A stretch of DNA of 64,000 nucleotides from Coriobacteriia bacterium. Its GTDB lineage: Bacteria; Actinomycetota; Coriobacteriia; Anaerosomatales; SLCP01. Below, one piece after another: positions 1 to 64,000 of this stretch (positions are counted from its first letter, which is position 1; the number at the start of each line of letters is the position of its first letter). The position numbers were made by a program, and so were the translations under genes. Below the pieces are notes generated by a model, which was given only the letters and a program-made list of their open reading frames with translations, was not told the origin of the DNA and made no database searches. The stretch is from assembly GCA_014859265.1 (NCBI GenBank), contig JACUUN010000250.1:1240-65239 (forward strand), in the 5' to 3' direction.

Positions 1-1345
1 GGCTGATGAGCCAGTCCCGCAGGCGAAAGTTGATCGAGAACCGGCCCGTGCCCCGATCCTCGAGCCACCTCGTGACCGCCTGTACCCCGGCACCACCCTT
101 ACCGGTCGGCATGCCGGTGAACGCACCAGACTGCACCATGATGCCGGGACCGTCGTACGCGCACTCCCACGTCACGTTATCGAACTGGCGGTCGCGGACC
201 TCGCGAAGCGTCTCGAGGGCGGGATCGTCCTCGGGCAGCACCACTGGCGGAATCGGTAGTCCGTACGTGCGCGCGAACTCGAAGTCGCGCTGGTCCCCGC
301 AGGGAACGGCCATCACCGCACCGGTTCCGTACTCCATCAGCACATAGTCCGCGACCCACACCGGGACCTTCTCGCCGTTGACAGGATTGACCACGTAGCG
401 CCCGGTGAACGCACCGCGCTTCTCACGCTCACCCATGGCCCGCTCGACGGCCGTCTCTTTGGCGGCAGCTTCGACGACCTTGAGCACAGGTGCGGCGTAC
501 TCGGTCCCGTAGACGAGCTCGCCAACGAGCGGATGCTCCGGCGCCAGCAGGAAGAACGTGCAGCCGAACAGCGTGTCCGGCCGCGTAGTGAACACCGTGA
601 TGGTGGTGTCGGTCGGTTCACCGTCGGCATCGCAGAGCGTGAAGTCCACCTCGGCGCCTTCGGAACGGCCTATCCAGTTGGCCTGCATCGCCTTGACCCG
701 CTCGGGCCAGCCGGGCAGCGTCTCCAGATCGTTGAGCAGCTCGTCGGCGTACTCGGTTATCTTGAAGTACCACTGTTCGAGCTCACGCTTTTCGACAGCG
801 CTCTTGCACCGCCAACACACGCCGTCGCCGAGCACCTGCTCGTTGGCGAGAACGGTCTTGCAGCTGGGGCACCAGTTGACCGGACTACTCTTGCGCTCGA
901 CGAGCCCGCGTTCCCAGAACTTCAGGAAGATCCACTGGCCCCACCGGTAGTAGCCCTCGTCGCAGGTGACGACGGTGCGGTCCCAGTCGTAGCTGAAACC
1001 CATCCGCTTGAACGAAGCCTTCTGCGTCTCGATGTTGGCGTAGGTCCACTCGGCCGGATGTGTGTTGCTCTTGATCGCGGCGTTCTCGGCGGGAAGCCCG
1101 AATGCGTCCCAGCCGATGGGGTGCAGCACCTGGTGGCCGCGCATAGTGAGGTGACGGGCGACCACGTCGCCGATGGTGTAGTTTCGGACGTGACCCATGT
1201 GGATGTCGCCGCTCGGATACGGGAACATCTCGAGGAGGTAGTACGTGGGCTTCGTCGCATCCTCGGTCACCGAGTAGAGGCTGTCACGCTCCCAGGCGTC
1301 CTGCCACTTGGGCTCTATGGCGTGCGGATCGTACCTACGGCTCAC
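1..1345 (-). CDS. leuS: Leucyl-tRNA synthetase, N-terminal part (runs off the window start; not in the ORF track)
   Basis: Manual translation from GTG 1345 (GGAGG RBS at 1351-1355): [18 protein letters not shown]...[25 protein letters not shown]...[18 protein letters not shown], a class I HIGH-like motif. Confidence 0.97.
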
Positions 1346-1480
1346 GTGGGCCTCCAGGCAGAAGGGTTCAGGTGCGTCTTCCGCATGATAGCGGGAAGCG
1401 CACCGGTTCGGAACCTGAAGCCGTGGTGTGGGGCAAAGCACAACGCCCGCCAGATGTGCGACGGACGTCGAGGTTTCGTC

Positions 1481-1556
1481 TGGTGGAGCCAAGGGGGATC
1501 GAACCCCTGACCTCATGGCTGCCAGCCATGCGCTCTCCCAGCTGAGCTATGGCCCC
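1481..1556 (-). tRNA. tRNA-Ala(GGC), CCA encoded
   Basis: Reverse complement GGGGCCATAGCTCAGCTGGGAGAGCGCATGGCTGGCAGCCATGAGGTCAGGGGTTCGATCCCCCTTGGCTCCACCA folds into a 76-nt cloverleaf with anticodon GGC and a G3:U70 pair. Confidence 0.99.
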
Positions 1557-1586
1557 ACATCTGGGTCCGCGTGAGCGGCAGGGGTT

Positions 1587-1614
1587 AGTATATCAGGCGT
1601 TCCGCGCCGGTCAA
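1587..1614 (-). promoter_or_regulatory. Sigma70-type promoter for tRNA-Ala
   Basis: TTGACC (1614-1609), 16-nt spacer, TATACT (1592-1587), about 30 nt upstream of the tRNA. Confidence 0.7.
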
Positions 1615-1678
1615 CCGTCTCCCATGGGCCCCGGCCCGCGACCCTGAGCAGCCGTTGTTGACCGGCTGGCCGGCGCGC

Positions 1679-2620
1679 CTATGGCTGTGTTTCCTCGGGC
1701 TCTACCAACGGTACCGGCATACCCTCAAGCGAAAGCTCGTGGACAACCCGTGCGCCGCCCTCCCGGACACCCACCAGCTCCGCGAGGACCATTCCGCCGA
1801 GGATAAGCGCGCTTCCTGCAAGACCCCCGATACCGAAGTAGTCACCGGCGAGCCAGCCAAAGAAGCCGCCGAAGGCGGGCTCCGTCACCAGAACGAGCGC
1901 TGTCTTCGTCGGCGAGATATGTCGTTGCGCGTATGTTTGCACAGCGAACGCGACCGCCGAGGCGAGGACACCGGTGAGCAAGAGTGCGAACCAGACCGAC
2001 CCGTCCTTCGGCAGGCCGGGCTGTTCTACCATCAGTGAGATAGCCGCACAGACGACCGCAACGACCGCGAGTTGAGTGAGCGTGAGGGCTCCGACGTCGT
2101 GACGCGTTCCCAGGCTTCCAAGAACAATCATGTGAGCCGCATAAGCGACCGCACACAGCAACACACGCGTGTCTCCCTGCGTCCAACCGTCTGCTGAGGC
2201 ACCGGAGAGCAGCCACAGCCCCGCCACCGCCAGCACTACTCCGAACAGTGTCAGTTTCCGGGGTGGATGGCGCAGCACGACTGCCTGCATGAGCGGCGTG
2301 ATGACGACGAACATACCCGTGATGAACGCCGCTTTGCTCGCCGTGGTGCCCTGCAGTCCCCATGTCTGGAAGACGTAGCCGGCAGTCAGTAGCGCGCCTG
2401 CCAGTACACCCACCTGCAGCGTACCGGAGGCGAAACGCGCGAACGAGCGGGGAAAGAGCAGCATGAATGCGATAACCGCGATGGTGAAGCGCAGGCCCAG
2501 GAACCCGTAGAGGGGATAGCGTTCGACCGCATCCTTGACCAGCACAAACGTTCCGCCCCAGACCGCCGCGATCCCAATCAGAGCGGCAGTGACCCACAGG
2601 CGCGTCGCCCGTGATGTCAC
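1679..2620 (-). CDS. DMT/EamA family transporter
   Basis: About 10 hydrophobic helices in two EamA-like repeats (AAFITGMFVVITP; TKTALVLVTEPAFG). Confidence 0.9.
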   Translation of the reverse strand: MTSRATRLWVTAALIGIAAVWGGTFVLVKDAVERYPLYGFLGLRFTIAVIAFMLLFPRSFARFASGTLQVGVLAGALLTAGYVFQTWGLQGTTASKAAFITGMFVVITPLMQAVVLRHPPRKLTLFGVVLAVAGLWLLSGASADGWTQGDTRVLLCAVAYAAHMIVLGSLGTRHDVGALTLTQLAVVAVVCAAISLMVEQPGLPKDGSVWFALLLTGVLASAVAFAVQTYAQRHISPTKTALVLVTEPAFGGFFGWLAGDYFGIGGLAGSALILGGMVLAELVGVREGGARVVHELSLEGMPVPLVEPEETQP

Positions 2621-3042
2621 GGTACAGCGGTCCCGGAGTGATAGGCGTCAACGTCGGGTGTGTCTGCCCCGGCGAGTCGTTCTGCACTGCCCGTGACCTC
2701 CTCGGGCAGGCCGAGTCTCGGCGCATCTCCCCACAGCTTCTCCAGGCGATAGAAGTCTCGCTCCTCAGGCTGGAATACGTGGACGACGACATCAACGAAA
2801 TCAATCAGCACCCACGTGCCCTCCTCTGCGCCCTCGACACCGATGGCGGGCAGTCCTGCCTGCTTGAGCTTGAACTCCACCTCTTCGGCAATCGTTCGCA
2901 CCTGGCGGTCGTTGCGCCCGGTACAGATCACGAAGTAGTCGGTCACCACGAGGAGTTCACCGACGTCTATCGCGACGATGTCCTCCGCCTTCTTCTCCGA
3001 TGCCGCCTCGGCTGCAAGCCTCGCGTAGTCCCGTGAATCCAG
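2617..3042 (-). CDS. rsfS: Ribosome silencing factor RsfS, probable CTG start
   Basis: EKKAEDIVAIDV...DYFVICTG...QVRTIAEEV...EGAEEGTWVLIDFVDVVVHVFQPEERDFYRLEKLWGDA. The ORF-track start at 3195 overlaps the upstream gene. Confidence 0.92.
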   Translation of the reverse strand: MDSRDYARLAAEAASEKKAEDIVAIDVGELLVVTDYFVICTGRNDRQVRTIAEEVEFKLKQAGLPAIGVEGAEEGTWVLIDFVDVVVHVFQPEERDFYRLEKLWGDAPRLGLPEEVTGSAERLAGADTPDVDAYHSGTAVP

Positions 3043-3073
3043 TGCTCTCCCCTGCTTTCTGTCTCGACGTGAC

Positions 3074-4195
3074 CTACGGAGCCGTTTCCGGCGTCGGCGG
3101 CTCAAAATCCGATCCGATGATGATGATGATGTCGGCGACCTCCTGGTCAGCAGGCTGCGAGACCACCTCGCCAACACCGAGGACCTCGCGAACACGCTCC
3201 CCGCTCTGGAGGCCGCCCCGTTGCATGACGATCTGGGTCACCTCGTAGTCGAAGCTATCTGCATTCTTGGTGTCAACGACCCTGAAGCCGCCTCTGATGA
3301 GCGCCTGCGCGGCCTGGCCTGCTACACCCGGCTCGCCGGAGCCGTTGTAAACGATCACGCGCACCGTGGAATCCTCGGTGTCGATGGTCACTCCCCACCA
3401 GGAAGCCACGAGGTCGGCTATCTCGTCGCGCTGCGGCTCAAAATACGTCTGCGAGCCGACATTGACCGGCTTGACCGGCATTGGTACCAGCGCCACGTTG
3501 TCGGAAAGCACCTCGGAGAGAAAGTCCTTCCACCGCTTGAGCTCCTCGCCAGAAAGGTTCGTGTCCAAAGCGACGTCGAGCAACCCGGCCACGGACTGCT
3601 GTGTAAGCGCGTTCTGATAGACCTCGGAGTCCACCACGGCATACCCCGTGAATGGTACGGTAAAGAAGTTGGTGACGGCCGCAAGCGAGGTGTCTGCCCC
3701 CGTGACGTAGCTGTCACCGACCCGCTCGAAACCCTGACCAGGAACCTCGATGAACGCCCCGTCCGGAATAGCGATACCGAACACTTGCTGCTGGTCCGAC
3801 ACCACACGCATGGCGAGGAATCCCGTCGCCCTGCCCTCGGTCACGCCTATGACGAGCAGATTGTCGCGGGCCTTCTCGGCCTGAGCCTCGGGAGACGCCT
3901 CCTGCACCGCAAGCCGCTTGGCGTTCCACCGTGCCATGCCGTTGATGGCGACTGCGGCACCCCAGACCAGCAGGACTATCAGTACGATCGCTCCGGCTCC
4001 CATGAGGGTGAGATAGAACCCGTTGCGGGCCGTCCAGCGCACGGTGTCCAGCGCACCGGACACGCGCTCTCGTTGCTCGTGAGCGCGAATCGCACGCTCG
4101 GCGTCCCTACGCACCCGTGACCCACGGCGCGAGCTGCGCCACCCGGTAGGCATCTCGGGCGGCGAGGTCGAATCTCCCTTGCTGCGGGCAATCAC
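3074..4195 (-). CDS. Membrane-anchored LCP-like protein with a C-terminal LytR_C domain
   Basis: GTG 4195 with GAGGAG RBS, overlapping the yqeK stop. One TM helix; C-terminal VRVIVYNGSGEPGVAGQAAQALIRGGF...ADIIIIIGSDF is LytR_C-like. Confidence 0.75.
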   Translation of the reverse strand: MIARSKGDSTSPPEMPTGWRSSRRGSRVRRDAERAIRAHEQRERVSGALDTVRWTARNGFYLTLMGAGAIVLIVLLVWGAAVAINGMARWNAKRLAVQEASPEAQAEKARDNLLVIGVTEGRATGFLAMRVVSDQQQVFGIAIPDGAFIEVPGQGFERVGDSYVTGADTSLAAVTNFFTVPFTGYAVVDSEVYQNALTQQSVAGLLDVALDTNLSGEELKRWKDFLSEVLSDNVALVPMPVKPVNVGSQTYFEPQRDEIADLVASWWGVTIDTEDSTVRVIVYNGSGEPGVAGQAAQALIRGGFRVVDTKNADSFDYEVTQIVMQRGGLQSGERVREVLGVGEVVSQPADQEVADIIIIIGSDFEPPTPETAP

Positions 4196-4767
4196 ACGTG
4201 CTCCTCGACAATGCTGTTCCACGCCTCGACGGTCGCTGGATGGATCCGGCGGCGCCCACGTACGAGGTGCTCGAGCGAGGCAGCGTACGCCCGCGCGTAT
4301 AGTTCGCCGAGCGGAATGCGGCCAACCTCATGCCGGAGCTCGTTGGCGGCAGGAGCGTCCTTGCCAGGTTCGAGGGCATCCGCGAGGTAGATCACCTGGT
4401 CGAGGCCGGTCATCCCGGCCGCGCCAAAGGTATGACGCTCGACGGCCTCGATGACCCGCTCGGGCAGCGCAGGGAACCGCTCCCTCAGCGCCGCGGCCCC
4501 CGTCCTCGCGTGGAGGAGGTAGGGCACGGTTTCGTCCACCGTGGTCACGTCGACGCCAAGCCGGATGGCCTCGTCACGCAGGGAAGCGGCATTTTCATCT
4601 CGGGACCAGTCGTGAAGCAGTCCGGCGAGATACGCCTCGTCCCGGTCGACCCCGTAGACCTCGGCCAGACGCACCGCAGTCTCCGCCACCGCGATGCTAT
4701 GGGCGTACCCGCGCTCACCGAGCCGAGTCGCGAGCGCCGCGCGAGCTTCGGCGGCGTTCACTGTCAT
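4192..4767 (-). CDS. yqeK: YqeK-like HD-domain Ap4A hydrolase
   Basis: ATG 4767 overlaps the nadD stop. AHSIAVA...AGLLHDWSR...LLHARTGA...IERHTFG...YLADALEP; nadD-yqeK-rsfS synteny. Confidence 0.9.
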   Translation of the reverse strand: MTVNAAEARAALATRLGERGYAHSIAVAETAVRLAEVYGVDRDEAYLAGLLHDWSRDENAASLRDEAIRLGVDVTTVDETVPYLLHARTGAAALRERFPALPERVIEAVERHTFGAAGMTGLDQVIYLADALEPGKDAPAANELRHEVGRIPLGELYARAYAASLEHLVRGRRRIHPATVEAWNSIVEEHV

Positions 4768-5387
4768 GACTGCCGAGCCTCCCGGTACAGCCCGTACTTC
4801 TGGATATAGGCGGCTACCGCCTCGGGCATCAGATAGCGGATGGGGCGCCGCTCGGCGACGCGCCGGCGGATGTCCGTCGAGGAGATGGCGAGCGCGGGGA
4901 CCTCGATGAAGTGTATGTCGATGCGGGAAAGCTCCTCCGAGTGCACCTGCTGTGCGGCCTCCAGGTCGTATCCGGGGCGCGTAGCGGCAATGAAGGTCGC
5001 AAGCCCGCGGAACCGCTCCGCGTCCTTCCACATGACGATCTCCCACACCGCATCCGCTCCGGTTATGAAGAAGAGCTCGGCGTGGGGACCATGAACGTCG
5101 CGAAGGGCATTGAGTGTGTCCACCGTGTAGGTGACGCCAGGCCGGTCGATTTCCATGCGCGATACCTCGAAATCAGGATTCGCGGCGGTCGCGATGACCG
5201 TCATAAGATAGCGGTGCTCCGCGGGCGTCACCTCGACGTCGGTCTTGCGGGCGGGACGCCCGGCAGGCATGACGATGACCCGGTCCAGGTTGAACTGGAC
5301 CAGGGCCTCCTCAGCGGTGACGAGGTGTCCGAAGTGGATGGGGTCGAAGGTCCCACCCATGATGCCGAGGCGCGTCGTGGCTCTCAC
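4764..5387 (-). CDS. nadD: Nicotinate-nucleotide adenylyltransferase
   Basis: GIMGGTFDPIHFGHL, FITGADA and ISSTDIR motifs. Confidence 0.97.
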   Translation of the reverse strand: MRATTRLGIMGGTFDPIHFGHLVTAEEALVQFNLDRVIVMPAGRPARKTDVEVTPAEHRYLMTVIATAANPDFEVSRMEIDRPGVTYTVDTLNALRDVHGPHAELFFITGADAVWEIVMWKDAERFRGLATFIAATRPGYDLEAAQQVHSEELSRIDIHFIEVPALAISSTDIRRRVAERRPIRYLMPEAVAAYIQKYGLYREARQS

Positions 5388-6637
5388 TCCCGGATCTGCC
5401 CATTCCCCATTAGGATGAACTTCGACGACGTCAGCGCAGAGAGGCCCATCGGCCCGCGCGCATGAAGCTTCTGCGTCGAGATGCCGATCTCCGCACCGAG
5501 ACCGAACTCCCCGCCATCAGTGAAGCGCGTCGAGGCGTTAACGTACACCGCCGCAGCATCGACCTCGCCAACGAAGCGCTGGGCCGCCGCGTAGTCCGCC
5601 GTCACAATGGCCTCCGAGTGCTTCGAACCGTACGTATTGATGTGCTCGATCGCCTCGTCGAGCCCGGCGACGACCTTTACCGATATCTTGAGATCGAGGT
5701 ACTCGGTAGCCCAGTCCTCCTCCGTGGCGGGCTCCACGCTCTGCACCGCTCCAAGGGAGGCGACGCGCTCATCTCCTACTATGACCACACCGTTCGCCTC
5801 CAACTCGCCGAGTATGGGCGGCAGTATCTGCTCGTACACAGCCGCATCGACGAGCAGGCTCTCGACCGCGTTGCAGACCCCCGGGCGCTGACACTTCGCG
5901 TTCACCACGATCTGGCGAGCCATCTCAAGGTCCGCGCCTTCGTGGAGATAGACATGGCAGTTGCCCACGCCGGTCTCAATGACGGGAACCTTCGCATTCT
6001 CGACGACGCTGCGGATCAGGCCCACACCGCCCCGCGGGATAAGGACGTCGATGTGGCCGTGAAGGCCCATGAGCTCTTCGGCGGCCTCGCGGTTCGTAGA
6101 CTCGACGCTTTGGATGCATCCCCCGGGCATGCCTGCTGCCTCAGCGGCAGCTGCGAGCACGCGTGTCAGCGCCATATTCGACTCTGCGGCAAGCGACCCG
6201 CCGCGCATGATCACGGCGTTGCCCGTCTTCAGGCAGAGCCCGGCCGCGTCGGCTGTCACGTTGGGCCGGGCCTCGTAGATGATAGCCACCACGCCGAGCG
6301 GGACGCGCACCTTGCTGAGGCGGATCCCGTTGGGCAGCGTGTGCCCCTCTACGATCTCACCGATGGGGTCGGGCAACGATGCAAGGGCCTCGAGGGCCTG
6401 GGCTATGGCCTCGAGCCGCTTTGGGTCGAGCGCCAGCCGGTCAAGCAGCGAAGGCGGAGTGCCACCGGCCCGGGCGGCCTTCATGTCCCGCGCGTTCGCG
6501 TCCAGGATCTCGCCGCTCCGCTCGCGCACACCGGCCGCCATAGCCATGAGTGCGCCGTCACGCTCGGCACTGGATGTCACGCCCAGACGGCCCGCTGCAC
6601 GGCGCGCCCGTACTGCAAGGTTCATCACTTCCGACAT
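5384..6637 (-). CDS. proA: Gamma-glutamyl phosphate reductase
   Basis: PLGVVAIIYEARPNVT, GVCNAVESLLV and STRFTDGGEFGLGAEIGISTQKLHARGPMGL motifs. Confidence 0.98.
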   Translation of the reverse strand: MSEVMNLAVRARRAAGRLGVTSSAERDGALMAMAAGVRERSGEILDANARDMKAARAGGTPPSLLDRLALDPKRLEAIAQALEALASLPDPIGEIVEGHTLPNGIRLSKVRVPLGVVAIIYEARPNVTADAAGLCLKTGNAVIMRGGSLAAESNMALTRVLAAAAEAAGMPGGCIQSVESTNREAAEELMGLHGHIDVLIPRGGVGLIRSVVENAKVPVIETGVGNCHVYLHEGADLEMARQIVVNAKCQRPGVCNAVESLLVDAAVYEQILPPILGELEANGVVIVGDERVASLGAVQSVEPATEEDWATEYLDLKISVKVVAGLDEAIEHINTYGSKHSEAIVTADYAAAQRFVGEVDAAAVYVNASTRFTDGGEFGLGAEIGISTQKLHARGPMGLSALTSSKFILMGNGQIRE

Positions 6638-6699
6638 GCCGACCCCTTCTCTTACCCGGAGAACCCTTCTCGAGTCCGGGTCACGAACACCGCTGTGCC

Positions 6700-7806
6700 C
6701 TACAGAATCACCAGGTGATCACGGTGGACAACCGTCTTGCCCGCCGCGGCCGGGAGGACCTCGGCGATCCGAGCGGACTGCATCCCCCGTACCACCTCGA
6801 GATCGTCCGAGGATAGAGCAGTCAGTCCCCGGGCCACCACCACGCCCGAGGCGTCTTTCAATACTATCGCATCGCCAGGCGCGAACGTTCCTGAAACCGA
6901 TACCACGCCTGCGGGCAACAGACTCTTGCCACGGTCGCACAGCGCCGCCTTGGCACCTTCGTCGATGACTACTTCGCCCTTCGGAGTTCCCCCGAGCGCG
7001 ATCCAGAGCTTCCGGGCGCCCAAACCTGCTGCTCCGCCCGCAAAAAACGTCCCCACCGGCTTACCTTCGACCGCGTCCGGCACGACGCCGGGCCTGCGAC
7101 CGTCGCACACCACCATCGGGATACCCGCGCGCATAAGCACTCTGGCCGCCTCGACTTTCGTCGCCATACCGCCCGAGCCCACGCCAGAGCCCGTACCGCT
7201 GGCGGCACTCATCATCTGGTCGGTGAGCTCCTCGACGTGCTCGACCAGCTGCGCCTCGGCGCTAAGTCGCGGGTCGGCGTCGTAGAGCCCCTCGATGTCG
7301 GTAAGGAGCACGACCAGGTCTGCACGGACCATGGTCGCCACCAGGGCGGCGAGCGTGTCGTTATCACCGAAGCGGATCTCGTCCACCGCAACAGTATCGT
7401 TCTCGTTTACGACCGGCATGACGCCGAGTGCCAGGAGCCGCTCGAGCGTGTCCCGGGCGTGAAGGTAAGCCTGACGGTGCGCCGTATCGTGGCGGGTCAG
7501 CAGGACCTGACCGACCGCGATGCCGCGAGCGGCCGCCAGCGCCGCGTACATCCCGAGCACCTGAACCTGACCCACGGCCGCGGAGGCCTGTAGGGACGGC
7601 ATGTCGGCAGGTCGGGTGTGTATCCCGAGAGCCTGCATGCCCGCAGCGATGGCACCCGACGTGACCAGCACCACGTGGACTCCCCGGTTGCGCACCTCGG
7701 CGACCTGCTCGAGAAGCGCATCGGCGTATGCCCGGTCGACTCCTTCACCTTCAGGAGCGAGCGTGGAACTGCCCACCTTGATGACCACTCTGCGGATGGC
7801 GTCCAT
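6700..7806 (-). CDS. proB: Glutamate 5-kinase with PUA domain
   Basis: VVIKVGSS, NENDTV...FGDNDTLAALVA and GSGGMATK motifs; C-terminal PUA domain. Confidence 0.98.
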   Translation of the reverse strand: MDAIRRVVIKVGSSTLAPEGEGVDRAYADALLEQVAEVRNRGVHVVLVTSGAIAAGMQALGIHTRPADMPSLQASAAVGQVQVLGMYAALAAARGIAVGQVLLTRHDTAHRQAYLHARDTLERLLALGVMPVVNENDTVAVDEIRFGDNDTLAALVATMVRADLVVLLTDIEGLYDADPRLSAEAQLVEHVEELTDQMMSAASGTGSGVGSGGMATKVEAARVLMRAGIPMVVCDGRRPGVVPDAVEGKPVGTFFAGGAAGLGARKLWIALGGTPKGEVVIDEGAKAALCDRGKSLLPAGVVSVSGTFAPGDAIVLKDASGVVVARGLTALSSDDLEVVRGMQSARIAEVLPAAAGKTVVHRDHLVIL

Positions 7807-9153
7807 CTACAGCCCCTCCCCGACGTCTTCCGGCTCGTCCTCCACGAACGGCACTTCGGGATCAGCAGCCAGCGCGCCCGAGAACTCGAAGGTGGCGCCC
7901 GCGATGGCGATCTCGTCGCCGTCGACAGCGCCCGCCTCCTCGAGAGCCTTCTCGACGCCAGCTTTGACCAGGCGTTTCTGGAGGTACGCAACCGCCTCTT
8001 CGTTGTCGATTTCGGTCATGATCACCATGCGCTCGACACCCTCGCCCTTTACCCGAAAGTTGTGTGCTCCGGTGCGCACTACCCGGAAGGTGCGGTCGCG
8101 TGCGGGCCCTGCGGTGTACACACGCTCGACCGCCTTGGCCCGTGCGACCTCCTGCCGCAGCCGGTGGACCTGCTCGCCGACCGTAAACAATAGAACGTCG
8201 AGGCCCTGGCCTGTTACGGCCGACACCTCGAAGTACGGCACCTTATGCTGCGCCGCGTAGGATGCAACCGCCACCGATGCCTCAGACGCGCCATCGACAT
8301 CGCACTTGTTGCCGACGAGGACTCGCGGACGCACCGCCAGCTCCTCGGCGTGCAACACGAGCTCGCGATCGATGACTGTGATGTCGTCGACCGGGTCGCG
8401 CCCTTCCCACCCGCCCGACAAGTCGACGACGTGCAGTATCAGCGCGGTCCGCTCGATGTGCCGCAGGAATGCGTGGCCGAGGCCAACCCCTTCGTGGGCC
8501 CCCTCGATGAGACCGGGCACATCGGCAAGGACAAAAGAGTGCTCCCCCGCCTTGGCGACGCCCAGGTTCGGCACAATCGTCGTGAATGGGTAGTCGCCGA
8601 TCTTAGGCCGGGCAGCGCTCATCCGTGCTATGAGAGAGGATTTGCCGACGTTCGGCATTCCCACGAGCGCGACATCGGCCATAAGCTTCATCTCAAGGGT
8701 GATCCACCGCTCCTCGGCAGGCTCGCCGAGCTCGGAGAACGCCGGCGCACGGCGGGTGGGGGTCACGAAGTGTATGTTGCCCCTGCCCCCACGGCCACCG
8801 CGGGCCACTACGAGTCTCTGACCGTGATGCGTGAGATCCGCGAGCACCTCGCCGCTCTCGGCATCACGCACGACCGTGCCGAATGGCACCTTGAGCACGC
8901 GATCCTCGCCGGACGCGCCATGACAGACGGATCCTTTGCCGTGGATCCCGCGGGTCGCCTTGAAGTGGCGGCGGTAGTGATAGTCGAGCAGGTTGGAGAC
9001 CGTCGCGTCTGCCTCGAGGACGACATCACCCCCGCGCCCGCCGTCCCCGCCGTCGGGACCACCCTTGGGCACGTGGGCCTCACGACGGAAAGATGTGCAT
9101 CCACCTCCGCCATCACCGGCCTTCACGAATATCTTGGCTTCATCAACGAACAT
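7807..9153 (-). CDS. obgE: GTPase ObgE/CgtA
   Basis: Start at MFVDEAKIFVKAGDGGGG (ATG 9153); Gly-rich Obg fold, GMPNVGKSS, YPFTT, DVPGLIEGA. Confidence 0.98.
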   Translation of the reverse strand: MFVDEAKIFVKAGDGGGGCTSFRREAHVPKGGPDGGDGGRGGDVVLEADATVSNLLDYHYRRHFKATRGIHGKGSVCHGASGEDRVLKVPFGTVVRDAESGEVLADLTHHGQRLVVARGGRGGRGNIHFVTPTRRAPAFSELGEPAEERWITLEMKLMADVALVGMPNVGKSSLIARMSAARPKIGDYPFTTIVPNLGVAKAGEHSFVLADVPGLIEGAHEGVGLGHAFLRHIERTALILHVVDLSGGWEGRDPVDDITVIDRELVLHAEELAVRPRVLVGNKCDVDGASEASVAVASYAAQHKVPYFEVSAVTGQGLDVLLFTVGEQVHRLRQEVARAKAVERVYTAGPARDRTFRVVRTGAHNFRVKGEGVERMVIMTEIDNEEAVAYLQKRLVKAGVEKALEEAGAVDGDEIAIAGATFEFSGALAADPEVPFVEDEPEDVGEGL

Positions 9154-9202
9154 GCCGGATCCTCTGTGTCGGTATGCCTCTGCGCAGTTTCGATGATACG
9201 GG

Positions 9203-9238
9203 ACGAGCCCCCTGCTCGCGAGGGAGCGGGGGGCTCGT
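9203..9238. terminator. GC-rich hairpin downstream of rpmA
   Basis: ACGAGCCCCCTGCTC...GAGCGGGGGGCTCGT, about 15-bp stem between rpmA and obgE; no U-tract. Confidence 0.55.
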
Positions 9239-9281
9239 GTGCGCATATCGCATCGCTCGGCGCGGGCTCTGTGGGTGCTGC

Positions 9282-9536
9282 CTAGCTCTCGAATGGTCGT
9301 ACGTGAACGCGGCGCTTCAGGCCCTTGGTGAACTCGACGACGCCGTCGACCTTCGCAAAGAGCGTGTCGTCACTGCCACGACCGACGTTATCGCCGACGT
9401 GGAAATGCGTCCCGCGCTGGCGAACGAGGATTGAACCGGAGGTGACCTCCTGGCCACCGAAGCGCTTGACGCCGAGGCGCTTGGCCTTGGAGTCGCGCCC
9501 GTTCTTTGTGGAGCCGAGGCCTTTCTTGTGAGCCAT
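9282..9536 (-). CDS. rpmA: 50S ribosomal protein L27
   Basis: [28 protein letters not shown]. Confidence 0.99.
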
Positions 9537-9598
9537 CTCTATCTACCTGCTTTCGTGCATCCGTCCGCGGACATGCGCCGGGACGCTCTCCTATACTG

Positions 9599-10126
9599 CT
9601 AGCCCTCGTACTTCTTGGCGTGGACGCCGCAGTACTTCGAGCCTTCCTTGGCCTTGTTGCCACAGCGCTCGCCATCGTTCTTGACTGCTTCACACTGGGC
9701 TGCAGCGGCCTCGGCTACCGTAACGGCCTCATCAGCTGCCGACGCTTTGGCCTTCTTCTCGGCCTTGGGCCCGGGAGCCTCGGCCTTCGTCGCCTTCCTA
9801 GCAGCAGGCTTGCCGGTGCCGAGAGCGACATCCGTCACCCGCACCCGCGTCTGCTCCTGGCGATGGCCTTTGAGGCGCTTGTAGCCCTTGCGCTTCTTGA
9901 ACTTGAACACGACCGCCTTCTCGCCCCGGAAGTGCTCGAGGACCTCGGCGGTGACGATGGCGGTGGCAAGCGCATCCAAGTCGACGACGATATCTTCGCC
10001 ATCGGCTACGAACAGGACGTCGAAGGTCACGGTCTGGCCGACCTCGGCCGCAAGACGCTCTACGACGGCCTCCGTGCCCTTCTCGACCTTGAGTTGCTTA
10101 CCGCCGGTTGCTACCACAGCGTACAT
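9599..10126 (-). CDS. rplU: 50S ribosomal protein L21 with a long C-terminal extension ending in a Cys3His motif
   Basis: MYAVVATGGKQLKV...KFKKRKGYKRLKGHRQEQT, then about 75 extra residues. Confidence 0.97.
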   Translation of the reverse strand: MYAVVATGGKQLKVEKGTEAVVERLAAEVGQTVTFDVLFVADGEDIVVDLDALATAIVTAEVLEHFRGEKAVVFKFKKRKGYKRLKGHRQEQTRVRVTDVALGTGKPAARKATKAEAPGPKAEKKAKASAADEAVTVAEAAAAQCEAVKNDGERCGNKAKEGSKYCGVHAKKYEG

Positions 10127-10163
10127 CTTTGAACCTCTCACTCGCTTTCATGCGCGAAAGGTT

Positions 10164-10192
10164 ATGCTAGCAGAGGGCCCTAGCAGCGTCAA
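10164..10192 (-). promoter_or_regulatory. Promoter for rplU-rpmA
   Basis: TTGACG (10192-10187), 17-nt spacer, TAGCAT (10169-10164) with an extended TG; overlaps the rng stop. Confidence 0.75.
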
Positions 10193-11691
10193 CGCCGTCT
10201 CAAGCTGTCAAGACTGCGCTTGAGGAATCCGGTCTTGCCCTCGATCAGAACCCTGACCTCCAGCGGCCCGCACTCCACGTCAGGAACAATCGACACCTGT
10301 TTGCGCATCTCCGACTTGAGTCCCGCAACGACATTGACTCCCGGAGACATGAGCAGGTCGTATGTCTCCGGGTGGACCCCGAAGAGGAACGCCGATGAGC
10401 TTCCGCTGAGCAGCAGCTCTCGCAAGCGCCTCTCCACCGCTATGCGGCGGGTGGCCGCAGAGAGGACCCGCCCCTGGCCGTCACAGCGGGGACACATCTC
10501 CGTCATCACACCGAACAGCCCATCAGTCACGTTCTTGCGCGTCATCTCGACCAGGCCGAGTCGCGACATCTCGAGCACACGCGTCTTGGTCCGGTCCCGC
10601 TCGAGAGCGGCATCCAAGCGTCTCATCACCGCCGCACGGTTTGCTACCTGCTCCATGTCGATGAAGTCGATGACGATGATTCCGCCGATGTCCCTCAGGC
10701 GCAGCTGACGTGCAACCTCCTCGGCGGCCTCGAGATTAATCCTCAAGATGGTGTCCTCTAGGTTCTTCCGCCCGACGTACCTGCCGCTGTTTACGTCGAC
10801 GACGGTAAGAGCTTCGGTACGATCGATGGCGATGTGCCCCCCTGATGGGAGCTCCACCACCCGGCGCATCGCTGACTCGATGACCGGCATCAGCCCGTAT
10901 GCGTCGAACAGGGCCCCCCGCTCCCGGAAGTGATTCACGCGTTTCACGAGCTCGGGTGATGTCTTCTTGAGGAAGGACACGACTTTGGCGTACGTCACCT
11001 TGTCATCGACGACGAGCCGCTTGAACCCATCGGAGAACACATCGCGCACAAGGCGGAGAGCCAGATCCATCTCGGTATAGACGACCTCGGGAGCCAGCGC
11101 CTCCTCAGCCTGGTGACTCACCCGTTTCCACAGCCGCAACAGAAACTCGAGATCGGCGGCGATCTCCTTGTCCGTGACCCCTTGCGCAACAGTGCGGACG
11201 ATAGCGCCCACGCCGGGTGGGACGTTCTCCTCGATGACCGTATGCAGACGGTCTCGGTCCTCTTCGGGCAGCTTGCGCGACACACCCACCGAGCTCGAGA
11301 AGGGCAGCAGCACTACAAAACGGCCCGGCAGGGTGATGTCGGTAGTGACGCGCGCCCCCTTGGTTCCCATGGGGTCCTTGAGCACCTGGACGAGCACCTG
11401 CTCGCCGGGTTTGAGCAGCGACGCGACGTCCCGTCGTGAGCCGGGTTCGGACTGCCCGGGACCGACGATCTCGTCGACATAGAGGAACGCGTTTTTGTCC
11501 AGGCCGACGTCAACGAACGCGGCCTGCATACCGGGAAGGACGTCTTTGACCTTGCCAAGGTAGACGTTTCCCACTACCGAGCGCTTCGGCCTCTCAACGT
11601 AGAGCTCGACCAGCTCGTCGTTTTCGAGCAAAGCGACCCGGGTCTCATTGCTATCATGCGAGATGAGCATCTCGCGTTGTACCTCTGTCAC
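10189..11691 (-). CDS. rng: Rne/Rng family ribonuclease
   Basis: VGNVYLGKVKDVLPGMQAAFVDVG (S1 domain), ALTVVDVNSG, LRLRDIGGIIVIDFIDM. Confidence 0.95.
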   Translation of the reverse strand: MTEVQREMLISHDSNETRVALLENDELVELYVERPKRSVVGNVYLGKVKDVLPGMQAAFVDVGLDKNAFLYVDEIVGPGQSEPGSRRDVASLLKPGEQVLVQVLKDPMGTKGARVTTDITLPGRFVVLLPFSSSVGVSRKLPEEDRDRLHTVIEENVPPGVGAIVRTVAQGVTDKEIAADLEFLLRLWKRVSHQAEEALAPEVVYTEMDLALRLVRDVFSDGFKRLVVDDKVTYAKVVSFLKKTSPELVKRVNHFRERGALFDAYGLMPVIESAMRRVVELPSGGHIAIDRTEALTVVDVNSGRYVGRKNLEDTILRINLEAAEEVARQLRLRDIGGIIVIDFIDMEQVANRAAVMRRLDAALERDRTKTRVLEMSRLGLVEMTRKNVTDGLFGVMTEMCPRCDGQGRVLSAATRRIAVERRLRELLLSGSSSAFLFGVHPETYDLLMSPGVNVVAGLKSEMRKQVSIVPDVECGPLEVRVLIEGKTGFLKRSLDSLRRR

Positions 11692-11703
11692 AACGGTCTC
11701 CCG

Positions 11704-12393
11704 TCACAGGGGACGCCGCAGAACACCCTCCTCCTCTATCAGGATGTCCGTGCGCGTCACCGATACGACGGCACCGTCACAGGGAACGCGCGAGAGGGCC
11801 TCGGTGAGAAGCACATCCGGTCGCAGCGAGCCCTCCTGACCCATCCGGGTAGTGACCTCGAGAATGACTGGCGGCCCGCACGACCTCACGCGTGCCTCTT
11901 CCGGGAGGCTGCGCGCCAGGTCGAAAACCTTGATCTTGCCTTTGTGCTCCACCTCGAGACGTCCTTCACCTACCACAGTGACGAGCGCCTTTTCAATCAG
12001 CTCGGCAGTCACGCCCTCCCCTCCGACCGCTACCTCGTACCGGGCTACCGTCGCAGCGGCCGTGAGCGACGGTCCCTTCTCGTGCACGTACCGGGCCTCG
12101 GCCACCCGAAGGTCGGGCGGTGTCGCGCTTCCCAGGCGCTCAAGCGCTTCAGGCGCGGGCACGGGTTGTGTGAGCCACACGTCGAAGTACTCCCGCTCGC
12201 CTGCAGTCCCTACCGGAAGCGCTGGCCCGAACGCTGCCTTCATGCGCGGGCTGAAACCTTTCGTGACAGCATACGGCAAAGCCGCCCTGCGTGCCGAGCG
12301 CTCGAGCGCGCGCATCACCTCTAGGTGCGACAGGAACCGCGCCCGGCCGGCCTTCGCGTAGCAGACCCTCAACCGGAACTCACCGGCGGCCAC
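11704..12393 (-). CDS. TIGR03936/DUF2344 radical SAM-associated protein
   Basis: GTG 12393 with GGAGG RBS; RFLSHLEVMRALERSARRA...GFSPRMKAAFGPALPVG; directly follows the TIGR03960-type gene. Confidence 0.85.
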   Translation of the reverse strand: MAAGEFRLRVCYAKAGRARFLSHLEVMRALERSARRAALPYAVTKGFSPRMKAAFGPALPVGTAGEREYFDVWLTQPVPAPEALERLGSATPPDLRVAEARYVHEKGPSLTAAATVARYEVAVGGEGVTAELIEKALVTVVGEGRLEVEHKGKIKVFDLARSLPEEARVRSCGPPVILEVTTRMGQEGSLRPDVLLTEALSRVPCDGAVVSVTRTDILIEEEGVLRRPL

Positions 12394-14233
12394 GCGACTC
12401 ACCTCCCAGTACGATGTCGACACCGAGCGTCCCGCAGGCGTCACACCCCGTGCAGCCGTCGAAGCTACAGTCAACGGTGGTTACGCCCGCGACGGCCCGC
12501 TCACGCTCGAGCCAGAGGTACCGCTCGGAGACACCCGACGAGATATGCCTCCACGGAAGCCGCTCGTCACGCTCGTAGGACTGCGAAGCGATCGCGTCGG
12601 CATCCAGGCCCGCCGAGACGAACGCCTCGCGCCATGTGGCAAGATCGAAGCGCTCGCTCCATGCATCGAAGCGCGCACCCGCGCGCCACGCGTGCTCGAT
12701 CGCCTCCGAAACCTCACGGCCACCCCGGGCAATGACCCCTTCCAGGAAGGAGACCTCCGCGTCGTGCCACGAGAGGTCGATACCCTTGCGGGGCATCGCC
12801 GAGCGCAGGACCTCCTGCCGGCGGAAGATATCCTCCACCGGCACCTGGCCCTCCCACTGGAACGGCGTGTGCGCCTTCGGAACAAACGTCGAGACCGACA
12901 CGCTGATTCGAACCGATCCGCGATCCGAGGCGGGAGCGGCCCCGCGTGCGGCCCGCTGCACGCGGGTCACCAGGTCGCCGATGCCCACGATGTCCTCGTC
13001 GGTCTCGGTCGGCAACCCGATCATGAAGTAGAGCTTCACCCGCCTCCACCCGGCGGCAAATGCGCGGGAGACCGTCTCGATGAGGTCGTCCTCGGACACG
13101 TTCTTGTTGATGACGTCCCTCAATCGCTGCGTTCCCGCCTCGGGGGCGAAGGTGAGGCCCGACTTGCGTCCGCCCGAGGCGAGTCGCGCCATCGACACGC
13201 TGAACGCGTCGACGCGCAGGCTCGGAAGAGAGATCGTGACCCCTGTTCCCTCGAGCCTGCTAGTGAGGCGCCTCAGCACCTCCTCGAGCTGACTGTGATC
13301 CGTCGTCGAGAGCGACGTCAGGGACACCTCATCGTGGCCGGTGCACCGCAGGCCCTCCATGACGTCGCGGATGATGTCATCAGCAGTGCGCTCCCTCACG
13401 GGCCGGTAGACCATCCCAGCCTGGCAGAATCGGCATCCCCGCGTGCATCCACGCAGCACCTCCACGGTGAAGCGGTCGTGAACGACATCCATGTACGGCA
13501 CGACCGGGCACACCGGCGGCCGATGTTCGCCGAGGTCGCCGAGGGCCCGCTTCGTCACCAGGGAAGGCGCCGTTCCCACGGGTTCGACTCCCCCGCCCGC
13601 GGCGGAACGATAGAACTGGGGAACGTACACACCCGGCAACCCGGCGAAGCGTTCGAGCACCTCATCCCGCGAGGCTCCCGAACGCTTCGCTTCCAGGTGT
13701 GCTCTGGCGATGTCGACAACTGCGTCCTCGCCCTCGCCGATCAGGATAGCGTCGAAGAAACGCGCCACCGGCTCGGGGTTGTACGCGCACGGCCCGCCAC
13801 CCACGACGAGCGGGTGACCCTCACTGCGGTCGGCGGCATTGAGCGGGATTCCGGCCAGGTCAAGGGCTTCGAGCACGTTGGTGTAGGTGAGTTCGTAGGG
13901 CAAGGTGATGCCGAACAGGTCGAACCCGGCCACCGGCGAGCAGGATTCCAGCGAGAAAAGCGGCACCTCCGCCGCGCGCATCCGTGCGGCCATGTCGACC
14001 CACGGAATGTACGCGCGCTCGGCAGAGAGGCCCTCCGTCGAGTTCAGGCGATCGTAGAGAATCGCCAGGCCCTGATTGGCCTGCCCTACCTCGTAGGTAT
14101 CCGGGTAGAGCAGGACCGAGCGGTGCTCGGTGTCGGTGACACGGCGTGCGCCCCATTCACTATCGATGTAGCGAACTGGGCGCTCGACGCACGCAAGCAG
14201 CGTCTCGACACGCTGCCAGAGCTCAGGGCCCAC
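12380..14233 (-). CDS. TIGR03960-family radical SAM protein
   Basis: GTG 14233; VERPVRYIDSE, YPDTYEVG, VEVLRGCTRGCRFCQAG (CxxxCxxC), VKLYFMIGLPTET, FVPKAHTPFQW; C-terminal CSFDGCTGCDAC. Confidence 0.9.
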   Translation of the reverse strand: MGPELWQRVETLLACVERPVRYIDSEWGARRVTDTEHRSVLLYPDTYEVGQANQGLAILYDRLNSTEGLSAERAYIPWVDMAARMRAAEVPLFSLESCSPVAGFDLFGITLPYELTYTNVLEALDLAGIPLNAADRSEGHPLVVGGGPCAYNPEPVARFFDAILIGEGEDAVVDIARAHLEAKRSGASRDEVLERFAGLPGVYVPQFYRSAAGGGVEPVGTAPSLVTKRALGDLGEHRPPVCPVVPYMDVVHDRFTVEVLRGCTRGCRFCQAGMVYRPVRERTADDIIRDVMEGLRCTGHDEVSLTSLSTTDHSQLEEVLRRLTSRLEGTGVTISLPSLRVDAFSVSMARLASGGRKSGLTFAPEAGTQRLRDVINKNVSEDDLIETVSRAFAAGWRRVKLYFMIGLPTETDEDIVGIGDLVTRVQRAARGAAPASDRGSVRISVSVSTFVPKAHTPFQWEGQVPVEDIFRRQEVLRSAMPRKGIDLSWHDAEVSFLEGVIARGGREVSEAIEHAWRAGARFDAWSERFDLATWREAFVSAGLDADAIASQSYERDERLPWRHISSGVSERYLWLERERAVAGVTTVDCSFDGCTGCDACGTLGVDIVLGGESRGRR

Positions 14234-15188
14234 TGTGCTCGTCGGCCTCGAGGGGGTGACGCGCCTCGGCAAGCTCGGACGCCGTGCTCTTGAGCGTGCG
14301 GCGATCGGTTCTGATGCGCTCGATGGCGGCGTCGCGGACCTCGACCAGTCGACCGGCGATCTCCGACAGACCGAAACCCTCTTCGAAGTGGGTGATGGCC
14401 GCCTTGCCCATGGCAATCGTACCCCCATAGCCGATAGCGCCCTTGACCGCCCAGCCGAAGCCGGGAACGAACACGAGCAGCTGGCGCGCCACAGCCCGCA
14501 GGGCGAACCCCCCACCGACTACCGCTGCAAGCTCCTTGACGCGGTCGGCACCGAGACTCTGACCGTAGGCGGCGGCAATCTGCAGAAGCATCTTGCCCTG
14601 GTTCAGCGTCATGAGCGGCATGTCCGCGCCCGGGATGATCATCACCGCCCCGATAAGTGCGTTCTGCATGGCGGTCGCCTTGACAGCCTCGTCCGCGACA
14701 GCCTTCCGCATGAACGTGAAGTTGTGCGCAAGCGCGAGCCGCTTCGCGGAGAGCCGCTCCACGAGCCATGCGGCCACCTCGGAATCGACAGCACGCTCGG
14801 CCTCGGATGCTGCAACCGTGTCCGCATAGGGGTGGGCAGCGCACTCGGCGACGTCCCCCACACTGTCGGCCAGCCCCACCGCGAGCGCAGGGATCGCCCG
14901 CTCCCGGGCCTCGGCCAGCGTCGCCGCGATACCCGAACAGCCGCTGCCCACGACGGCGATGACCACGTCACTGGTGTCGCGAAGCGCCACACGCACATCC
15001 GGCTCGGCTACTTCGATCTGCAGCAGCGCGCCCGACGTGTTGGGCCTGAAGCGATCCCGAACGCTATCGATGAGCGCGTCCGGAGCGTCGGGCTCGACGA
15101 TGATGACGATGCGGAGCGGTTTCTCCCGCTCCGCGTTGATCTTTGAGCTCGAGCGGAGCAGATCCAGGACGTTGATCGGTAGGGCCAC
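14223..15188 (-). CDS. DUF697-like membrane-associated protein
   Basis: GTG 15188 with GAGGAGG RBS; C-terminal IPGADMPLMTLNQGKMLLQIAAAYG...VPGFGWAVKGAIG resembles DUF697. Confidence 0.7.
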   Translation of the reverse strand: MALPINVLDLLRSSSKINAEREKPLRIVIIVEPDAPDALIDSVRDRFRPNTSGALLQIEVAEPDVRVALRDTSDVVIAVVGSGCSGIAATLAEARERAIPALAVGLADSVGDVAECAAHPYADTVAASEAERAVDSEVAAWLVERLSAKRLALAHNFTFMRKAVADEAVKATAMQNALIGAVMIIPGADMPLMTLNQGKMLLQIAAAYGQSLGADRVKELAAVVGGGFALRAVARQLLVFVPGFGWAVKGAIGYGGTIAMGKAAITHFEEGFGLSEIAGRLVEVRDAAIERIRTDRRTLKSTASELAEARHPLEADEHSGP

Positions 15189-15217
15189 GGGGATTTCCCC
15201 TCCTCGGACAGACGATG

Positions 15218-16330
15218 TCAGACGCCAGAGCGCCTCGCCCATACGGAAAGAAGCATACCCGTTCCGGCGAGGTTCGTGATCATGAACGACGAGCCAAAAC
15301 TCATGAAGGGCAGCGGGATACCGGTGATGGGCATGAGCCCCATCGTCATCCCCATGTTCTGGAGTATCTGGAACGTCCACATGCTGATGAGACCAACGGC
15401 GATCAGAGAGCCGAAGAGATCACGTGAGGATGTCGAGATCTCGAGTGCGGTCATCAGGAGGGCGAGATACAAGCCAAGCAACATGACGGACCCGGTGAAG
15501 CCGAGCTCCTCGCCGAGTACTGAGAAGATGAAGTCCGTATGCCGTTCCGGCAGAAAATTCAGATTCGACTGGGTACCCTGACCGAGGCCTTTTCCCGTAA
15601 GCCCGCCGGACCCGATCGCGATCTTGGACTGTTCGAGATTGTAGCCAGCGCCACGAGGATCACGATCCGGCTGGATGAAGACGAGCAACCGGTCCTCCTG
15701 GTACTGCGCCAGGAAGCCGCCCTTGAAGATCACGCCGACCCCGATCACGCCGACAAGCGCGAACACAAGAAACCACTTCGGCTTCACTCCTCCGACCAGC
15801 AGCACCCCCATCGTGATGGCAATGAAGACGAGTCCTGTACCAAGATCCGGCTGGAGCAGGATGAGGCCGAACGGTAGTGCCAGGTATGCGAGCACGCGCA
15901 TCACGTCGCGTGGCCGCTCGATGACACCCTTGAACTGGGAGATAACGATAGCCATGATCACGATCGTCACGAGCTTGGCCGGCTCGGACGGCTGGAACAG
16001 CCGTACACCAGCGATCTCCAGCCACGCCGTGGCCCCCTTTGCCTCCCCGCCGAGGCCCGGGATGCGCGGGCTTACGATGAGCAGCGCGTTGAAGACGACG
16101 AGCGGGCCGAGCCAACCCTCAAGCCGCTTGTAGTCGAGAGTCCACATCAGCGCGAGCGCTACGAAGCCGAGAGCCATGCCGAAGAGCTGCCGCTGGAACA
16201 TGGCACTCCCCGCCGAGAAGCCCGAGATAGCCGAGTGCACGACAACAGCACCGTAGAGAAGCAACAGCGCGACGGTGAGCAGGAGGGGCAGGTTCGCCCA
16301 CTTACGGACGCCCGCAACCCTGGAGGTCAT
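15218..16330 (-). CDS. rodA: Rod shape-determining protein RodA (SEDS family)
   Basis: FQPSEPAK, LLQPDLGT, GYNLEQSKIAIGSGG, LPERHTDFIF, GIPLPFMSFG; ATG 16330. Confidence 0.96.
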   Translation of the reverse strand: MTSRVAGVRKWANLPLLLTVALLLLYGAVVVHSAISGFSAGSAMFQRQLFGMALGFVALALMWTLDYKRLEGWLGPLVVFNALLIVSPRIPGLGGEAKGATAWLEIAGVRLFQPSEPAKLVTIVIMAIVISQFKGVIERPRDVMRVLAYLALPFGLILLQPDLGTGLVFIAITMGVLLVGGVKPKWFLVFALVGVIGVGVIFKGGFLAQYQEDRLLVFIQPDRDPRGAGYNLEQSKIAIGSGGLTGKGLGQGTQSNLNFLPERHTDFIFSVLGEELGFTGSVMLLGLYLALLMTALEISTSSRDLFGSLIAVGLISMWTFQILQNMGMTMGLMPITGIPLPFMSFGSSFMITNLAGTGMLLSVWARRSGV

Positions 16331-16337
16331 GCGGGCG

Positions 16338-18194
16338 TCACCTCGAGACATCGGTCGCCTGCACATGTTCGACGGGCAAGCCGAGGAGCACCGCCAGTAT
16401 CTCCCGGGCCGCAGGAGCAGCGACGGCTCCGCCGTGCCCGCCCTGTTCAATCACCACTGCGACTGCGTACCGGGGGTCGTCGGCGGGCGCGTATGCGGTA
16501 AACCACGCGTAGTCATCCTTGCCGGCGACCTCCGCGGTCCCCGTCTTACCTGCGACGCGCGCACCGAAGCCGCGGAAAGCGCTGACACCGGTGCCCGATT
16601 CGGTCACCGCCAGCAGGGAGTTGTGCATCGCACGCAGCGTCTCGGGGGAGACCTCGGCCGCGAAGGCCACCTCGGGCTCGTAGCTGCGCACAGCCTCACC
16701 CTTGGAGTCCAGGACCTCTTTGAGCACATGCGGCCGCATGACGTTACCCTCATTGGCGATTCCGGCAAAGGCGGCCACCATCTGGAGGGGAGTCGTGAGC
16801 AGGTCGCCCTGTCCAATCGCCATGTTCACCGTATCGCCAGGCAACCACTGCCGGTATTCGGGATAGTTGGCGTTGAACTCGGCCTTCCACGCAGCGTCGG
16901 GCACTCGGCCGGCCACCTCACCCGGAAGATCGATCCCTAACGGTGAGCCGATCCCGAAACGCCGTGAGAACGCCTGCAGCTCCTCGCGGTCGCGCTTGTA
17001 GAACTCGTAGCCGATCTCGTAGAAAACGACATCGCAGCTATCGGCCACGCCACGCGTGAACCTGATGCGGCCGTGCCCCCTGCGGTTCCAGCAGAACTTC
17101 GACCACTCCTCACCCATTCCGGTCCAGCGGCCCTCGCAGTAGTACGAATGGCCGAGCGAGGTGACGCCGTACTCAAGACCGGCCATCCCCGTGATGGCTT
17201 TGAAGGTCGATGCCGGAGGATAGGCCGCCTGAATCGCGCGGTTGTTGAGCGGATACTCGCTATCCTTCGCGTTCAGCGCCTCCCAGTCGCGCATGCTGAT
17301 GCCGCCGATGAACAGAGCGGGATCGTAGGTGGGCACGCTCGCCATGGCCAGCACTTCACCGGTACGGACGTCAACCGCGACCGCCGCCCCCGCACGGGCA
17401 TTCTTGAAGTCGTCGGCCCTCGCCTCGGCAAGCGCCCCCAGCAGTGCCTCCTCAGCGACCTGCTGGACCTTGAGGTCGAGCGTGAGCACTACATCCCGTC
17501 CGGCAACCGGCTCGGCCTCCTCAAGGACGTGTCTCGGTGACCCCACGGCATCGACCTCGACGCGCCGATACCCCTTCTCACCCCGTAGCACCGACTCGAA
17601 TTGGCGCTCCGCACCCGACTTGCCCACGAGGTCCCCGAGGACGTAGCCCTCCATCTCGCCTGAGTTCAGACTCTCCTCGGAGATCTCGCCCGTATAGCCG
17701 AGCACGTGAGCCGCAAGGACCCCGTGGGGATACTCGCGCACCGGCACGACCGAAACCTCGACACCCCCGAACTCGGATTGGTGCTCGGCCAGGTACGCGA
17801 CCGTGGGCATAGGGACGTCGAGCGCCACGAGGCGGGGTTTCAGCGCGGCCTCCCGTGTTGAGGTCACCCGCTCCAGGACGTCAGCGAGAGGCATATCGAG
17901 TACGACAGAGAGCCGGTAGAGCATCTCCTCGTCCTCTTTGACAGAGGGCGAAACCGTGACGCCCAGCGTAGCCCTGTTCGTCACGAGTGGCTCGCCGTTT
18001 CTGTCGAGGATACGCCCGCGGGGTGCGTCGACGGTGATCTCGCGGACCCGGTTGTTCTCTGCGGCGGCCGCGAAGCGGTCACCGGAGAGCACCTGCATGC
18101 TCCACGCACGCACGAGCAGGACTCCGAGCACGCTCAGGAAGAGGATGCCGAGCGCCGCGTATCGGGGCTTGAGTCGTTCGTGAAAGGTGGCCAC
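16338..18194 (-). CDS. mrdA: Penicillin-binding protein 2
   Basis: GTG 18194 with GGAG RBS; APRGRILDRNG, PASTFK (SxxK), SCD (SxN-type), GKTGTAE (KTG). Confidence 0.95.
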   Translation of the reverse strand: MATFHERLKPRYAALGILFLSVLGVLLVRAWSMQVLSGDRFAAAAENNRVREITVDAPRGRILDRNGEPLVTNRATLGVTVSPSVKEDEEMLYRLSVVLDMPLADVLERVTSTREAALKPRLVALDVPMPTVAYLAEHQSEFGGVEVSVVPVREYPHGVLAAHVLGYTGEISEESLNSGEMEGYVLGDLVGKSGAERQFESVLRGEKGYRRVEVDAVGSPRHVLEEAEPVAGRDVVLTLDLKVQQVAEEALLGALAEARADDFKNARAGAAVAVDVRTGEVLAMASVPTYDPALFIGGISMRDWEALNAKDSEYPLNNRAIQAAYPPASTFKAITGMAGLEYGVTSLGHSYYCEGRWTGMGEEWSKFCWNRRGHGRIRFTRGVADSCDVVFYEIGYEFYKRDREELQAFSRRFGIGSPLGIDLPGEVAGRVPDAAWKAEFNANYPEYRQWLPGDTVNMAIGQGDLLTTPLQMVAAFAGIANEGNVMRPHVLKEVLDSKGEAVRSYEPEVAFAAEVSPETLRAMHNSLLAVTESGTGVSAFRGFGARVAGKTGTAEVAGKDDYAWFTAYAPADDPRYAVAVVIEQGGHGGAVAAPAAREILAVLLGLPVEHVQATDVSR

Positions 18195-18256
18195 GTATCT
18201 GGCTCCAAAAGGCTGTATGAAGGGCGTCCCGATATCGGGAACGACGCGCCCGGCTC

Positions 18257-18766
18257 CTACGCCAGACGACGGAAGGTGGTCATCGGCTTCTCGCTTCGCA
18301 AGAAGCGCGCCACCCATGGGTAGACGAGTACGGCTAAAGCCGAATTATACAACGCGGCGGGGAAAGCCAGCTTGACGACGCCCCCCACACTGATCCCGCC
18401 TTCGCCGAGAACAGCCAGCACGAAGACGTACGCCGCCTCGGCTGTGAGGCTCGCGAAGAAGACGACCACGAGCGGCACAAGCCACCCGTCGGCGAAGGTA
18501 TTCTCCTGTATCGATCCGGCGGCGAAGCCGACGACACAGAACACGAGCGCCCCCGGACCGATGGGAGCGGTGCCCAGGAGATCGAAGAGCAGTCCTGCAG
18601 CGAATCCGCTCACCATGCCGGCACGAGGGCCCTTCACAAGCGCAACGGTAACAGCTGCGAGAAGCAGCGCGTTCGGCATGACACCAGCGAGCGCGATGTA
18701 GGGCACCAGGCCTACCTGGACAATCAGGGCGGCAACAATCGTGGTGAGCGGGATGAGCCGGTTCAC
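18257..18766 (-). CDS. mreD: Rod shape-determining protein MreD
   Basis: Hydrophobic 169-aa protein between mreC and mrdA; GFAAGLLFDLL. Confidence 0.9.
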   Translation of the reverse strand: MNRLIPLTTIVAALIVQVGLVPYIALAGVMPNALLLAAVTVALVKGPRAGMVSGFAAGLLFDLLGTAPIGPGALVFCVVGFAAGSIQENTFADGWLVPLVVVFFASLTAEAAYVFVLAVLGEGGISVGGVVKLAFPAALYNSALAVLVYPWVARFLRSEKPMTTFRRLA

Positions 18767-19623
18767 TCTCCACCTCTCGTCGCTTCGGGTCCAACGGGCA
18801 CGCCGATAAGCACGACGACCTCCTCGAGACCCGTGAGGTCAGCACTCGGCCGTACCTGTATGCGGGGGAAGAGATCCGCGTCGTTGAGCTGCACGTCGGA
18901 GACCTCACCGATGAGTAGGCCCTTCGGATAGACCCCGCCCATGCCCGATGTGAGCACGACGTCTCCGACCGTCACGGTGCTCTCACGGCTGACGTAATCG
19001 AGGGTGATCTCGCCCTCGATGGAACCGTTGACGACACCCTCCGCGCGTGTTGACTGCAGCATCGCCCCGACACCGCTTCTCTGGTCCGTGATCAGCCGGA
19101 CCCGGGCGCTGTGCTGGACCGACTCGACAATCTGACCTATCAGCCCCTGAGCAGCCAGAACGGGCATGCCCGTTTGAACGCCCTCGGCCGTACCACGGTC
19201 GATAGTGATGGTGCCCTCCCAGAGCGTGGCAGGTTTGCCGATTACCCGCGCGCCAACAACATCGAGCTCGCGTGCCTCGACGAATCCTACGAGTTCACGT
19301 AGGCGCTCGTTCTCCTGACGCGCCTCCTCGAGGGCGGCGAGGCGTTGACGCATCTCCTCGTTCTGCCGACGAAGGGCCTCGAGGTCGCTGCGCGAGATTG
19401 CAAGATCACCGACCCACACGCCGACCGATCTGAAGGGCGAAGTAGCCGCGTATCCGACCCGGCCGACGGGCGCGAGCGCCGCTTGCACACCACGCCGGGC
19501 CGTGTGGAGCGGACCGCCGATCCCTTCGCGAAAGTAGATGGTGATGAGGACGAATGCAAAGACTAGGAGAAGGGCGAGTATCCACCCGTCTCCGCCCGTC
19601 TTCTCACGCTGGGAGATGCGCAC
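18763..19623 (-). CDS. mreC: Rod shape-determining protein MreC
   Basis: TM helix, coiled coil (ENERLRELVGF), GLIGQIV, VLTSGMGGVYPKGLLIG. Confidence 0.95.
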   Translation of the reverse strand: MRISQREKTGGDGWILALLLVFAFVLITIYFREGIGGPLHTARRGVQAALAPVGRVGYAATSPFRSVGVWVGDLAISRSDLEALRRQNEEMRQRLAALEEARQENERLRELVGFVEARELDVVGARVIGKPATLWEGTITIDRGTAEGVQTGMPVLAAQGLIGQIVESVQHSARVRLITDQRSGVGAMLQSTRAEGVVNGSIEGEITLDYVSRESTVTVGDVVLTSGMGGVYPKGLLIGEVSDVQLNDADLFPRIQVRPSADLTGLEEVVVLIGVPVGPEATRGGE

Positions 19624-19641
19624 CGCCGAGACGAGCCTCCC

Positions 19642-20682
19642 TTATCTGGCACCCGTGAGGATCTTCTTGAGCGTGTCTATCTCCTCAAGAGCCATCGCCG
19701 AACCGTCGACGACATTCGTCAGCGCATTGCCCGACACATGTACGGGCATGCCAGTCTCGTGCTTGAGCCGCTCGTCAAGCCCTTTCAGGAGCGCGCCACC
19801 GCCGGTGAGCACGATCCCGTACTCCATGAGGTCGCTCGCCAGCTCGGGCGGGGTCTGCTCGAGGGTCGCCTTCACTGCTGCAATGATTGCGGCGATCGGT
19901 TCCTCGAGGGCATCGCGTATCTCCTCGGACTCCATGGCCACTGTCCGGGGAAGACCGGTCAGAAGATCCCTGCCCCGAATCTCGACATCGACCTCCTCGA
20001 GCAACGGCCATGCGCTGCCGATCTCGAACTTGATCTCCTCGGCGGTACGCTCTCCGATGAGCACGTTGTAGGCCCGCTTGACGTGGGCGATGATGGCTTC
20101 GTCGAACTCGTCCCCGGCAATTCGGATCGACTGGGCGACGACGATGCCGCCCAGCGATATGACGGCCACCTCGGTCGTGCCCCCGCCGACGTCGACAATC
20201 ATGTTCCCGGTCGGCTCCTGAATCGGCAGACCCGCGCCGATAGCAGCCGCCATGGGCTCCTCGATCAGATACGCCTGACGGGCACCAGCCTGCATGGTGG
20301 CTTCGAACACCGCACGCTTCTCCACCTCGGTCACCCCAGAGGGCACGCAGACGACGACCCGCGGTTTGGGCTGCCAGGGGAATCGCTTGACCCGCGTCTT
20401 GTTGATGAAGTAGCGCAACATCGACTCGGTGACCTCGAAGTCGGCGATGACGCCGTCCTTGAGGGGCCGGATCGCCACGATGCTACCGGGTGTACGTCCG
20501 AGCATACGCTTGGCCTCGATGCCGACGGCCAGAACATGCTTGGTGTCCTTTTCGACGGCGACCACCGAGGGCTCGATCAGGACGATACCCCGACCACGCA
20601 CCGAAACGAGCGTGTTGGCGGTGCCGAGGTCGACGGCCATGTCGCCGCCCCATGAGTTGAAGAACATATCTACAAGCGACAC
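19642..20682 (-). CDS. mreB: Actin-like protein MreB
   Basis: [41 protein letters not shown]; GTG 20682 with AAGGAG RBS (alternative ATG 20667). Confidence 0.98.
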
Positions 20683-20889
20683 GGTCGCTGCAGCTCCTTT
20701 CCCGGTGGCGGCCAGGCCGCCGAAGTACGCCCGCATACACTCTGGCACGCGGAGCGACCGCACGACGAAACGGTCCGCGAGAGCGCTCGCTCCCGAGAAC
20801 CGCAGGTCTGGGACCCGGACAAGTGTAGCACAGCATTTGGGAATGCCTGCCCACGATACGGTTACGACCTTGAGCGGGCGCGACTCGAC

Positions 20890-21561
20890 TCACATGAGGT
20901 TGAGCTCGCGCAGGCTTGCATGCTCCCCCCCGTCGCCGATGATGACGTGGTCGAGCAACTCGATGCCAAGCACGTCGCCGGCCTTCACCAGTCGCCGGGT
21001 CAGTTGGATGTCGGCACCCGACGGAGTCGGGTCGCCGCTCGGATGGTTGTGAACAACCACCACTGATGCGGCAGAGAGCCGTACGGCCTCCTTGAAGAGC
21101 TCGCGCGGGTGCACGATCGATGCGTTGAGGCTTCCTACCGAGATCTCGACGACGCGCATCACGTGGTTCTTCGTATTGAGCGCGAGCGCCCAGAAGTGCT
21201 CCCGGTCGGCACCACGCATCTGAGGCCAACAGAGCGCAACTACGTCCTCCGGCGTAGAGACGCTCTTCCTCGGGCCGGTGCGCCATACGGCTGCCCGCCG
21301 GCTTATCTCGAGGCACGCCAGGAACCGGGAGGCCGCAGCAGGCCCGACCCCCGGCAGCACGACGAGGTCCTCGGCGCACACGCGCCACAGTCCGTCGGGT
21401 GCGGGATGACGCTCGAGGAGGATGCGCGCCCGCTCGTCGCCCTCCTCCCCGATGAGCACCGAGAGAAGCGCTGCGTCGGACAACGCCTCGGAACGACCGG
21501 AGAGCACGATCTCACGGGGGGTGGCCCCGTTCTCCATCAGGCGAGGCGCCACAGCGCCCAC
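20890..21561 (-). CDS. radC: RadC/JAB-domain protein
   Basis: LSDAALLSVLI, HhH region, VHPRELFKEAV...VHNHPSGDPTPSGAD...LLDHVII. Confidence 0.95.
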   Translation of the reverse strand: MGAVAPRLMENGATPREIVLSGRSEALSDAALLSVLIGEEGDERARILLERHPAPDGLWRVCAEDLVVLPGVGPAAASRFLACLEISRRAAVWRTGPRKSVSTPEDVVALCWPQMRGADREHFWALALNTKNHVMRVVEISVGSLNASIVHPRELFKEAVRLSAASVVVVHNHPSGDPTPSGADIQLTRRLVKAGDVLGIELLDHVIIGDGGEHASLRELNLM

Positions 21562-21565
21562 CTCC

Positions 21566-22105
21566 CTACCTACCGGCAGCCGACAGTGACAAGTCGGGGA
21601 CGCGGGAGATAAGGAGACGGGCAGAGTAACCGACAGCGAACCCGAGGGGGATACTCAGACCGAGCGACACGGGGAGAAGCGCAAGCGGGGCAGCGGAGGT
21701 GACGAGTGCGGCAGCCACCAGCAGTTGCCCGGCGACGTGGGCTGCTGAGCCTGCGACCGACCAGCCGATGACGGAGAAGAGCGGTCCCGCCGAAGCGAGC
21801 ACGATCATCACCGCAAGGGCAGCCAACGCGCCCCCCAGGGAGAGCAGGAACGACGGGCCGCCGAGGGTACCCGCGGCGAGGGCCACAACGAACACGCGGC
21901 CGATTGACACGATGCCTGCCACGCGCGGGCCGTACGTCGCCAGGGCGAACACGACCACGATATTGGCGAGCCCGACCCTCAGCCCGGGCACCGGAAGCGG
22001 CGGCAGCACCACACTCTCCAAGTATCCGAGCACAGCGGCGAGGGCAAGCAGCACCGCGGTCGACGCGATGCGCTGCGCGGCACTTCGATCAGCGGGAGAC
22101 AGCAT
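21566..22105 (-). CDS. Gx transporter family protein (ECF S-component-like; often annotated heptaprenyl diphosphate synthase component I)
   Basis: ATG 22105; LGYLESVVLPPLPVPGLRVGLAN...SVAGSAAHVAGQL, multi-TM. Confidence 0.8.
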   Translation of the reverse strand: MLSPADRSAAQRIASTAVLLALAAVLGYLESVVLPPLPVPGLRVGLANIVVVFALATYGPRVAGIVSIGRVFVVALAAGTLGGPSFLLSLGGALAALAVMIVLASAGPLFSVIGWSVAGSAAHVAGQLLVAAALVTSAAPLALLPVSLGLSIPLGFAVGYSARLLISRVPDLSLSAAGR

Positions 22106-22448
22106 CGAGACTCTCCCCCGGACCGTTGGCGAATGTCGCACTGACACCGTTGGGGGCGCAGATGACCGGCCGCCCCGGAGCTGCCGCACCCATGCGGACA
22201 CACAACTGGTCGGGACAATCGGCCGAGGTCACGGTGATCGCACCTTCATCGACCTCGAAAACGACGTCCCCGGTGCGTCCTGACACGATATACCGGCCCG
22301 GCGAGGACAGGTCGACGGTCGTGCTTCCCGCGGGACCGCGAAGTACGGCCATCCCTCCAGCGGGGGCAACTAGCGCACCGGCGGTCGGGGCACTCAGGAG
22401 CGCGAGGGCGACAACCGCGACCACGACCAGTGTATCGCCTCTTGTCAT
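22089..22448 (-). CDS. NusG domain II-containing membrane-anchored protein
   Basis: N-terminal TM helix; ADCPDQLCVRMG...VICAPNGV three-Cys motif. Confidence 0.85.
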   Translation of the reverse strand: MTRGDTLVVVAVVALALLSAPTAGALVAPAGGMAVLRGPAGSTTVDLSSPGRYIVSGRTGDVVFEVDEGAITVTSADCPDQLCVRMGAAAPGRPVICAPNGVSATFANGPGESLDAVSR

Positions 22449-23353
22449 CCCTGCTCCTCCCCGATGGAGCGCTCGGGGACGACCGGCTTGAACCCATCAA
22501 CCTTGGGGCCGCGGCCATCCAGAGTCGCCGCGGGAGCCATGGCAGCGCGGCCGGAAAGGTCGATGCACTCCTGGGGGCAGACATCGACGCACATGCCGCA
22601 CGCGATGCACTTGTCGTAGTCGACAACTGCGAGCAGGTCGATCACGTGGATTGCATCGGCCGGGCATGCCTTCTCGCACTTCTTGCACGCTGTGCAGCAC
22701 ATCGAGCAGTAATCCTTGCGCGCCCTGGGCTTGTCGTGCGAGTTGCATCGCACCGCGACAGCACCGTCTTCGGGCACCATCGCAAGGAGCCCGATGTTGC
22801 CTCTGGGGCACTCACGCACGCATATCTCGCACCCAGTACACCTGTCCAGATCGATGACGGGGAGTCCCCGCGCATCCATGATGATAGCGTCGAACGGACA
22901 CGCGCGTGCGCAGTCACCGTATCCGAAGCAGCCCGCCGGACACATAAGGTCGCCTCCGGCGAGGCGCGCTACCGCGTTGCACTCCAACACACCGCTGTAA
23001 TCGAACGAACGCGAGGCTGCCCGCCCCCCGCCACAGTGTCGCAAGGACACGATCGATGCCACCGCACACTTCTCGACGCCCAGGGCCTCGGCGACTGCAT
23101 CCGCGACCTGCTGGCCTCCGGCTGTGCACGCGGTCACAGGGAGGTCACCCTTCGCCATCGCCTCGGCCGCGCCGAAGCACGACGGGTTGCCACAGGCACC
23201 ACAGTTCGCCCCGGGGAGCACGCTTAGCACCCGCTCCACCGTCGCATCAACCTCGACGTAGAACCTGCGCGAGGCGGCGGAGAGCATCGCGGCCACAGCA
23301 AGGCCGATGACGCTCAATGCGGCTACGGCCTTTATGACGAGGGTCGCGTCCAC
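22445..23353 (-). CDS. rnfB: Rnf subunit B (polyferredoxin type)
   Basis: LPGANCGACGNPSC, CFGYGDCARACP, CTGCEICVRECP, CTACKKCEKACP, CIACGMCVDVCP. Confidence 0.95.
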   Translation of the reverse strand: MDATLVIKAVAALSVIGLAVAAMLSAASRRFYVEVDATVERVLSVLPGANCGACGNPSCFGAAEAMAKGDLPVTACTAGGQQVADAVAEALGVEKCAVASIVSLRHCGGGRAASRSFDYSGVLECNAVARLAGGDLMCPAGCFGYGDCARACPFDAIIMDARGLPVIDLDRCTGCEICVRECPRGNIGLLAMVPEDGAVAVRCNSHDKPRARKDYCSMCCTACKKCEKACPADAIHVIDLLAVVDYDKCIACGMCVDVCPQECIDLSGRAAMAPAATLDGRGPKVDGFKPVVPERSIGEEQG

Positions 23354-23366
23354 TCACATGCCTTTC

Positions 23367-23987
23367 TCAGAGTCCGAACAGCCCTGCAAGCCCGACGTAG
23401 CCGAGCGACAGGAGGCCCGCGGTGATGAACGCCATCGGAGTGCCCCGCATCACCTCGGGAGCGGGCGCTACCTCGAGACGCTCCCGCAGCGCTGCAAAGG
23501 TCAGCAGGGCGATCCCGAAACCGAGTGAGATGCCGACCGTGTAGACGAGCGCTTCACCGAAGCTGAACCCGTACTCGATGCCCATCTTGAAGAAGCCCGG
23601 GCGGACTGACTCGGTCGCAGTCGCCAGCACGGCGCAGTTGGTGGTGATCAGAGGCAGGAAGATTCCGAGGGAGCGGTAGAGCGCAGGGCTCGCTTTGCGC
23701 AGGTACATCTCGACGAACTGCACCAACGCGGCGATCACAAGGATGAACGCCGGGATGTACAGGAAGTCCCCCACCCCGAGCGGCACGAGCAGCACGTTCC
23801 AGAACACCCACGTCGCTGTGGTAGCGAGTGTCATGACGAACACGACCGCACCCGCCATGCCGAGACTCGTGTCGACCGAACTCGAGACGCCGAAGAACGG
23901 GCACAGCCCGATGAACCGGGTCAGAAGGATGTTGTTGACCAGAGCGCCCCCGACGAGCAGCAGGGCAAAATGCTGAAGGGTTTCCAT
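23367..23987 (-). CDS. rnfA: Rnf subunit A
   Basis: ATG 23987; NNILLTRFIGLCPFFGVS, GIFLPLITTNCAVL, AALRERL. Confidence 0.95.
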   Translation of the reverse strand: METLQHFALLLVGGALVNNILLTRFIGLCPFFGVSSSVDTSLGMAGAVVFVMTLATTATWVFWNVLLVPLGVGDFLYIPAFILVIAALVQFVEMYLRKASPALYRSLGIFLPLITTNCAVLATATESVRPGFFKMGIEYGFSFGEALVYTVGISLGFGIALLTFAALRERLEVAPAPEVMRGTPMAFITAGLLSLGYVGLAGLFGL

Positions 23988-23989
23988 GT

Positions 23990-24649
23990 CTAGCGACTCC
24001 CCTCCTTGATCGTGCAGTGCGGATCGGGCTGGATGAGGCGCCCAGAGGTGCGCATGTTGTACCACTTCGCGATCGCGATGATGAACCCGAAGATGATGAA
24101 GGCGCCAGGGAACAGCAGCAGAACACCCGGCGGCCTGTACCACTCGGGAAACGTGATGAGCCTCATGCCGAGGAACACGATCTCCCCGCTGCCGAACAGC
24201 TCGCGTATCGCGGCGAGCGCAACGATCACGACGCTGAAGCCAAGACCCATGCCGAGCCCATCGGCGACCGCCAATCTGACCGGCTGGTGATACGAGAACG
24301 CTTCGGCACGACCGAGGATTATGCAGTTCACGACGATGAGCGGAATCCACACACCCAGGAAGAGGTAGATATCCGGGAAGAAAGCCTTCAGGGTGAGATC
24401 GACGACGGTGACGAACGAAGCGATGATCACGATGAACACGGGGATTCTCACCTGCTCGGGCACGAGCGAGCGGATCGAGGAAACGATGATGCTCGACATG
24501 CCCAGGACGAATATGACCGCGAGACCCATAAACAGCGCGCCCTCGACCTTGGTGGATACCGCGAGGGTGGCGCACAGGCCGATCATCAGGACCGTGAGCG
24601 GGTTGTCGATGGCGATGCCGCGTCTGAAGACCGCTACCCACTCCCTCAT
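23990..24649 (-). CDS. rnfE: Rnf subunit E
   Basis: ATG 24649; IGLCATLAVS, RIPVFIVIIASFV, IPLIVVNCIILGRAEAF. Confidence 0.95.
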   Translation of the reverse strand: MREWVAVFRRGIAIDNPLTVLMIGLCATLAVSTKVEGALFMGLAVIFVLGMSSIIVSSIRSLVPEQVRIPVFIVIIASFVTVVDLTLKAFFPDIYLFLGVWIPLIVVNCIILGRAEAFSYHQPVRLAVADGLGMGLGFSVVIVALAAIRELFGSGEIVFLGMRLITFPEWYRPPGVLLLFPGAFIIFGFIIAIAKWYNMRTSGRLIQPDPHCTIKEGSR

Positions 24650-25251
24650 GGCGCACCTACCTCTCCACCCTGCGTCGAAAGGACCTCCGCATAGACCCTT
24701 CCAGCCGCAGTCACGCCGTTTCGCACGCCGACCGAAGAGCGGGTCGCGCCAGCAATCGCGTCGAACTCGCGTGCTGATGCGTCGATGTCCGCGCCCTGCC
24801 AACCCTCGAACTGCTCGATCCAGCCAGCCTCGGTGACGATCCTGGTGCCCAGCCCTGGTGTCTCGTTCATGGTGATGATACTGACACCGAGTACTGTCCC
24901 ATCTCTATCCAAACCCACAACCATGTTCACCGGTCCAGCGTACCCACGAGGTGCAACGCGCACGCCCCAGCCATACAGCGATCCGTCGTCGGTCTCAGCA
25001 CGGTAGACTCCCTGAACGGTGATGTCACCCGCTGCCGCGGCAGCGGGCTCGAGAAGGTCATCGACTGACTCGTAGCCGGCCGAGCCTGGAAGGACACTCC
25101 CCAGCGCCAAGCGCTCGGCTGCTCTTTCCTGCTCGATGATGCGCTCACGCGTCAGCTCGTAGGTGACGGTCAGTGCCGTCGCCGCGACGAGACAGGTGGC
25201 AAGCACGGCACCGACCATGTTGAGCGGTGTTGATGCAGCTCTTCTAACCAC
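24646..25251 (-). CDS. rnfG: Rnf subunit G (FMN-binding)
   Basis: N-terminal TM helix, PRGYAGP, ETPGLG, DAIAGATRSS flavinylation-type motif. Confidence 0.95.
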   Translation of the reverse strand: MVRRAASTPLNMVGAVLATCLVAATALTVTYELTRERIIEQERAAERLALGSVLPGSAGYESVDDLLEPAAAAAGDITVQGVYRAETDDGSLYGWGVRVAPRGYAGPVNMVVGLDRDGTVLGVSIITMNETPGLGTRIVTEAGWIEQFEGWQGADIDASAREFDAIAGATRSSVGVRNGVTAAGRVYAEVLSTQGGEVGAP

Positions 25252-26254
25252 GGCGCTTCACCCACCCGAACGTGCGCGGGGCGAATCCACGATCGATCAG
25301 GGGGACGAGTCCGTTCATGAAAAGGATCGCAAACGTGGTCGCCTCCGGCATCGGGCCGAACAAGCGGACGACGACGTTGAAGAACCCACAGCCGCAACCG
25401 AACACCAGGCGCCCGGCACGCGTCATCGGCGAAGTGACGTAGTCCGTAGCCATGAAGAAGGCTCCGAGCAGAACGCCGCCGGCCAGAATGCTGAATACGG
25501 GATCGGACCCGAACACCCAGGACAGCACGCCCACCGTCGCGATGTAGCCCGCCGGTATCCGCCAGTCGATGATCCTCTTCGCGATGAGAAGGCCACCGCC
25601 GAGGATAAGCAGCAGGCCCGAGACCTCTCCGAACGAGCCTTCGAGGTTGCGCAGGAGCAGCGGCTGGTAGTAGGCGGCAAGGTCGATGCCGTAGCCTCCG
25701 CCTGCAGCCCGGTCGGCCGTCGCGATGGCAAGCCGCGTAGCACCGTTAATCGCATCGAGGCTGCCCGTTGCGGGAACGTCGATCACCGAGTGCCAGCCCC
25801 CCGGGAAAGGCCGCACGTCGGCGAGCACACCCATCCAAGAGACCGACAGGACCGCACGGCCCACAAGAGCCGGGTTGAAGAGATTCCAGCCAAGGCCGCC
25901 GAAGAGCATCTTCGCGAGACCGATGGCGATGATGCCTCCCGCCACACCCATCCACCACGGAGTCCGTGGCGGCAACACCAGTGCGAGCAGAAGGCCCGTG
26001 ACGAGCGCACTGCCATCCCACAACGTCTGGGACCGCCGCACGATCCTGTTCCATACCCACTCGGTACCGACCGATGAGCCGATGCATGATGCAAGCAGCA
26101 CCACGGCGACCATACCCATGTTCCAGACGCCCCACAGTGTCGCCGGCGCAAGGGCTGCCACGACCCAGAGCATGATGTGTGCGACGTTCTCCCTGACCGC
26201 GATGTGAGGCGAGGAGGCAACCTTCATCCGTGTGGGGCTCGCGGCGGCACTCAC
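25244..26254 (-). CDS. rnfD: Rnf subunit D
   Basis: GTG 26254 overlaps the rnfC stop; SSPHI, KMLFGGLGWNLFNPALVG, DAINGAT, GAFFMATDYVTSP. Confidence 0.95.
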   Translation of the reverse strand: MSAAASPTRMKVASSPHIAVRENVAHIMLWVVAALAPATLWGVWNMGMVAVVLLASCIGSSVGTEWVWNRIVRRSQTLWDGSALVTGLLLALVLPPRTPWWMGVAGGIIAIGLAKMLFGGLGWNLFNPALVGRAVLSVSWMGVLADVRPFPGGWHSVIDVPATGSLDAINGATRLAIATADRAAGGGYGIDLAAYYQPLLLRNLEGSFGEVSGLLLILGGGLLIAKRIIDWRIPAGYIATVGVLSWVFGSDPVFSILAGGVLLGAFFMATDYVTSPMTRAGRLVFGCGCGFFNVVVRLFGPMPEATTFAILFMNGLVPLIDRGFAPRTFGWVKRRG

Positions 26255-27570
26255 AGCGACGCCCCCTTCTCGAGAAGGACCTGTTTGGCGCGGCGAATCA
26301 GCTGCACGAGCGGCCTGCGGGTCGGACACACGAAGCTGCAGCACCCGCACTCGATGCAGTCAAGCGCGTGGAAACGGTTTGCGCCATCCCAGTCGCTCCG
26401 GTTCGCGTATATCCCGATCGCGTAGGGTTCGAGCATCATCGGGCACGCGTCCGAGCAGCGCGCGCAACGGATGCAGGGCTGGTCACCGTGCACCGCCGGA
26501 GCGGTATCACCCGAATCGAGTACGACGATCCCGCCCATGCCCTTGACCACCGGCACCGACAGGTCGGCCAGAGCCATCCCGGTCATGGGGCCGCCGGCTA
26601 CGACCCGCCCGTACTCGCCGGACATGCCACCCGCAGCCTCGATGAGAGCTTCCACCGGGGTTCCAAGCAGAGTCAGGTAGTTGCCTGGATTCCGGACGTT
26701 GCCGGTAACCGTCACCACGCGCTCCATGAGGGGGCGTCCTTCGTCAACCGCATCGGCTACGGCAGCGGCAGTGGTGACGTTGTGCACGAGCGCTCCCGTG
26801 GCCGCAGGCAACTTGCCGTGCGGCACCTCGCCTCCGATCACAGCCCAAATCAGCTGCTTCTCGGCACCCTGGGGATAGCGGGTCGGCAGAACGAGCACTT
26901 CGATACCCGGACCAGCCTCGGCCCGAAGAGCCACGGCAGCGTCCTCCTTGTTGTCCTCCACAGCGATGACGACGCGGGTCGCCCCAACAGCCTTGGCTAT
27001 GAGTTCCGCCCCCCGGATGACGCGCCCCGGGCGTTCGAGCATGGTGCGGTGATCGCAAGTGAGGTAGGGCTCGCACTCACACCCGTTGAGGATGACGGTC
27101 CCTACTGGCATGTCCTTCGGCGGCTGTAGCTTCACCGACGTGGGAAACGTCGCCCCGCCGAGGCCGACTATGCCGGCGGCGCGCACCGTCTCGGGAACGC
27201 TCTCCGAGCGCTCGACCGGCTCGAAACGGTCGAACTCCTGCACCTCATCAGGGGTTATGGACACTGCCACGACGCGGGCACCCGAAGCGAGCACTACCGG
27301 CCCGACGTCTGTAACCTCGCCGTCCACCGGGGCATGGACCGGAGCACTCACCATCGCCTCGACGTCGCCGGTGACCTGACCGCGCACCACGCGGTCGCCC
27401 TTCGCAACCAGAGGGGAACAGGGGGCACCGAGGTGCTGGGAGAGCGGGACCCTCAGGACCTCGGGCACGGGGGCACGAGTAATCGGGTGCGCACTCGTTG
27501 CATCTTTGCGGTCTGCGGGGTGCACCCCACCATTGAAGGCGCGAGTGGGCACTTCGTGTCGTCCCCTCAT
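26251..27570 (-). CDS. rnfC: Rnf subunit C
   Basis: GIVGLGGATFPT, NGCECEPYLTCD, YPQGAEKQL, CIRCARCSDACP, CIECGCCSFVCP. The true start may be GTG 27552. Confidence 0.96.
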   Translation of the reverse strand: MRGRHEVPTRAFNGGVHPADRKDATSAHPITRAPVPEVLRVPLSQHLGAPCSPLVAKGDRVVRGQVTGDVEAMVSAPVHAPVDGEVTDVGPVVLASGARVVAVSITPDEVQEFDRFEPVERSESVPETVRAAGIVGLGGATFPTSVKLQPPKDMPVGTVILNGCECEPYLTCDHRTMLERPGRVIRGAELIAKAVGATRVVIAVEDNKEDAAVALRAEAGPGIEVLVLPTRYPQGAEKQLIWAVIGGEVPHGKLPAATGALVHNVTTAAAVADAVDEGRPLMERVVTVTGNVRNPGNYLTLLGTPVEALIEAAGGMSGEYGRVVAGGPMTGMALADLSVPVVKGMGGIVVLDSGDTAPAVHGDQPCIRCARCSDACPMMLEPYAIGIYANRSDWDGANRFHALDCIECGCCSFVCPTRRPLVQLIRRAKQVLLEKGASL

Positions 27571-27703
27571 AGGTCACATCAAGTAATTAGAAAGAAATTC
27601 AACCATCAAAGCCGCAATCCTGCAAATATCGCGACGCGAACGGCCGACACCCGTGCTCCATCACAGCCGCGCGGCCTCACACATGAACCGGGTCTCCGGA
27701 CCT

Positions 27704-28108
27704 CTACTCGCCGAAGAAGATGGCTATTTCGCGAGTGGCGGACTCGGGTGAGTCCGAGCCATGGATGATGTTCGCGTCCAGCGTCAGGCCGAAGTCGCCG
27801 CGGATGGTGCCGGGCGCGGCATCACGCGGGTTCGTCGCTCCCATCAACTTGCGACACACTGTCACGGCCTCGGGGCCGGAAAGTACCATCTTCACGACAG
27901 GTCCAGAGGTGATGTAGGCCACGAGACCTGTGTAAAACGGCTTGCCCTCGTGCTCCGCGTAGCTAGCTTCGGCCTGTTCGCGCGTGACATTCCCGAGCTC
28001 CATACGCTCGATCTTCAGACTGCACGCCTCGAACCGCGCAACAATCGGCGCGATGAGTCCACGGACAACTGCATCGGGCTTGATCATGATGAAGGTCCTC
28101 TGGTTCAC
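27704..28108 (-). CDS. ndk: Nucleoside diphosphate kinase
   Basis: TFIMIKPDAV, APGTIRGDFG, NIIHGSDS; GTG 28108 with AAAGGA RBS. Confidence 0.97.
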   Translation of the reverse strand: MNQRTFIMIKPDAVVRGLIAPIVARFEACSLKIERMELGNVTREQAEASYAEHEGKPFYTGLVAYITSGPVVKMVLSGPEAVTVCRKLMGATNPRDAAPGTIRGDFGLTLDANIIHGSDSPESATREIAIFFGE

Positions 28109-28180
28109 GTTCATCCTTTCGTCGTGATCCGCATCCCTCCCGAACATGCGGACGTACCGGAATCGGCATGGGGGTGTGGC

Positions 28181-29509
28181 CTACGACCCACCGCCTGTCG
28201 ACCTCCAGTCATTCTCTACACCCGTCACCTTCCAGCCCACGCCTTCGCGGGCCAGACTGATCTCGTAGCTCAACGGCGCACCGCTCTCGGGTGTAACCGT
28301 GACGGTCACGCGTGAAGTGCGTGGCGAGCGTTCCACACCCTCGATGGTGAACTCGGTCATCGGGGGCAGCTTCGCCATTTCTCTGTCGACATCCGAGGTC
28401 GGCACCGCCACCCAGTACCCTGCGACCGGGTTGCCGCTTGCCCGCGCCTCGAGCATGCCGGTGACTGTCATCCGCTGGGTTGGATAGCCGATTCCCATCA
28501 TGAACAGTGCCGTCAGCGCGCCGACGGCAAGAGCGACCACGACAACTGCTACGACGACAGCGGCCCACGGACTACGCTCGCTCTTCTTCATACGACGTTC
28601 AGTGCGCCTCGCCTCACGGTCACGCTCGCGCATCTCCTGATCGGTCATTCGGAAGAAGGTATCCACGTCGTCACCGCTCGGATGCGGCATCGACGTCGTC
28701 GCGTCCGATGAGGGGATGACGTACGCGCCGGGTTCGGGCCCAGGTTCAGCCGGGGGTTCGATAACCGGCGGCGTCTCGCCCGTACTCCACCCGTCGACGA
28801 CCTCGCGCTGTTCCCGGGCACGCAGCTGATTCGTGCTGGTGGTATAGGCGGTCTGGGCAGACTCGGAGAGCTGGTGACCGTGCATCCCTGTCGCTTTCTC
28901 GAATGACTTGACCGCCTCTTCGTGGCGACCGATCACGTAATACGCCATACCGAGGTTGGCCAGGGCGCGTCCACGGCCCGAATAGGTATCGAAGCCAAGT
29001 GCGGCCCGGTAGGCCTCGACAGCGTCGGTGGGCCGATCCATCGCCATGAAGCATAGACCGAGATTGTTCAGCGCCTTTCCCGGATCGGGGTTGCCACCGT
29101 CGAGGGCCGCTTGACGATACGCGGCAGCGGCATCTTCGATGCGCCCCATCTCGAACAGCGCTCCGGCTTTGCCCTGCAACGCGCGGTACTGCCCCGCGTA
29201 ATCCGGGTCTTCGAGCGCAGCATCGTACGACTTCACCGCCTCGGCATACTCGCCGAGCGCCACGTGGGCAGCCCCGAGGTTCGCATGGACAGCACTGCGC
29301 TTGTCGTAGCTCTCGTCGTTGAGGGCATGGCGATAAACCGTCACGGCATCGGAGAACCTGCGCAGCCTGATGAGGGAGTTACCGGCCATATGGTACGCAA
29401 CGCCGCTGCCCTCACCACGGCCGGCGGCCGAGAGGAACGCTTTCGCCGCAGCGCGGTAGTCCTTGGCGGCGTAGGCCGCCTGACCTTCCTCGAACCGGAC
29501 CTCGTCCAC
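28181..29509 (-). CDS. Tetratricopeptide repeat membrane protein
   Basis: About six TPR-like repeats (AVHANLGAAHVALGEYAEA; KALNNLGLCF; RALANLGMAY), Pro-rich linker, one TM helix, small C-terminal domain. Confidence 0.8.
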   Translation of the reverse strand: MDEVRFEEGQAAYAAKDYRAAAKAFLSAAGRGEGSGVAYHMAGNSLIRLRRFSDAVTVYRHALNDESYDKRSAVHANLGAAHVALGEYAEAVKSYDAALEDPDYAGQYRALQGKAGALFEMGRIEDAAAAYRQAALDGGNPDPGKALNNLGLCFMAMDRPTDAVEAYRAALGFDTYSGRGRALANLGMAYYVIGRHEEAVKSFEKATGMHGHQLSESAQTAYTTSTNQLRAREQREVVDGWSTGETPPVIEPPAEPGPEPGAYVIPSSDATTSMPHPSGDDVDTFFRMTDQEMRERDREARRTERRMKKSERSPWAAVVVAVVVVALAVGALTALFMMGIGYPTQRMTVTGMLEARASGNPVAGYWVAVPTSDVDREMAKLPPMTEFTIEGVERSPRTSRVTVTVTPESGAPLSYEISLAREGVGWKVTGVENDWRSTGGGS

Positions 29510-29520
29510 GGTGTCCCCGT

Positions 29521-30177
29521 CTACTCGGAACGCTCGATACGCACGGACTCCATCGCGTCACCGACAGCAATCTGTCTGACCACGTCCATACCCTCGACGA
29601 CCTGGCCGAAAACGGTGTACTGACCGTCAAGGAACGGCTGCGGGCCAAGACAGATATAGAACTGCGAGCCCGCGGAATCGGGGTTCTGCGAGCGAGCCAT
29701 GGCAACGGTGCCATCGAGATGGCTCCTATCGTTGAACTCTGCGCGCAGCTGATAACCCGGGCCACCGGTACCCACCATGGGGTCGTCCGTCTTGGACAGC
29801 GGGTCGCCGCCCTGGATGACGAAGCCGGGCTCCACACGGTGGAACTTCGTGCCGTCGTAGAAGCCTTCTTCCGCGCGCTCGATGAACGCTGCCACGGTAT
29901 TGGGAGCATCCTCGGGATAAAACTCGAACTTGATCACGCCCTTAGAGGTCGTGATCACTGCGGCCTCGGTGCCGTCCGGCGTGTACTCAGCAGTATACAA
30001 GGACTCCTCCTCTGGGGCGGGCGAATCTGTCTCCGCCTGATCGACCGGCGTATCTGCAGGTGGCGGCGTGGGAGCCGACTCCTTCACCTGGCTTGAACAG
30101 CCTGGAAGAGCCACGACTGCCCCTACCAGAAGGATGACGAGGGCTAGTGGCAGAAGTACAACATAGATGGCGCGCAT
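29521..30177 (-). CDS. Cyclophilin-type peptidylprolyl isomerase, probable lipoprotein
   Basis: Signal peptide with lipobox-like LPGC; [10 protein letters not shown]...FVIQGGDP...AMAR...SAGSQFYI...YTVFGQV. Confidence 0.93.
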
Positions 30178-30373
30178 GCGTGGTGGTGTCCTCTCGCTCC
30201 GCGTCAGGATAGCTTCCCTTCCCGGCTAATCCCGGGCACAGTTCGTCATTCTAACAGTGTGGCTGGAGGGGGATAAAGGAGTATGCTGTCGCGAAGGATG
30301 CTACCGCGCGCCAGCGCGGTACGGATACCAGGATTCTCGTTCCGAGACGGTCACAATCAAGGAGGAGATGCAC

Positions 30374-32434
30374 TTGGGCGCACCCGCCACGGACAAGGTC
30401 CGAAACGTAGTGCTCGTCGGTCACGGGGGATCGGGCAAGACATCGCTTGCCGAGGCCATGCTGCATCTGGCCGGTGTAACGCACCGGCTCGGCAGCGTTG
30501 ACGATGAGCACTCGAACCTCGATTTCGATCCCGAGGAGATCCGTCGAAAGAACTCCATCAGCCTCGCGCTGGCCCCCGTGATGCACGACGGTGTCAAGAT
30601 CAACATCATCGACACACCCGGCTACGCCGACTTCCTCGGTGACGCCATAGCCGGTATGGCCGCGGCGGAGATGGCACTCTTCGTCGTCGATGCGGTGGCT
30701 GGCCCGCAGGTCCAGACCGAACGACTGTGGCGGATCGCGGACCAGATGGGCATCGCCAGGGCGGTACTGATCAACCGCATGGACAAGGAGAACGCCGACT
30801 TCGATGCCGTCATGGCCACGCTCGATGACAGGTTCGGTCACCGAGTAGGGCCCGTGCAGATCCCGATGGGTACGGAGTCAGACTTTCGCGGCGTTATCGA
30901 CATCATTCGCATGAAGGCCTATCACCACGAGGGCGACAAAGAGCAGATCACCGACATCCCCGACGACCTTAGACCCGCCGCCGAGGCGGCGCGTGACAAG
31001 CTCACCGAACTCGTCGCTGAAGCCGACGACGCCCTCATGGAGAAATACCTCCTCGAAGACGAACGGTTGACCCAGGAGGAGCTTGAGACCCTCCTTGACA
31101 AGGCAATCTACCAGGGCATATTCGTCCCTGTGTTTGTCGCCTCGGCCACCGCTCTCCACGGCGTCGAGGACCTCCTCGACGAGATTGTCTCGTTCTTCCC
31201 GCAGCCGACGGCCCACGGACCGATTCCCACTACCGACGGCGGAGCACGCGAGGTCACGACCGAAGGATCGATGTCCGCGTTCGTGTTCAAGACGGTGTCC
31301 GACCCCTACATCGGCAGACTCAACTACGTGAAGGTCGTTTCGGGAACCCTCACGCCCAACAGTGAGGTCATCAACTCACGCACGGGCAAGAAGGAGCGGA
31401 TCGGTCACGTCTACAAGGTCGTCGGGAAGGACGCGACGGACGTCGAGGCGGTCCCGGCCGGCGACATCGCGGTACTGCCTAAGCTGTCCGAAGTCATCAC
31501 GGGCGACACGCTGTCTGCGGACGGCTCGATCACCTTCGCGCCGCTTCCGCTCCCTGAACCGCTCTACCCCGTCGCGATCCAGGCGAAGACCAAGGCTGAT
31601 GAGGACAAACTCGGCACCGCGCTGAACAAGCTCGTCGAGGAGGAGCCGACCCTGCACCTCAACCGCGACGAGGAGACGCATCAGACGGTGCTCTCCGGAC
31701 TTGGCGACGTGCAGATCGAGGTCGCGCTCGCCCATCTCCGCGACCGCAACCACGTCGAGGCCGAGACCATCGACGTCCGCATCCCGTACCGGGAGACGAT
31801 CCGAAAGAGTGCCAGTGCCCAGGGCCGCCACAAGAAGCAGACCGGGGGCTCGGGGCAGTTCGGTGACTGCTCGCTGCGCCTGGAACCCAACCCCGGCAAG
31901 GGCTACGAGTTCGTCGACGAGATCGTCGGCGGCAAGATCCCCCGCCAGTTCATACCCGCGGTCGACAAGGGTATCCAGGACACCATGGTCCAGGGCGTGC
32001 TCGCTGGCTATCCGGTCGTCGACGTGAAGGCTGCTGTCTACGACGGCTCCTACCACTCGGTCGACAGCTCGGAGATAGCGTTCAAGACCGCTGCGCGAAT
32101 CGCGTTCCGCGCAGCCGCTGAGAAGGCTGACCTGATTCTCCTCGAGCCCATCGCGACACTCGAGATCGAGGTGCCGGACGAGTACGCTGGAGCGGTTATG
32201 GGTGACATCAGCTCCATGCGCGGCCGCATCCTCGGCATGGACTCGCCCGAAGCAGGAATCCAGACCATCAAGTCCCAGGTTCCTTACGCTGAGGTAGTCC
32301 ACTACTCACCGCACCTGCGGTCTATCACGAGTGGTGCCGGAACGTACACCATCACGGTCGACGAGTACGCCGAAGTGCCCTTCGATATGGCCAAGAAGAT
32401 CGTCGAGCAGGCAAAGGCAGAGAAGGAGTCCTAG
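30374..32434 (+). CDS. fusA: Elongation factor G paralog (EF-G2-like)
   Basis: GHGGSGKTS, DTPGYADF, INRMDKE, HKKQTGGSGQFG, DGSYHSVDSS. TTG 30374 fits the AAGGAGGAG RBS better than ATG 30368. Confidence 0.92.
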   Translation: MGAPATDKVRNVVLVGHGGSGKTSLAEAMLHLAGVTHRLGSVDDEHSNLDFDPEEIRRKNSISLALAPVMHDGVKINIIDTPGYADFLGDAIAGMAAAEMALFVVDAVAGPQVQTERLWRIADQMGIARAVLINRMDKENADFDAVMATLDDRFGHRVGPVQIPMGTESDFRGVIDIIRMKAYHHEGDKEQITDIPDDLRPAAEAARDKLTELVAEADDALMEKYLLEDERLTQEELETLLDKAIYQGIFVPVFVASATALHGVEDLLDEIVSFFPQPTAHGPIPTTDGGAREVTTEGSMSAFVFKTVSDPYIGRLNYVKVVSGTLTPNSEVINSRTGKKERIGHVYKVVGKDATDVEAVPAGDIAVLPKLSEVITGDTLSADGSITFAPLPLPEPLYPVAIQAKTKADEDKLGTALNKLVEEEPTLHLNRDEETHQTVLSGLGDVQIEVALAHLRDRNHVEAETIDVRIPYRETIRKSASAQGRHKKQTGGSGQFGDCSLRLEPNPGKGYEFVDEIVGGKIPRQFIPAVDKGIQDTMVQGVLAGYPVVDVKAAVYDGSYHSVDSSEIAFKTAARIAFRAAAEKADLILLEPIATLEIEVPDEYAGAVMGDISSMRGRILGMDSPEAGIQTIKSQVPYAEVVHYSPHLRSITSGAGTYTITVDEYAEVPFDMAKKIVEQAKAEKES

Positions 32435-32448
32435 ACCCGAGTGAAACG

Positions 32449-32477
32449 CGTGTGGCCCGGTGTAACCGGGCCACACG
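32449..32477. terminator. Hairpin between the convergent fusA paralog and tRNA-Arg
   Basis: Perfect 13-bp stem CGTGTGGCCCGGT / ACCGGGCCACACG with a 3-nt loop. Confidence 0.75.
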
Positions 32478-32488
32478 GCAAGTTCGGA

Positions 32489-32564
32489 TGGTGCCCTCGA
32501 CAGGATTCGAACCTGTGGCCTTCTGCTCCGGAGGCAGACGCTCTATCCACTGAGCTACGAGGGC
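32489..32564 (-). tRNA. tRNA-Arg(CCG), CCA encoded
   Basis: Reverse complement GCCCTCGTAGCTCAGTGGATAGAGCGTCTGCCTCCGGAGCAGAAGGCCACAGGTTCGAATCCTGTCGAGGGCACCA, 76-nt cloverleaf. Confidence 0.99.
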
Positions 32565-32649
32565 GAGCGCACCGCACTCTAACATACCGGACGCGACGTC
32601 ACCAGAGCACGAAGAGGGGCATGAACCCACCCAGAACAGGGAGGACACG

Positions 32650-33552
32650 GTGCTCGGTAGGACTCTCGTCATCGTGAACCCCGCAGCGCGGCACGGAATA
32701 ACCCGCGATCTGATTCCGGTGGTTTCAGGGCTACTCGACGGGCAGATCGACCACGACTTGGTCGTCACGAAAAACCCGGGACACGCCACGGTCCTTGCGC
32801 GGAACGCAAACGGCTATGACACGGTGGTCGCGGTGGGTGGCGACGGAACCGTGCATGAGGTTCTCAATGGCATCATGCAGCGACCGGCTGAAGGGCGCCC
32901 CGCACTCACGTTGCTTCCCACGGGCACTGGCAACGACTACCGCCGCACCCTCGGCATTTCGTCGAACCTGACGGCAGCCGCACGCCAGATTATCGGCGGA
33001 GCGCGTACCAGCGTCGACATCGGCGTCGTCAACGGCGTCTACTTCGCCAACTCGGTCGCGGTCGGCTTCGACGCACGCGTGACCGCGAAGGCCGTGGAAC
33101 TCAAGAGCACGACCGGCTGGTCCGGAATCATGCTCTACATGCGCGCACTCTTCATCGTCCTGTTCAGGCAGTTCTACACCCATCACGTCACCCTGAGTAT
33201 CGACGATAGTCCGCCGGAGGAGAGGGAGCTCTTGCTGGTGGCCGCGACGAACGGCCCGACCTACGGCGGCGGCTTCAAGATCACTCCGCATGCGAGGGAC
33301 GATGACGGCTTGCTCGATACCTGCATCATCTGGAAGGTCAGTCTGCTCGGTGCCCTCCTGCGCCTCCCCTTCGTCGTGGTCGGTCACCACGGGTGGATGC
33401 GACCGGTTACCCTCGGGCTTCACCGATCGATCCGGGTCGACTCCGAGGTCCCGATCGAAGGCCAGATCGACGGAGAGGTAATCCTCGCCTCGACCTACGA
33501 GATCTCGGTACTGCCGGGAGCCCTCGAGGTCATCGTACCGGGGAGGTGGTAA
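32650..33552 (+). CDS. YegS/DAGK family lipid kinase
   Basis: VIVNPAA, AVGGDGTVHEVLNG, LPTGTGNDY, GFDA, NGPTYGGG, GQIDGE. Confidence 0.92.
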   Translation: MLGRTLVIVNPAARHGITRDLIPVVSGLLDGQIDHDLVVTKNPGHATVLARNANGYDTVVAVGGDGTVHEVLNGIMQRPAEGRPALTLLPTGTGNDYRRTLGISSNLTAAARQIIGGARTSVDIGVVNGVYFANSVAVGFDARVTAKAVELKSTTGWSGIMLYMRALFIVLFRQFYTHHVTLSIDDSPPEERELLLVAATNGPTYGGGFKITPHARDDDGLLDTCIIWKVSLLGALLRLPFVVVGHHGWMRPVTLGLHRSIRVDSEVPIEGQIDGEVILASTYEISVLPGALEVIVPGRW

Positions 33553-33555
33553 CGC

Positions 33556-34350
33556 ATGTCGCTCTTCTCTCTGGTCGACCAGAACATGCAGATGAGGATG
33601 TCACTCTTCGCTGTCGTCCAGGAGGCTGGCATAGACAGCCTCTCTACCCTCCTATGGCCGGTCGCCCTCATGATTCTGGTTGCCTATCTCATCGGGTCGA
33701 TCCCCTTCGCCTATATCATCGTGAAGACCGTCGCCGGAGAGGATATCACCGTTCATGGGACCGGCAACGTCGGTGCCATGAACGTCCGGCGCACCACAGG
33801 TTCGTGGGCATGGTTCACCGTGGCCATGCTCGCCGATGCGCTTAAAGGACTGCTGCCCACACTCGCAGCGGTGACGATACCCCTCATGCTGATCGACCCG
33901 GCCTTGCCCGCTGCCGGAGGAGCCGCGTGGAGTGGACGGGCTGCGCCATACGCCGCCGCCGCAGTGCTCGGACCCCAGGCCGTCGTACTCGGCGCCGTGC
34001 TGGGTCACAACTACTCGTTGTGGCTCTCCATCGCCAAGCGCAAGATACTCGGTGGCAAGGGGCTTGCAACGGGCGGAGGGGCCTTGCTGGCCTACGACTG
34101 GCGGTACTTCCTGTTCGTGTTGGTCGTGGGTCTCACGGTCATCGCCGTGACTCGATACATGATGGCCGGACAGGTGGCCGCGACGCTCTCGCTCCCCGTC
34201 TATGTCATGATAACCGGCCAGCAAGACATGCTGTTCGTCTTGCTCCTCGGCGGGCTCGTATACCTGAGGCACCACCGACGATTCGTCGGTCTACTCAAGG
34301 GCGAGGAACCGAAGCTCTACGTCGAGGACCGCATGGACCCGCGCGGCTGA
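33556..34350 (+). CDS. plsY: PlsY-family glycerol-3-phosphate acyltransferase, divergent
   Basis: AYLIGSIPF, GTGNVGAMNVRR, ADALKG, GHNYS, GGKGLAT; multi-TM. Confidence 0.8.
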   Translation: MSLFSLVDQNMQMRMSLFAVVQEAGIDSLSTLLWPVALMILVAYLIGSIPFAYIIVKTVAGEDITVHGTGNVGAMNVRRTTGSWAWFTVAMLADALKGLLPTLAAVTIPLMLIDPALPAAGGAAWSGRAAPYAAAAVLGPQAVVLGAVLGHNYSLWLSIAKRKILGGKGLATGGGALLAYDWRYFLFVLVVGLTVIAVTRYMMAGQVAATLSLPVYVMITGQQDMLFVLLLGGLVYLRHHRRFVGLLKGEEPKLYVEDRMDPRG

Positions 34351-34366
34351 ATTCACTCGGCAAAGC

Positions 34367-34395
34367 ACGAAGGCCGGCACATGGCCGACCTTCGT
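34367..34395. terminator. Hairpin between convergent plsY and ferredoxin
   Basis: ACGAAGG-C-CGGC / GCCG-A-CCTTCGT interrupted stem. Confidence 0.5.
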
Positions 34396-34414
34396 ATCAC
34401 ACGTGCGTGAACCA

Positions 34415-34588
34415 CTACATCGAGATCGCTTCGCTCGGACACTCGTCTACGCAGATGTCGCACTCGGTGCAGTCGTCGGGACGCGCGAGAACGGCGACGT
34501 CCTCGAGGTCATAGCAGCTCTGGGGGCACTCGTCCACGCAGATGCCGCATGCGGTACAGAGATTCGAGTCGACGACGGGTATGGCCAT
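34415..34588 (-). CDS. 2[4Fe-4S] ferredoxin, 57 aa (below the ORF-track cutoff)
   Basis: MAIPVVDSNLCTACGICVDECPQSCYDLEDVAVLARPDDCTECDICVDECPSEAISM; two CxxCxxCxxxCP motifs; AAGGA RBS; extended -10 TGcTATCAT near 34637-34645. Confidence 0.95.
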   Translation of the reverse strand: MAIPVVDSNLCTACGICVDECPQSCYDLEDVAVLARPDDCTECDICVDECPSEAISM

Positions 34589-34666
34589 GCTTGGTTCCTT
34601 TCTCCGATGACGCCGAAACCCCTTGGGGTGGCGACCATGATAGCACGCACCCGTATCTGCGCCACG

Positions 34667-36235
34667 CTACAGGACCTTGTCCGCCACTTCGGCCGGACTC
34701 CACAGGCAGAACGGGTAGGTCCGATCGGTCACTATCTCCGCATCGCGCTGCTGTGATACGAACCGCTGGCGGCGTTCACGCAGCTCCGCCGCGAGTGGCT
34801 CAACCAGGCTCGCCAGCTCGTTGTTCACCTCCCGGATACGGGCGCCGAGTGACTTGCGATCTGCGCCCGGAGTAGAGATCTCGGCAACGAGAGCCTGCTT
34901 CTCCTCGGCCAGCGCTAGTGCGCTACGCCGCTCCCCGACCGTATCGAACGTCACCTCACCGAGCGCTTCGTCGGGGTTGTGTTCCAGGCGCTGCAACCTG
35001 CGGTCGATGAAAGCGATGTCCTCATCGGTCACCATGACGGCACCGAGAGGGAGATACATCGTGAGCGAAGCCACCGCGTAGGGGGGCAGCGTGATTCCCC
35101 ACCAGCGCTCCGCAAGCCCGTCGGTGATGCGGTCGTACCGGTCTCCTCCGATTCCGTGGATGAAGAGGTCCGCAAGGAAGGTCCGGAAGAACAGCGTCAG
35201 CGTCACTGCCCGGGGCGCGAGGGTGACCCCCGAGCTTTCGAGCGCGATGATCGCGTCCTCGACCTCGTAGGGCAGGAGGACCTGAAGTCCTTCCGGCCCA
35301 AGCAACTCCACACCCGCCCCTGTGTCCTCCACACGCACCGGGAACCTGCCCTCAGGGCCTATGAGCCAGAAGGGTACCTCTACGCGCCGCTGCATGATCT
35401 CGAGGTCCGGGAAGGGCTGCGCCGCAGAGCGGATCCGGTTGAGCGAGCGGTACGCATCGAGTTCGGTGTTATGGCAGACCGCAAAGCGCTCGGCGTCAAG
35501 CAGGATGTCAAGTGCAAACCTTCGGAACGGCCCTGTCGCGGCTGCGGCGGTCACCGGAAGCTCAAGGTAGTCTGTGATGCTCCCCTCGAAGCGCCGCCGG
35601 GCACCGGTGATGAGTTCGGAGAGCGATCTGCTCACGGGCGCGGCTGTGCGAAGCGCGTCGCAGAAGTCAGAGAAGTGACGTGCGATGGCGGGCGCCGGCA
35701 AGGTTGAGAGCATCGATGAGGCCGAGGCACAGAAGTCCTCGATGTGCTCCGCTGAGGGCACGGGCGCGCACGCGTAGCACGAGTCGCGCGTCCCGACGGC
35801 AAGGTACTGTCGGCACCTGGCCACTGCGGGATCGAGACACGGAGCCTTGATGCCCACCCAGTCGAAAGCATCGGTGTCGACCACGATGTCTACTCCCGTA
35901 CCACCCGTCTCTTGGGCGATGCGTTGCAGAAGGAAGTCCTTGATCCACACACCAGAATGGTAGAGGTCAGGCTGATGACCGGTCACCACAATGGGGCCGG
36001 GATCGGAAGACAGCGGCGCTGCGTCGATGCCCCACCTTGCGGTGACGCTTGAGGCGGTCTCCAGAAGCGTCCTGCGCGCCGCCTCCCGCACCGTGCCAAC
36101 CGGCTGCCCTCCGACGTGGAAACGCCACGCGTCCGCCATCCGGGCGTTGGAGCAGGCGAGTTCGGCCCACTCGGCGATCGGGGGACGTGCCACGAGCTCT
36201 CCGTGACCCGATGGCATGTCGGCACGTGCACGCAT
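34667..36235 (-). CDS. Hypothetical protein, distant BshC-like (putative amide/cysteine ligase)
   Basis: ATG 36235 with AGGAGG RBS. IVVTGHQPDLYHSGVWIK, VDIVVDTDAFD, DLFIHGIGGDRY and a C-terminal coiled coil parallel the BshC layout; the family call is my alignment from memory. Confidence 0.5.
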   Translation of the reverse strand: MRARADMPSGHGELVARPPIAEWAELACSNARMADAWRFHVGGQPVGTVREAARRTLLETASSVTARWGIDAAPLSSDPGPIVVTGHQPDLYHSGVWIKDFLLQRIAQETGGTGVDIVVDTDAFDWVGIKAPCLDPAVARCRQYLAVGTRDSCYACAPVPSAEHIEDFCASASSMLSTLPAPAIARHFSDFCDALRTAAPVSRSLSELITGARRRFEGSITDYLELPVTAAAATGPFRRFALDILLDAERFAVCHNTELDAYRSLNRIRSAAQPFPDLEIMQRRVEVPFWLIGPEGRFPVRVEDTGAGVELLGPEGLQVLLPYEVEDAIIALESSGVTLAPRAVTLTLFFRTFLADLFIHGIGGDRYDRITDGLAERWWGITLPPYAVASLTMYLPLGAVMVTDEDIAFIDRRLQRLEHNPDEALGEVTFDTVGERRSALALAEEKQALVAEISTPGADRKSLGARIREVNNELASLVEPLAAELRERRQRFVSQQRDAEIVTDRTYPFCLWSPAEVADKVL

Positions 36236-36249
36236 GGCAGAGGCCCTCC

Positions 36250-36933
36250 TCAGACGAGCATGCCCACGGTGCGGATACCAACCGGCTCGTCGGAGAAGAA
36301 CGGTTCGCCTGCAGCGGTGCCTATGGTGCCACCCCACATCCGCGCTACAGCCTCCATCGTCTCGATCAGGCCAACATTCGCCGGGTTCGCGGAGAACTGC
36401 GAGTGATACATGGCGAGAGCCTCAAGTTTAGCCGGCAGGTCTTCGGTCACGTCGACGACAAACGAAGGCTCCCGGACGAGTCGCAGATGAACCGCCATGT
36501 AGCGGTAGAGACGTGCGGGGTGGTGAGGTTCCCTCGCCATCTCCGTCTTGGTCAGCTTGGCCCAGAAGCGCGCGGCCTGAACGATGGCTGATGCGGCCAC
36601 GTGGTCGGGATGTGCGTCGACGGGATACGGACCGAAGACCACGCGGGGCCGTAGCTCGCGGAAGATCTCGGCCAGAGCGGTACGTGCCTCCTCGGTGTCG
36701 AAGAGACTTCGATTCGGCAGCGTGAGTGTACGGCGCTCGCTCACACCCAGCCGCTGTGCGGCGGCCGCGGCCTCGGCTAGACGGGTCTCATGGGTGCCTG
36801 CCGGAGTGGGTTCGCCGTCGGTAAGATCGACGATCGCAACGGACAGCCCCTCCCGCACCATTCCGGCAACGGTTGCTCCCATGCCGATCTCAACGTCGTC
36901 GGGGTGTGCCCCCACGCACACGACATCGGTCAC
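36250..36933 (-). CDS. bshB1: BshB1/PIG-L family N-acetylglucosaminyl deacetylase
   Basis: GTG 36933; VGAHPDDVEIGMG, DLTDGE, RLAEAAAAA, DAHPDH, LAMYHSQF, GEPF. Confidence 0.85.
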   Translation of the reverse strand: MTDVVCVGAHPDDVEIGMGATVAGMVREGLSVAIVDLTDGEPTPAGTHETRLAEAAAAAQRLGVSERRTLTLPNRSLFDTEEARTALAEIFRELRPRVVFGPYPVDAHPDHVAASAIVQAARFWAKLTKTEMAREPHHPARLYRYMAVHLRLVREPSFVVDVTEDLPAKLEALAMYHSQFSANPANVGLIETMEAVARMWGGTIGTAAGEPFFSDEPVGIRTVGMLV

Positions 36934-36937
36934 CGCG

Positions 36938-37642
36938 TCACGTCCTCTCCGCGCCCAGCGCCTGTCGCCAGACGCGCATGTAGTAGCCGAACCGGTGCTC
37001 AGGGTCGTCAAACGCCTCGCCGAAGGAGCGGTTGTGGTCGCAGTAGATTCGCTCGACAGCCAGTTCCCGCACCAGCAGCCCCGCACGGTAGGCCTTCGCC
37101 CACATCTCGACGGGCATGGCGTAACCAGGCTCGCAGAGCTCGATTCCGTCCAGAGCCGAGAGCCGGTATGCCTTGAAGCCGCAGAACGCGTCGGTAAGCG
37201 TCCAACCGCTCACGCGGTTGATCTCCTCGGTGACCCGCCGATTCACCTCCTGGCGCTGACCCGGAGCGACAATGCCGAGCTCCTCGCTGTCGGGCAGGTA
37301 CCGACTCCCCGAGACGATGTCCCAGCCCTCGTCGAGAACCGCCAGGAACCCGGGGATGTGCGCGGGTTCATGCTGGCCGTCGCAGTCCATCGTCACTACG
37401 CGATCGCACCCGCGTGCGCGCGCCACCGAGAACCCCTCGGCAAGTGCGCGCCCGTAGCCCATGTTGAAAGGGTGTGTGATCACCGAGACGTCGTGGCGCT
37501 CCGCAAGCACGCCCGCCGTGTCGTCGGTCGAGCCATCATCCACAACGAGGACGTCACCGTGGAAGTACCGCCGTACGGCGTCGAGCACCGCGCCTACGGT
37601 TCCCTCTTCGTTGTACACCGGAAGCAGCACCGCATCGGACAT
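36938..37642 (-). CDS. Family 2 glycosyltransferase (DPM1-like, no TM tail)
   Basis: LPVYNEE, VVDDGSTD, NMGYGRAL, TMDCDGQH, VSGSRY, DAFCGFKAY. Confidence 0.92.
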   Translation of the reverse strand: MSDAVLLPVYNEEGTVGAVLDAVRRYFHGDVLVVDDGSTDDTAGVLAERHDVSVITHPFNMGYGRALAEGFSVARARGCDRVVTMDCDGQHEPAHIPGFLAVLDEGWDIVSGSRYLPDSEELGIVAPGQRQEVNRRVTEEINRVSGWTLTDAFCGFKAYRLSALDGIELCEPGYAMPVEMWAKAYRAGLLVRELAVERIYCDHNRSFGEAFDDPEHRFGYYMRVWRQALGAERT

Positions 37643-37653
37643 CGACGGCCTTC

Positions 37654-38100
37654 CTATCTCGACGGTGTGCCGGGCACGGGAGCCTCACGGACCTCGAACG
37701 AGGTCACGGTCCGTACCTGCGGGCCGAGCATACCACCGACCGAGCAGTACTTCTCCTCGGAGAGCTGTATCGACCGGCGCACCGCCTCCTTGGACACGCC
37801 GAAGCCGGTGACGATGTAGTGGAGGCGGATCTCGGTGTAGATCTTGGGATACTCGTCGGTACGTTGCTCGCCCTGGACCAGAATCTCGATACCCCGGACG
37901 TCCTGCCGCTTCTTCTCCAGGATGGAAATCACGTCCATAGCGGTGCATCCGGCGATCCCATAGAGCACCAGCTCGATGGGGCGCACTCCCGATGCCTCCC
38001 CGTGGTACTCGGAACGGGCATCCATAACGATGCCGTGGCCGCCATCATCCCACCCGACAAGCTGCCGCTTCTCGCTCCAGCGAACGCGAACAGTGTCCAT
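37654..38100 (-). CDS. OsmC/YhfA family protein
   Basis: RPIELVLYGIAGCTAMDV...SEEKYCSV with two conserved Cys. Confidence 0.9.
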   Translation of the reverse strand: MDTVRVRWSEKRQLVGWDDGGHGIVMDARSEYHGEASGVRPIELVLYGIAGCTAMDVISILEKKRQDVRGIEILVQGEQRTDEYPKIYTEIRLHYIVTGFGVSKEAVRRSIQLSEEKYCSVGGMLGPQVRTVTSFEVREAPVPGTPSR

Positions 38101-38151
38101 ACACCGCGCCTCTCATGGTCGGTTGGCCATCGCGCTGTGTATGTACCCCTC

Positions 38152-39840
38152 TCAGATCTTGCGTCCGACCATCTGCGCGAAATCGCGCGGGGCTTGGGCC
38201 TTACTGACGGCCTCCTCGAAGGTGACCTTGCCGGCCTGCAGCAACGTCTTGAGATGCTGATCGAGCGTCTGCATGCCGACCGACGCTCCGCCCTGGATGA
38301 TGGTCGACATCTGGTGGGTCTTGCCCTCGCGTATGAGATTGGAGATGGCCGGGACACCGAGCATGATCTCCATAGCCATGACGCGGGTCCTGCCATCGGT
38401 CGCCCGCAGGAGGACCTGCGAGAGCACTCCCTCGAGGGTCCCCGACAACTGCATGCGAACCTGCTGCTGCTGGTGCGGCGGAAAGACATCGATGATGCGG
38501 TCAACCGTGGCAGGACCACCGGTAGTGTGCAGGGTTGCCAGAACGAGGTGACCGGTCTCGGCTGCGGTAATCGCGGCCGCGATCGTCTCGAGGTCGCGCA
38601 TCTCACCGACGAGAATCACGTCGGGATCCTGACGCAGCACGCGCTTCAAGGCAGCGGCGAAGGAGTGGGTATCCTCTCCTACCTCGCGCTGGTTGACGTA
38701 CGAGCGCTTGTTGCGGTGCATGAACTCGATCGGATCCTCGAGCGTGACGATGTGGAGCGGGCGGGTCTCATTGATGTGGTCGATCATCGCCGCCAGAGTG
38801 GTGGACTTACCGGAGCCCGTCGGGCCCGTCACGAGCACGAGGCCCCGGGGTCGGTCCGCGAGGAAGCGGCAGACCTTGGGCAAGCCCAGATCTTCGAGTG
38901 TCGGGATTTTGAGAGGGATAACGCGAAAGACCGCTCCCATGGAGTTACGCTGCTGGAAGACGTTGGCGCGAAAGCGCGACACGCCCGGAATGCTGTATGC
39001 GAAGTCTAGTTCAAGTTCGGTTTCGAAGCGGCGGCGCTGTTCTTCGGAGAGCAGGTTCAGGATCATCTCCATCGTGTCGCGCTGCCGCAACGGTTCGGTG
39101 TTCTCGAGGGGCACGATCTCGCCCCGAAGCCTGATTCCGGGCGGGCTGCCGACCGTCAGATGAAGGTCCGATCCGCCCCGGTCGATCATAATGCACAGGA
39201 GATCGTCTATGTGTGGGATACCCGATTCCTGCTGGTCCTCCCCTACCACAGCCACTTCGGGCATGTAGGGAGAATCGACCGGGTCGGCGAGTGGCGCGGC
39301 GGGTCTGAGCAGCTCCCCGGCCTCCGGCTCGTACGAAGGAGACATCTGTGAAGCTGGCGGCGATACGCGGGCTCCGCGCGAAGGTGTGACGGCACCCGCA
39401 GTCGCTGCCGTCTCGGCCTCGACTCCCACGGGGACGGGAACCGGCTGCTGTGCGGGGGCGGAACCCATGCCCGCGAGTGACACGATCTTGGCCGTGATGG
39501 CCTCGATCGGGCCACTGGCCGACAGATGCGCCGCAGCACCGACCTGGCGGGCTTTGAGTGCCGAGGCCTCGGTCGGGTTGAGGCTGATAATCACAACCGG
39601 TACCTGGGCGGTGTCCGGATTCTCTTTCAGCTGCTGGGTCAGCGAGTAGCCGTCGATGCCGACAAGTTCGGCGTCGACCACGATGACATCGGCGTGTTGT
39701 GTCGACATAATGCCGAGTGCTCGCGGTCCCCCGATCGCGCTCACGATCTCAATGGCTGCCCCCGTCGCAACGAGGGACGCCCGCATCCGGTCGACCAACG
39801 CCGCATCATCGTGGACTATGAGCACCTTCTTGGATGCCAT
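38152..39840 (-). CDS. pilT: PilT-type ATPase with an N-terminal receiver-like domain
   Basis: ATG 39840 with GAGGAGGAGG RBS; REC (VLIVHDD...IVVD), Pro/Ala linker, SDLHL, GPTGSGKST, LEDPIE, LRQDPDVILVGEMRD, TGHLVLATLHT, AISNLIRE. Confidence 0.9.
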   Translation of the reverse strand: MASKKVLIVHDDAALVDRMRASLVATGAAIEIVSAIGGPRALGIMSTQHADVIVVDAELVGIDGYSLTQQLKENPDTAQVPVVIISLNPTEASALKARQVGAAAHLSASGPIEAITAKIVSLAGMGSAPAQQPVPVPVGVEAETAATAGAVTPSRGARVSPPASQMSPSYEPEAGELLRPAAPLADPVDSPYMPEVAVVGEDQQESGIPHIDDLLCIMIDRGGSDLHLTVGSPPGIRLRGEIVPLENTEPLRQRDTMEMILNLLSEEQRRRFETELELDFAYSIPGVSRFRANVFQQRNSMGAVFRVIPLKIPTLEDLGLPKVCRFLADRPRGLVLVTGPTGSGKSTTLAAMIDHINETRPLHIVTLEDPIEFMHRNKRSYVNQREVGEDTHSFAAALKRVLRQDPDVILVGEMRDLETIAAAITAAETGHLVLATLHTTGGPATVDRIIDVFPPHQQQQVRMQLSGTLEGVLSQVLLRATDGRTRVMAMEIMLGVPAISNLIREGKTHQMSTIIQGGASVGMQTLDQHLKTLLQAGKVTFEEAVSKAQAPRDFAQMVGRKI

Positions 39841-40005
39841 TACCTCGAAACCTCCTCCTCGGGGCCGCATCGAACTCCTGGCGGCCTCCTTCACTATAGC
39901 TCCTTCGAGTATCGGCATGACCGCCCCGATGCTTCAGTCCTGCCTGCACATGCCTTCCGGGTGGTGCGCTACGATATCCGAGTCGCCTGCCGAAAGGATA
40001 GCGTC

Positions 40006-41310
40006 TTGCGCGTCAGCATCGAGTCACTCGCGCATGGGGGTGACGCAATCGCACGGCTGGATGATGGCCGGGTCGCCTTCGTGCGCGGTGGATGCCCTGG
40101 TGACATCGCCGATATCGAGATCGTTGCCGATCATGGGAACCGCGTCGACGCACGCATCACTTCAGTCCTTGAGCCCTCGCCGGATCGCGTGGAGGCGCCG
40201 TGTCCCTACTTCGGCATGTGTGGCGGATGTCAGTGGCAGCACATCTCTGACGACGTGCAGCGTACCGCAAAGGCTCGCATCGTCTCCGACGCGTTCAGCA
40301 GAATCGCCAAGCTCCCGGTCGACGTGCCCCCAATCGTCGCGGCGTCCGCGACGTACGGCTATCGCAACAGAATGGAGTTCGTCGCCGAGGAAGCGGCCGC
40401 TGGCCTGCGTCTCGGCCTCCACCAGCTGGGAGAACCCTCACTCGTGCCGATCGACCGCTGCCTCCTGCTGCCAGATCGCACCCGGGACGCACCCCGCGCG
40501 CTGGCAGGAGCCCTCCGGTACCTCTCGGGAAGGCACAGCCATCTCGGGCTTCGCCGGGTCGGAATCCGTATCTCACATCACGGGCACGACCTGCAAGTGG
40601 CACTCTGGACCGAGCCAGGGCCCTTCCCGCGACAGCTGGTGGCCAAGGCCCTTGCCGACGCGGTCGGCGCAACCAGCGTGGTTCGCGTGCTGGTGAAGGG
40701 ACCGGACAAGGAGCGGGCCGTCGCCGGCGTGGAAGTACTTCGTGGCCGTGGGCACTGGATAGAACGGCTCGCCGGTAACAGGATGTCCGTCTCGGCTCCA
40801 TCGTTCTTCCAGATAAATACTGCTGCGGCTGAGATCTTGGTCGGGTCCGTTCTCGCGGCGATCGAACCGCAGGAGGACGATCGTGTGCTCGACCTTTACT
40901 CCGGCGTCGGCACCTTCACCGTGCCGCTCGCAAACCGGGCCGCCGAAGTGGTCGCCGTCGAGGGCTCTCGCCACACACTCGCTGACCTGCGCCGAAACCT
41001 TGAGACGGCCGGTGTGTCAGCTGACATCGTGGGCGGGGACGTGGCCCGTGAGCTTGCATCACTGGGCACCTTCGACCTTGCCGTCGTCGACCCGCCGCGC
41101 TCCGGCCTGCACCCCGACACTCTCACCGCCCTCGCGGGCACGGAAGCGCGCACGATCGCGTACGTGTCGTGTGACCCGGCAACGCTCGCCAGAGATGCGG
41201 CGCGGTTGACCGCAAGCGGGTATGAGTTGATGGGCGCGACCCCCCACGACCTGTTCCCGCAGACCTACCATGTGGAGAGTGTAGCCATCTTTGGACGCGT
41301 CGACGGCTAG
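40006..41310 (+). CDS. rlmD: 23S rRNA m5U methyltransferase RlmD/TrmA family with TRAM domain
   Basis: TTG 40006 with AAAGGA RBS; CPYFGMCGGCQWQH, SFFQIN, VLDLYSGVG, VDPPRSG, YVSCDPATLARD, DLFPQTYHVE. Confidence 0.92.
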   Translation: MRVSIESLAHGGDAIARLDDGRVAFVRGGCPGDIADIEIVADHGNRVDARITSVLEPSPDRVEAPCPYFGMCGGCQWQHISDDVQRTAKARIVSDAFSRIAKLPVDVPPIVAASATYGYRNRMEFVAEEAAAGLRLGLHQLGEPSLVPIDRCLLLPDRTRDAPRALAGALRYLSGRHSHLGLRRVGIRISHHGHDLQVALWTEPGPFPRQLVAKALADAVGATSVVRVLVKGPDKERAVAGVEVLRGRGHWIERLAGNRMSVSAPSFFQINTAAAEILVGSVLAAIEPQEDDRVLDLYSGVGTFTVPLANRAAEVVAVEGSRHTLADLRRNLETAGVSADIVGGDVARELASLGTFDLAVVDPPRSGLHPDTLTALAGTEARTIAYVSCDPATLARDAARLTASGYELMGATPHDLFPQTYHVESVAIFGRVDG

Positions 41311-41534
41311 ACGAGGCGTCCGACCTCGGGGAAGTCCACGATGTACTCATCGTGTGGAGCATCGGCGTGCTCGTCGGTGAGGTCGGCACCGGCGTCGTGC
41401 ATCGCCTCGTGCTCGCCCTCTCCCCACATCGCACTCTCGGTCACGTCATATACGACACCTTTGAACGCCACGTAGGCTGGTTGGCCGTCCTTGCCGTTGT
41501 AGCGGGCCAACTCTTCGAGGGTGAAATCCTTCAT
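41307..41534 (-). CDS. Small cytochrome b5-like heme/steroid-binding protein
   Basis: MKDFTLEELARYNGKDGQPAYVAFKGVVYDVT...HDAGADLT...APH; GGAGG RBS. Confidence 0.9.
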   Translation of the reverse strand: MKDFTLEELARYNGKDGQPAYVAFKGVVYDVTESAMWGEGEHEAMHDAGADLTDEHADAPHDEYIVDFPEVGRLV

Positions 41535-41565
41535 GATGCCTCCGTCGGTCGGGTTCCTATTGCCT

Positions 41566-41594
41566 GGTATATCTCCCCGGAGAGACGGTGACAA
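41566..41594 (-). promoter_or_regulatory. Promoter for the cytochrome b5-like gene
   Basis: TTGTCA (41594-41589), 17-nt spacer, TATACC (41571-41566). Confidence 0.55.
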
Positions 41595-41654
41595 AACCAC
41601 AAGTGAGCCCGCGTGAGCGAATCTGGTTCGGAGCAGCGAGCATGGTTGGCGAGA

Positions 41655-42353
41655 TCACCGGGCGGCGATCTCGCCCCGCATTCTCTCCAGATCGACGAGT
41701 ATCGTCCTGCCGCGCACCGTCACAACACCGTCCCGGGTCAAAGAGGAGATGACCCGGCTAGCGGTCTCACGCGAGGTGCCGGCGAGTGTCGCGATATCAT
41801 AGTGGGTGAACCCAGATATGACCGGCATGCCAGTCATATCGTTGCGCGCCGTCGCCATGTTCAACATCACCCTGATGACCCTGTGGGCGGCGTCGTGAAA
41901 CGTCAGGTTCTCGAGGCGCTCTATAGTCTCCCGCAAACGGTGCGAAAGGGCCGCGATAAGTGAGACCGCGAGGCGTGGCTGGAAGCGGATCGCTCTTTCC
42001 AGGTCACGCGCGTCAAGTGTGAGGACCTCCGCGTCGGTGATCGCCACCACGTCAGCCATGTGGGGCTGACGATCTATGAGACTCGTCTCACCGAAGTGGG
42101 CAGGTGCGTCAAAATGGCCGAGGACCAGTTCCTTGCCGTCCGGCGACGCTATGGTCTGCTTCACGCGGCCAGCGGTCAGCAGGTAGAAGGCCGTGCAGGG
42201 CTCACCCCGTGATGCGATGAACGCACCCCGCGGGTAGCGCCGGGTACAGAGCATCCCGGTGATCTCCTCGAGGTCCGAGGTCGGCAGAGCTGCGAACATG
42301 GGGAAGGTACCTAATTTCCCCACCGCGCTCTGGGTCACTGTGGTGTTTCTCAT
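41655..42353 (-). CDS. Crp/Fnr family transcriptional regulator
   Basis: cNMP-like domain (HFGETSL) and HTH THYDIATLAGTSRETASRVI; no FNR N-terminal Cys cluster. Confidence 0.93.
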   Translation of the reverse strand: MRNTTVTQSAVGKLGTFPMFAALPTSDLEEITGMLCTRRYPRGAFIASRGEPCTAFYLLTAGRVKQTIASPDGKELVLGHFDAPAHFGETSLIDRQPHMADVVAITDAEVLTLDARDLERAIRFQPRLAVSLIAALSHRLRETIERLENLTFHDAAHRVIRVMLNMATARNDMTGMPVISGFTHYDIATLAGTSRETASRVISSLTRDGVVTVRGRTILVDLERMRGEIAAR

Positions 42354-42404
42354 GTCAGGACTATCGGCGCGCGCCCCCTGTGCCTTGAGGGAGGGAGGGC
42401 GGTA

Positions 42405-45400
42405 CTACATCTCTGCCAGCGCCTTCTCCTGACACCCCCTGCGGATGCACTCGATCAGGCGCGGCGCGATGTGAGGGATGAGCTCGGGCAGATAGGCCGG
42501 CATGAGCGATTCCATCGTCTTCGGGAGTAGATCGGGAATGAGTTCCTCCATGTCGTCGGGCATGAGACCGATGTAGTCCTGCACCGCAGCGACCATGTCG
42601 GGCATGACCTTCTTCATGATGCCGTCCACGAGCAGCGGGAAGAGCACCGGCATCATCTTTTCCATGAGCGCCAGCCCGCCGGGGACATGACGCATCGAGA
42701 GCATCATCGGCTTCATGCCCAACGGCATCGCGTCCATCATCTGAGGGAAGATGCCCTCCATGAGGGCTGCCATGTTCTCGGGCTGCATGAGCACGATGAA
42801 CTTCTCGAAGTAGCTCCAGTAGTACATCGATTGCTCGGTCGTCTCTGGAATCTCGTAGCCGGCAGCCTGTGCGACAACGCGCGAAAGGTCGTCGATCTTC
42901 AGTCCGAGGTCGTTCTTGATGTTGCTGTCGCGCAGCTGGACCTGACAGCACGGGCACAGCGCGACGACGGTGTCGGCCTCGACGTCGACCGCCTCCTGTA
43001 GGCGCTGTCTGCCGAGGATCGGCGCGACCGGCATCTCACCGACGAGTGTCAGGACCGAGCCGCAACAGTAGCCTTCTTCGCGGTTGTGCTCCATCTCTAC
43101 GTAGTCGACACCGGGAATCGCCTTGAGCATCTCGCGCGGTGGCTCGTAAAGCCCTTGTGCGCGACCCGCATGACACGAGTCGTGGAAGGTAATGCGTCCT
43201 TCGATCGGGTTCTTGAGCTCGAGTCGCCCGTCGCCGAGAGCCTCGCTCACCAGTTCGGAGTAGTGCTTGACCTCAAACTCGTAGGGCTCGCCACGCTCGG
43301 CAGCGAGACCCGCGTAGACTTCTTTCCAGACGAGCGCGCACGCTGGGCATGACGTCACGATGGTCTTCGCCCCGCGTTTGCGTGCCTCGGCAGTGTTGTG
43401 TTCGTAGATCTCCTCGAAGACGTCCCACTTGCCCGCGACCTTCATCGGTATGCCGCAGCATGCCTCGTCGGTGCCCATATAGGAGATGTCGTATCCGGCA
43501 TCGGTAAGCAGACGCACACTCGCCTCGGCGATATCGGTCTCGACGTAGCTCGCCGTGCACCCCGCGAAGTACATGAGTTCACCCGACTCCTTGAGCTTGG
43601 GCTTCACATCATCGGGGACCCAGTTCGCGCGGTTCTCACGCTTGCCCGCCCAGATGTCGTTCTCCCCCCGAAGCGAGGCCGCCATCATCTCGAACGGCGG
43701 GAAAGTGCCATGCTTCTCCTCGTGCACGAGCTTGCCTCGCATCGCCATCCAGTTGTGCTCGATGGGGAGTTGGAGCTGGCAACGGGTGTTGCAGACCTCG
43801 CATGTGGTGCAGACGAGGAAGGTGTCCACGGCGGTCCGGTCGAAGGCCTCCCGACCTCCCATGACCTCGCGCAAGTAGGCGTATTTGCCGCGTGGCGAGT
43901 GTGACTCCCAGCCGCGTCCTGTGTACTGCTCGCATGTGGGCACGCAGTAGCCACAACGGGCGCATGCGTAGGCCATGAAGGCAACGTCGCCCGGGATGCC
44001 GCGAACATCCTTGAGCTCACCGCTGCGAACCGGAGGCTTCGCGACGTTTGCGACGGGGCGGACGAGCGGCTCGAGCGCACCCGCGGTTCCCATCAGCAGA
44101 TCGAGGGCCCCGGTGCCGAGCACTTTGCCCGGGTTCATGATGCCCTTCGGGTCGACCTGGGACTTGAACGCCTTCAGCTCGCGCACCTTGTCCTCGCCGA
44201 GGACGCTTCCGGCCTCACGCCGGAAGTACAGACCTGTCGAGTAAGCGGAGCCCCCGTGAGCCTTTGCGATCCTGATAACCGAGAGCGAGAGGGCAAAGGC
44301 TACATTGAACGCGAACGAGCGCTCATCATGCGGGATGAATCCAAGCAGGACGACCTGATCGCCCTTCGCATGCATGCCCTCGAGGATGAACGACTGCTTG
44401 ATCTTCTCGTCGATCTCGCGGAGCACCGCGGGCAGTTCGGCGAGGGGCACGACGACCTCGGTGGGCACAAGTGACGGACCGATTCGCTTGAGTCGCATCG
44501 GAGCGAAGCGGACCTCCCACTCGTGCTCCGCTACCTCGGGACCGAGGTCAGTACCCCCGCTCGAGCGCACGAGTGCCTCGAGGCGCTGGTCGACTGACGG
44601 TCTGCGCGACTCGGGATACGCCATGACGGCGATGTAGGCCTCGGGCAACTCCGGTTCGAAGTGCGGATGGAGCTCCTCGTACGGATGGCCGTGCCGGTGA
44701 GGCAACTGCTTCTTGAGCCGCACAGACTCGGGGTTCAGGAAGGTGATCGACCACAACGGCAGATTCTCAGCAGAGATGTGAGAGAGCACCTGTCCAAGCG
44801 CCTTAACGTCAGGAAAGGCGAAGACGCGGTGGACCTCGGGCTCGAGCGGGCGGATCCGAAAGGTAAGCTCGGTGATGATGCCGGTGATACCTTCGGCATC
44901 TGCAACGAACCGTTCGAGCTCCGCACCCCTGAACTCACGCACGCGTCCGCCCGGGAGCACGACCCGCGCCGAAACAACATTCTCCTTGAAGGTGCCGTAC
45001 TCGTACGACCCGAACCCCGCGCCGCCCTGCGCGAGCCAGCCTGCGGCACCCGAGCTCGGAGTTGAAGAGGGATAGAGCCTCAGAGCGAGGCCGTCCTTCC
45101 CGAGCTCCCGCTCTATCTCCTCCCACACAGCCGATGGCTCGACCGTCGCCGTCATCTCCACCCTGTCGACTCCGAGCACCCTGTGCATGCCTGACATATC
45201 CGCGACCACAGCGCCACGACTCGGAAGGACTCCGCCGTAGCCGGATGTAGCCCAGCCGCGCGGGACAACCTTGAGCCCCTCGCGGTCGGCAAGCTCGAGG
45301 AGCGCGATGACCTCGGCTTCGGTCTTCGGCCGTACGACCGCCCCGGCCGTACCCGCGGGCACGAAAGGCTTCACAAGCCTCGGCATCACTCCGATGTCGA

Positions 45401-45494
45401 AGGAGTACATCTTGCGCTCGACGCGACCGGTGCGCACCCGGTCGCCGAAGACCTCCCGGAGGAACTCCTCGATACGCTTGCTCACTGGTGCCAT
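42405..45494 (-). CDS. FAD-binding plus (Fe-S)/CCG-domain oxidoreductase (GlcD-GlcF/HdrD-like fusion) with a Met-rich tail
   Basis: PCMH-type FAD domain (GITGIITE, DPKGIMNPGK), CARCGYCVPTC, CTTCEVCNTRC, ACCGIP, SCPAC, TFHDSCH, CCGS, LCPCC. Confidence 0.88.
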   Translation of the reverse strand: MAPVSKRIEEFLREVFGDRVRTGRVERKMYSFDIGVMPRLVKPFVPAGTAGAVVRPKTEAEVIALLELADREGLKVVPRGWATSGYGGVLPSRGAVVADMSGMHRVLGVDRVEMTATVEPSAVWEEIERELGKDGLALRLYPSSTPSSGAAGWLAQGGAGFGSYEYGTFKENVVSARVVLPGGRVREFRGAELERFVADAEGITGIITELTFRIRPLEPEVHRVFAFPDVKALGQVLSHISAENLPLWSITFLNPESVRLKKQLPHRHGHPYEELHPHFEPELPEAYIAVMAYPESRRPSVDQRLEALVRSSGGTDLGPEVAEHEWEVRFAPMRLKRIGPSLVPTEVVVPLAELPAVLREIDEKIKQSFILEGMHAKGDQVVLLGFIPHDERSFAFNVAFALSLSVIRIAKAHGGSAYSTGLYFRREAGSVLGEDKVRELKAFKSQVDPKGIMNPGKVLGTGALDLLMGTAGALEPLVRPVANVAKPPVRSGELKDVRGIPGDVAFMAYACARCGYCVPTCEQYTGRGWESHSPRGKYAYLREVMGGREAFDRTAVDTFLVCTTCEVCNTRCQLQLPIEHNWMAMRGKLVHEEKHGTFPPFEMMAASLRGENDIWAGKRENRANWVPDDVKPKLKESGELMYFAGCTASYVETDIAEASVRLLTDAGYDISYMGTDEACCGIPMKVAGKWDVFEEIYEHNTAEARKRGAKTIVTSCPACALVWKEVYAGLAAERGEPYEFEVKHYSELVSEALGDGRLELKNPIEGRITFHDSCHAGRAQGLYEPPREMLKAIPGVDYVEMEHNREEGYCCGSVLTLVGEMPVAPILGRQRLQEAVDVEADTVVALCPCCQVQLRDSNIKNDLGLKIDDLSRVVAQAAGYEIPETTEQSMYYWSYFEKFIVLMQPENMAALMEGIFPQMMDAMPLGMKPMMLSMRHVPGGLALMEKMMPVLFPLLVDGIMKKVMPDMVAAVQDYIGLMPDDMEELIPDLLPKTMESLMPAYLPELIPHIAPRLIECIRRGCQEKALAEM

Positions 45495-45522
45495 TTCGTT
45501 CGCTCCTTACCGCGCGAGGCTT

Positions 45523-45615
45523 TGTGACGGACTTCACGATGATGGCCGCACCAACCCTTACGGGTATCTCTTGTGATGCCATGCCAAATATACCCCCACC
45601 GGTATGCCTGGTCAA
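45523..45615 (-). promoter_or_regulatory. Oxidoreductase promoter with a CRP-like box and two CsoR/RicR-like palindromes
   Basis: TTGACC (45615-45610) N17 TATATT (45592-45587); TGTGA-N6-TCACG (45523-45538); TACC-N6-GGTA (45591-45604); AACC-N6-GGTA (45553-45566). Confidence 0.6.
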
Positions 45616-45678
45616 CCTGTCGGTCCTGCGTGATACGATGGCGCGCGTAGTGTCACGCCCCGTTTGAGGAGGATCTTC

Positions 45679-46383
45679 GTGCACGGAATCCTGTTCGACC
45701 TCGACGGCACCCTCCTCGACATCGACATCGGGTCATTCCTCGAGAGATACTTCTCGGCCCTCGCGCGCACCATGGAGCCGCTGACAAGCGATCCCGAAGC
45801 TCTCGGCCACGCGATGAAGGCTCTGAATGTCGCCACGCACGCCATGATGCTTCCCCACCCCGGGCGCACCAACCAGGCTGTGTTCACCGAGGAGTTCCGC
45901 GCACGCACCGGTATCGACATCGAAGAGCACCGTGAAGTGTTCGAGCGTTTCTACGCCGAGGAATTCCCGCTGCTCGGGGATGGGTTCGGGCCTGTACCGG
46001 GCGCACGGGTGGCAATCGAGACAGCACTCGCCCTTGGCCTGAAGGTGGCTATCGCAACCAACCCCATATTCCCGCTGGCCGCCGTCGAGCACCGCATCGC
46101 CTGGGCGGGCCTCGATGACCTCCCGGTGAACGCCATCACGACCTATGAGACGATGCACGCATGCAAACCGCTTCCGGCGTACTTCTTAGAGACAGCCGAG
46201 CGAATCGGATCCAGTCCTGACCGATGCCTGATGGTTGGCGACGATCGCGAACTCGATCTTCCCGCTGCGGCGACCGGCATGCGCACCTACTATGTCGGCC
46301 CCGACGTAGATGTCGAGGCCGACTTCCGAGGGAGTCTTGTCGGCCTGGCGCGAGCCCTGCCGCAGCTCATCGAGGAGTGGTAG
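45679..46383 (+). CDS. HAD-superfamily hydrolase
   Basis: GTG 45679 with GAGGAGG RBS; LFDLDGTLL, IATNP, KPLPAYF, MVGDD. Confidence 0.92.
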   Translation: MHGILFDLDGTLLDIDIGSFLERYFSALARTMEPLTSDPEALGHAMKALNVATHAMMLPHPGRTNQAVFTEEFRARTGIDIEEHREVFERFYAEEFPLLGDGFGPVPGARVAIETALALGLKVAIATNPIFPLAAVEHRIAWAGLDDLPVNAITTYETMHACKPLPAYFLETAERIGSSPDRCLMVGDDRELDLPAAATGMRTYYVGPDVDVEADFRGSLVGLARALPQLIEEW

Positions 46384-46389
46384 CGCCCG

Positions 46390-46650
46390 CTAGAAGGCCT
46401 TGCGCCGGATCAGGGCAACCCACGCGCCGTCGAGACGCTGGTCGTAGAAGTACTCAAACTTCCCGCGGGTCTCCTTGCGCAGATCTATCTGATAGCCGAT
46501 GCCGGTAGGCTCATGGTCGGTCACGACCAGAAGGCTGTCGGGCGCGTCGAATTCAAGCATCTTGTCGATAACGCAGAAGACCAGCGGCCTGCGGAGGTCG
46601 GGCGTACAACCGCGCACGTCGAGCACAACCCCCTGTGAAGTGCTTGACAC
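46390..46650 (-). CDS. DUF2249-like small protein
   Basis: GTG 46650 with GGAGGGG RBS; LDVR...LLVVTDHEP..IGYQ...FEYFY...GAWVALIRR. Confidence 0.7.
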   Translation of the reverse strand: MSSTSQGVVLDVRGCTPDLRRPLVFCVIDKMLEFDAPDSLLVVTDHEPTGIGYQIDLRKETRGKFEYFYDQRLDGAWVALIRRKAF

Positions 46651-46713
46651 CTGGTCACCCCTCCGAGATCAGCCAGAGGCGCTGTTGCCCGTGGTCACTT
46701 CTTTGGTTCGGCG

Positions 46714-46914
46714 CTATGACCCGCCATCCTCCTCGTTCTCATACAGCTCTGCGAGGTCGGCACCGGCACAGTCCGCGGTCTCCCGTGGTGAGAGCGACTC
46801 CAGATCTGTGTCGCACCGCTCCCTGAATGCCTCTTCGTCCTCGCCCGGCAAGGGCGTGTCGGGTGCGTCGCCAAGTGAAGAACGCCGTTCCTCGTCTCGT
46901 GCCCCAGATAGCAT
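46714..46914 (-). CDS. Small acidic hypothetical protein (66 aa)
   Basis: AGGAG RBS 8 nt before the ATG; fills the gap upstream of the DUF2249-like gene; no recognisable family. Confidence 0.4.
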   Translation of the reverse strand: MLSGARDEERRSSLGDAPDTPLPGEDEEAFRERCDTDLESLSPRETADCAGADLAELYENEEDGGS

Positions 46915-47467
46915 GGCGCGCGCTCCTGTCCTTCGACGGCTCTCTGTCTCTTCTGTACGTCATTCCCATATTGGGCACGATTCTTAGCTCAAACAGCGTC
47001 GAATGGGTAGAATGGTTTCAGTTCGTGTGGACAGTCGTGCACTGCTTGCCTGGAGGATGCGCGACGGAGGTCAGCCGGAAAACTGGTGCTCTTCCACCTG
47101 GGGGTATCGGCACCCATGCATTGCTTCGCAATGTCAACCTCTGAGATCTGCTCGGACCGTGCGTCCGTGGCGCATGCTTGTGTTCCTCTTCAGGTCGCGT
47201 CGAGAGTCTCGGCACCTTCTCGAGGATTCCGCACACCCTCTCAGCACTTCCCTTACTCCCGGCCTGGGCAGCGTCGGCCATCTCGGCCACACACGCTCTG
47301 CTTGCGTATGGGCATATTACAGGACATCCAGGGCGATTCAGTTGTTCACAGGAAGGGGGTCTGAGCTGACGACGCCGTGACCATCGAGGGTACTTGACCG
47401 AAGCGTCGAGCCGCCCCGCGTGGCGAGACGCGCACAATGTCTGGATTCGAACAAGGAGGTGTATGGC

Positions 47468-48634
47468 ATGGCGCATGAGGACCACGACGTAATCTACGAC
47501 CTTCTCGCAGCGAGAGGCGTGTCGCGCCGCGACTTTCTCAAGTACTGCGGATCGATCGCGGCGCTTCTGGGACTGTCCGAGTCCTTCGTACCTCAGATCG
47601 CTGCAGCCGTGGCCGCCGGCGCGAAACTGAAGCCCGCTGTATGGCTTAACGGCGGCGCATGCACGGGGTGCACGGAGTCGATAGCGCAGGTCGATTCGCC
47701 CGACGTGGCGACGATCGTGCTGGATCTGCTCTCGCTCGACTACATCGAGACCCTCTCCATGGCCCAGGGTGAAGACGCGCTTGCCGCGGCCGAGGCGGTA
47801 TTCGAAGAGCCCGGCTACATCCTCATCTATGAGGGTTCCGTCATGCAGGGCTTCGACGGCAACACGCTGCGCATCGGTGGCAGCACAGGTATCGAGGAAC
47901 TCGAGCACGCAGCCCAGAATGCGGCAGCGATCGTCGCTGTAGGGTCGTGTGCGGTCGACGGCGGTTTCGTCAGGGCCAACCCGAACCCCGCCGACGCGAC
48001 CGGCGTGAAGCCCTACCTCGAGAAGGTGGGCATCACCACTCCCGTCGTCAACCTGCCCACCTGCCCCGTTAACCCGGAGTGGGTCGTGGCCATCGTCGTG
48101 GATGTTCTGCTTCTCGGATCTCTCGAGAGCGGCGCCATCCTCGACAAGCTCGACGACTGGGGCCGTCCCAAGTTCATCTTCGGCCAGACGATTCATGACA
48201 ACTGCCCGCGCCGCGGCCACTTCGAGAATGGCCACTTCGTCAACGAATTCGGCACCGAAGAAGAGGCCCTCGGCTACTGCCTGTACAAGGTAGGCTGCAA
48301 GGGCCCGCAGACCTACACGAACTGCCCGATCGTGCGCTGGAACCGTCGCGCCAGTTGGTGCGTCGAGTCCGGAGCACCCTGCATCGGTTGCGGCAGCCTC
48401 AACTGGGTCGACGTCGGAGCTCCGTTCCTTAACCGTCATCGTGACCTGCCTCTCCCCAGCGTCGGCAACACCCAGCCCGGCGTGGTTGCTGGCGTGGTCG
48501 CTGGTGCCACGGCACTGGGTCTCGGCCTCCATGCCCTCGGTATGAAGGCAAGTGGCCGGATGGACGGCGGCGCTCCCTACGAAGACATGAAGAACTACGA
48601 CCGCAAGCGGATGAAGAAGGGAGGCGGTAACTAG
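47468..48634 (+). CDS. hyaA: Hydrogenase small subunit, Tat-exported, C-terminally anchored
   Basis: AAGGAGG RBS; SRRDFLK Tat motif; CTGCTES, GSCA, PTCP, HDNC, CLYKVGCKGP, NCP, WCVESGAPCIGC; C-terminal hydrophobic helix. Confidence 0.96.
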   Translation: MAHEDHDVIYDLLAARGVSRRDFLKYCGSIAALLGLSESFVPQIAAAVAAGAKLKPAVWLNGGACTGCTESIAQVDSPDVATIVLDLLSLDYIETLSMAQGEDALAAAEAVFEEPGYILIYEGSVMQGFDGNTLRIGGSTGIEELEHAAQNAAAIVAVGSCAVDGGFVRANPNPADATGVKPYLEKVGITTPVVNLPTCPVNPEWVVAIVVDVLLLGSLESGAILDKLDDWGRPKFIFGQTIHDNCPRRGHFENGHFVNEFGTEEEALGYCLYKVGCKGPQTYTNCPIVRWNRRASWCVESGAPCIGCGSLNWVDVGAPFLNRHRDLPLPSVGNTQPGVVAGVVAGATALGLGLHALGMKASGRMDGGAPYEDMKNYDRKRMKKGGGN

Positions 48635-50280
48635 TGGCTCGATCAGTTGTCGACCCGTTGACCCGAATCGAAGGTCACCTTCGCGTCGAGGTCGAAGTCA
48701 ATGACGGTGTCGTGACCGACGCCTGGGTGTCCGGCGGGCTGTATCGAGGCATGGAGACCATCCTGCTCGACCGCCGTCCCTCAGACGCGTTCTTTGTCGC
48801 CCAGCGTATCTGCGGTGTGTGCCCAATCTCTCACGGCCACGCCTCAACGATGTCGACAGAGGACGCACTCGGAGTCACGATCCCGAACAACGCGCGTCTC
48901 GTACGCAACCTCATCGAGGCCGCACAGTACATCCACAGCCACATCTTGTGGTTCTACACCCTGGCAGCACTGGACTACGTCGACCCGGTGAAGGCACTGT
49001 CGGCCGATATCGCCGACACCTACGCGCTCGCGCAGGCTGCCGGCACCGGTGTCTCCGACTTCGGTGCCGTCGCCAAACGTCTGCAGGCGTTCGTTGACAA
49101 CGGCCAGCTGTCCATCTTCACCAACGGCTGGTTCGGCCATCCTGCGTACGCCGAGGACATGCCCGCCGAGCTGCACCTCATCGCGGTCGCACACTACCTC
49201 GAGGCGCTCGAGATGCAGGCTGTCGCAGCCGAGATCATCGCAGTCATGGGTGGCAAGTTCCCGCACTTCATGACCTCGATCCCCGGCGGGACCGCCTTCG
49301 TGCCGACCGAGCAGAAGCTCGACGACATCCTGTTCCGCTTCATCAAGCTGCGTGACTGGGTCACGAGCACCATGATTCCGGACACGCTCGCCATCGCACC
49401 GTTCTACGCCGGTGCGCTCGAGTACGGCGGAGGGCACGGGAACTTCCTCGCGTGGGGCGTGTTCAACGACGAGTCCTTCGAGATGACCAGCCGCTACCTG
49501 CCCGGTGGTGCGGTCATGGCGAGCCGGGGGCTCACTGTTGCCGATCCCGACCCTGGCAATATCACCGAGTACGTCGAGCGTTCGTGGTACGACTCGACCA
49601 CGGGCCTCAACCCATCCGTCGGCGAGACGAACGCGAACTTCGACGAGTACAGCACCGATGCTCAGTACTCATGGGTCAAGGCACCCCGCTACGACGGCCA
49701 GCCGATGGAGGCCGGTCCCCTCTCCCGAATGCTCGTCGCGTACCTTCGCGGCGTTCGTCCGGTCCAGGAGATCGTTGACGGCGCGCTCGCTGCCCTTGGC
49801 GCAGCAGGCAAGCCGGAGGTCCTTGTGTCGCTGCTCGGTCGTATCGCAGCCCGCAACCTCGAGACCAAGGTCGTCTGTGACTGGTCGATCGACTGGTTCA
49901 ACGAGCTTGCCGGAGCCATCGCCGGAGGAGATTCTAAGTACTTCGAGCCCCACGACGTGGATGCCGGTCAGGGTGCAGGAATGTGGGAGGCGCCTCGTGG
50001 CGCTCTCGGCCATTTCATCGACATCCAGGGCGGCAAGATTGCCCGCTACCAGGTTGTCACCCCGTCGACATGGGACACCTCGTCTCGTGATGATGAGGGC
50101 GTTCGCGGCCCGATGGAAGAGGCGCTCGTCGGCACTCCGATCATCGATGCCGAGCGTCCGCTCGAGGCGTGCCGGGTCGCACGTAGTTTCGATCCTTGAA
50201 TCGGGTGCGCGGTTCACGTGATTGAACCGAAAACCGGCAAGGAAGCAACCGTCTACACGAAGCCGATGGGGGTGAGGTAG
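48634..50280 (+). CDS. hyaB: [NiFeSe]-hydrogenase large subunit (selenocysteine at TGA 50197-50199)
   Basis: TRIEGH, QRICGVC (L1). The frame continues SFDP-U-IGCAVH-VIEPKTGKEATVYTKPMGVR to TAG 50280, completing L2 and abutting the next ATG at 50281. Confidence 0.96.
50210..50229 (+). promoter_or_regulatory. Bacterial SECIS-like stem-loop
   Basis: CGGTTCA-cgtgat-TGAACCG, 7-bp stem beginning at the 11th nt after the UGA, GU in the loop. Confidence 0.8.
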
Positions 50281-50961
50281 ATGTCGCATCCCGCACACTA
50301 CCGTGAGGCTCATCCGCTGATCTTCGTGTTCACGCACTGGATCAACCTGATCGCGATAGTAGCCCTGGCGTTCTCGGGCTTCTACATCCACTACCCCTTC
50401 TTCGGCGGGTTCATGGGTGTGGCTCGCGGCATGCACTTCTTCTTCATGTACGTACTCCTCATCAACCTAGCCGTGCGCATCGTCGCCACGTTCTTCGTGA
50501 AGTCGGCGACCCGTCTCGGCACGCGTGAGGTCGATACGGACATCAAGAACTGGCTACCGCAGAAGCTCAACCGCCACCAGTTCATCCCGTGGCTCAAGTA
50601 CTACCTGTTCCTGAAGAAGGACCATCCGATCGGGGCGAAGTATGGTGTTCTGCAGAAGATCTCCTACCTCTTCACCATCCCGCTCACGCTTGCGGCTGCT
50701 TACACCGGCTTCTCGATCTATGCGCCATTCATGGATGCGAGCTTCTTCGCTGCAGGTACCGACTGGGTCGGCGGGCCGATGAACATGCGGATCATCCACT
50801 ACTACATCATGTGGGCGTTCATCTTGTTCACGGCGATCCACGCCTATCTGGCGAACGTGGAAGGCATTGCTCCTTCCCGTCTGATCTTCGCGTGGAAGGA
50901 AGAAGAAGGCGTTCAGTTCGACGCAGAGGGTAAGATCGTCGGTGGAGCTGGACACTACTAA
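50281..50961 (+). CDS. hyaC: Ni/Fe-hydrogenase di-heme b-type cytochrome subunit
   Basis: Four TM helices with His ligands (THWIN, GMHFFF, RIIHYY, AIHAYL); YGVLQKISY. Confidence 0.93.
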   Translation: MSHPAHYREAHPLIFVFTHWINLIAIVALAFSGFYIHYPFFGGFMGVARGMHFFFMYVLLINLAVRIVATFFVKSATRLGTREVDTDIKNWLPQKLNRHQFIPWLKYYLFLKKDHPIGAKYGVLQKISYLFTIPLTLAAAYTGFSIYAPFMDASFFAAGTDWVGGPMNMRIIHYYIMWAFILFTAIHAYLANVEGIAPSRLIFAWKEEEGVQFDAEGKIVGGAGHY

Positions 50962-50989
50962 GAGCTCCGACCGATGCTCGTCACACCGG

Positions 50990-51019
50990 CGAGGCCCCGG
51001 ACGCACGTCCGGGGCCTCG
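50990..51019 (+). terminator. Hairpin after the hydrogenase structural genes
   Basis: Perfect 13-bp stem CGAGGCCCCGGAC / GTCCGGGGCCTCG followed by TTT. Confidence 0.7.
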
Positions 51020-51139
51020 TTTGCGCCGCAGAGGGAAGCGGAATGTGAGGCCGCACCTCACCGGGACGGAATGCGGTAGAGTATTCGCCACACATCTCGC
51101 ACGAATCGGCTACATGATGGCGTGCATGAGAGGATACGG

Positions 51140-52468
51140 ATGCTTTCCGAACGCATCATCACTACAGCCCTCCGCATACTGAACAAGCACTACCTGCATC
51201 AGGAACCCATCGGCCTCGAGTCGGTTCCCGGACCTCAGCCCAGTCACGGATACGTCCTCTATGCGCATGTCCCCTTCTGCGAGCGTCTCTGCCTCTACTG
51301 CTCGTTCAACCGGTATCTCTTCCAGGAAGATCGGGCACGCGAGTACTTCAAGCGGCTCCGGCGTGAGATGCAGATGGTCGCAGAGCTCGGGTACGACTTC
51401 CCGTCCCTTTACATCGGAGGCGGAACCCCGACCATTCTGCTCGACGAACTCGCCGAGACGATCGATCTGGCACGCAGTCTCTTCTCGATCGAAGAGGTAT
51501 CGAGCGAGACAAGCCCGAACCACCTGGGCCCGGAGCTCGTCTCCGTGCTCAAAGACCGGGTGCAGCGTCTTTCGGTGGGCATCCAGAGCTTCGACGACAG
51601 GATACTGCGGCAGGTCGACCGGTACGACAAGTACGGGAGCGGCGAGGAGATCTTCGAGCACATCGGTTCGGTAGCCGGAAAGTTCCACTCGCTCAACGTC
51701 GATCTGATCTTCAACTTCCCGTCCCAGACCGAGGAGATGCTGCGACGCGACATCGAACTGTTGAAGGCCTCGGGAGCGAACCAGACGACCTTCTACCCGC
51801 TCATGGCATCGCCCCGAACGCGGGCAGAACTCGCCCGTCAGGTCGGCAACATCGATTTCGCACGGGAGGCGCGATACTACCGCATCATCACCGACAGCCT
51901 GACTCCCGAGTTCCAGCCGACCTCGGCATGGACGTACTCCCGTGACACCGACGCGATGATCGACGAATACATCGTCGACTACGGAGAGTATGTCGGCATC
52001 GGCTCTGGTGCACTCTCATTCCTCGATGGGCGCATCTACGGCAACACCTTCTCACTGCGGGACTACATCGCACGCATCGATGCCGGGCACATGTCGGTGG
52101 CAAAGGCGGGCAAGCCCTACTCGAACACGGCGATGCGACGCTACCGTTTCGTGACCGACCTCTTCGGTCTCAGACTCGACAAGGAGCGGTTCCAGCGCGA
52201 CCTCGGCGCGCCAGTAGAGCGCGGGCTCTGGGCCGAACTGGCCTTCATGCGCGCGGCAGGGGGAATCGCCGGAGACGACGGGCGCTACATCACTCTCACG
52301 GAGAAGGGGCGCTACCTGCTTATGGTCATGATGAGGGAGACACTCGCCTCCTCGAACGACCTCAGAGATCATGCGCGCGACGAACTGCCGCCGGATGAGC
52401 GCATGCTCCTCATCGAGGGAGAGCAGTGCGAGGAGGTCCCTGGCAATGCGCACCGCGCCGCCATGTAG
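51140..52468 (+). CDS. menK: HemN-like class C radical SAM enzyme, probably menaquinone C-methyltransferase MenK
   Basis: ATG 51140 with GAGAGGA RBS; YAHVPFCERLCLYCSF, YIGGGTPT, RLSVGIQSF, NVDLIFNFP, and QTTFYPLM, which matches the MenK/MqnK signature as I recall it. Confidence 0.7.
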   Translation: MLSERIITTALRILNKHYLHQEPIGLESVPGPQPSHGYVLYAHVPFCERLCLYCSFNRYLFQEDRAREYFKRLRREMQMVAELGYDFPSLYIGGGTPTILLDELAETIDLARSLFSIEEVSSETSPNHLGPELVSVLKDRVQRLSVGIQSFDDRILRQVDRYDKYGSGEEIFEHIGSVAGKFHSLNVDLIFNFPSQTEEMLRRDIELLKASGANQTTFYPLMASPRTRAELARQVGNIDFAREARYYRIITDSLTPEFQPTSAWTYSRDTDAMIDEYIVDYGEYVGIGSGALSFLDGRIYGNTFSLRDYIARIDAGHMSVAKAGKPYSNTAMRRYRFVTDLFGLRLDKERFQRDLGAPVERGLWAELAFMRAAGGIAGDDGRYITLTEKGRYLLMVMMRETLASSNDLRDHARDELPPDERMLLIEGEQCEEVPGNAHRAAM

Positions 52469-52528
52469 CTCACACGCCGCGTCCGCTGCAGACCCTCACG
52501 AGCGGTCATCGTACCGCGGAAGGAACAC

Positions 52529-53086
52529 GTGACCACCGTGACCGAACGCATCCTCATACTCGGCATCGGAAACCCTCTCATGACCGACGAGGGCGTGGGC
52601 GTCCGCGTCGCCGAGCTCATCATGGGCGGCTACGAACTGCCCGATAGCATCGAGGTGGTCGATGCCGGCACGATGGGCCTTGGCATCATGAACCTCTTCC
52701 GCGATCGCGACCTGGTCGTCGTGGTCGACGCAGTCGACAACACCGGCCACGAGCCGGGAACCGTAATCCTCCTCACGCCCGAGGAACTCGCTCCTGCCCA
52801 AATAATGCACTCTCTTCACGACATGCGCTTCGTGAACGTGCTCGAGGCAGCAGCCCTCACAGGCATGCAGCCGGAGGCGATCTGTGTCGGCATCCAGGTC
52901 GCCCGCATGGAGCAGTGGGTAATGGAGCTGACGCCCGAGGTCGAGGCGGCACTTCCCGCGGCGGTCGCTGCGGTCCTCGACATCCTCGCCCAGCGCGGTA
53001 TCCGGCTGTTACCTGTCGAGGGTGGATCGATCGACGCCAGCATCATCGAGGCGATACGCACGCGCAGCCGAATGCCCGAGGCCTAG
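52529..53086 (+). CDS. hyaD: Hydrogenase maturation protease
   Basis: ILGIGNPLMTDEGVG, VVDAGT, VVVDAV, SLHD. Confidence 0.95.
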   Translation: MTTVTERILILGIGNPLMTDEGVGVRVAELIMGGYELPDSIEVVDAGTMGLGIMNLFRDRDLVVVVDAVDNTGHEPGTVILLTPEELAPAQIMHSLHDMRFVNVLEAAALTGMQPEAICVGIQVARMEQWVMELTPEVEAALPAAVAAVLDILAQRGIRLLPVEGGSIDASIIEAIRTRSRMPEA

Positions 53087-53106
53087 CCCGACCGGAGGGA
53101 CCAGAC

Positions 53107-53934
53107 ATGCACGACGAACTTGCGGCAGCCATCGCAGCCGCGGAGGCCGGGGCGCGGGTCGTCCGGGAACGCGCAGACGACATCGGGACGGTGCGCTCGA
53201 AATCCTTCGCAACCGACCTCGTGACCGAGGTCGATATCGCGGCAGGTGTCGCCATTGCGCGCGCACTCCTGGAGCGGGACCCATCGGCACGGCTCGTCGT
53301 CGAAGAAGACGAGGTCTACGATATCGTCGGGGCTATGCGCGGCGATCTCGATGGTGCACAAGTCTGGGTGATCGACCCCGTCGATGGGACGACCTCGTTC
53401 GTCCATGGGTTCCCGGGATACTCGGTGTCGGTAGCACTGCTGCGCGACGGCCATCCGGTTGCCGGAGCGGTCACCGACGTCCCCCGCAGCGTCACGATGA
53501 GCGCCGCCGAGGGTACAGGCACTGCTCTCGACGGCCGTCCCGTCCGCTGTTCTGACGCCACCCGCCTCGATGAGGCGCTCCTCGTGACCGGCTTCCCCTA
53601 CGACCGCGGCGCACCGCTCGACCGTCAGCTTGCCGTGCTGGCGGCGTTCCTGCGCGCACCTGTGCACGGTATCCGGCGCGACGGCTCTGCTGCTCTGGAC
53701 TGCTGCCACATCGCAGCGGGCCGCGCCGACGGTTTTTGGGAGTACGGGCTGCAGCCGTGGGACACCGCGGCCGGAGCGATCCTCTGCCGCGAGGCAGGCG
53801 CCCGGGTGACCGACATCGAAGGGCGGGAGTGGTCGCCAACCGCGAACAGCGGCATCGTCGCTGCAAACCCGGTCCTCCACGAACTCATGCTCGAGCTCGT
53901 CCGGAGAACCAGCGCGGATCTAGCGGATCAGTAA
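53107..53934 (+). CDS. suhB: Inositol monophosphatase family protein
   Basis: DLVTEVD, WVIDPVDGTTSF, GSAALD, LQPWDTAAG. Confidence 0.9.
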   Translation: MHDELAAAIAAAEAGARVVRERADDIGTVRSKSFATDLVTEVDIAAGVAIARALLERDPSARLVVEEDEVYDIVGAMRGDLDGAQVWVIDPVDGTTSFVHGFPGYSVSVALLRDGHPVAGAVTDVPRSVTMSAAEGTGTALDGRPVRCSDATRLDEALLVTGFPYDRGAPLDRQLAVLAAFLRAPVHGIRRDGSAALDCCHIAAGRADGFWEYGLQPWDTAAGAILCREAGARVTDIEGREWSPTANSGIVAANPVLHELMLELVRRTSADLADQ

Positions 53935-55403
53935 TACCGCTTCTGCTCCTCGGAGTCCTCGGCCAACGCTATCCCCCACTCACCGAGAACCTTGCTCACC
54001 GCCCGCTCGCCGCTCTCGACACAGTTTGGCAAGCCGACGCCACGGTACGAGCCACCTGCGAGCGCAAGACCCGGCACCTCTGCGGAGCGCGTCTCGATGG
54101 CCTCCACGCGACCCAGATGGCCCATGGTGTACTGAGGCATGCCCTTCTCCCAGCGGAACACCTTCGTGAACAGCGGGTCCCCCTTAACGCCGAGAACCTG
54201 GCGCAGCTCGGTCAGCACTATCTCCGCGAGGCGGTTATCGGACTCGGCCATGATCGCCTGGTTGTGCGGCCCGCCGACGAACCCGCGCAGGAGTACCTTG
54301 CCCGCCGGTGCGCGCCCGGGCCACTTGGTCGACGAGAGTGTCGCCGCCATGAGGGAGCGGTTCTCTACAAGTGGGCAGAGCACGCCGAACGCGTTCATAT
54401 CGATGCCCACCTCGGACTCCTCGAATGCAAGAGAGACCGTTGCCGAGGAAGAGTGCTCGATGCCAGCGAGCGCGTTGCCGATGACCGGGTCGACAGGGCG
54501 CACCAGCCTCTCCGCCGCCCAGCTCTCGGTCGCCATAATGACCGCGTCGCCATCGATGCGGGTTCCGTCATCAAGGTCCACCGTCCAGCCGTCGACGGTG
54601 CGCGACATCGCAGTCACCGCAACACCGGTTCGCATGCGATCTCGGCCTGCAGCATCGGCCATCGAGTCCGTGAGTCGCTGCATGCCGGTCTCGAACGAGG
54701 TGAAGAACGTCCGGGGCTTGGCGCCGGGCTTTGGCGGGTACTTCTTGCGCATCTCGGCGACCTTCTTGCGCGCGGCGTAGAAGCCCTTGATCATCCCGCC
54801 GTAGGTCTGCTCCATCTCGAGGAGGCGCGGGAAGGTCGCGGCGAGACTCATCTTCGCCGGATCCGATGCGTGCACCCCGCCCACGAGCGGCTCGGCCAGC
54901 CGGTCAAGACACTCGCGTCCCATTCTGCGAACCACGAAACTCTCGAGGGTCTCATCCTCCAGGCCGTCGCCGGTGACCTTCTTGGGCTTGATGAAGAGGT
55001 CCATCCCCATGCGGATCTTGCCGGGCCAGGAGAAGAGCCCCGTGGTGGCGAAGGGCCAGAACTTGGTCGGAGCGAACATCATCACGCCGTCAGGCAGGTC
55101 GTGCAGGCGACCGCGCGACAGGATGTAGGTGCGCTTGCGGGAATCATCGGTGGGCAGCTCCTCGTCGAAGATGCCCATGAGCTTCGCGATGCGGTGCACG
55201 GCAGGCTTCTCGGTGAGGAAGCAATCGGGGCCACCGTCCACGATGAACCCCTCGACCTGCTCGGTAGCGATCTTGCCACCGAGGCGCGGATCTTTCTCTA
55301 CGAGCACGAACTCAACCTCGTGGCCGGCCTCTGCGGACCGGGCGATCTTGAAGGCGGCAGCCAGACCGGCGATTCCGCCTCCGACGATGATGATCCTCCT
55401 CAT
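53928..55403 (-). CDS. hemG: Coproporphyrinogen/protoporphyrinogen oxidase (HemY/CgoX type)
   Basis: IIIVGGGIAGLAAA, RLGGKI, DGGPDCF, GMPQYTMGH, GVGLPNC; clustered with hemH and hemE. Confidence 0.93.
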   Translation of the reverse strand: MRRIIIVGGGIAGLAAAFKIARSAEAGHEVEFVLVEKDPRLGGKIATEQVEGFIVDGGPDCFLTEKPAVHRIAKLMGIFDEELPTDDSRKRTYILSRGRLHDLPDGVMMFAPTKFWPFATTGLFSWPGKIRMGMDLFIKPKKVTGDGLEDETLESFVVRRMGRECLDRLAEPLVGGVHASDPAKMSLAATFPRLLEMEQTYGGMIKGFYAARKKVAEMRKKYPPKPGAKPRTFFTSFETGMQRLTDSMADAAGRDRMRTGVAVTAMSRTVDGWTVDLDDGTRIDGDAVIMATESWAAERLVRPVDPVIGNALAGIEHSSSATVSLAFEESEVGIDMNAFGVLCPLVENRSLMAATLSSTKWPGRAPAGKVLLRGFVGGPHNQAIMAESDNRLAEIVLTELRQVLGVKGDPLFTKVFRWEKGMPQYTMGHLGRVEAIETRSAEVPGLALAGGSYRGVGLPNCVESGERAVSKVLGEWGIALAEDSEEQKRYY

Positions 55404-55432
55404 TCCCGCGTGCTCCTCACGTGACAGGGAGA

Positions 55433-56425
55433 TTACAGCAGAGGCGTTATCGCCTCTGCTATCGAGTCAACCAGCAGCTCGTCCGCATTGGGGACGGCTG
55501 CGCGCGCGAACTCGATGTCGGCGTCCAGCACGCGACCGGCCACCACGACGTCGAGATCGTAGAGCGTCTCCATGTGGTCGGTAGCGAAGCCGACCGGCGC
55601 AACGGCAATCGACCTGTACCCACCCGCAATCGCTGCATCGATGACGTCGTCGAGGTCGGGGCCGAGCCATTCGCAGGGCCGGTTGCCCCTGGACTGGTAT
55701 GCGAAGACCCAGGATTGCGGCTCATCCAGGCAGCCGTAGGTCTTCACGCCGACCAAACGCGGGTCGGTCCCGTCCAACTCAATCCCCTCACCCATTTGGA
55801 GAATCGAGACGATGCGGTCGACCACGCCGCGTAACGCCGGGACGTACGGATCATCCTCGTCTAGGTCCTCGACGGGCAGAGAGTGCGCCGTGAAGACGAG
55901 CAGTGAAGGGGTGTGTTCCTTTATGTCGGTGAGAGCCTCGGCAGCACCGCCAACCAGTAGCCCGCCGAAGCCCGAGAGCGTGTGGAGCGGCGGCGCCTCG
56001 ACGAGCTCCATCTCCTCAAGATCGCTCACCGCCTCATCGAGCGCCTCCCGGTACGCTCCGGTCGCGACTTTGGACTCGAACGGCGAGAGGGAGACCACCA
56101 CCACCCTGCGGACGCCGTACTCGTAGAGGTGGCGCAGCGTCTCCCCGATGAGTGGATCCCAGTAGCGCATTCCGATCACAACGGGGACCTCGTGAGCACC
56201 CTCGGCCAGCTTCGCCTCCAGCTTGGTCGCGAGTTCTCCAGCGATGGCGAGAAGCGGGGACGACCCGCCGATCGTGAGGTAGCGTCGCTGCACCTGCTGG
56301 ACGAGCTCCTCGGACGGCTCGTAGCCCATCAGGTTGCGCATGAACGGGCCGACGGAATCGAGGCAGTCCGGCCCGCCGAAACCTACGAGCATGACCGCAG
56401 TAAGTGGCTGTCCGTTCCCGCTCAT
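55433..56425 (-). CDS. hemH: Ferrochelatase (probably coproporphyrin type)
   Basis: GFGGP, RYLTIGGSSPL, GMRYWDP, FTAHSLP, YQS...WLGP, GFATDHMETLYDLD. Confidence 0.93.
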   Translation of the reverse strand: MSGNGQPLTAVMLVGFGGPDCLDSVGPFMRNLMGYEPSEELVQQVQRRYLTIGGSSPLLAIAGELATKLEAKLAEGAHEVPVVIGMRYWDPLIGETLRHLYEYGVRRVVVVSLSPFESKVATGAYREALDEAVSDLEEMELVEAPPLHTLSGFGGLLVGGAAEALTDIKEHTPSLLVFTAHSLPVEDLDEDDPYVPALRGVVDRIVSILQMGEGIELDGTDPRLVGVKTYGCLDEPQSWVFAYQSRGNRPCEWLGPDLDDVIDAAIAGGYRSIAVAPVGFATDHMETLYDLDVVVAGRVLDADIEFARAAVPNADELLVDSIAEAITPLL

Positions 56426-57477
56426 GCCGACACCCCACTCCGGATGCGCGTGGAGTGCTCGCGTACCGAACGGACGAGCGCCTTCGCGTGCTCGGGGTCG
56501 GTCTCCTTGTGGATACCGTGGCCGAGGTTGAAGATGTGGCCCGGCCGGGTTCCGACCTTCTCGAGGATGTCCCGCGCCGCCGCGTCGATGACCTCGACGG
56601 GTGCAAAGAGCATCATCGGGTCGAGGTTGCCCTGAATCGCGAAGTCAGGACCTATCCACTCCACCGCGTCGGCGATGTCGACGCGCCAATCGAGGCCGAT
56701 GACGTCACCACCCGCGCTCTTGACCTTGGAGAGCATCGCCGTTGCGTTGTTGGCGAAGTTGATTACCGGCACGCCGACCTTGCTGACCTCTGCGATCAGA
56801 CGCGTCGTATGAGGCAGCACGGAGCGCTCGTAGTCGACGGGTGAGAGGAAGCCCACCCACGAGTCGAACACCTGCACCGCCTGCGCACCCGCCTCAATCT
56901 GCGCCAGAAGGTACTCGATGACTGTGTCCGTCGTGACCTGCATCAGCCGGTCCCAGGCCCCAGGATCGGACCACATGAGGCTTTTGCACTTAATGTAGGC
57001 GCGGGTCGAGCCGCCCTCGATCATGTACGAGGCGAGCGTGAACGGCGCCCCGGCGAAACCGATGAGGGGCACCTTGTCGCGCAATTCGTGGCGCAGCTGG
57101 CGGATGGCGTCCATCACGTAGCCGGTGTCGGTAACCGCATCAGACACGCGCAGCTTCTTCACGTCTGAGAGGTCACGCACCCGGTTGTGGATGACCGGGC
57201 CCTCGCCCTTGGCGAAAGAGAGCTCCAGGCCCATTCCTTCGAGTGGAAGCAGGATGTCCGCGAAGAGAATGGCGGCATCCACGCCGATGAGGTCAACGGG
57301 TTGCAGAGTGACCTCCACGGCAAGTTCGGGGCGCTTGCACATCTCGAGGAAGTCGTGATCCTTGCGGATGGCGCGATACTCTGGCATATAGCGCCCGGCC
57401 TGCCGCATCATCCAAATCGGGGTGCGCTCTGTGGGCTCGCATCTGCACGCCCGGAGGAACAGGTCGTTGAAGGCCAT
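56422..57477 (-). CDS. hemE: Uroporphyrinogen decarboxylase
   Basis: ATG 57477; PIWMMRQAGRYMPEY, DAAILFADIL, IGFAGAPFTLASY, QGNLDP, IFNLGHGI. Confidence 0.97.
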   Translation of the reverse strand: MAFNDLFLRACRCEPTERTPIWMMRQAGRYMPEYRAIRKDHDFLEMCKRPELAVEVTLQPVDLIGVDAAILFADILLPLEGMGLELSFAKGEGPVIHNRVRDLSDVKKLRVSDAVTDTGYVMDAIRQLRHELRDKVPLIGFAGAPFTLASYMIEGGSTRAYIKCKSLMWSDPGAWDRLMQVTTDTVIEYLLAQIEAGAQAVQVFDSWVGFLSPVDYERSVLPHTTRLIAEVSKVGVPVINFANNATAMLSKVKSAGGDVIGLDWRVDIADAVEWIGPDFAIQGNLDPMMLFAPVEVIDAAARDILEKVGTRPGHIFNLGHGIHKETDPEHAKALVRSVREHSTRIRSGVSA

Positions 57478-57542
57478 CGTGGAATTCCCTTTCATTGTGC
57501 CGGATGAAGGAAACAAAACCGCGTGTAGTCTACACCAATACG

Positions 57543-57578
57543 CGAGGCTCCGGCCCCTCCGAAGGGGCCGGAGCCTCG
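57543..57578 (-). terminator. Hairpin downstream of acs
   Basis: Perfect 16-bp stem CGAGGCTCCGGCCCCT / AGGGGCCGGAGCCTCG with a 4-nt loop. Confidence 0.75.
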
Positions 57579-57608
57579 ACTCGTCTCGTCATATGCGCGC
57601 GGTACGCC

Positions 57609-59600
57609 TTACCGCTCCGGTAGCGTCTGAAGAATCGTCTTGACGATTGACGGATCTGCGAGCGTCGAGATGTCGCCGAACGCATTCATGTCGGTCTCTC
57701 CCGCGGCGATCTTGCGCAGGATGCGGCGCATTATCTTGCCGGAACGCGTCTTGGGGAGTTCGGGCACGAAGTGGATGCAGTCGGGCTTGGCGATAGGCCC
57801 GATCTCCTCGCGCACGTGTCCGGAGAGCATCTTCAGGAGGTTGTCGCTCGCCTCCTGGCCACTCTTGAGGATGACGTAGGCGTAGATGCCCTCGCCCTTG
57901 ATCTCGTGCGGGTAGCCGACGACCGCAGCCTCGGCGACCGATGCGTGGCTCACGAGGGCGCTTTCGACCTCGGCGGTACCCATGCGGTGGCCGGAGACGT
58001 TGATGACGTCGTCCACGCGGCCGAGAAGCCAGTAGTAGCCATCCTCGTCCTTGCGTGCGCCGTCGCCCGTGAAGTACTTGCCAGGAAAGTGCGTGAAGTA
58101 GACGTTACGCATCAACTCGTTTCCCGGGTCGCCCCACGTGCCGCGCATCATACCCGGCCAGGGGAACTCGATGCACAGACGCCCGCCCGAACCGGTCGGA
58201 GTCTCGCTGTGGTCCTCGTTGAGGATGACCGGCTTGATGCCGAAGAACGGGCGTGTGGCCGAACCGGGCTTCTGCGGCGTGGCACCGGGGAGGTTGGTGA
58301 TCAGGTGGCCGCCGGTCTCCGTCTGCCAGTATGTGTCGACGATCGGGACACGCTCGCGACCGATGTTCTTGTAGTACCACATCCACGCCTCGGGGTTGAT
58401 TGGCTCGCCAACGGTACCGAGCACGCGGAGGCTCGACAGATCGTACTTCGCCGGCCACTCCTCGCCAGACTTCATGAGGGCGCGAATCGCGGTAGGTGCG
58501 GTGTAGAACTGGTTGACACCGTGCTTCTCACAAACCTGCCAGAACCGGCCCGGATCGGGGTACGTGGGCACACCCTCGAACATGAGCGATGTCGCGCCGA
58601 GCGAGAGCGGACCATACACGATGTAGGAGTGCCCCGTAATCCAGCCGATGTCGGCGGTGCACCAGAAGACGTCCTCGTCGTGGTAGTCGAAGGTGTACTT
58701 GAAGGTCAACGTCGTGAAGAGCAGGTATCCGGCGGTCGTGTGTAGCACGCCTTTCGGCTTGCCGGTCGAGCCGGAGGTGTAGAGGATGAAGAGTGGGTCC
58801 TCGGCATCCATCCACTCGATGTCACAGTGCTGGCTTACATCGGCCGCACGGACCTCCTCGTGGTACCAGTAGTCGCGGCCTGGCTCCATGTCCACGCGCG
58901 TCTGAGCGCGGGATACCACGATGACGGAGTCCACCATCGGACACTCGAGAAGCGCGCTGTCTGCCTCGGCCTTGAGCGGCACCACACGGCCTCCACGGAT
59001 GCCTTCGTCGGCAGTGATGAGCATCTTCGCTTCAGAGTCCTGGATACGATCGCGCAGCGCCTGCGCCGAGAACCCGCCAAAGACCACCGAGTGGATGGCG
59101 CCGACGCGTGCGCACGCGAGCATGACGATAGGGAGCTCGGGAATCATGGGCAGGTAGATGGCGACCCGGTCGCCCTTCTTGATGCCATGCTTCTTCAGCA
59201 CATTGGCGAAGCGGCATATCTTGTAGTAGAGAGACTGGTACGTGTACATCTTCGTGCGGCCCTCATCGCTTTCCCAGATGAGGGCGGCCTTGTTGCGGCG
59301 CCACGTCGTGAGATGGCGGTCGATGCAGTTGTAGGCGACGTTGGTCTTCCCACCCTTGAACCACTCGACACGCGGAGTCTCGAACTCGTAGTCGAGGACG
59401 GTGTCCCACTTCTTGTGCCAGTAGAGGTACTCCTCGGCCATCTCGGCCCAGAAACCCTCGGGGTCGTCGATGGAGCGCTGGTACATCTCCTCGTACTGAT
59501 CCATGGAGTTGATGTGGGCGCGCTCGCGGACCCACTCGGGCGGGTCGACCACGCGAAGCTCCTTCATCAATGATTGAATCGAGGTGGACTCCTCAGTCAC
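57609..59600 (-). CDS. acs: Acetyl-CoA synthetase (AMP-forming)
   Basis: GTG 59600 with AAGGAGG RBS; [43 protein letters not shown]. Confidence 0.97.
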
Positions 59601-59772
59601 AAGCGGCCTCCTTAGTCCTAGCGTCTTCAACCCGTCGTCGTCGGTCGGCGGATGCGGTGTTCGCACCTCTCAGCGGCAATCAGGCGTACTCTGGCGTGCG
59701 CACATGCGGTGCAACCGCGGGGTGTACTGGCAATCCTACCGTGAGACCCTGCGTAGCCGTCCCCGCGAATCA

Positions 59773-59805
59773 GGTGGACGGCGCGAACGGCTCGGTGGAC
59801 GGCGC
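59773..59805. repeat. 12-bp direct repeat with 21-bp period upstream of acs
   Basis: GGTGGACGGCGC at 59773-59784 and 59794-59805. Confidence 0.7.
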
Positions 59806-60047
59806 ACGGCCCGAACCGGAAACCGCTCACCCGAACCCGAACCAACCTGTCTTGTAACAAATGTTGCAGACTCCTCCTGAATGAGGTACCCTCCTCACAA
59901 GATAATCTTCCCTTCCCAGCAGCGCTGACCGGGGAATCCGGACAGCACAGAGGGCGGGCGTCGTGACCGGCATCATGACGCGTATGTGGATACCAGGCAA
60001 CCACATGCATCCGCCAGAGACTCAGGGGTAAGCAGGGGAAGGAATGA

Positions 60048-60077
60048 GAAGACCCCGGCCCGAAGGCCGGGGTCTTC
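60048..60077 (-). terminator. Hairpin downstream of the ASKHA gene
   Basis: Perfect 13-bp stem GAAGACCCCGGCC / GGCCGGGGTCTTC with a TTCG loop on the minus strand. Confidence 0.75.
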
Positions 60078-60103
60078 GGTTTGGATAGACCTCGAGACGC
60101 GTC

Positions 60104-61681
60104 TCAGAGCGAGAAGGGTTCGAGACGCAGAGCGGCAACGAACTCATGGGTGAACGACTCGCCCATGGCAAGATCGACGTGCTCCGCGCGGGACGCAAGC
60201 ATCTGCGCATCCTGGAACAGGTCTGGGTCGAGCGCCATACATGCGGCGCCCCTCAGAGCTGCATCCGGCACCTGTCGAAGCACACCGGCAGCGCCGCTTG
60301 GAACGATTCCCAGATCGACGAGGTCCCGAGTCTCGAGTGCGCCACCGAACGCCCCTGTGGCAATCACCTCGCGAAGCGCCCCGATGGAGGCCGCTGTTGC
60401 AACCGCACGCACGGCGACGCACACGGCGGCCTTGGCGGACTGCAGTGCTCGCACGTCGAGTTGGGACACGAAGACGGAACGATCAGAGGGTTCTGCGCCA
60501 AGAGCGACCGCCCGAACCCCGTCGGCAGTGAAGAATCGCTCCCGCACCGGCCCGTCGGATCGGAGCAGACCGTCGGCGTCGAGATGTCCGGCGCGCCGGA
60601 GGAGAGCGATGACGGATATGAGGCCCGAGCCGGTGAGGTGGGATGCCGGCCCGTCGTCGGTTACGGCGCGCAGGCCCCCGCCCGACTCCGTCGGCGTCAC
60701 ACGCACGATGCCACCGGGCCCGGCCTGTCCCCCGCATGCGATACCCCAACCCTCGAACGCCGGACCCGCGGGCGCGGATGCGACCATCGTTCTGCCCCCG
60801 GCCACCACCGCCACCTCGGCGTTCGTGCCCAGATCGATGAAGAGAGCGTCCCCCGCCTCGTCCGCGAGGCCTTCGGCGACCATGCCGGCGACGAGATCAC
60901 CGCCCACGAAGGCGGCAACGGGAGGGATCACCAGAATCTCGGCACCGCCCACGGCCGCTGCCAGCCGCGCGCTTGCCAGATGATGCGTCTCAGTCAAAGC
61001 GTGGGAGAACGGGTGCGAGGCGAGTCCCGCGACGTCCACGCCCGCGAGAAGCGAGATCATGGCCGTGTTGCCGGCTACGACGACCCGCTCGACCGGGAGG
61101 TCATCCGGTCCGGCGCCGCCACGGGCAAGCCCCAGCGCATCGATAACGGAGTCCTCGGCTGCCGCCGTGAGCCGCTCGCCCGCACCGTCAAGCGCCGAGG
61201 CGATGCGTGAGACAACGTCGGCACCGAATGCGGCTTGGCGGTTGGGAACGCGTGCTGACCCCACGATCGCGCGCTGCGCCGTGTCGACGAGCTGCACCGC
61301 CACCGAGGTCGTCCCCACGTCCACACCGGCCACCACGCTTCGGGCACCCCGGTCCCCGACCACAGCGGAGACATCCGGGGAGACACCGAGTGGCCGCAGC
61401 GTCACATCACCCGTGACCTGGGCCATACACGCAAGACGAATCTGCGCGGCACCAACGCGCGCACGCGCTAATGCCGCGATTTCGCGCTCGGAAGGCGGCT
61501 CGAGCTCACCTCCGACGACACTCACCGCGCACCGCCCGCACGCCCCGCGACCGCCACATGGAGCCGAGATGACGACGCCCGCCCCGGCTGCCGCTTCAAG
61601 AACGGTCGCGCCACGAGCCACCTCGGCGGTCCTGCCAGAGGGCATGAACTCCACTGACGAGAACTCGCCCGTGCTGCTCAT
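60104..61681 (-). CDS. ASKHA-domain/2Fe-2S protein (RACo/RamA-type corrinoid reductive activase family)
   Basis: ATG 61681 overlaps the degV stop; PCGGRGACGRC...RLAC, GVDVGTTS, FGADVVSRI, IDLGTNAE, SAPAGPAFEG. Confidence 0.88.
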   Translation of the reverse strand: MSSTGEFSSVEFMPSGRTAEVARGATVLEAAAGAGVVISAPCGGRGACGRCAVSVVGGELEPPSEREIAALARARVGAAQIRLACMAQVTGDVTLRPLGVSPDVSAVVGDRGARSVVAGVDVGTTSVAVQLVDTAQRAIVGSARVPNRQAAFGADVVSRIASALDGAGERLTAAAEDSVIDALGLARGGAGPDDLPVERVVVAGNTAMISLLAGVDVAGLASHPFSHALTETHHLASARLAAAVGGAEILVIPPVAAFVGGDLVAGMVAEGLADEAGDALFIDLGTNAEVAVVAGGRTMVASAPAGPAFEGWGIACGGQAGPGGIVRVTPTESGGGLRAVTDDGPASHLTGSGLISVIALLRRAGHLDADGLLRSDGPVRERFFTADGVRAVALGAEPSDRSVFVSQLDVRALQSAKAAVCVAVRAVATAASIGALREVIATGAFGGALETRDLVDLGIVPSGAAGVLRQVPDAALRGAACMALDPDLFQDAQMLASRAEHVDLAMGESFTHEFVAALRLEPFSL

Positions 61682-62535
61682 CGCTCGGGCAGGAACGCGA
61701 CTCCCCACCCGGTACCGGTATGGGTGGCGATGACCGAACCCGTCGCAACGGTATGCATCTCGGTGACCTCGAATCGCTCGGACAATGCCTCGGCAAGCCG
61801 TACGGCCCGGTCCTCGGCAAGTGCGTGCATCACGCAGAACGCGCCCTTGCGAGCATCACCCATGCGTTCAGCAACCCAGTTGACGGTATGCTCGAGCGCT
61901 GCTTTGGTGCCCCTGGTGCGCGCAACCGGCTCGAACGCGCCATCCTCGACCGTGAACGTGACCTTGAGATTCAGTATGCTGCCGACGAATCCCGCGACAC
62001 GTCCGACACGCCCTCCTTTGACCAAGTTGTCGAGGTTATCCAGCCCGACGATCATCTCCACGCGATCGCGTGCTTGCTCCGCACGGGCGAGCACCTCAGT
62101 TGCCGACAGCCCCGCGAGCGCCGCCCTGGCCGCCTCGATCACCTGAAATCCCAGGCCACACGAGAGATTGCGCGAGTCGAAGACGCTGACCTTGCCGGCA
62201 AATCGCTCGGCCGCGGCATGGGCCGACGCAAGGGTACCCGAGAGTTCTGAGGATATGTGCATCGAAACGACATGGGACGCCGTCTTCAGCGCCTCGGTGT
62301 AGGTGTCCACAAACGAGCCGACCGACGGCTGTGAGGTGGTTGGGAGACTCTTGGCCGCACGCATGCGGTCGAAGAACTCCTGTTGCGACATGACACCGTC
62401 CAGCCAGGTCTCGCCATCGATCGTGACGTTGAGCGGAACGGCGGTGATGCGGTAGCGATCACGTATCCCGGACGGCAGATCGGACGTTGAATCGGTGACG
62501 ATCGCGACCTTCTCCGCGCCCTCGAAGCTACCCAT
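61678..62535 (-). CDS. DegV family fatty acid-binding protein
   Basis: IVTDSTSDL, PTTSQPS, ISSELSGT, DSRNLS, LVKGGR, IATHTG. Confidence 0.95.
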   Translation of the reverse strand: MGSFEGAEKVAIVTDSTSDLPSGIRDRYRITAVPLNVTIDGETWLDGVMSQQEFFDRMRAAKSLPTTSQPSVGSFVDTYTEALKTASHVVSMHISSELSGTLASAHAAAERFAGKVSVFDSRNLSCGLGFQVIEAARAALAGLSATEVLARAEQARDRVEMIVGLDNLDNLVKGGRVGRVAGFVGSILNLKVTFTVEDGAFEPVARTRGTKAALEHTVNWVAERMGDARKGAFCVMHALAEDRAVRLAEALSERFEVTEMHTVATGSVIATHTGTGWGVAFLPER

Positions 62536-62890
62536 GGCCCTCTCCCTTGAACCTTACCATGCCGTGAGACATCTCACGGCCCCCCATCACGTGCACGTGC
62601 AGGTGCGACACCGTCTGATTGGCATCGGGACCCGAGTTCACGATCACACGGTAGCCGGACTCGCCTACTCCCACGCGACGGGCGACCTCGGGCACCGCCC
62701 CGAAGAGCTTCGAGACCGTCTCAGCTGGAACGTCATCGCCAAGGTGGACGTAGTGGACCTTGGGAATCACAAGTACGTGTACCGGCGCCTGGGGGGAAAC
62801 ATCGTTGAACGCGAGCACCGCGTCGTCTTCGTATAGCTTCTCCGCGGGTATCTCACCCCGGGCGATCTTGCAGAACACGCAGGTATCCAC
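62528..62890 (-). CDS. HIT family nucleotide-binding protein
   Basis: CVFCKI, PQAPVHVLVIPK, QTVSHLHVHVMGG. Confidence 0.95.
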   Translation of the reverse strand: MDTCVFCKIARGEIPAEKLYEDDAVLAFNDVSPQAPVHVLVIPKVHYVHLGDDVPAETVSKLFGAVPEVARRVGVGESGYRVIVNSGPDANQTVSHLHVHVMGGREMSHGMVRFKGEGHG

Positions 62891-62955
62891 GAGCGTCCCT
62901 CCTCGCGTCGCAGGTTATCCGGTCCAAGTGTAGCGTACCCCGCAGGGGCCGAAGC

Positions 62956-63195
62956 CTACTCTTCGGGAGGTCCTGCCTCACCCTCCAGCTCGCCGATGAG
63001 TGCAGTCACCTTCTGCTGCGCGCCCTCCAGCTTGGCCTGAAGCGCCTGCAGTAGAGAGACCCCGCGCTGGTAGCAAGTCAGGCTCTCTTCGAGCTCGAGT
63101 TGCCCGCTCTCCAGTGCTGAGACGATACCCTCCAGCTCCTCCAGTGCATCGCCGAAGGTCATCTCATCCGGTGCCGGACAGATTGGCTCATCCAT
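62956..63195 (-). CDS. xseB: Exodeoxyribonuclease VII small subunit
   Basis: TFGDALEELEGIVSALESGQLELEESLTCYQRG; follows xseA. Confidence 0.95.
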   Translation of the reverse strand: MDEPICPAPDEMTFGDALEELEGIVSALESGQLELEESLTCYQRGVSLLQALQAKLEGAQQKVTALIGELEGEAGPPEE

Positions 63196-64000
63196 CGTGT
63201 TTCTCCTTCTCCGTCGACTCCACGACACAACCGAGACTTCCTTCGCCGAGCAACACGTTCACCCGGTCACCGAGGGAGACCTGTGTCGCGGACCTGATCA
63301 CACTTCCCGCGTCGGCCGTTCGGCATACCGCATAACCTCTTCCGAGAATCGCCACCGGCGAGAGGTCGTGCAGACGTGCGGCGGTATGACCAACCGAGTC
63401 CCCGGCACGCCCCATGAGCTGCATGGCGGCACGCCCCAGATCCCAGCCAAGCCTCTCGACACGATCGTGCACGGGCGGAAGCATGCGGGACCCGATGCGC
63501 TCCAAGTCACCGGATAACCGGTACAGGCTCTCGGCGTCCCGCTGCAGTCGTTCGGGCAGCGAACGGCGCAGCGCGATCCCCGCCTGGTCGAGGGCCTGGG
63601 CAGCCGGCCCTACGAGGACCGAGCAGTCAGTGAAGACGGGGCGGCGCACGAGGAGCCCTAGCCGGTGCTCGGCGGCCTGGACGCGGTGCTGGAGAGCGCG
63701 GCCCAACATCCTGCGCATCTTGTGAAGCGTGGCGCCAAGCTCCTCGACAGAGGGCGCTACCGACTCGGCGGCAGCAGTCGGCGTCGATGCCCTCACGTCG
63801 GCGACCATGTCCGCGATCGACGTGTCGGGTTCGTGGCCGATGCCCGTCACCACCGGTACGGGACACGCGACGATGGCGCGGGCCACCTGCTCGTTATTGA
63901 AGGGCATGAGATCCTCGTAGGAGCCGCCTCCGCGCACGAGCAGCACGACGTCAGAGTGAGCCGCCGCTACGACGTCAAGCCCTTCCGCGATCGCCGACGG
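63188..64000 (-). CDS. xseA: Exodeoxyribonuclease VII large subunit, C-terminal part (runs off the window end)
   Basis: LVRGGGSYEDL..FNNE, VTGIGHEPD, RASTPTAAAE, LSPVAILGRGYA. Confidence 0.96.
   Translation of the reverse strand, partial: PSAIAEGLDVVAAAHSDVVLLVRGGGSYEDLMPFNNEQVARAIVACPVPVVTGIGHEPDTSIADMVADVRASTPTAAAESVAPSVEELGATLHKMRRMLGRALQHRVQAAEHRLGLLVRRPVFTDCSVLVGPAAQALDQAGIALRRSLPERLQRDAESLYRLSGDLERIGSRMLPPVHDRVERLGWDLGRAAMQLMGRAGDSVGHTAARLHDLSPVAILGRGYAVCRTADAGSVIRSATQVSLGDRVNVLLGEGSLGCVVESTEKEKHDG

Follow-up and report, generated by a model that had tools for sequence, protein, structure and literature searches.

A predicted selenocysteine-containing hydrogenase operon with a membrane cytochrome b partner in a Coriobacteriia genome

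Does the hydrogenase operon of this Coriobacteriia genome encode a selenium enzyme that is wired to the membrane, and how uncommon is such a design? [NiFeSe] hydrogenases are valued because they turn over fast and recover quickly once exposed to oxygen, and the well-studied ones are, to our knowledge, all soluble enzymes of sulfate reducers. The analyzed stretch of DNA (64,000 nt, hereafter the window) had been interpreted in a preliminary description as carrying a quinone-coupled [NiFeSe] uptake hydrogenase with a membrane cytochrome b, regarded as an uncommon combination.

The analysis confirmed an operon on the + strand that is predicted to encode a real membrane-anchored, selenocysteine (Sec)-containing, H2-oxidising hydrogenase with a cytochrome b partner. 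The gene order is small subunit, large subunit, cytochrome b, radical-SAM gene and HyaD protease (Table 1). All elements named in the preliminary description (Tat signal, C-terminal anchor, medial Cys, Sec large subunit with tail, and cytochrome b) were found in the sequence. Both hyaC and hyaD had been assigned to positions 47468-50961; the cytochrome b gene (hyaC) was identified there, and hyaD was located outside, beyond the radical-SAM gene. Two ORFs (46499-46987 and 47003-47380, + strand), which seemed to be conserved 5' of the operon, were rejected as parts of it, since they are low-complexity sequences read antisense or off-frame to small genes on the minus strand.

Table 1. Features assigned to the hydrogenase operon (positions refer to the window).
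Feature	Position	Strand	Evidence
Hydrogenase small subunit	47468-48634	+	TIGR00391, 307 bits, above cut-off; TIGR01409 (Tat)
[NiFeSe]-type large subunit, 548 residues	48634-50280	+	PF00374, E 1e-164
Predicted Sec codon TGA, first Cys position of the C-terminal nickel-binding motif	50197-50199	+	
SECIS-type hairpin	50210-50229	+	Fold and covariation
b-type cytochrome membrane subunit, HyaC/HydC family, dihaem type	50281-50961	+	PF01292, E 3e-21
HemN/MenK-like (HemN-like class C) radical-SAM gene, inside the operon	51122-52468	+	PF04055; NF006385, 502 bits, above cut-off
HyaD/HybD-type maturation endopeptidase	52529-53086	+	PF01750; TIGR00072, 129.5 bits, above cut-off

The small subunit starts with an ATG that is preceded by AAGGAGG 8 nt upstream, and its Tat motif was found to be SRRDFLK (TIGR01409). 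A hydrophobic C-terminal membrane anchor was located by hydropathy at about residues 338-360. The medial-cluster motif is WCVESGAPCIGC, in which Cys replaces Pro. This change, already claimed before, was borne out by the alignment to the small subunit of D. vulgaris Miyazaki (1H2A_S) and is regarded as real, since NWPVDAGHPCIGC is placed over SWCVESGAPCIGC and WP in 1H2A_S corresponds to WC in the window. The WC motif was found in every small subunit read. As laid out in the sequence, the ligand sets would serve three [4Fe-4S]-type clusters, with the fourth Cys at the medial site. In the O2-tolerant Group 1d enzymes, the proximal cluster is surrounded by two additional Cys, giving a six-Cys [4Fe-3S] site. 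At the first proximal-cluster motif, where this was judged, the standard type CTGC was found with a Gly at the position of the extra Cys, and the six-Cys pattern of the O2-tolerant Group 1d membrane-bound hydrogenases was not identified.

The L1 motif of the large subunit is RICGVCPISH. The L2 motif was determined to be DP-U-IGCAVH and is followed by a C-terminal tail of 20 residues. Beyond the TGA, the reading frame continues for 27 codons, and its TAG stop abuts the ATG of the cytochrome b gene (TAGATG), so that the start of the latter is coupled to the large-subunit stop. Of the 120 best homologues in the databases, 119 terminate precisely at ...SFDP, and 127 of the 150 class-level genome matches listed contain exactly one TGA; the in-frame TGA is thus not a chance event. 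Equivalents of DP-U-IGCAVH and the tail were found in more than 60 related loci. A search of the same genome identified tRNA-Sec (72 bits), SelB (371 bits), SelD (373 bits) and SelA (599 bits), all above cut-off, and the four genes are clustered on a single contig (C44). The TGA is read as a predicted selenocysteine codon, and selenium would consequently replace sulfur as terminal nickel ligand.

Every public protein record read for the clade (NCBI and JGI) stops at residue ~521 and bears the name 'nickel-dependent hydrogenase large subunit', as would be expected if the TGA were a genuine stop or resulted from faulty assembly, with the large subunit a truncated protein or pseudogene. A protein ending there would lose two of its four metal ligands. 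This reading is also at odds with the conservation, in more than 60 species genomes, of the frame beyond the TGA together with its CxxH motif and tail, with the covariation of the hairpin and with the Sec machinery present in the genome. The truncation or pseudogene reading is hardly credible and can be considered effectively refuted on these sequence grounds.

The hairpin begins 13 nt downstream of the first UGA base and consists of a 7-bp stem (CGGUUCA / UGAACCG) with the loop CGUGAU. Across the sequences of 64 relatives, the stem was paired in 96% of the cells. Compensatory swaps were observed at pair 14-33 (GC in 38, CG in 16) and at pair 15-32 (GC in 40, CG in 24), a level of covariation that was reached by none of 500 shuffles. 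On average 6.7 of 7 stem positions are paired in Sec-type genes, compared to 3.6 of 7 in Cys-type homologues that encode a similar peptide; the hairpin is absent from the latter. It is the covariation analysis that makes the hairpin convincing and not the fold of the whole stretch, since the 74 nt after the UGA gave a z-score of -0.37, which is not significant. At the gathering threshold, no SECIS family of Rfam matched in the window, where only two tRNAs were found.

For the profile searches, Sec was given as Cys. The best-scoring model for the large subunit was NF033181 (NiFeSe_hydrog) with 518.9 bits, below its cut-off of 600 bits. The scores for the HysA model NF045518 (434 bits for the large subunit, cut-off 780) and the HysB model NF045520 (232 bits for the small subunit, cut-off 470) were below the cut-offs as well. 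The best solved relative of the large subunit was 1H2A_L (447 bits). The features of the [NiFeSe] class are present in the form of the in-frame UGA in the nickel motif, the SECIS hairpin, the Sec machinery and the medial fourth Cys, and the classification as a putative [NiFeSe]-type uptake hydrogenase, with Sec in the large subunit and four Cys at the medial cluster, was supported. The host and gene-cluster pattern of HydDB Group 1i (Coriobacteriia; small subunit, large subunit, cytochrome b) was also found. According to the published classification of relatives and our own tree, the enzyme would be Group 1i-like.

The cytochrome b subunit was identified with 76 bits by PF01292 (cut-off 30 bits), and reached 97 bits with the hydrogenase cytochrome b model TIGR02125, below the cut-off of 121.5 bits. 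No phmmer hit to solved structures was obtained at E 0.01. Four histidines (His19, His52, His173 and His187), which we take to be the haem ligands by analogy with HydC, are invariant in 76 orthologues. A cytochrome b gene lies directly downstream of the large subunit in 61 of 61 Coriobacteriia loci with sequence at this place. The embedded radical-SAM gene was found in 42 of 53 related loci and a HyaD-type protease gene in 43 of 47 loci. The presence of HyaD is consistent with removal of the large-subunit tail once the metal has been inserted.

Taken from its sequence features, the enzyme is likely to be a Coriobacteriia-type [NiFeSe] hydrogenase that is exported by Tat, anchored in the membrane and oxidises H2, and it is predicted to feed menaquinone through cytochrome b. 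The UGA of the large subunit would be read as Sec, directed by the downstream hairpin together with SelA, SelB, SelD and tRNA-Sec. Electrons from H2 would then pass along the cluster chain to the four-His, two-haem membrane cytochrome b and from there to menaquinone of the futalosine pathway, so that H2 oxidation outside the cell could be coupled to anaerobic respiration. Cultured relatives in the Anaerosomatales use H2 for growth, together with sulfur compounds or Fe(III) (PMC9686372).

The quinone step is weakened by published data on the two cultured Anaerosomatales, which carry the cluster and for which respiratory quinones are given as 'not detected' (PMC9686372). The cytochrome b might then reduce no quinone and serve as an anchor only, or it might transfer electrons directly to other membrane or cell-surface acceptors, e.g. 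multihaem cytochromes for Fe(III) or sulfur reduction. The genome search, in which MenA and MenB of the classical menaquinone pathway were not found, and the divergence of the cytochrome b within its family also fit this explanation. On the other hand, the genome encodes MqnA and MqnC of the futalosine pathway, the orthologues of the cytochrome b all keep the four-His dihaem pattern known from quinone-reducing hydrogenases, a MenK-like radical-SAM gene lies within the operon, and the gut Coriobacteriia with the sister enzyme contain MK-6 and MMK-6 (comparison table, PMC9686372). A role without quinone reduction is therefore considered improbable. Still less probable is an enzyme that evolves H2 or works in both directions, draining electrons of the quinone pool, and is not dedicated to uptake. 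[NiFeSe] enzymes are noted for their high H2-production activity. The cytochrome b-linked [NiFeSe] cluster of Syntrophaceticus schinkii was expressed under H2-producing conditions (PMC5113046). Against this stand the thermodynamically unfavourable formation of H2 from menaquinol, the architecture of an outward-facing, Tat-exported group 1 enzyme and the growth of the cultured relatives by H2 oxidation (PMC9686372), which make H2 evolution very unlikely here. A menaquinone-coupled role would be the most reasonable reading.

Among the known systems, the operon resembles Group 1i, described as the 'Coriobacteria-type', cytochrome b-linked subgroup of HydDB (Sondergaard et al., 2016; PMC5037454). 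Two cultured members of the same order, Anaerosoma tenue and Parvivirga hydrogeniphila, carry the cluster and were classed as Group 1i (PMC9686372). Class, order (for these isolates) and the succession of small subunit, large subunit, cytochrome b and protease are the same. In our tree, the window enzyme falls into a single clade with the Cys-type enzymes found in gut-like families of the Coriobacteriia (SH-aLRT 95). The Cys-type sister branch shares the WC motif of the small subunit, and its cytochromes b are 50-57% identical to that of the window. The branches differ in that the window branch has Sec at the nickel motif and usually the embedded radical-SAM gene, whereas the sister branch has Cys and is without the radical-SAM gene. 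Families with large gut-type genomes are included in the sister branch.

The HysAB enzymes of D. vulgaris Hildenborough and Desulfomicrobium baculatum (PDB 2WPN, 5JSH, 1CC1, 4KL8) resemble the window enzyme in the Sec at the same position (DPUxxCxxH), the Tat small subunit, the four-Cys medial site and the dedicated protease. HysAB is without a cytochrome b and passes its electrons to soluble cytochrome c3. The window large subunit was found to be nearer to the standard Desulfovibrio [NiFe] enzyme (447 bits over the full length) than to HysA, where the match scored 350 bits and was confined to residues 177-541. With E. coli Hyd-1 (about 345-350 bits for the large subunit) and Wolinella succinogenes HydABC, the window enzyme shares the C-terminally anchored small subunit, the four-helix, four-His cytochrome b and the HyaD-type protease, whereas these enzymes have Cys in place of Sec and a medial [3Fe-4S] cluster (Pro).

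A third subunit resembling cytochrome b has been described for the [NiFeSe] hydrogenase of S. schinkii and of syntenic Firmicutes, namely Thermacetogenium phaeum, Carboxydothermus hydrogenoformans and Desulfosporosinus orientis (PMC5113046). These clusters, compared here by their description only, belong to a different phylum and share the Tat small subunit, the Sec large subunit and the cytochrome b-like subunit. Because of this common three-gene logic, the combination of Sec and cytochrome b is already on record.

The claimed rarity could not be upheld for this lineage, in view of the adjacent cytochrome b in all 61 loci and of Sec in 127 of the 150 class-level matches listed. When Sec and Cys were tabulated for the tree, Sec was found in 68 of its 87 large subunits. 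Likewise, with Group 1i for the relatives and the Firmicutes precedent, the combination falls largely within described ground. What stands of the original interpretation is the Sec uptake hydrogenase with membrane cytochrome b and protease; what falls is its uncommonness. In a large group of uncultured Coriobacteriia, predicted Sec plus cytochrome b is the usual arrangement, and the feature is ordinary for its clade. In a representative library at 50% identity, 6 of the 87 classifiable representatives end at DP, which shows that Sec is rare across the wider family and says nothing on the clade itself, represented there by Cys-type sequences (best identity 52%).

[NiFeSe] variants are flagged in Table 1 of HydDB only for groups 1a, 3a and 3c (PMC5037454), and Sec is unmentioned in the description of the Anaerosomatales (PMC9686372). 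No report of Sec in Group 1i was found in published descriptions, and none of Sec hydrogenases in Coriobacteriia, OPB41 or Actinobacteria in the literature searched; the main [NiFeSe] review (Baltazar et al., 2011) was outside this search. It seems quite possible, if short of probable, that a large lineage of membrane-bound, cytochrome b-linked [NiFeSe] hydrogenases, mis-annotated throughout, exists in environmental Coriobacteriia of the Anaerosomatales and neighbouring orders. It would be the Sec sister of the Cys-type Group 1i of gut Coriobacteriia, with Sec perhaps gained separately from the Desulfovibrio HysA line and with both Sec and Cys copies in some genomes, maybe as a selenium-dependent switch.

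The operon belongs to a widespread lineage of subsurface and sediment with a predicted selenium enzyme wired to the membrane. Since the database records are truncated at residue ~521, these enzymes are under-counted in surveys of hydrogenase types and selenoproteins, and classifiers that are given such records see an enzyme without half of its metal site. A. tenue and P. hydrogeniphila grow on H2, which makes selenium content and electron acceptor directly testable. Provided that the lineage proposed above is real and undescribed, it would offer biochemistry the first family of quinone-linked respiratory [NiFeSe] hydrogenases for which cultured hosts are available.

Two more distant loci with Sec and cytochrome b (L112 and L113) were found in genomes of the same order. 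They show 42-45% identity and the motif FDPUMAC, and may be of the Firmicutes [NiFeSe]-cytochrome b type.

Among the cytochrome b-linked group 1 hydrogenases of Coriobacteriia, the enzyme of the window belongs to the Sec-type branch. Its locus comprises five co-oriented genes, determined by ORF listing and translation, and Pfam and NCBIfam were concordant on all five assignments. The ATG at 47468, located 8 nt downstream of AAGGAGG, was preferred as small-subunit start to the GTG at 47420, which only marks where the longest ORF begins. The large subunit starts at a GTG that overlaps the small-subunit stop codon, and its TAG abuts the ATG of cytochrome b (TAGATG). The span 47468-50961 given in the preliminary description encloses the three structural genes, whereas hyaD, although listed there as seen, lies outside it.

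Features of the hydrogenase locus, its neighbourhood and related genes elsewhere in the window's genome (G000; C44 and C102 are contigs)
Feature	Position	Strand	Models and remarks
Fused oxidoreductase	42405-45494	-	FAD_binding_4, FAD-oxidase_C, 4Fe-4S dicluster, two CCG domains; 1029 residues
DUF2249 protein	46390-46650	-	small, 86 aa; upstream of operon
Small acidic ORF	~46714-46978	-	upstream of operon
Hydrogenase small subunit	47468-48634	+	PF14720, PF01058, TIGR00391; Tat-signal model TIGR01409
Hydrogenase large subunit	GTG overlapping 48634 to TAG 50278-50280	+	PF00374 (E 1e-164)
In-frame TGA of large subunit	50197-50199	+	
7-bp hairpin	50210-50229		
Cytochrome b	50281-50961	+	PF01292
Radical-SAM gene	51122-52468	+	PF04055, NF006385
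HyaD/HybD endopeptidase	52529-53086	+	PF01750, TIGR00072
Amine-oxidase-type flavoprotein	53928-55403	-	PF01593
Ferrochelatase	55433-56425	-	PF00762
selD, selA, selB, tRNA-Sec	G000:C44:10394-18451		one cluster
Second large-subunit gene	G000:C102:6573-8435		PF00374; 672-residue open frame without TGA

The small subunit carries a Tat signal, a C-terminal anchor (hydrophobic stretch at approximately residues 338-360) and a first proximal-cluster motif, CTGC, of the standard type. Aligned by phmmer to 1H2A_S, the small subunit of D. vulgaris Miyazaki, the window's protein reads NWPVDAGHPCIGC over SWCVESGAPCIGC, which places a Cys exactly at the Pro position of [3Fe-4S] enzymes. For the large subunit, the L1 motif was RICGVCPISH, and read-through of the TGA gave 27 more codons, with the L2 motif DP-U-IGCAVH followed by a 20-residue tail. 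The signal, the anchor, the Pro-to-Cys exchange and the Sec large subunit with its tail are thus as the preliminary description had them.

Four independent lines of sequence evidence concur that this TGA is a selenocysteine codon. The frame after the TGA, the Cys-xx-His and the tail are kept in every complete related locus. The hairpin lies 13 nt downstream of the start of the UGA; its stem shows standard pairs in 96% of cells (64 distinct sequences), and two of the stem pairs occur as either GC or CG (38/16 and 40/24), with both sides exchanged together. This covariation was reached by 0 of 500 shuffles, and sliding the partner columns abolished the pairing. The swaps impose coupled amino acid changes (Ala/Gly with Pro/Arg), which points to selection on the RNA. 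In Cys-type homologues with similar peptides, used as a control, a mean of 3.6 of the 7 stem positions was paired, compared to 6.7 in the Sec-type genes. The window's genome (2.34 Mb, 97.7% complete) encodes the selenocysteine genes listed in the table, each above its curated cut-off, and its selD has an in-frame TGA of its own. The sole other large-subunit gene of this genome, on C102, probably belongs to a different hydrogenase group.

In a search of 5.8 billion proteins, 119 of the 120 best homologues end at ...SFDP, cut short at the Sec codon by the gene callers; the remaining one has DPCVAC. NCBI and JGI list the closest proteins as nickel-dependent hydrogenase large subunit, in truncated form (521 residues). 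The scan of species-representative genomes yielded 76 loci that are 56-93% identical to the window; almost all bear labels of Coriobacteriia, Anaerosomatales or Actinomycetota MAGs, while the Eubacteriales labels on some are probably mistaken. Cytochrome b directly follows the large subunit in all 61 loci with enough sequence, the radical-SAM gene comes next in 42 of 53, and HyaD was found in 43 of 47. The medial-cluster Cys (WC motif) was present in all small subunits read, and the Sec codon in all complete loci except L063, which has TGC. Class-wide, the enzyme was found in 194 of 301 genomes, and 127 of the 150 matches listed have exactly one TGA. Sec with cytochrome b and a four-Cys medial site is therefore the rule within this lineage, for which the rarity supposed in the preliminary description does not hold.

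Matches without TGA were of two kinds: those of f26, f30 and f31, families of larger genome size (approximately 50-55% identity to the window), and additional copies in four genomes from the same order as the window (loci L099, L100, L102 and L103; genomes G045, G061, G095 and G225), each with a Sec copy as well. These Sec/Cys pairs recall the selenium-regulated NiFe/NiFeSe pairs of Desulfovibrio. The loci of both kinds share the order small subunit, large subunit, cytochrome b and the WC motif, and none contains the radical-SAM gene. A tree of 87 large subunits, built by maximum likelihood (quick method, SH-aLRT support), unites the Coriobacteriia enzymes in one clade (support 95). The window's enzyme falls in a Sec clade of 67 rows, within which a single long branch has reverted to Cys; the Cys clade has 13 rows (support 99), and the placement of one further Sec row in the Coriobacteriia clade is unresolved. 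At least three Sec/Cys changes are required; the root of the tree, and with it the choice of ancestral state, is arbitrary. In locus L105 (G139:C24) the motif is FDPSATCAVH, and Ser takes the place of the Sec/Cys nickel ligand; a sequencing error, a non-functional copy or an unusual variant could account for this. Two same-order genomes (G081 and G109) encode a second, more distant Sec-type hydrogenase (L112 and L113; 42-45% identity, motif FDPUMAC), likewise with cytochrome b and protease downstream.

The large subunit matched the standard periplasmic [NiFe] enzymes from Desulfovibrio with 447 bits over its full length and is nearer in sequence to them than to the [NiFeSe] HysA proteins with crystal structures (approximately 330-350 bits, mostly over residues 177-541). 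The window's subunits did not reach the NCBIfam HysA and HysB cut-offs, nor the large subunit that of NiFeSe_hydrog. HydDB separates the Coriobacteria group (1i) from 1a and marks [NiFeSe] variants in 1a, 3a and 3c only (PMC5037454). In the first cultured Anaerosomatales, a cluster of large subunit, small subunit, cytochrome b and protease was classed as Group 1i, and selenocysteine is unmentioned (PMC9686372). A cytochrome b-linked [NiFeSe] cluster has been described in S. schinkii and other Firmicutes genomes (PMC5113046); for Coriobacteriia hydrogenases, our literature search found no published report of Sec. The Sec-type branch is thus large, truncated in public records and unflagged as [NiFeSe] in both PMC5037454 and PMC9686372.

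Cytochrome b residues His 19, 52, 173 and 187 are invariant in 76 orthologues, Cys-type and outgroup sequences included. The 13-residue spacing of His173 and His187 presumably matches that of HydC-type dihaem cytochromes. Electrons from H2 would pass via cytochrome b to menaquinone, the likeliest path; the quinone-coupled uptake hydrogenase proposed earlier is a reasonable mechanism. Genes for MqnA and MqnC, which act in the futalosine route, are present in the window's genome, while MenA and MenB were not found in it, and transfer via cytochrome b and quinone was also suggested for the cultured Anaerosomatales (PMC9686372). However, respiratory quinones were undetected in both cultured strains (PMC9686372), so that menaquinone transfer is what we infer, and direct passage of the electrons to another acceptor is the main rival.

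The flavoprotein gene, possibly a HemY/CgoX-like oxidase, and the ferrochelatase gene come just downstream of the operon and are encoded on the other strand. The cytochrome b-containing enzyme and the HemN-like gene therefore have haem-synthesis genes as neighbours, which makes a haem-related role of the operon's radical-SAM gene possible. Upstream, the DUF2249 gene and the small acidic ORF are both conserved at the same position in related loci; the longer + strand ORFs overlying them (46499-46987 and 47003-47380) were rejected as low-complexity antisense readings. The fused oxidoreductase looks like a GlcD-type dehydrogenase joined to an HdrD/GlpC-like module.

Follow-up and report, generated by a model that had tools for sequence, protein, structure and literature searches.

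We propose that the UGA codon at positions 50197-50199 of the window, the stretch of 64,000 nucleotides of Coriobacteriia DNA analysed here, is very probably decoded as selenocysteine (Sec), and that this residue serves as a nickel ligand of a membrane-bound uptake hydrogenase. On a wider scale, it seems likely that Sec is the standard nickel ligand, probably of single origin, of the cytochrome b-linked uptake hydrogenase throughout the Anaerosomatales (OPB41) and neighbouring environmental Coriobacteriia. These enzymes would then form a membrane-bound, presumably quinone-reducing [NiFeSe] lineage that is separate in origin from Group 1a. Where such an enzyme is the sole group-1 hydrogenase, as it is here, the hydrogen lithotrophy of these bacteria of the subsurface would depend on the supply of selenium.

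The large-subunit gene and its neighbours

In the ORF list and its translation, the large-subunit ORF (48634..50199, + strand) is closed by TGA 50197-50199 immediately after ...ARSFDP, as the first-pass annotation had observed. That annotation had also proposed that reading this TGA as Sec gives the motif DPUIGCAVH and a frame that stays open up to a TAG at 50280, adjoining hyaC, and this is borne out by translation and by the PF01292 match of the following gene. With TGA read as U, the translation runs ...SFDPUIGCAVHVIEPKTGKEATVYTKPMGVR*, the TAG occupies 50278-50280, and the cytochrome b gene begins without a gap at ATG 50281. Only with the UGA read through is the whole PF00374 profile covered (positions 1-508 of 508, 1e-164). 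The read-through product carries the N-terminal motif RICGVCPISH, with C60 and C63 invariant across the alignment, and, with UGA as Sec, the C-terminal motif DPUIGCAVH. The 78 usable loci from reference genomes comprised 19 with TGA (DPU[IVML]GC[AG]VH) and 59 with TGC or TGT, and the UGA of the window aligns with the TGC/TGT codons of the 59 Cys-type homologues. By a gap-free count back from the C-terminal His that is shared, it also falls on the Sec position of the solved [NiFeSe] chains.

Crystallised mature large subunits terminate on the His that aligns with His528, and we therefore predict that the C-terminal tail is cleaved off after this residue. The last codons of the tail (50266-50283, AUG GGG GUG AGG UAG AUG) hold a Shine-Dalgarno-like GGGGUGAGG for the next gene. 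Since the large-subunit stop also abuts the cytochrome b start, translation of cytochrome b may be linked to whether the UGA is successfully read through. Sec-type and Cys-type relatives alike conserve a G-V close to the tail's end.

The genes on either side encode the other components of the enzyme (Table 1). The longest ORF of the small subunit begins at GTG 47420, and its likely start is ATG 47468. The protein has a Tat signal (SRRDFLKYC) and a C-terminal membrane anchor. It also carries WCVESGAPCIGC, that is, a Cys where [3Fe-4S] enzymes have Pro, from which a medial [4Fe-4S] cluster is predicted. This Cys was considered as a Sec-specific marker and rejected, as it was present in 18 Sec-type and 55 Cys-type small subunits, a count made on every small subunit recovered by a looser pattern from the related loci.

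The large subunit described above is the sole group-1 hydrogenase in the genome, which has no Cys-type group-1 copy. A second [NiFe] large subunit lies on another contig (C102:6573-8435). It has a 672-codon open frame with no internal stop, PF00374 matched it in three stretches, and it is probably a cytoplasmic group-3-type enzyme.

Table 1. Features of the Sec-type hydrogenase locus in the window, with Cys-type paralogues of other genomes of the order
Feature	Coordinates	Strand	Details
Hydrogenase small subunit	47468..48634	+	PF14720 9e-31, PF01058 4e-25
Hydrogenase large subunit	48634..50280	+	548 codons with UGA as Sec; PF00374 1e-164
In-frame UGA, proposed selenocysteine 522	50197..50199	+	Site of the first Cys of the C-terminal nickel-binding motif
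SECIS-like hairpin in coding sequence	50210..50229	+	7-bp stem CGGUUCA/UGAACCG, 6-nt loop CGUGAU; centroid fold
20-residue C-terminal tail VIEPKTGKEATVYTKPMGVR	50218..50277	+	Predicted to be removed by protease after His528
Membrane cytochrome b subunit (HyaC-like)	50281..50961	+	PF01292 Ni_hydr_CYTB 3e-21
Radical-SAM gene, 448 aa	51122-52468		Between the cytochrome b and maturation protease genes; PF04055
Hydrogenase maturation endopeptidase (HycI/HyaD family)	52529..53086	+	PF01750 6e-28
Cys-type paralogues	G045:C2:25920-27545, G061:C5:19284-20909, G095:C22:27790-29430, G225:C84:131-1768		

Selenocysteine machinery and genetic code

A search for selA, selB, selC and selD had been suggested as a check on the Sec reading. 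All of them were found in the genome (2.34 Mb, 255 contigs, 97.7% complete), clustered outside the window on one contig (C44:10394-18455), and each scored above its curated cut-off (selB 371 bits, selA 599 bits, selD 373 bits and tRNA-Sec, with anticodon UCA, 72 bits). The selD gene itself has an in-frame TGA at its GUxxK site (C44:10424, STKAGUAAKWGP), which argues that the organism uses Sec elsewhere. Directly behind this TGA lies a long hairpin (GCUGCGA-AGUG-GGUCC-GGA-GGACC-UCGCAGC), which does not resemble the one in the hydrogenase gene.

The suggestion that reads might instead show TGC or TGT at 50197 was followed up in metagenomes. Contigs of five metagenome runs had no other letter at 50197-50199; this comparison used assembled contigs from two studies with a 1% threshold, and contigs can drop rare variants. 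Some of the covering "volcano metagenome" contigs showed no differences from the window and some represented diverged co-occurring strains, and all of them keep the TGA. A sequencing error at the TGA was rejected on the basis of these contigs. Thus, both the presence of the machinery and the unchanged TGA support the reading of the codon as Sec. Further mud-volcano contigs (runs X1-X5) match the window only at 50188-50253, which holds the UGA and the hairpin, and then diverge. These short matches suggest that several co-occurring populations carry Sec-type hydrogenases. One metatranscriptome contig (run X6) was a partial cytochrome b gene of a relative only, and we give it no weight as evidence of expression.

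The code of the genome also bears on the possibility that the UGA is translated as another amino acid without selenium, either as Trp by reassignment or as Cys or Trp by near-cognate suppression. TGA is the commonest normal stop and closes 999 of 1888 long frames, tRNA-Trp has the anticodon CCA, and the only UCA tRNA in the genome is tRNA-Sec. Based on these observations, we rejected UGA-to-Trp recoding, which a preprint has proposed for some Eggerthellaceae, members of the same class (bioRxiv 10.64898/2025.12.01.691617). Cys at codon 522 would yield a normal [NiFe] enzyme, but Trp cannot bind nickel at this position, and no internal TGA was found in selA, selB or the other genes searched. The complete Sec machinery and the hairpin, which is conserved and has the spacing of a SECIS, likewise speak against decoding without selenium, which we regard as very unlikely.

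The hairpin downstream of the UGA

The first-pass annotation had described a 7-bp hairpin with a GU-containing loop that starts at the 11th nucleotide after the UGA, a spacing that it considered fitting for SelB-dependent bacterial SECIS elements. Both the structure and its spacing were confirmed: the hairpin is the centroid structure at 50210-50229, and its first paired base is the 11th nucleotide past the UGA. In a SECIS of the Escherichia coli fdhF type, the minimal element consists of an upper stem-loop that lies 11 nt past the UGA and carries GU in its loop. The coding-region hairpin of the window also starts 11 nt after the UGA and has G-U in its apical loop; it differs from the E. coli element in that it has no bulged U and no supported lower helix and is unrelated in sequence. 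A lower helix that RNAfold added (nt 6-8 with 38-40) was rejected, as it showed no covariation and was no better than shuffles.

When folded as a single sequence, the hairpin has an energy no better than that of shuffles (z = -0.08), and an Rfam search of 49000-51500 at E <= 10 returned chance matches only and no SECIS family. Evidence for the hairpin therefore comes from comparison between loci. A hairpin was present at the same place in all 58 of the 58 Sec-type loci examined. The mean MFE of nt 10-37 was -9.9 kcal/mol in 19 Sec loci and -4.4 kcal/mol in 59 Cys loci (Mann-Whitney p = 2.6e-9). The two basal pairs take four forms that compensate one another (GCG..CCG, GGC..CGC, GGG..CCC and GCC..CGG), with pair 14-33 being G-C in 24 sequences and C-G in 15, and pair 15-32 G-C in 31 and C-G in 14. 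These pairs link bases 2 and 3 of an Ala/Gly codon to bases 3 and 2 of a Pro/Arg codon six codons on, and since the two codons switch in a coupled manner, the changes are not explained by protein constraint. The covariation score was 0.178, compared to 0.057 +/- 0.014 for shuffles, and was reached by 0 of 500 shuffles; slid registers scored far below the register of the hairpin. Taken together, the element shows what is expected of a bacterial SECIS, namely a conserved stem-loop after the UGA with G(U) in the apical loop and compensating changes in the stem.

It is conceivable that Sec is inserted but that this hairpin arises chiefly as a side effect of the Val-His-Val-Ile-Glu codons, in which case the true SelB element would be different or larger. 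Compensating changes are absent from five of the seven stem pairs, which overlap with the conserved Val-His and Ile-Glu codons, so that covariation is limited to two pairs; these two, however, swap between G-C and C-G beyond what the protein requires, and Cys-type homologues with a similar motif (VHV-T/S-EP) at the same site are without the hairpin. A neighbouring register is used by 6 of 51 sequences (for example, GUCCAC-GUG-GUGGAC), which would suit a by-product, but this subgroup keeps a hairpin in place, and its loop retains GUG. The SECIS of selD in this genome looks different, being longer and beginning immediately behind its UGA, and the lack of an Rfam family match points the same way as this difference; against a larger element stands the candidate lower helix, with its lack of covariation. 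On balance, we give a by-product origin of the hairpin only a slight chance and take the hairpin at 50210-50229 as the probable SelB element.

Conservation and distribution among relatives

Exactly one TGA was found in the large-subunit gene of at least 127 of the 301 sampled genomes of the class. The TGA-bearing genomes come from nearly every family of the window's order and from some other families, with none in three other families. Among named relatives, Anaerosomatales and Coriobacteriia MAGs are the nearest. In some genomes of the order, the Sec-type gene is accompanied by a Cys-type paralogue that has 60-63% identity and no stop (Table 1).

It had been anticipated that annotation pipelines could miscall such a gene as truncated, and every public record checked does stop at the UGA. 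The NCBI nr entry for the large subunit of this genome is 521 aa long and cut at the TGA. Among the 120 best protein matches, 119 end in SFDP and the remaining one has DPCVACAVH, and all members of the protein's own cluster and of eight related clusters are at most 521 aa long or end in SFDP.

The sequence beyond the UGA behaves as coding sequence. None of the 53 unique Sec sequences has a stop in the 20-codon stretch that follows the UGA, and the entropy at the three codon positions of this stretch (0.57/0.46/1.10) shows the same pattern as in the 20 codons upstream of the UGA (0.63/0.49/1.22). This indicates that the frame after the UGA is translated and is under the same purifying selection as the frame before it. 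The least tenable reading, a true stop that leaves a truncated gene or pseudogene with a product of 521 residues, agrees with the public gene calls, all of which end at the TGA, and with TGA being the commonest stop codon of the genome, but is scarcely credible given that this product would be without two of the four metal ligands and the processing-site His, that the 27 downstream codons are open and conserved with the same codon-position constraint in 53 unique sequences, that exactly one TGA is kept at the same position in at least 127 genomes of many families, and that the gene is the sole group-1 hydrogenase of a genome in which the cytochrome b and protease genes are retained.

In 16 of the 127 TGA-bearing genomes, there was no selA match (E <= 1e-60). 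Five of the selA-less genomes (G079, G129, G131, G285 and G073) are 93-98% complete and keep the TGA hydrogenase. Four of these five (93-96% complete) also gave no selB match and had a borderline tRNA-Sec (46-50 bits), and in G073 pieces of selB were found where contigs end. Among some 100 MAGs that are fairly complete, loss of an 8-kb cluster would be expected in about 5%. The missing sel genes are therefore roughly what MAG incompleteness predicts, and we take them, as a caveat, to be probably due to it.

Phylogeny and class of the hydrogenase

A tree was built from 78 large subunits with the motif and the tail left out. In this tree, 18 Coriobacteriia Sec sequences fell into one group (SH-aLRT 88; 17 of the 18 at 95), separate from the Eggerthellaceae Cys clade and from the Nitrospirota/Deltaproteobacteria Cys clade. 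One further Sec sequence (L083) was at the base of the latter. Only 2 Sec/Cys changes are needed on the tree, compared to 17.3 with shuffled labels, and, as the tree is unrooted and made by a quick method, these changes stand for gains or losses alike.

The first-pass annotation had held that DPUxxCxxH defines [NiFeSe] hydrogenases. This holds for the chemistry of the enzyme and does not extend to membership of the classical clade, since the bit scores place the enzyme outside of it. Against solved chains, the large subunit scored 404-447 bits with the standard [NiFe] group-1 enzymes of Desulfovibrio, the best being those of D. vulgaris Miyazaki and D. fructosovorans at 440-447 bits, and about 370 bits with E. 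coli Hyd-2. The solved [NiFeSe] chains reached only 325-350 bits, in two stretches. Membership of the classical periplasmic [NiFeSe] clade (HydDB Group 1a) was rejected, as HysA-type scores were below those of standard [NiFe] enzymes. The sequence comparison thus suggests an enzyme that is [NiFeSe] in chemistry and lies outside the classical periplasmic clade, nearer to standard group-1 [NiFe] hydrogenases.

The first cultured Anaerosomatales encode a small subunit, a large subunit, a cytochrome b and a protease in one cluster, which has been assigned to HydDB Group 1i [NiFe], and the description of these bacteria mentions selenium only as an untested electron acceptor (PMC9686372). Among the cultured members of the order, Anaerosoma tenue M08DHB and Parvivirga hydrogeniphila Es71-Z0120 are both able to grow on H2 (PMC9686372). 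A Coriobacteriia host and a cluster of the same four components are also what we find here. Our tentative placement in a Coriobacteriia-type Group 1i carries over this published assignment of the equivalent cluster.

Discussion

Based on the families named above, we infer the following route from codon to enzyme. SelD would make selenophosphate, and SelA would convert Ser-tRNA(Sec) to Sec-tRNA(Sec). As the ribosome reaches the UGA, SelB would bind the hairpin at 50210-50229 and deliver Sec, and translation would continue to the TAG at 50280. The product would be a large-subunit precursor of 548 residues in which Sec522 replaces the first Cys of the C-terminal nickel-binding motif DPCxxCxxH. 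After metal insertion, the HycI-type protease is predicted to cut behind His528 and remove the tail of 20 residues. The Tat signal of the small subunit would export the dimer. Electrons from H2 would pass through three Fe-S clusters to cytochrome b and, presumably, on to the quinone pool.

This enzyme can be compared with several known systems. The HysAB hydrogenases of Desulfovibrio vulgaris Hildenborough and Desulfomicrobium baculatum (PDB 2WPN, 5JSU and 1CC1; Group 1a) have Sec first in DPUxGCxVH, Gly after U-x, a small-subunit Cys at the medial-cluster position and a C-terminal tail removed by protease, all of which are seen or predicted here, and the last 40 residues of the mature chains align and end on the same His. 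In contrast, the lower score of these enzymes (325-350 bits vs 440-447 for standard [NiFe]) points to a different lineage for the enzyme of the window, which also has a membrane-anchored small subunit and a cytochrome b in its operon. To our knowledge, all characterised [NiFeSe] hydrogenases are either soluble or lipid-anchored in the periplasm of sulfate reducers or cytoplasmic in methanogens, and those of the HysAB type, periplasmic and soluble or lipid-anchored, are without a cytochrome b.

Group 1i hydrogenases of Eggerthellaceae and Anaerosomatales (PMC5037454, PMC9686372) occur in the same class of hosts. Their large subunits are 50-55% identical to the one described here and have a similar tail (VHV-x-EP-x-TGK...GV-K), and the four components of the Anaerosomatales cluster equal those of the window (PMC9686372). 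The Eggerthellaceae enzymes differ in that they have DPCTACAVH, with TGC/TGT, and no hairpin. Further, Group 1i is described as [NiFe] in the publications (PMC5037454, PMC9686372). The HydDB paper gives [NiFeSe] variants in groups 1a, 3a and 3c only, and neither it nor a selenium-genomics paper mentions Sec hydrogenases of Coriobacteriia. A literature search on NiFeSe with Coriobacteriia, Actinobacteria or Group 1i, with subscription journals outside its coverage, found no report. Within that same coverage, the [NiFeSe] lineage and architecture proposed here appear not to have been described as such.

The Sec/Cys pairs of Methanococcus (Fru/Frc and Vhu/Vhc; groups 3a and 3c) also have Sec at the C-terminal nickel motif, and the Cys-type paralogues found in some genomes of the window's order resemble this arrangement. 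However, the Methanococcus enzymes are cytoplasmic and archaeal, with an archaeal type of SECIS, and the genome studied here is without a Cys-type group-1 copy. Sec-containing Group 4 [NiFe] hydrogenases were found in silico in 2026, in a study from which groups 1-3 were excluded (PMC13582414). Those genes, too, were hidden by truncated gene calls and recovered by extension through the TGA; they differ in having Sec in the N-terminal motif. Our findings are therefore not new in principle: the chemistry is familiar, as are the mechanism of decoding and the problem of annotation, and the same kind of discovery has been made for Group 4 (PMC13582414).

What the present case would add is a large natural lineage wired to a membrane cytochrome b, which would widen the known range of [NiFeSe] hydrogenases. 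These enzymes are prized for fast hydrogen production and for quick recovery after exposure to oxygen. The lineage would also offer a natural comparison of Sec and Cys within one subgroup, between environmental Coriobacteriia and Eggerthellaceae, and would tie hydrogen oxidation in the deep subsurface to the availability of selenium. In the public records checked, the protein is cut before two of its metal ligands, so that metabolic reconstructions and hydrogenase surveys misread or discard these genes.

One locus departs from the pattern seen in the Coriobacteriia. The MAG of L083 has a second Sec-type large subunit (L083:4528-4575, DPULGCGVH). The body of this protein groups with the Cys-type enzymes of Nitrospirota and Deltaproteobacteria, and its hairpin is nearly identical to that of the window (GGUUCA-CGUGAU-UGAACC). 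This mix could reflect convergence, an ancestral state or an exchange of the 3' end.

Follow-up and report, generated by a model that had tools for sequence, protein, structure and literature searches.

Here, we describe a radical SAM gene inside the hydrogenase cluster of a Coriobacteriia bacterium, whose product, P0001, is a member of what its sequence marks as an additional, so far uncharacterised branch of the MqnK/MenK/MenK2 family, termed clade W in the following. We consider it probable that P0001 acts as a ring methyltransferase of (methyl)menaquinone and is transcribed together with hyaD from a promoter of its own. The gene was found in a stretch of 64,000 nucleotides, referred to as the window.

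The hydrogenase cluster and its radical SAM gene

On the + strand, the cluster comprises the small subunit of a [NiFe(Se)] hydrogenase with a Tat signal (47420..48634; Pfam NiFe_hyd_SSU_C and Oxidored_q6, TIGR00391 with 307 bits, TAT signal domain), the large subunit (48634..50199; PF00374, 528 bits) and a HyaC-like b-type cytochrome as the quinone-reducing membrane anchor (50281..50961; PF01292 with 76 bits, TIGR02125 with 97 bits, which is below the cut-off of 121.5). The gene of P0001 follows (51140..52468), and then a HyaD/HybD-type maturation endopeptidase of the HycI/HyaD family (52529..53086; PF01750, 98 bits; TIGR00072, 129.5 bits). A gene of the inositol-monophosphatase family (53107..53934; PF00459, 194 bits) lies 20 nt 3' of hyaD, a position that is kept in synteny. 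Convergent to the cluster, a haem block is located on the - strand (53928..57516), which consists of a hemY-type oxidase (53928-55403), a ferrochelatase (55433-56425) and a uroporphyrinogen decarboxylase (56422-57516), each with Pfam and NCBIfam matches.

P0001 has 442 amino acids and a Pfam Radical_SAM match. Its start codon is an ATG with GAGAGGA in front, and a GTG at 51122 represents an alternative start. An earlier note on this DNA had described a class C radical SAM gene with the motif QTTFYPLM within the hya cluster, a strong hairpin 5' of it, and a distance of 60 nt to hyaD. These observations are in full agreement with ours: the open reading frame lies between hyaC and hyaD, the stem of 13 bp at 50990-51019 is rich in G+C, and 60 nt separate the stop at 52468 from the GTG of hyaD at 52529.

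Predicted transcription units within the cluster

The hairpin (50990..51022, + strand) closes hyaABC and is terminator-like. Folding yields a perfect 13-bp GC stem with a 4-nt loop and a TTT tail; owing to the short T-run, a simple terminator scan overlooked it. The 191-nt spacer is more stably folded than shuffled sequences (z = -3.3). Comparable hairpins of 11-17 bp and -27 to -40 kcal/mol occur 10-49 nt past the hyaC stop in 22 out of 23 related loci, where the stem sequences differ and several T-rich tails come after the stem.

Comparing the window with loci L004 and L006, we find a sole conserved block, ATGCGGTAGAGTAT (51071..51084, + strand), in an otherwise diverged spacer. It includes a -10-like TAGAGT (51077-51082), and we infer from this conservation that it is a candidate promoter of a unit formed by the radical SAM gene and hyaD. 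An Rfam search of the 178-nt leader returned no significant riboswitch or other known RNA, and structure in the 60-nt gap between the two genes is not beyond chance (z = 0.47). In the closest relatives both genes overlap by 3-4 nt. Probably, hyaD is co-transcribed with the radical SAM gene: the hairpin would end hyaABC, and the -10-like box would give rise to the radical SAM gene and hyaD as a unit of their own.

Family assignment of P0001

According to family models and motif content, P0001 belongs to the MqnK/MenK/MenK2 family and not to HemN, HemW or ChuW. It obtains 501.4 bits with NF006385 (the PRK08629 family model) and so passes the curated threshold of 355, while the next-best family model gives 147 bits and stays under its own cut-off. 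The HemN-like radical SAM fold is common to P0001, HemW and HemN. However, P0001 scores 119.5 bits with the HemW model TIGR00539 (cut-off 205.4) and has no HNxxYW motif, and its 104 bits with the HemN/CgdH model TIGR00538 (cut-off 325) stem from a match confined to the N-terminal radical SAM core. The haem-degrading ChuW/HutW methyltransferases are also distant (TIGR04107, 141 bits against a cut-off of 400), and the HemZ model likewise stays under its cut-off. The genome has a HemW of its own, the protein C117, which passes TIGR00539 (216.6 bits), has HNxxYW and is 34% identical to P0001. By model scores and motifs, P0001 clusters with neither HemN nor HemW, against which the earlier note had suggested a phylogeny as a check.

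P0001 contains each of the six signature motifs that Wilkens et al. 2021 defined and that Table 2 of PMC10320005 lists: LYAHVPFCERLCLYCSF (residues 40-56), YFKRLRRE (69-76), GYDFPSLYIGGGT (84-96), RLSVGIQSFDDRIL (143-156), QTTFYPLM (215-222) and NTFSLRDY (302-309). Each motif is retained in 18-20 of 20 clade W members. Among solved structures, sequence comparison finds only HemN (1OLT) and the class C methylase NocN (9P2U) as relatives. Y219 and M222 of P0001 align with Tyr227 and Arg230 of NocN, which contact substrate and SAM (PMC12871812). Clade W retains both residues like other members with QxTxYPLx, and unlike the clade with QTTFSPLY.

Known menaquinone C8-methyltransferases are MqnK of Wolinella succinogenes and MenK of Adlercreutzia equolifaciens or Shewanella oneidensis (Hein et al. 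2017, as reported in PMC10114718). P0001 resembles them in its NF006385 membership, in the six motifs including QxTxYPLx, and in a host with menaquinone pathway genes, and it shares 46-54% identity with the family proteins of a Helicobacter MAG and of an A. equolifaciens genome. It differs by forming part of a separate clade with six specific substitutions and by its position in a hydrogenase operon, and its product is a predicted one. The names found in the source look-up are of little help here: they read only "coproporphyrinogen III oxidase family protein" or "HemW", and none separates MenK from MenK2. The JGI label "menaquinone C8-methyltransferase" on two close homologues is a similarity-based annotation only.

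Clade W and its paralogues

In a tree without outgroup, clade W is separated from the other family members with support of 100/99; none of the sequences in our trees carries a name that links it to an enzyme that has been assayed. Rooting with the HemW-like proteins of the genome places the root inside W, which we treat as a long-branch artefact. The AU test does not speak against all Coriobacteriia copies being monophyletic (p-AU 0.51). By tree position and paralogue content, clade W is a distinct paralogous clade of environmental Coriobacteriia.

The genome carries a further paralogue, flanked by purD and purE, an arrangement also seen in Adlercreutzia and in other Coriobacteriia. The purD-linked group holds 72 loci, among them L001 from this genome and L063 and L137 from A. 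equolifaciens, and one of its members accompanies W in every genome examined. Judged by location, this paralogue is the positional orthologue of the Adlercreutzia-type MenK, and P0001 is not. The earlier designation as a MenK-like quinone methyltransferase thus holds with respect to the family, but P0001 does not correspond to the MenK that has been characterised. The two proteins share 57% identity, and P0001 is 54-57% identical to MenK-type paralogues. For comparison, the paralogue pair of Adlercreutzia, which we take to be distinguished by nothing but the site of methylation on the ring, is 60% identical.

Only six of the 442 residue positions are clade-specific. At these otherwise invariant sites, W shows P60L, N125S, an inserted G324, M339T, F376I and F402L, of which N125S falls in the ETNPNH motif of the SAM site.

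MenK2 is said to be a menaquinone C7-methyltransferase (Hein et al. 2018, Wilkens et al. 2021), and we infer that the QTTFSPLY clade represents it. W is similar to this clade in being a second family paralogue next to a MenK-type gene in one genome. Furthermore, F402L is fixed in both (F is kept in 94-100% of the others), and position 339 is changed in both. However, the presumed MenK2 clade is nested in MenK-type sequences of gut Eggerthellaceae, and its motif QTTFSPLY stands against QTTFYPLM: the pattern QxTxYPLx is found in all 20 W sequences and in none of the 12 presumed MenK2 sequences. On the evidence of tree and motif, W arose independently of the presumed MenK2 clade, and P0001 is not of the presumed MenK2 type.

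Conserved gene neighbourhood

Upstream sequence is available for 37 distinct W loci; in 23 of them, hyaC is located directly 5' of the W gene, which in these cases lies between hyaC and hyaD. Within 4.5 kb of the 144 other family loci, no hydrogenase gene was found. A synteny survey had been proposed along with the initial observation, and it speaks for a placement inside the hydrogenase cluster that is conserved and not accidental. Other Coriobacteriia exhibit an "empty" hyaABC-hyaD arrangement.

A different situation was found in 7 genomes, where the W gene is located directly before a haem O synthase-like gene and, in L103, overlaps with it. In one genome this neighbour reaches 214 bits (cut-off 210). 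We had expected a menaquinone prenyltransferase beside W in this non-hydrogenase subclade; the neighbour turned out to be haem O synthase-like instead.

The genes hemY-hemH-hemE are at most 4.5 kb away in 15 of the hydrogenase-linked loci listed, and the haem cluster is still near the hydrogenase where W has moved (G005, G014). Of 14 genomes tested for ferrochelatase homologues, four of the five with W gave a match; none of eight gut genomes did, and a ninth gave one weak match.

Menaquinone pathway and respiratory context

The genome carries genes of the futalosine route, namely MqnC (473 bits), MqnE (499 bits) and an MqnA/D-family protein (258 bits), together with an MqnP-like UbiA protein (299 bits) and UbiE/MenG (239 bits), whereas no match to MenD above the cut-off was found in it. 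Going by these genes, the organism makes menaquinone via futalosine. Because of this route, "MqnK-like" fits P0001 better than "MenK-like". The presence of UbiE/MenG rules out P0001 as a replacement C2 methyltransferase.

In Wolinella, H2 oxidation is linked to methylmenaquinone, and H2-driven polysulfide respiration requires 8-methylmenaquinone. Among the terminal reductases of our genome we find no clear candidate for a polysulfide reductase; its three molybdopterin enzymes are all formate dehydrogenase-like, and a single DsrO/DsrP-like pair is encoded. For growth with H2, cultured Anaerosomatales use S0, thiosulfate or Fe(III) (PMC9686372), and a link of the locus to a low-potential acceptor, as proposed earlier, would fit such relatives. 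Group 1i "Coriobacteria-type" hydrogenases are thought to pass electrons via cytochrome b and quinone to unresolved acceptors (PMC9686372). Respiratory quinones were reported as not detected in either of the two cultured Anaerosomatales, using formate-grown cells (PMC9686372), which counts against a function of P0001 on quinones.

Possible functions of P0001

As a ring methyltransferase, P0001 would be catalytically intact and target the naphthoquinone ring of menaquinone or methylmenaquinone. By analogy with the family, one SAM on the [4Fe-4S] cluster (C47, C51, C54) would be cleaved to a 5'-deoxyadenosyl radical; the resulting methylene radical would then be added at an sp2 carbon of the ring, where a methyl group would remain after SAH is lost. 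This function is supported by the linkage to a quinone-reducing cytochrome b, as the W gene of most members is placed between hyaC and hyaD of a membrane-bound hydrogenase. Since the radical SAM gene and hyaD would form one transcription unit, a methylated quinone of lower potential would be made together with hydrogenase maturation. The earlier note had named 8-methylmenaquinone as the product, which would tune the acceptor of the hydrogenase. Methylation at C8 is possible, and we put it forward tentatively, at rather less than an even chance; methylation at C7, or a second methylation that leads to dimethylmenaquinone, appears somewhat less likely still. A reading less radical than a role in haem handling is that W would be an independently evolved second ring methylase, which together with the purD-linked enzyme yields dimethylmenaquinone. 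The canonical MenK-type paralogue already present in the genome counts against P0001 as a quinone methylase.

A different role is suggested by CgdH2 of C. jejuni, a member of the MenK-like clade that was reported as a haem chaperone: none of the six family motifs is missing from it, its Kd for haem is ~5 uM, with H45 and H133 in the numbering of C. jejuni as haem-linked histidines, and it accepts haem from ferrochelatase in vitro (PMC10320005). P0001 may be a comparable chaperone or insertase for haem b that was derived from the methyltransferase family. It would pass haem from the haem pathway to HyaC here and to haem O synthase in the sister lineage, and the cluster would hold a second maturation gene alongside hyaD. 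This one idea covers both conserved contexts, the dihaem cytochrome b with its protease and the haem O synthase-like gene, and it agrees with the nearby hemY-hemH-hemE and with the distribution of ferrochelatase given above. P0001 shares with CgdH2 the family motifs, the haem-related gene surroundings and the histidine of LYxH (H43, in LYAH). H128 (NPNH in the family, SPNH in P0001) possibly corresponds to H133, the second haem-linked histidine of CgdH2; both histidines are near-invariant family-wide and thus not discriminating. CgdH2 itself is not linked to a hydrogenase, as far as PMC10320005 says. We nevertheless judge a haem factor unlikely. The catalytic and family motifs, including those missing from true HemW, are strongly conserved in W, and a passive chaperone needs none of them. 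To our knowledge, C. jejuni makes methylmenaquinone with CgdH2 as its only family member, so that haem binding there may be incidental. Moreover, a canonical HemW is already encoded, the adjacency to haem genes is partly a by-product of a hydrogenase-haem linkage which persists where W has moved away (G005, G014), and the correlation of W with HemH is confounded by phylogeny, all W genomes being environmental lineages.

That P0001 is a class C methyltransferase acting on another substrate, e.g., haem or another prenylated aromatic, seems quite improbable to us. The substitutions of W at otherwise invariant positions do suggest biochemical divergence, the canonical paralogue is present alongside W, and W is additionally found together with a prenyltransferase resembling haem O synthase. 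However, so few clade-specific positions, the identity to MenK-type paralogues, the unchanged residues aligned with the substrate contacts of NocN, and a ChuW/HutW score far short of its cut-off all argue for the substrate of the family. Still more remote is an oxygen-independent coproporphyrinogen or coproheme decarboxylase, to which we attach hardly any credence. It would serve a haem pathway without ChdC and HemN, and indeed ChdC (PF06778) was not found in seven out of seven Coriobacteriia genomes, with positive controls, and no protein is up to the HemN cut-off; the gene also adjoins hemE, hemH and hemY, and the database name points to coproporphyrinogen III oxidase. AhbD is a known anaerobic stand-in for ChdC (PMC13564367). 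In the genome we find an AhbD-type haem b synthase, which with 491 bits (cut-off 500) is well ahead of any other match, as well as AhbC with 697 bits (cut-off 650); because of the AhbD-type enzyme no haem step is missing. Together with the true HemW and with motifs of P0001 that are of the methyltransferase type, this led us to reject P0001 as a missing haem decarboxylase.

Implications

With a family-specific paralogue fixed in the hydrogenase operon of at least 23 genomes, there is now something concrete from which to approach the electron chain of group 1i hydrogenases. If methyl- or dimethylmenaquinone is made, H2 uptake would be tied to a quinone pool of lowered potential in subsurface sulfur- and iron-reducing Coriobacteriia, and it would tell what to look for in isolates where quinones were not detected. 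Should haem handling prove true, the disputed result on CgdH2 would gain a defined client protein and extend to a second phylum, and the W gene would be the first gene in a hydrogenase operon that is dedicated to the maturation of cytochrome b. Either way, the labels "MenK-like" and "coproporphyrinogen oxidase family" conceal at least three functionally separable lineages in Coriobacteriia.

Family membership and gene layout

Judged by its sequence, the radical SAM protein P0001 (442 aa; 51140-52468, + strand) belongs to the menaquinone methyltransferase family. It matches NCBIfam model NF006385 with 501 bits (cut-off 355) and stays under the cut-offs for HemW (120 versus 205), HemN (104 versus 325) and ChuW/HutW (141 versus 400), and likewise for HemZ. 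All six MqnK/MenK/MenK2 motifs derived by Wilkens et al. 2021 (Table 2 of PMC10320005) were found, among them YFxxxRxE and QxTxYPLx, which occur in at most 0.1% of HemW proteins (PMC10320005); the HemW motif HNxxYW is not in P0001. The real HemW of this genome, on contig C117, has HNxxYW and scores 216.6 bits (cut-off 205.4). Given the model match, the motifs and the HemN and HemW scores below cut-off, P0001 therefore does not cluster with HemN/HemW, the outcome that the earlier note had set against its own reading. Sequence search yields solved structures for two relatives only, HemN (1OLT) and the class C methylase NocN (9P2U).

On the + strand, genes for a Tat-exported hydrogenase small subunit (47420-48634), the large subunit (48634-50199) and a b-type cytochrome (hyaC, 50281-50961) are followed, after a spacer of 178 nt, by the radical SAM gene and, 60 nt 3' of it, by a HyaD-type maturation protease gene (52529-53086). 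The spacer carries a perfect 13-bp GC stem (50990-51019) with TTT right behind it. Gene order and stem are thus as described in the earlier note, whose observation, a QTTFYPLM radical SAM gene inside the hya cluster between cytochrome b and protease, behind a strong hairpin and 60 nt before hyaD, was right in every particular. A small palindrome in the leader of the gene, GTGAGG-N5-CCTCAC (51044-51060), is not conserved in the leaders of loci L004 and L006. An inositol-monophosphatase-family gene (53107-53934, + strand) begins 20 nt 3' of hyaD and may form one transcription unit with it; its position behind hyaD is kept in most hydrogenase-linked relatives. Genes for a hemY-type oxidase, ferrochelatase and uroporphyrinogen decarboxylase converge on this unit from the - strand (53928-57516).

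Paralogues in Coriobacteriia

The genome (2.34 Mb, 255 contigs, 64% G+C), which the names of its nearest homologues assign to the Anaerosomatales/OPB41 branch within Coriobacteriia, encodes a second protein above the NF006385 cut-off, on contig C227 (503.8 bits). It is 57% identical to P0001 and sits between purD and purE, a position common to 72 loci in total. These comprise two environmental Coriobacteriia clades and, from gut Eggerthellaceae such as Adlercreutzia equolifaciens, Slackia, Gordonibacter, Raoultibacter and Ellagibacter, the QTTFYPLM-type gene. Since all three groups have this position in common, the purD-linked gene represents the ancestral orthologue in Coriobacteriia and corresponds to Adlercreutzia-type MenK. 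From subsurface lineages to gut Eggerthellaceae, this canonical paralogue is kept in a purine operon, between purD and purE (e.g., L063, L088, L090, L091).

The abstract of Wilkens et al. reportedly describes MenK and MenK2 as characterised in A. equolifaciens and Collinsella tanakaei. Both species, named for this characterisation in PMC10114718, have a second paralogue in which QTTFSPLY replaces QTTFYPLM. The QTTFSPLY clade (support 100/99) is nested within Eggerthellaceae MenK-type sequences and presumably represents MenK2; among the source names of its sequences, none confirms this.

P0001 falls outside both groups, in a third clade, here called W, made up of environmental Coriobacteriia. 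With the distant HemW outgroup left out, W is one side of a 100/99 branch and is found in 100% of bootstrap trees. With HemW included, the root lies inside W, which to us looks like a long-branch artefact; the AU test does not reject that all Coriobacteriia copies share one origin (p-AU 0.51). The purD-linked gene is also present in all W genomes that could be checked (G000, the genome studied here, and G002, G005, G006 and G014), and approximately ten further metagenome-assembled genomes likewise carry both genes. The counterpart of the studied MenK is the purD-linked gene and not P0001.

Placement in the hydrogenase cluster

Neighbours were scored in 251 fetched loci by tblastn, with proteins encoded in the window as queries. 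Upstream sequence is available for 37 distinct W loci; in 23 of them hyaC lies directly upstream and hyaD nearly always directly downstream; the radical SAM-hyaD pair also occurs on two further truncated contigs. None of the 144 non-W family loci has hydrogenase genes within 4.5 kb by tblastn. Other Coriobacteriia, including G005 and G014, where the W gene is elsewhere, have an uninterrupted hyaA-hyaB-hyaC-hyaD, and thus the word "inserted" was fair.

In 22 of the 23 loci the hyaC stop is followed, after 10-49 nt, by a GC-rich hairpin of 11-17 bp; stem sequences vary, and in several cases a T-rich tail comes next. The spacer measures 98-336 nt, and its sole block conserved in the three closest genomes, ATGCGGTAGAGT(A/T)T, holds a -10-like TAGAGT 58 nt 5' of the start codon. 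Radical SAM gene and hyaD overlap by 3-4 nt in the closest relatives; the gap of 60 nt found here is unstructured. The likely layout is hyaABC, a predicted terminator, a predicted promoter and then the radical SAM gene with hyaD, a unit to which the phosphatase-family gene possibly belongs.

Menaquinone supply and respiration

The genome encodes MqnC (473 bits), a fused MqnE (499 bits), an MqnA/D-family protein (258 bits), an MqnP-like prenyltransferase (299 bits) and UbiE/MenG (239 bits), and no MenD above cut-off. On this gene content menaquinone is predicted to be made by the futalosine route, which makes "MqnK-like" the apt label. MqnE (744 aa; L170:8908-11142, contig C183) has about 350 unassigned residues fused at its N-terminus. 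Elsewhere in the genome (contig C226, L171:4684-6474), a B12-binding radical SAM protein of TIGR04190 ('Ta0216' family; 617 bits, cut-off 500) overlaps the start of UbiE/MenG, with an aminofutalosine-deaminase-like gene next. This class B radical SAM methylase in a menaquinone operon is a candidate for a further quinone ring methylase. In the closest relative, G002 (W gene 88% identical), the only UbiA-family match is MenA-type (L175; 323 bits, cut-off 264), where the genome studied here has the MqnP-like enzyme (L174); it may be that the menaquinone pathway differs between close relatives, or that one bin is mixed.

Cultured Anaerosomatales grow on H2 or formate, Anaerosoma tenue with sulfur or thiosulfate and Parvivirga hydrogeniphila with Fe(III), and they have this hydrogenase, of group 1i, along with its cytochrome b and protease; the radical SAM gene is unmentioned, and cells grown on formate were reported to lack detectable respiratory quinones (PMC9686372). 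The present genome has three molybdopterin enzymes, all formate-dehydrogenase-like, and one DsrO/DsrP-like pair; the terminal acceptor is not apparent from these. One in-frame TGA each in two of the formate-dehydrogenase-like genes (C150:2457-3731 and C217:449-2161) suggests selenoprotein use. The earlier note's interpretation is supported in part: family membership and the conserved place in the hydrogenase cluster hold, and for P0001 we infer both the product and the putative link to the hydrogenase's quinone acceptor.

Haem-related neighbours

Seven of 14 W loci without hydrogenase linkage have a UbiA-family gene directly 3' of the W gene, overlapping it in one case. It resembles haem O synthase (TIGR01473, cut-off 210: 214 bits in G014, 204 bits in L103), as against about 50 bits with MqnP models, and was rejected as a menaquinone prenyltransferase; an MqnP-like gene is present elsewhere in these genomes. 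The haem O synthase (CtaB/CyoE)-like partners (L103:7320-8282, L173:1396-2307 in G014, L013, L113, L184, L185, L204) belong to strict anaerobes. In the genome studied here, tblastn finds no such gene. Among the hydrogenase-linked W loci listed, 15 have hemY-hemH-hemE within 4.5 kb. Ferrochelatase homologues occur in four of five W genomes versus none of eight gut genomes without W (a ninth has a weak match), a comparison confounded by phylogeny.

A haem-related function is a live rival, albeit an unlikely one: clade W might deliver haem, to HyaC in one lineage and to haem O synthase in the other. This would account for both conserved contexts, and a family member with all six motifs, C. jejuni CgdH2, binds haem and takes it from ferrochelatase (PMC10320005). 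However, clade W strictly conserves the methyltransferase-specific motifs, a canonical HemW is already encoded, and in genomes where W has moved elsewhere the haem cluster still lies near the hydrogenase. Moreover, C. jejuni makes methylmenaquinone, and to our knowledge it has no candidate enzyme for this besides CgdH2.

W as a missing anaerobic coproheme/coproporphyrinogen decarboxylase was set aside. ChdC was found in none of the seven genomes searched; the genome studied here encodes AhbC and an AhbD-like haem b synthase (C75:1874-3304 and C165:39079-40356), and AhbD is the known anaerobic substitute for ChdC (PMC13564367). The combination of AhbC and the AhbD-like protein with hemE, hemH and the hemY-type oxidase, and without ChdC, suggests that haem is made either by two routes or by a coproporphyrin route that AhbD completes.

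Clade-specific residues

At six positions W is invariant and unlike every purD-linked copy: P60L, N125S (in the ETNPNH motif of the SAM site), an inserted G324, M339T, F376I and F402L. Eight positions of this kind mark the presumed MenK2 clade (S211C, Y219S, M222Y, V227T, L231M, V235L, F342Y, F402L). F402L is fixed in both clades, with F kept in 94-100% of all other members, and position 339 is changed in both. Y219 and M222 of P0001 align with NocN Tyr227 and Arg230, which in that enzyme sit at the reacting carbon and make stacking contacts with SAM and substrate (PMC12871812). As W retains Y219 and M222, its residues argue for a MenK/MqnK-like binding mode. F402L in common with presumed MenK2, together with the constant co-occurrence with the other paralogue, argues that W would catalyse a distinct step. 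Clade W is an uncharacterised third lineage of the family, beside the canonical orthologue.
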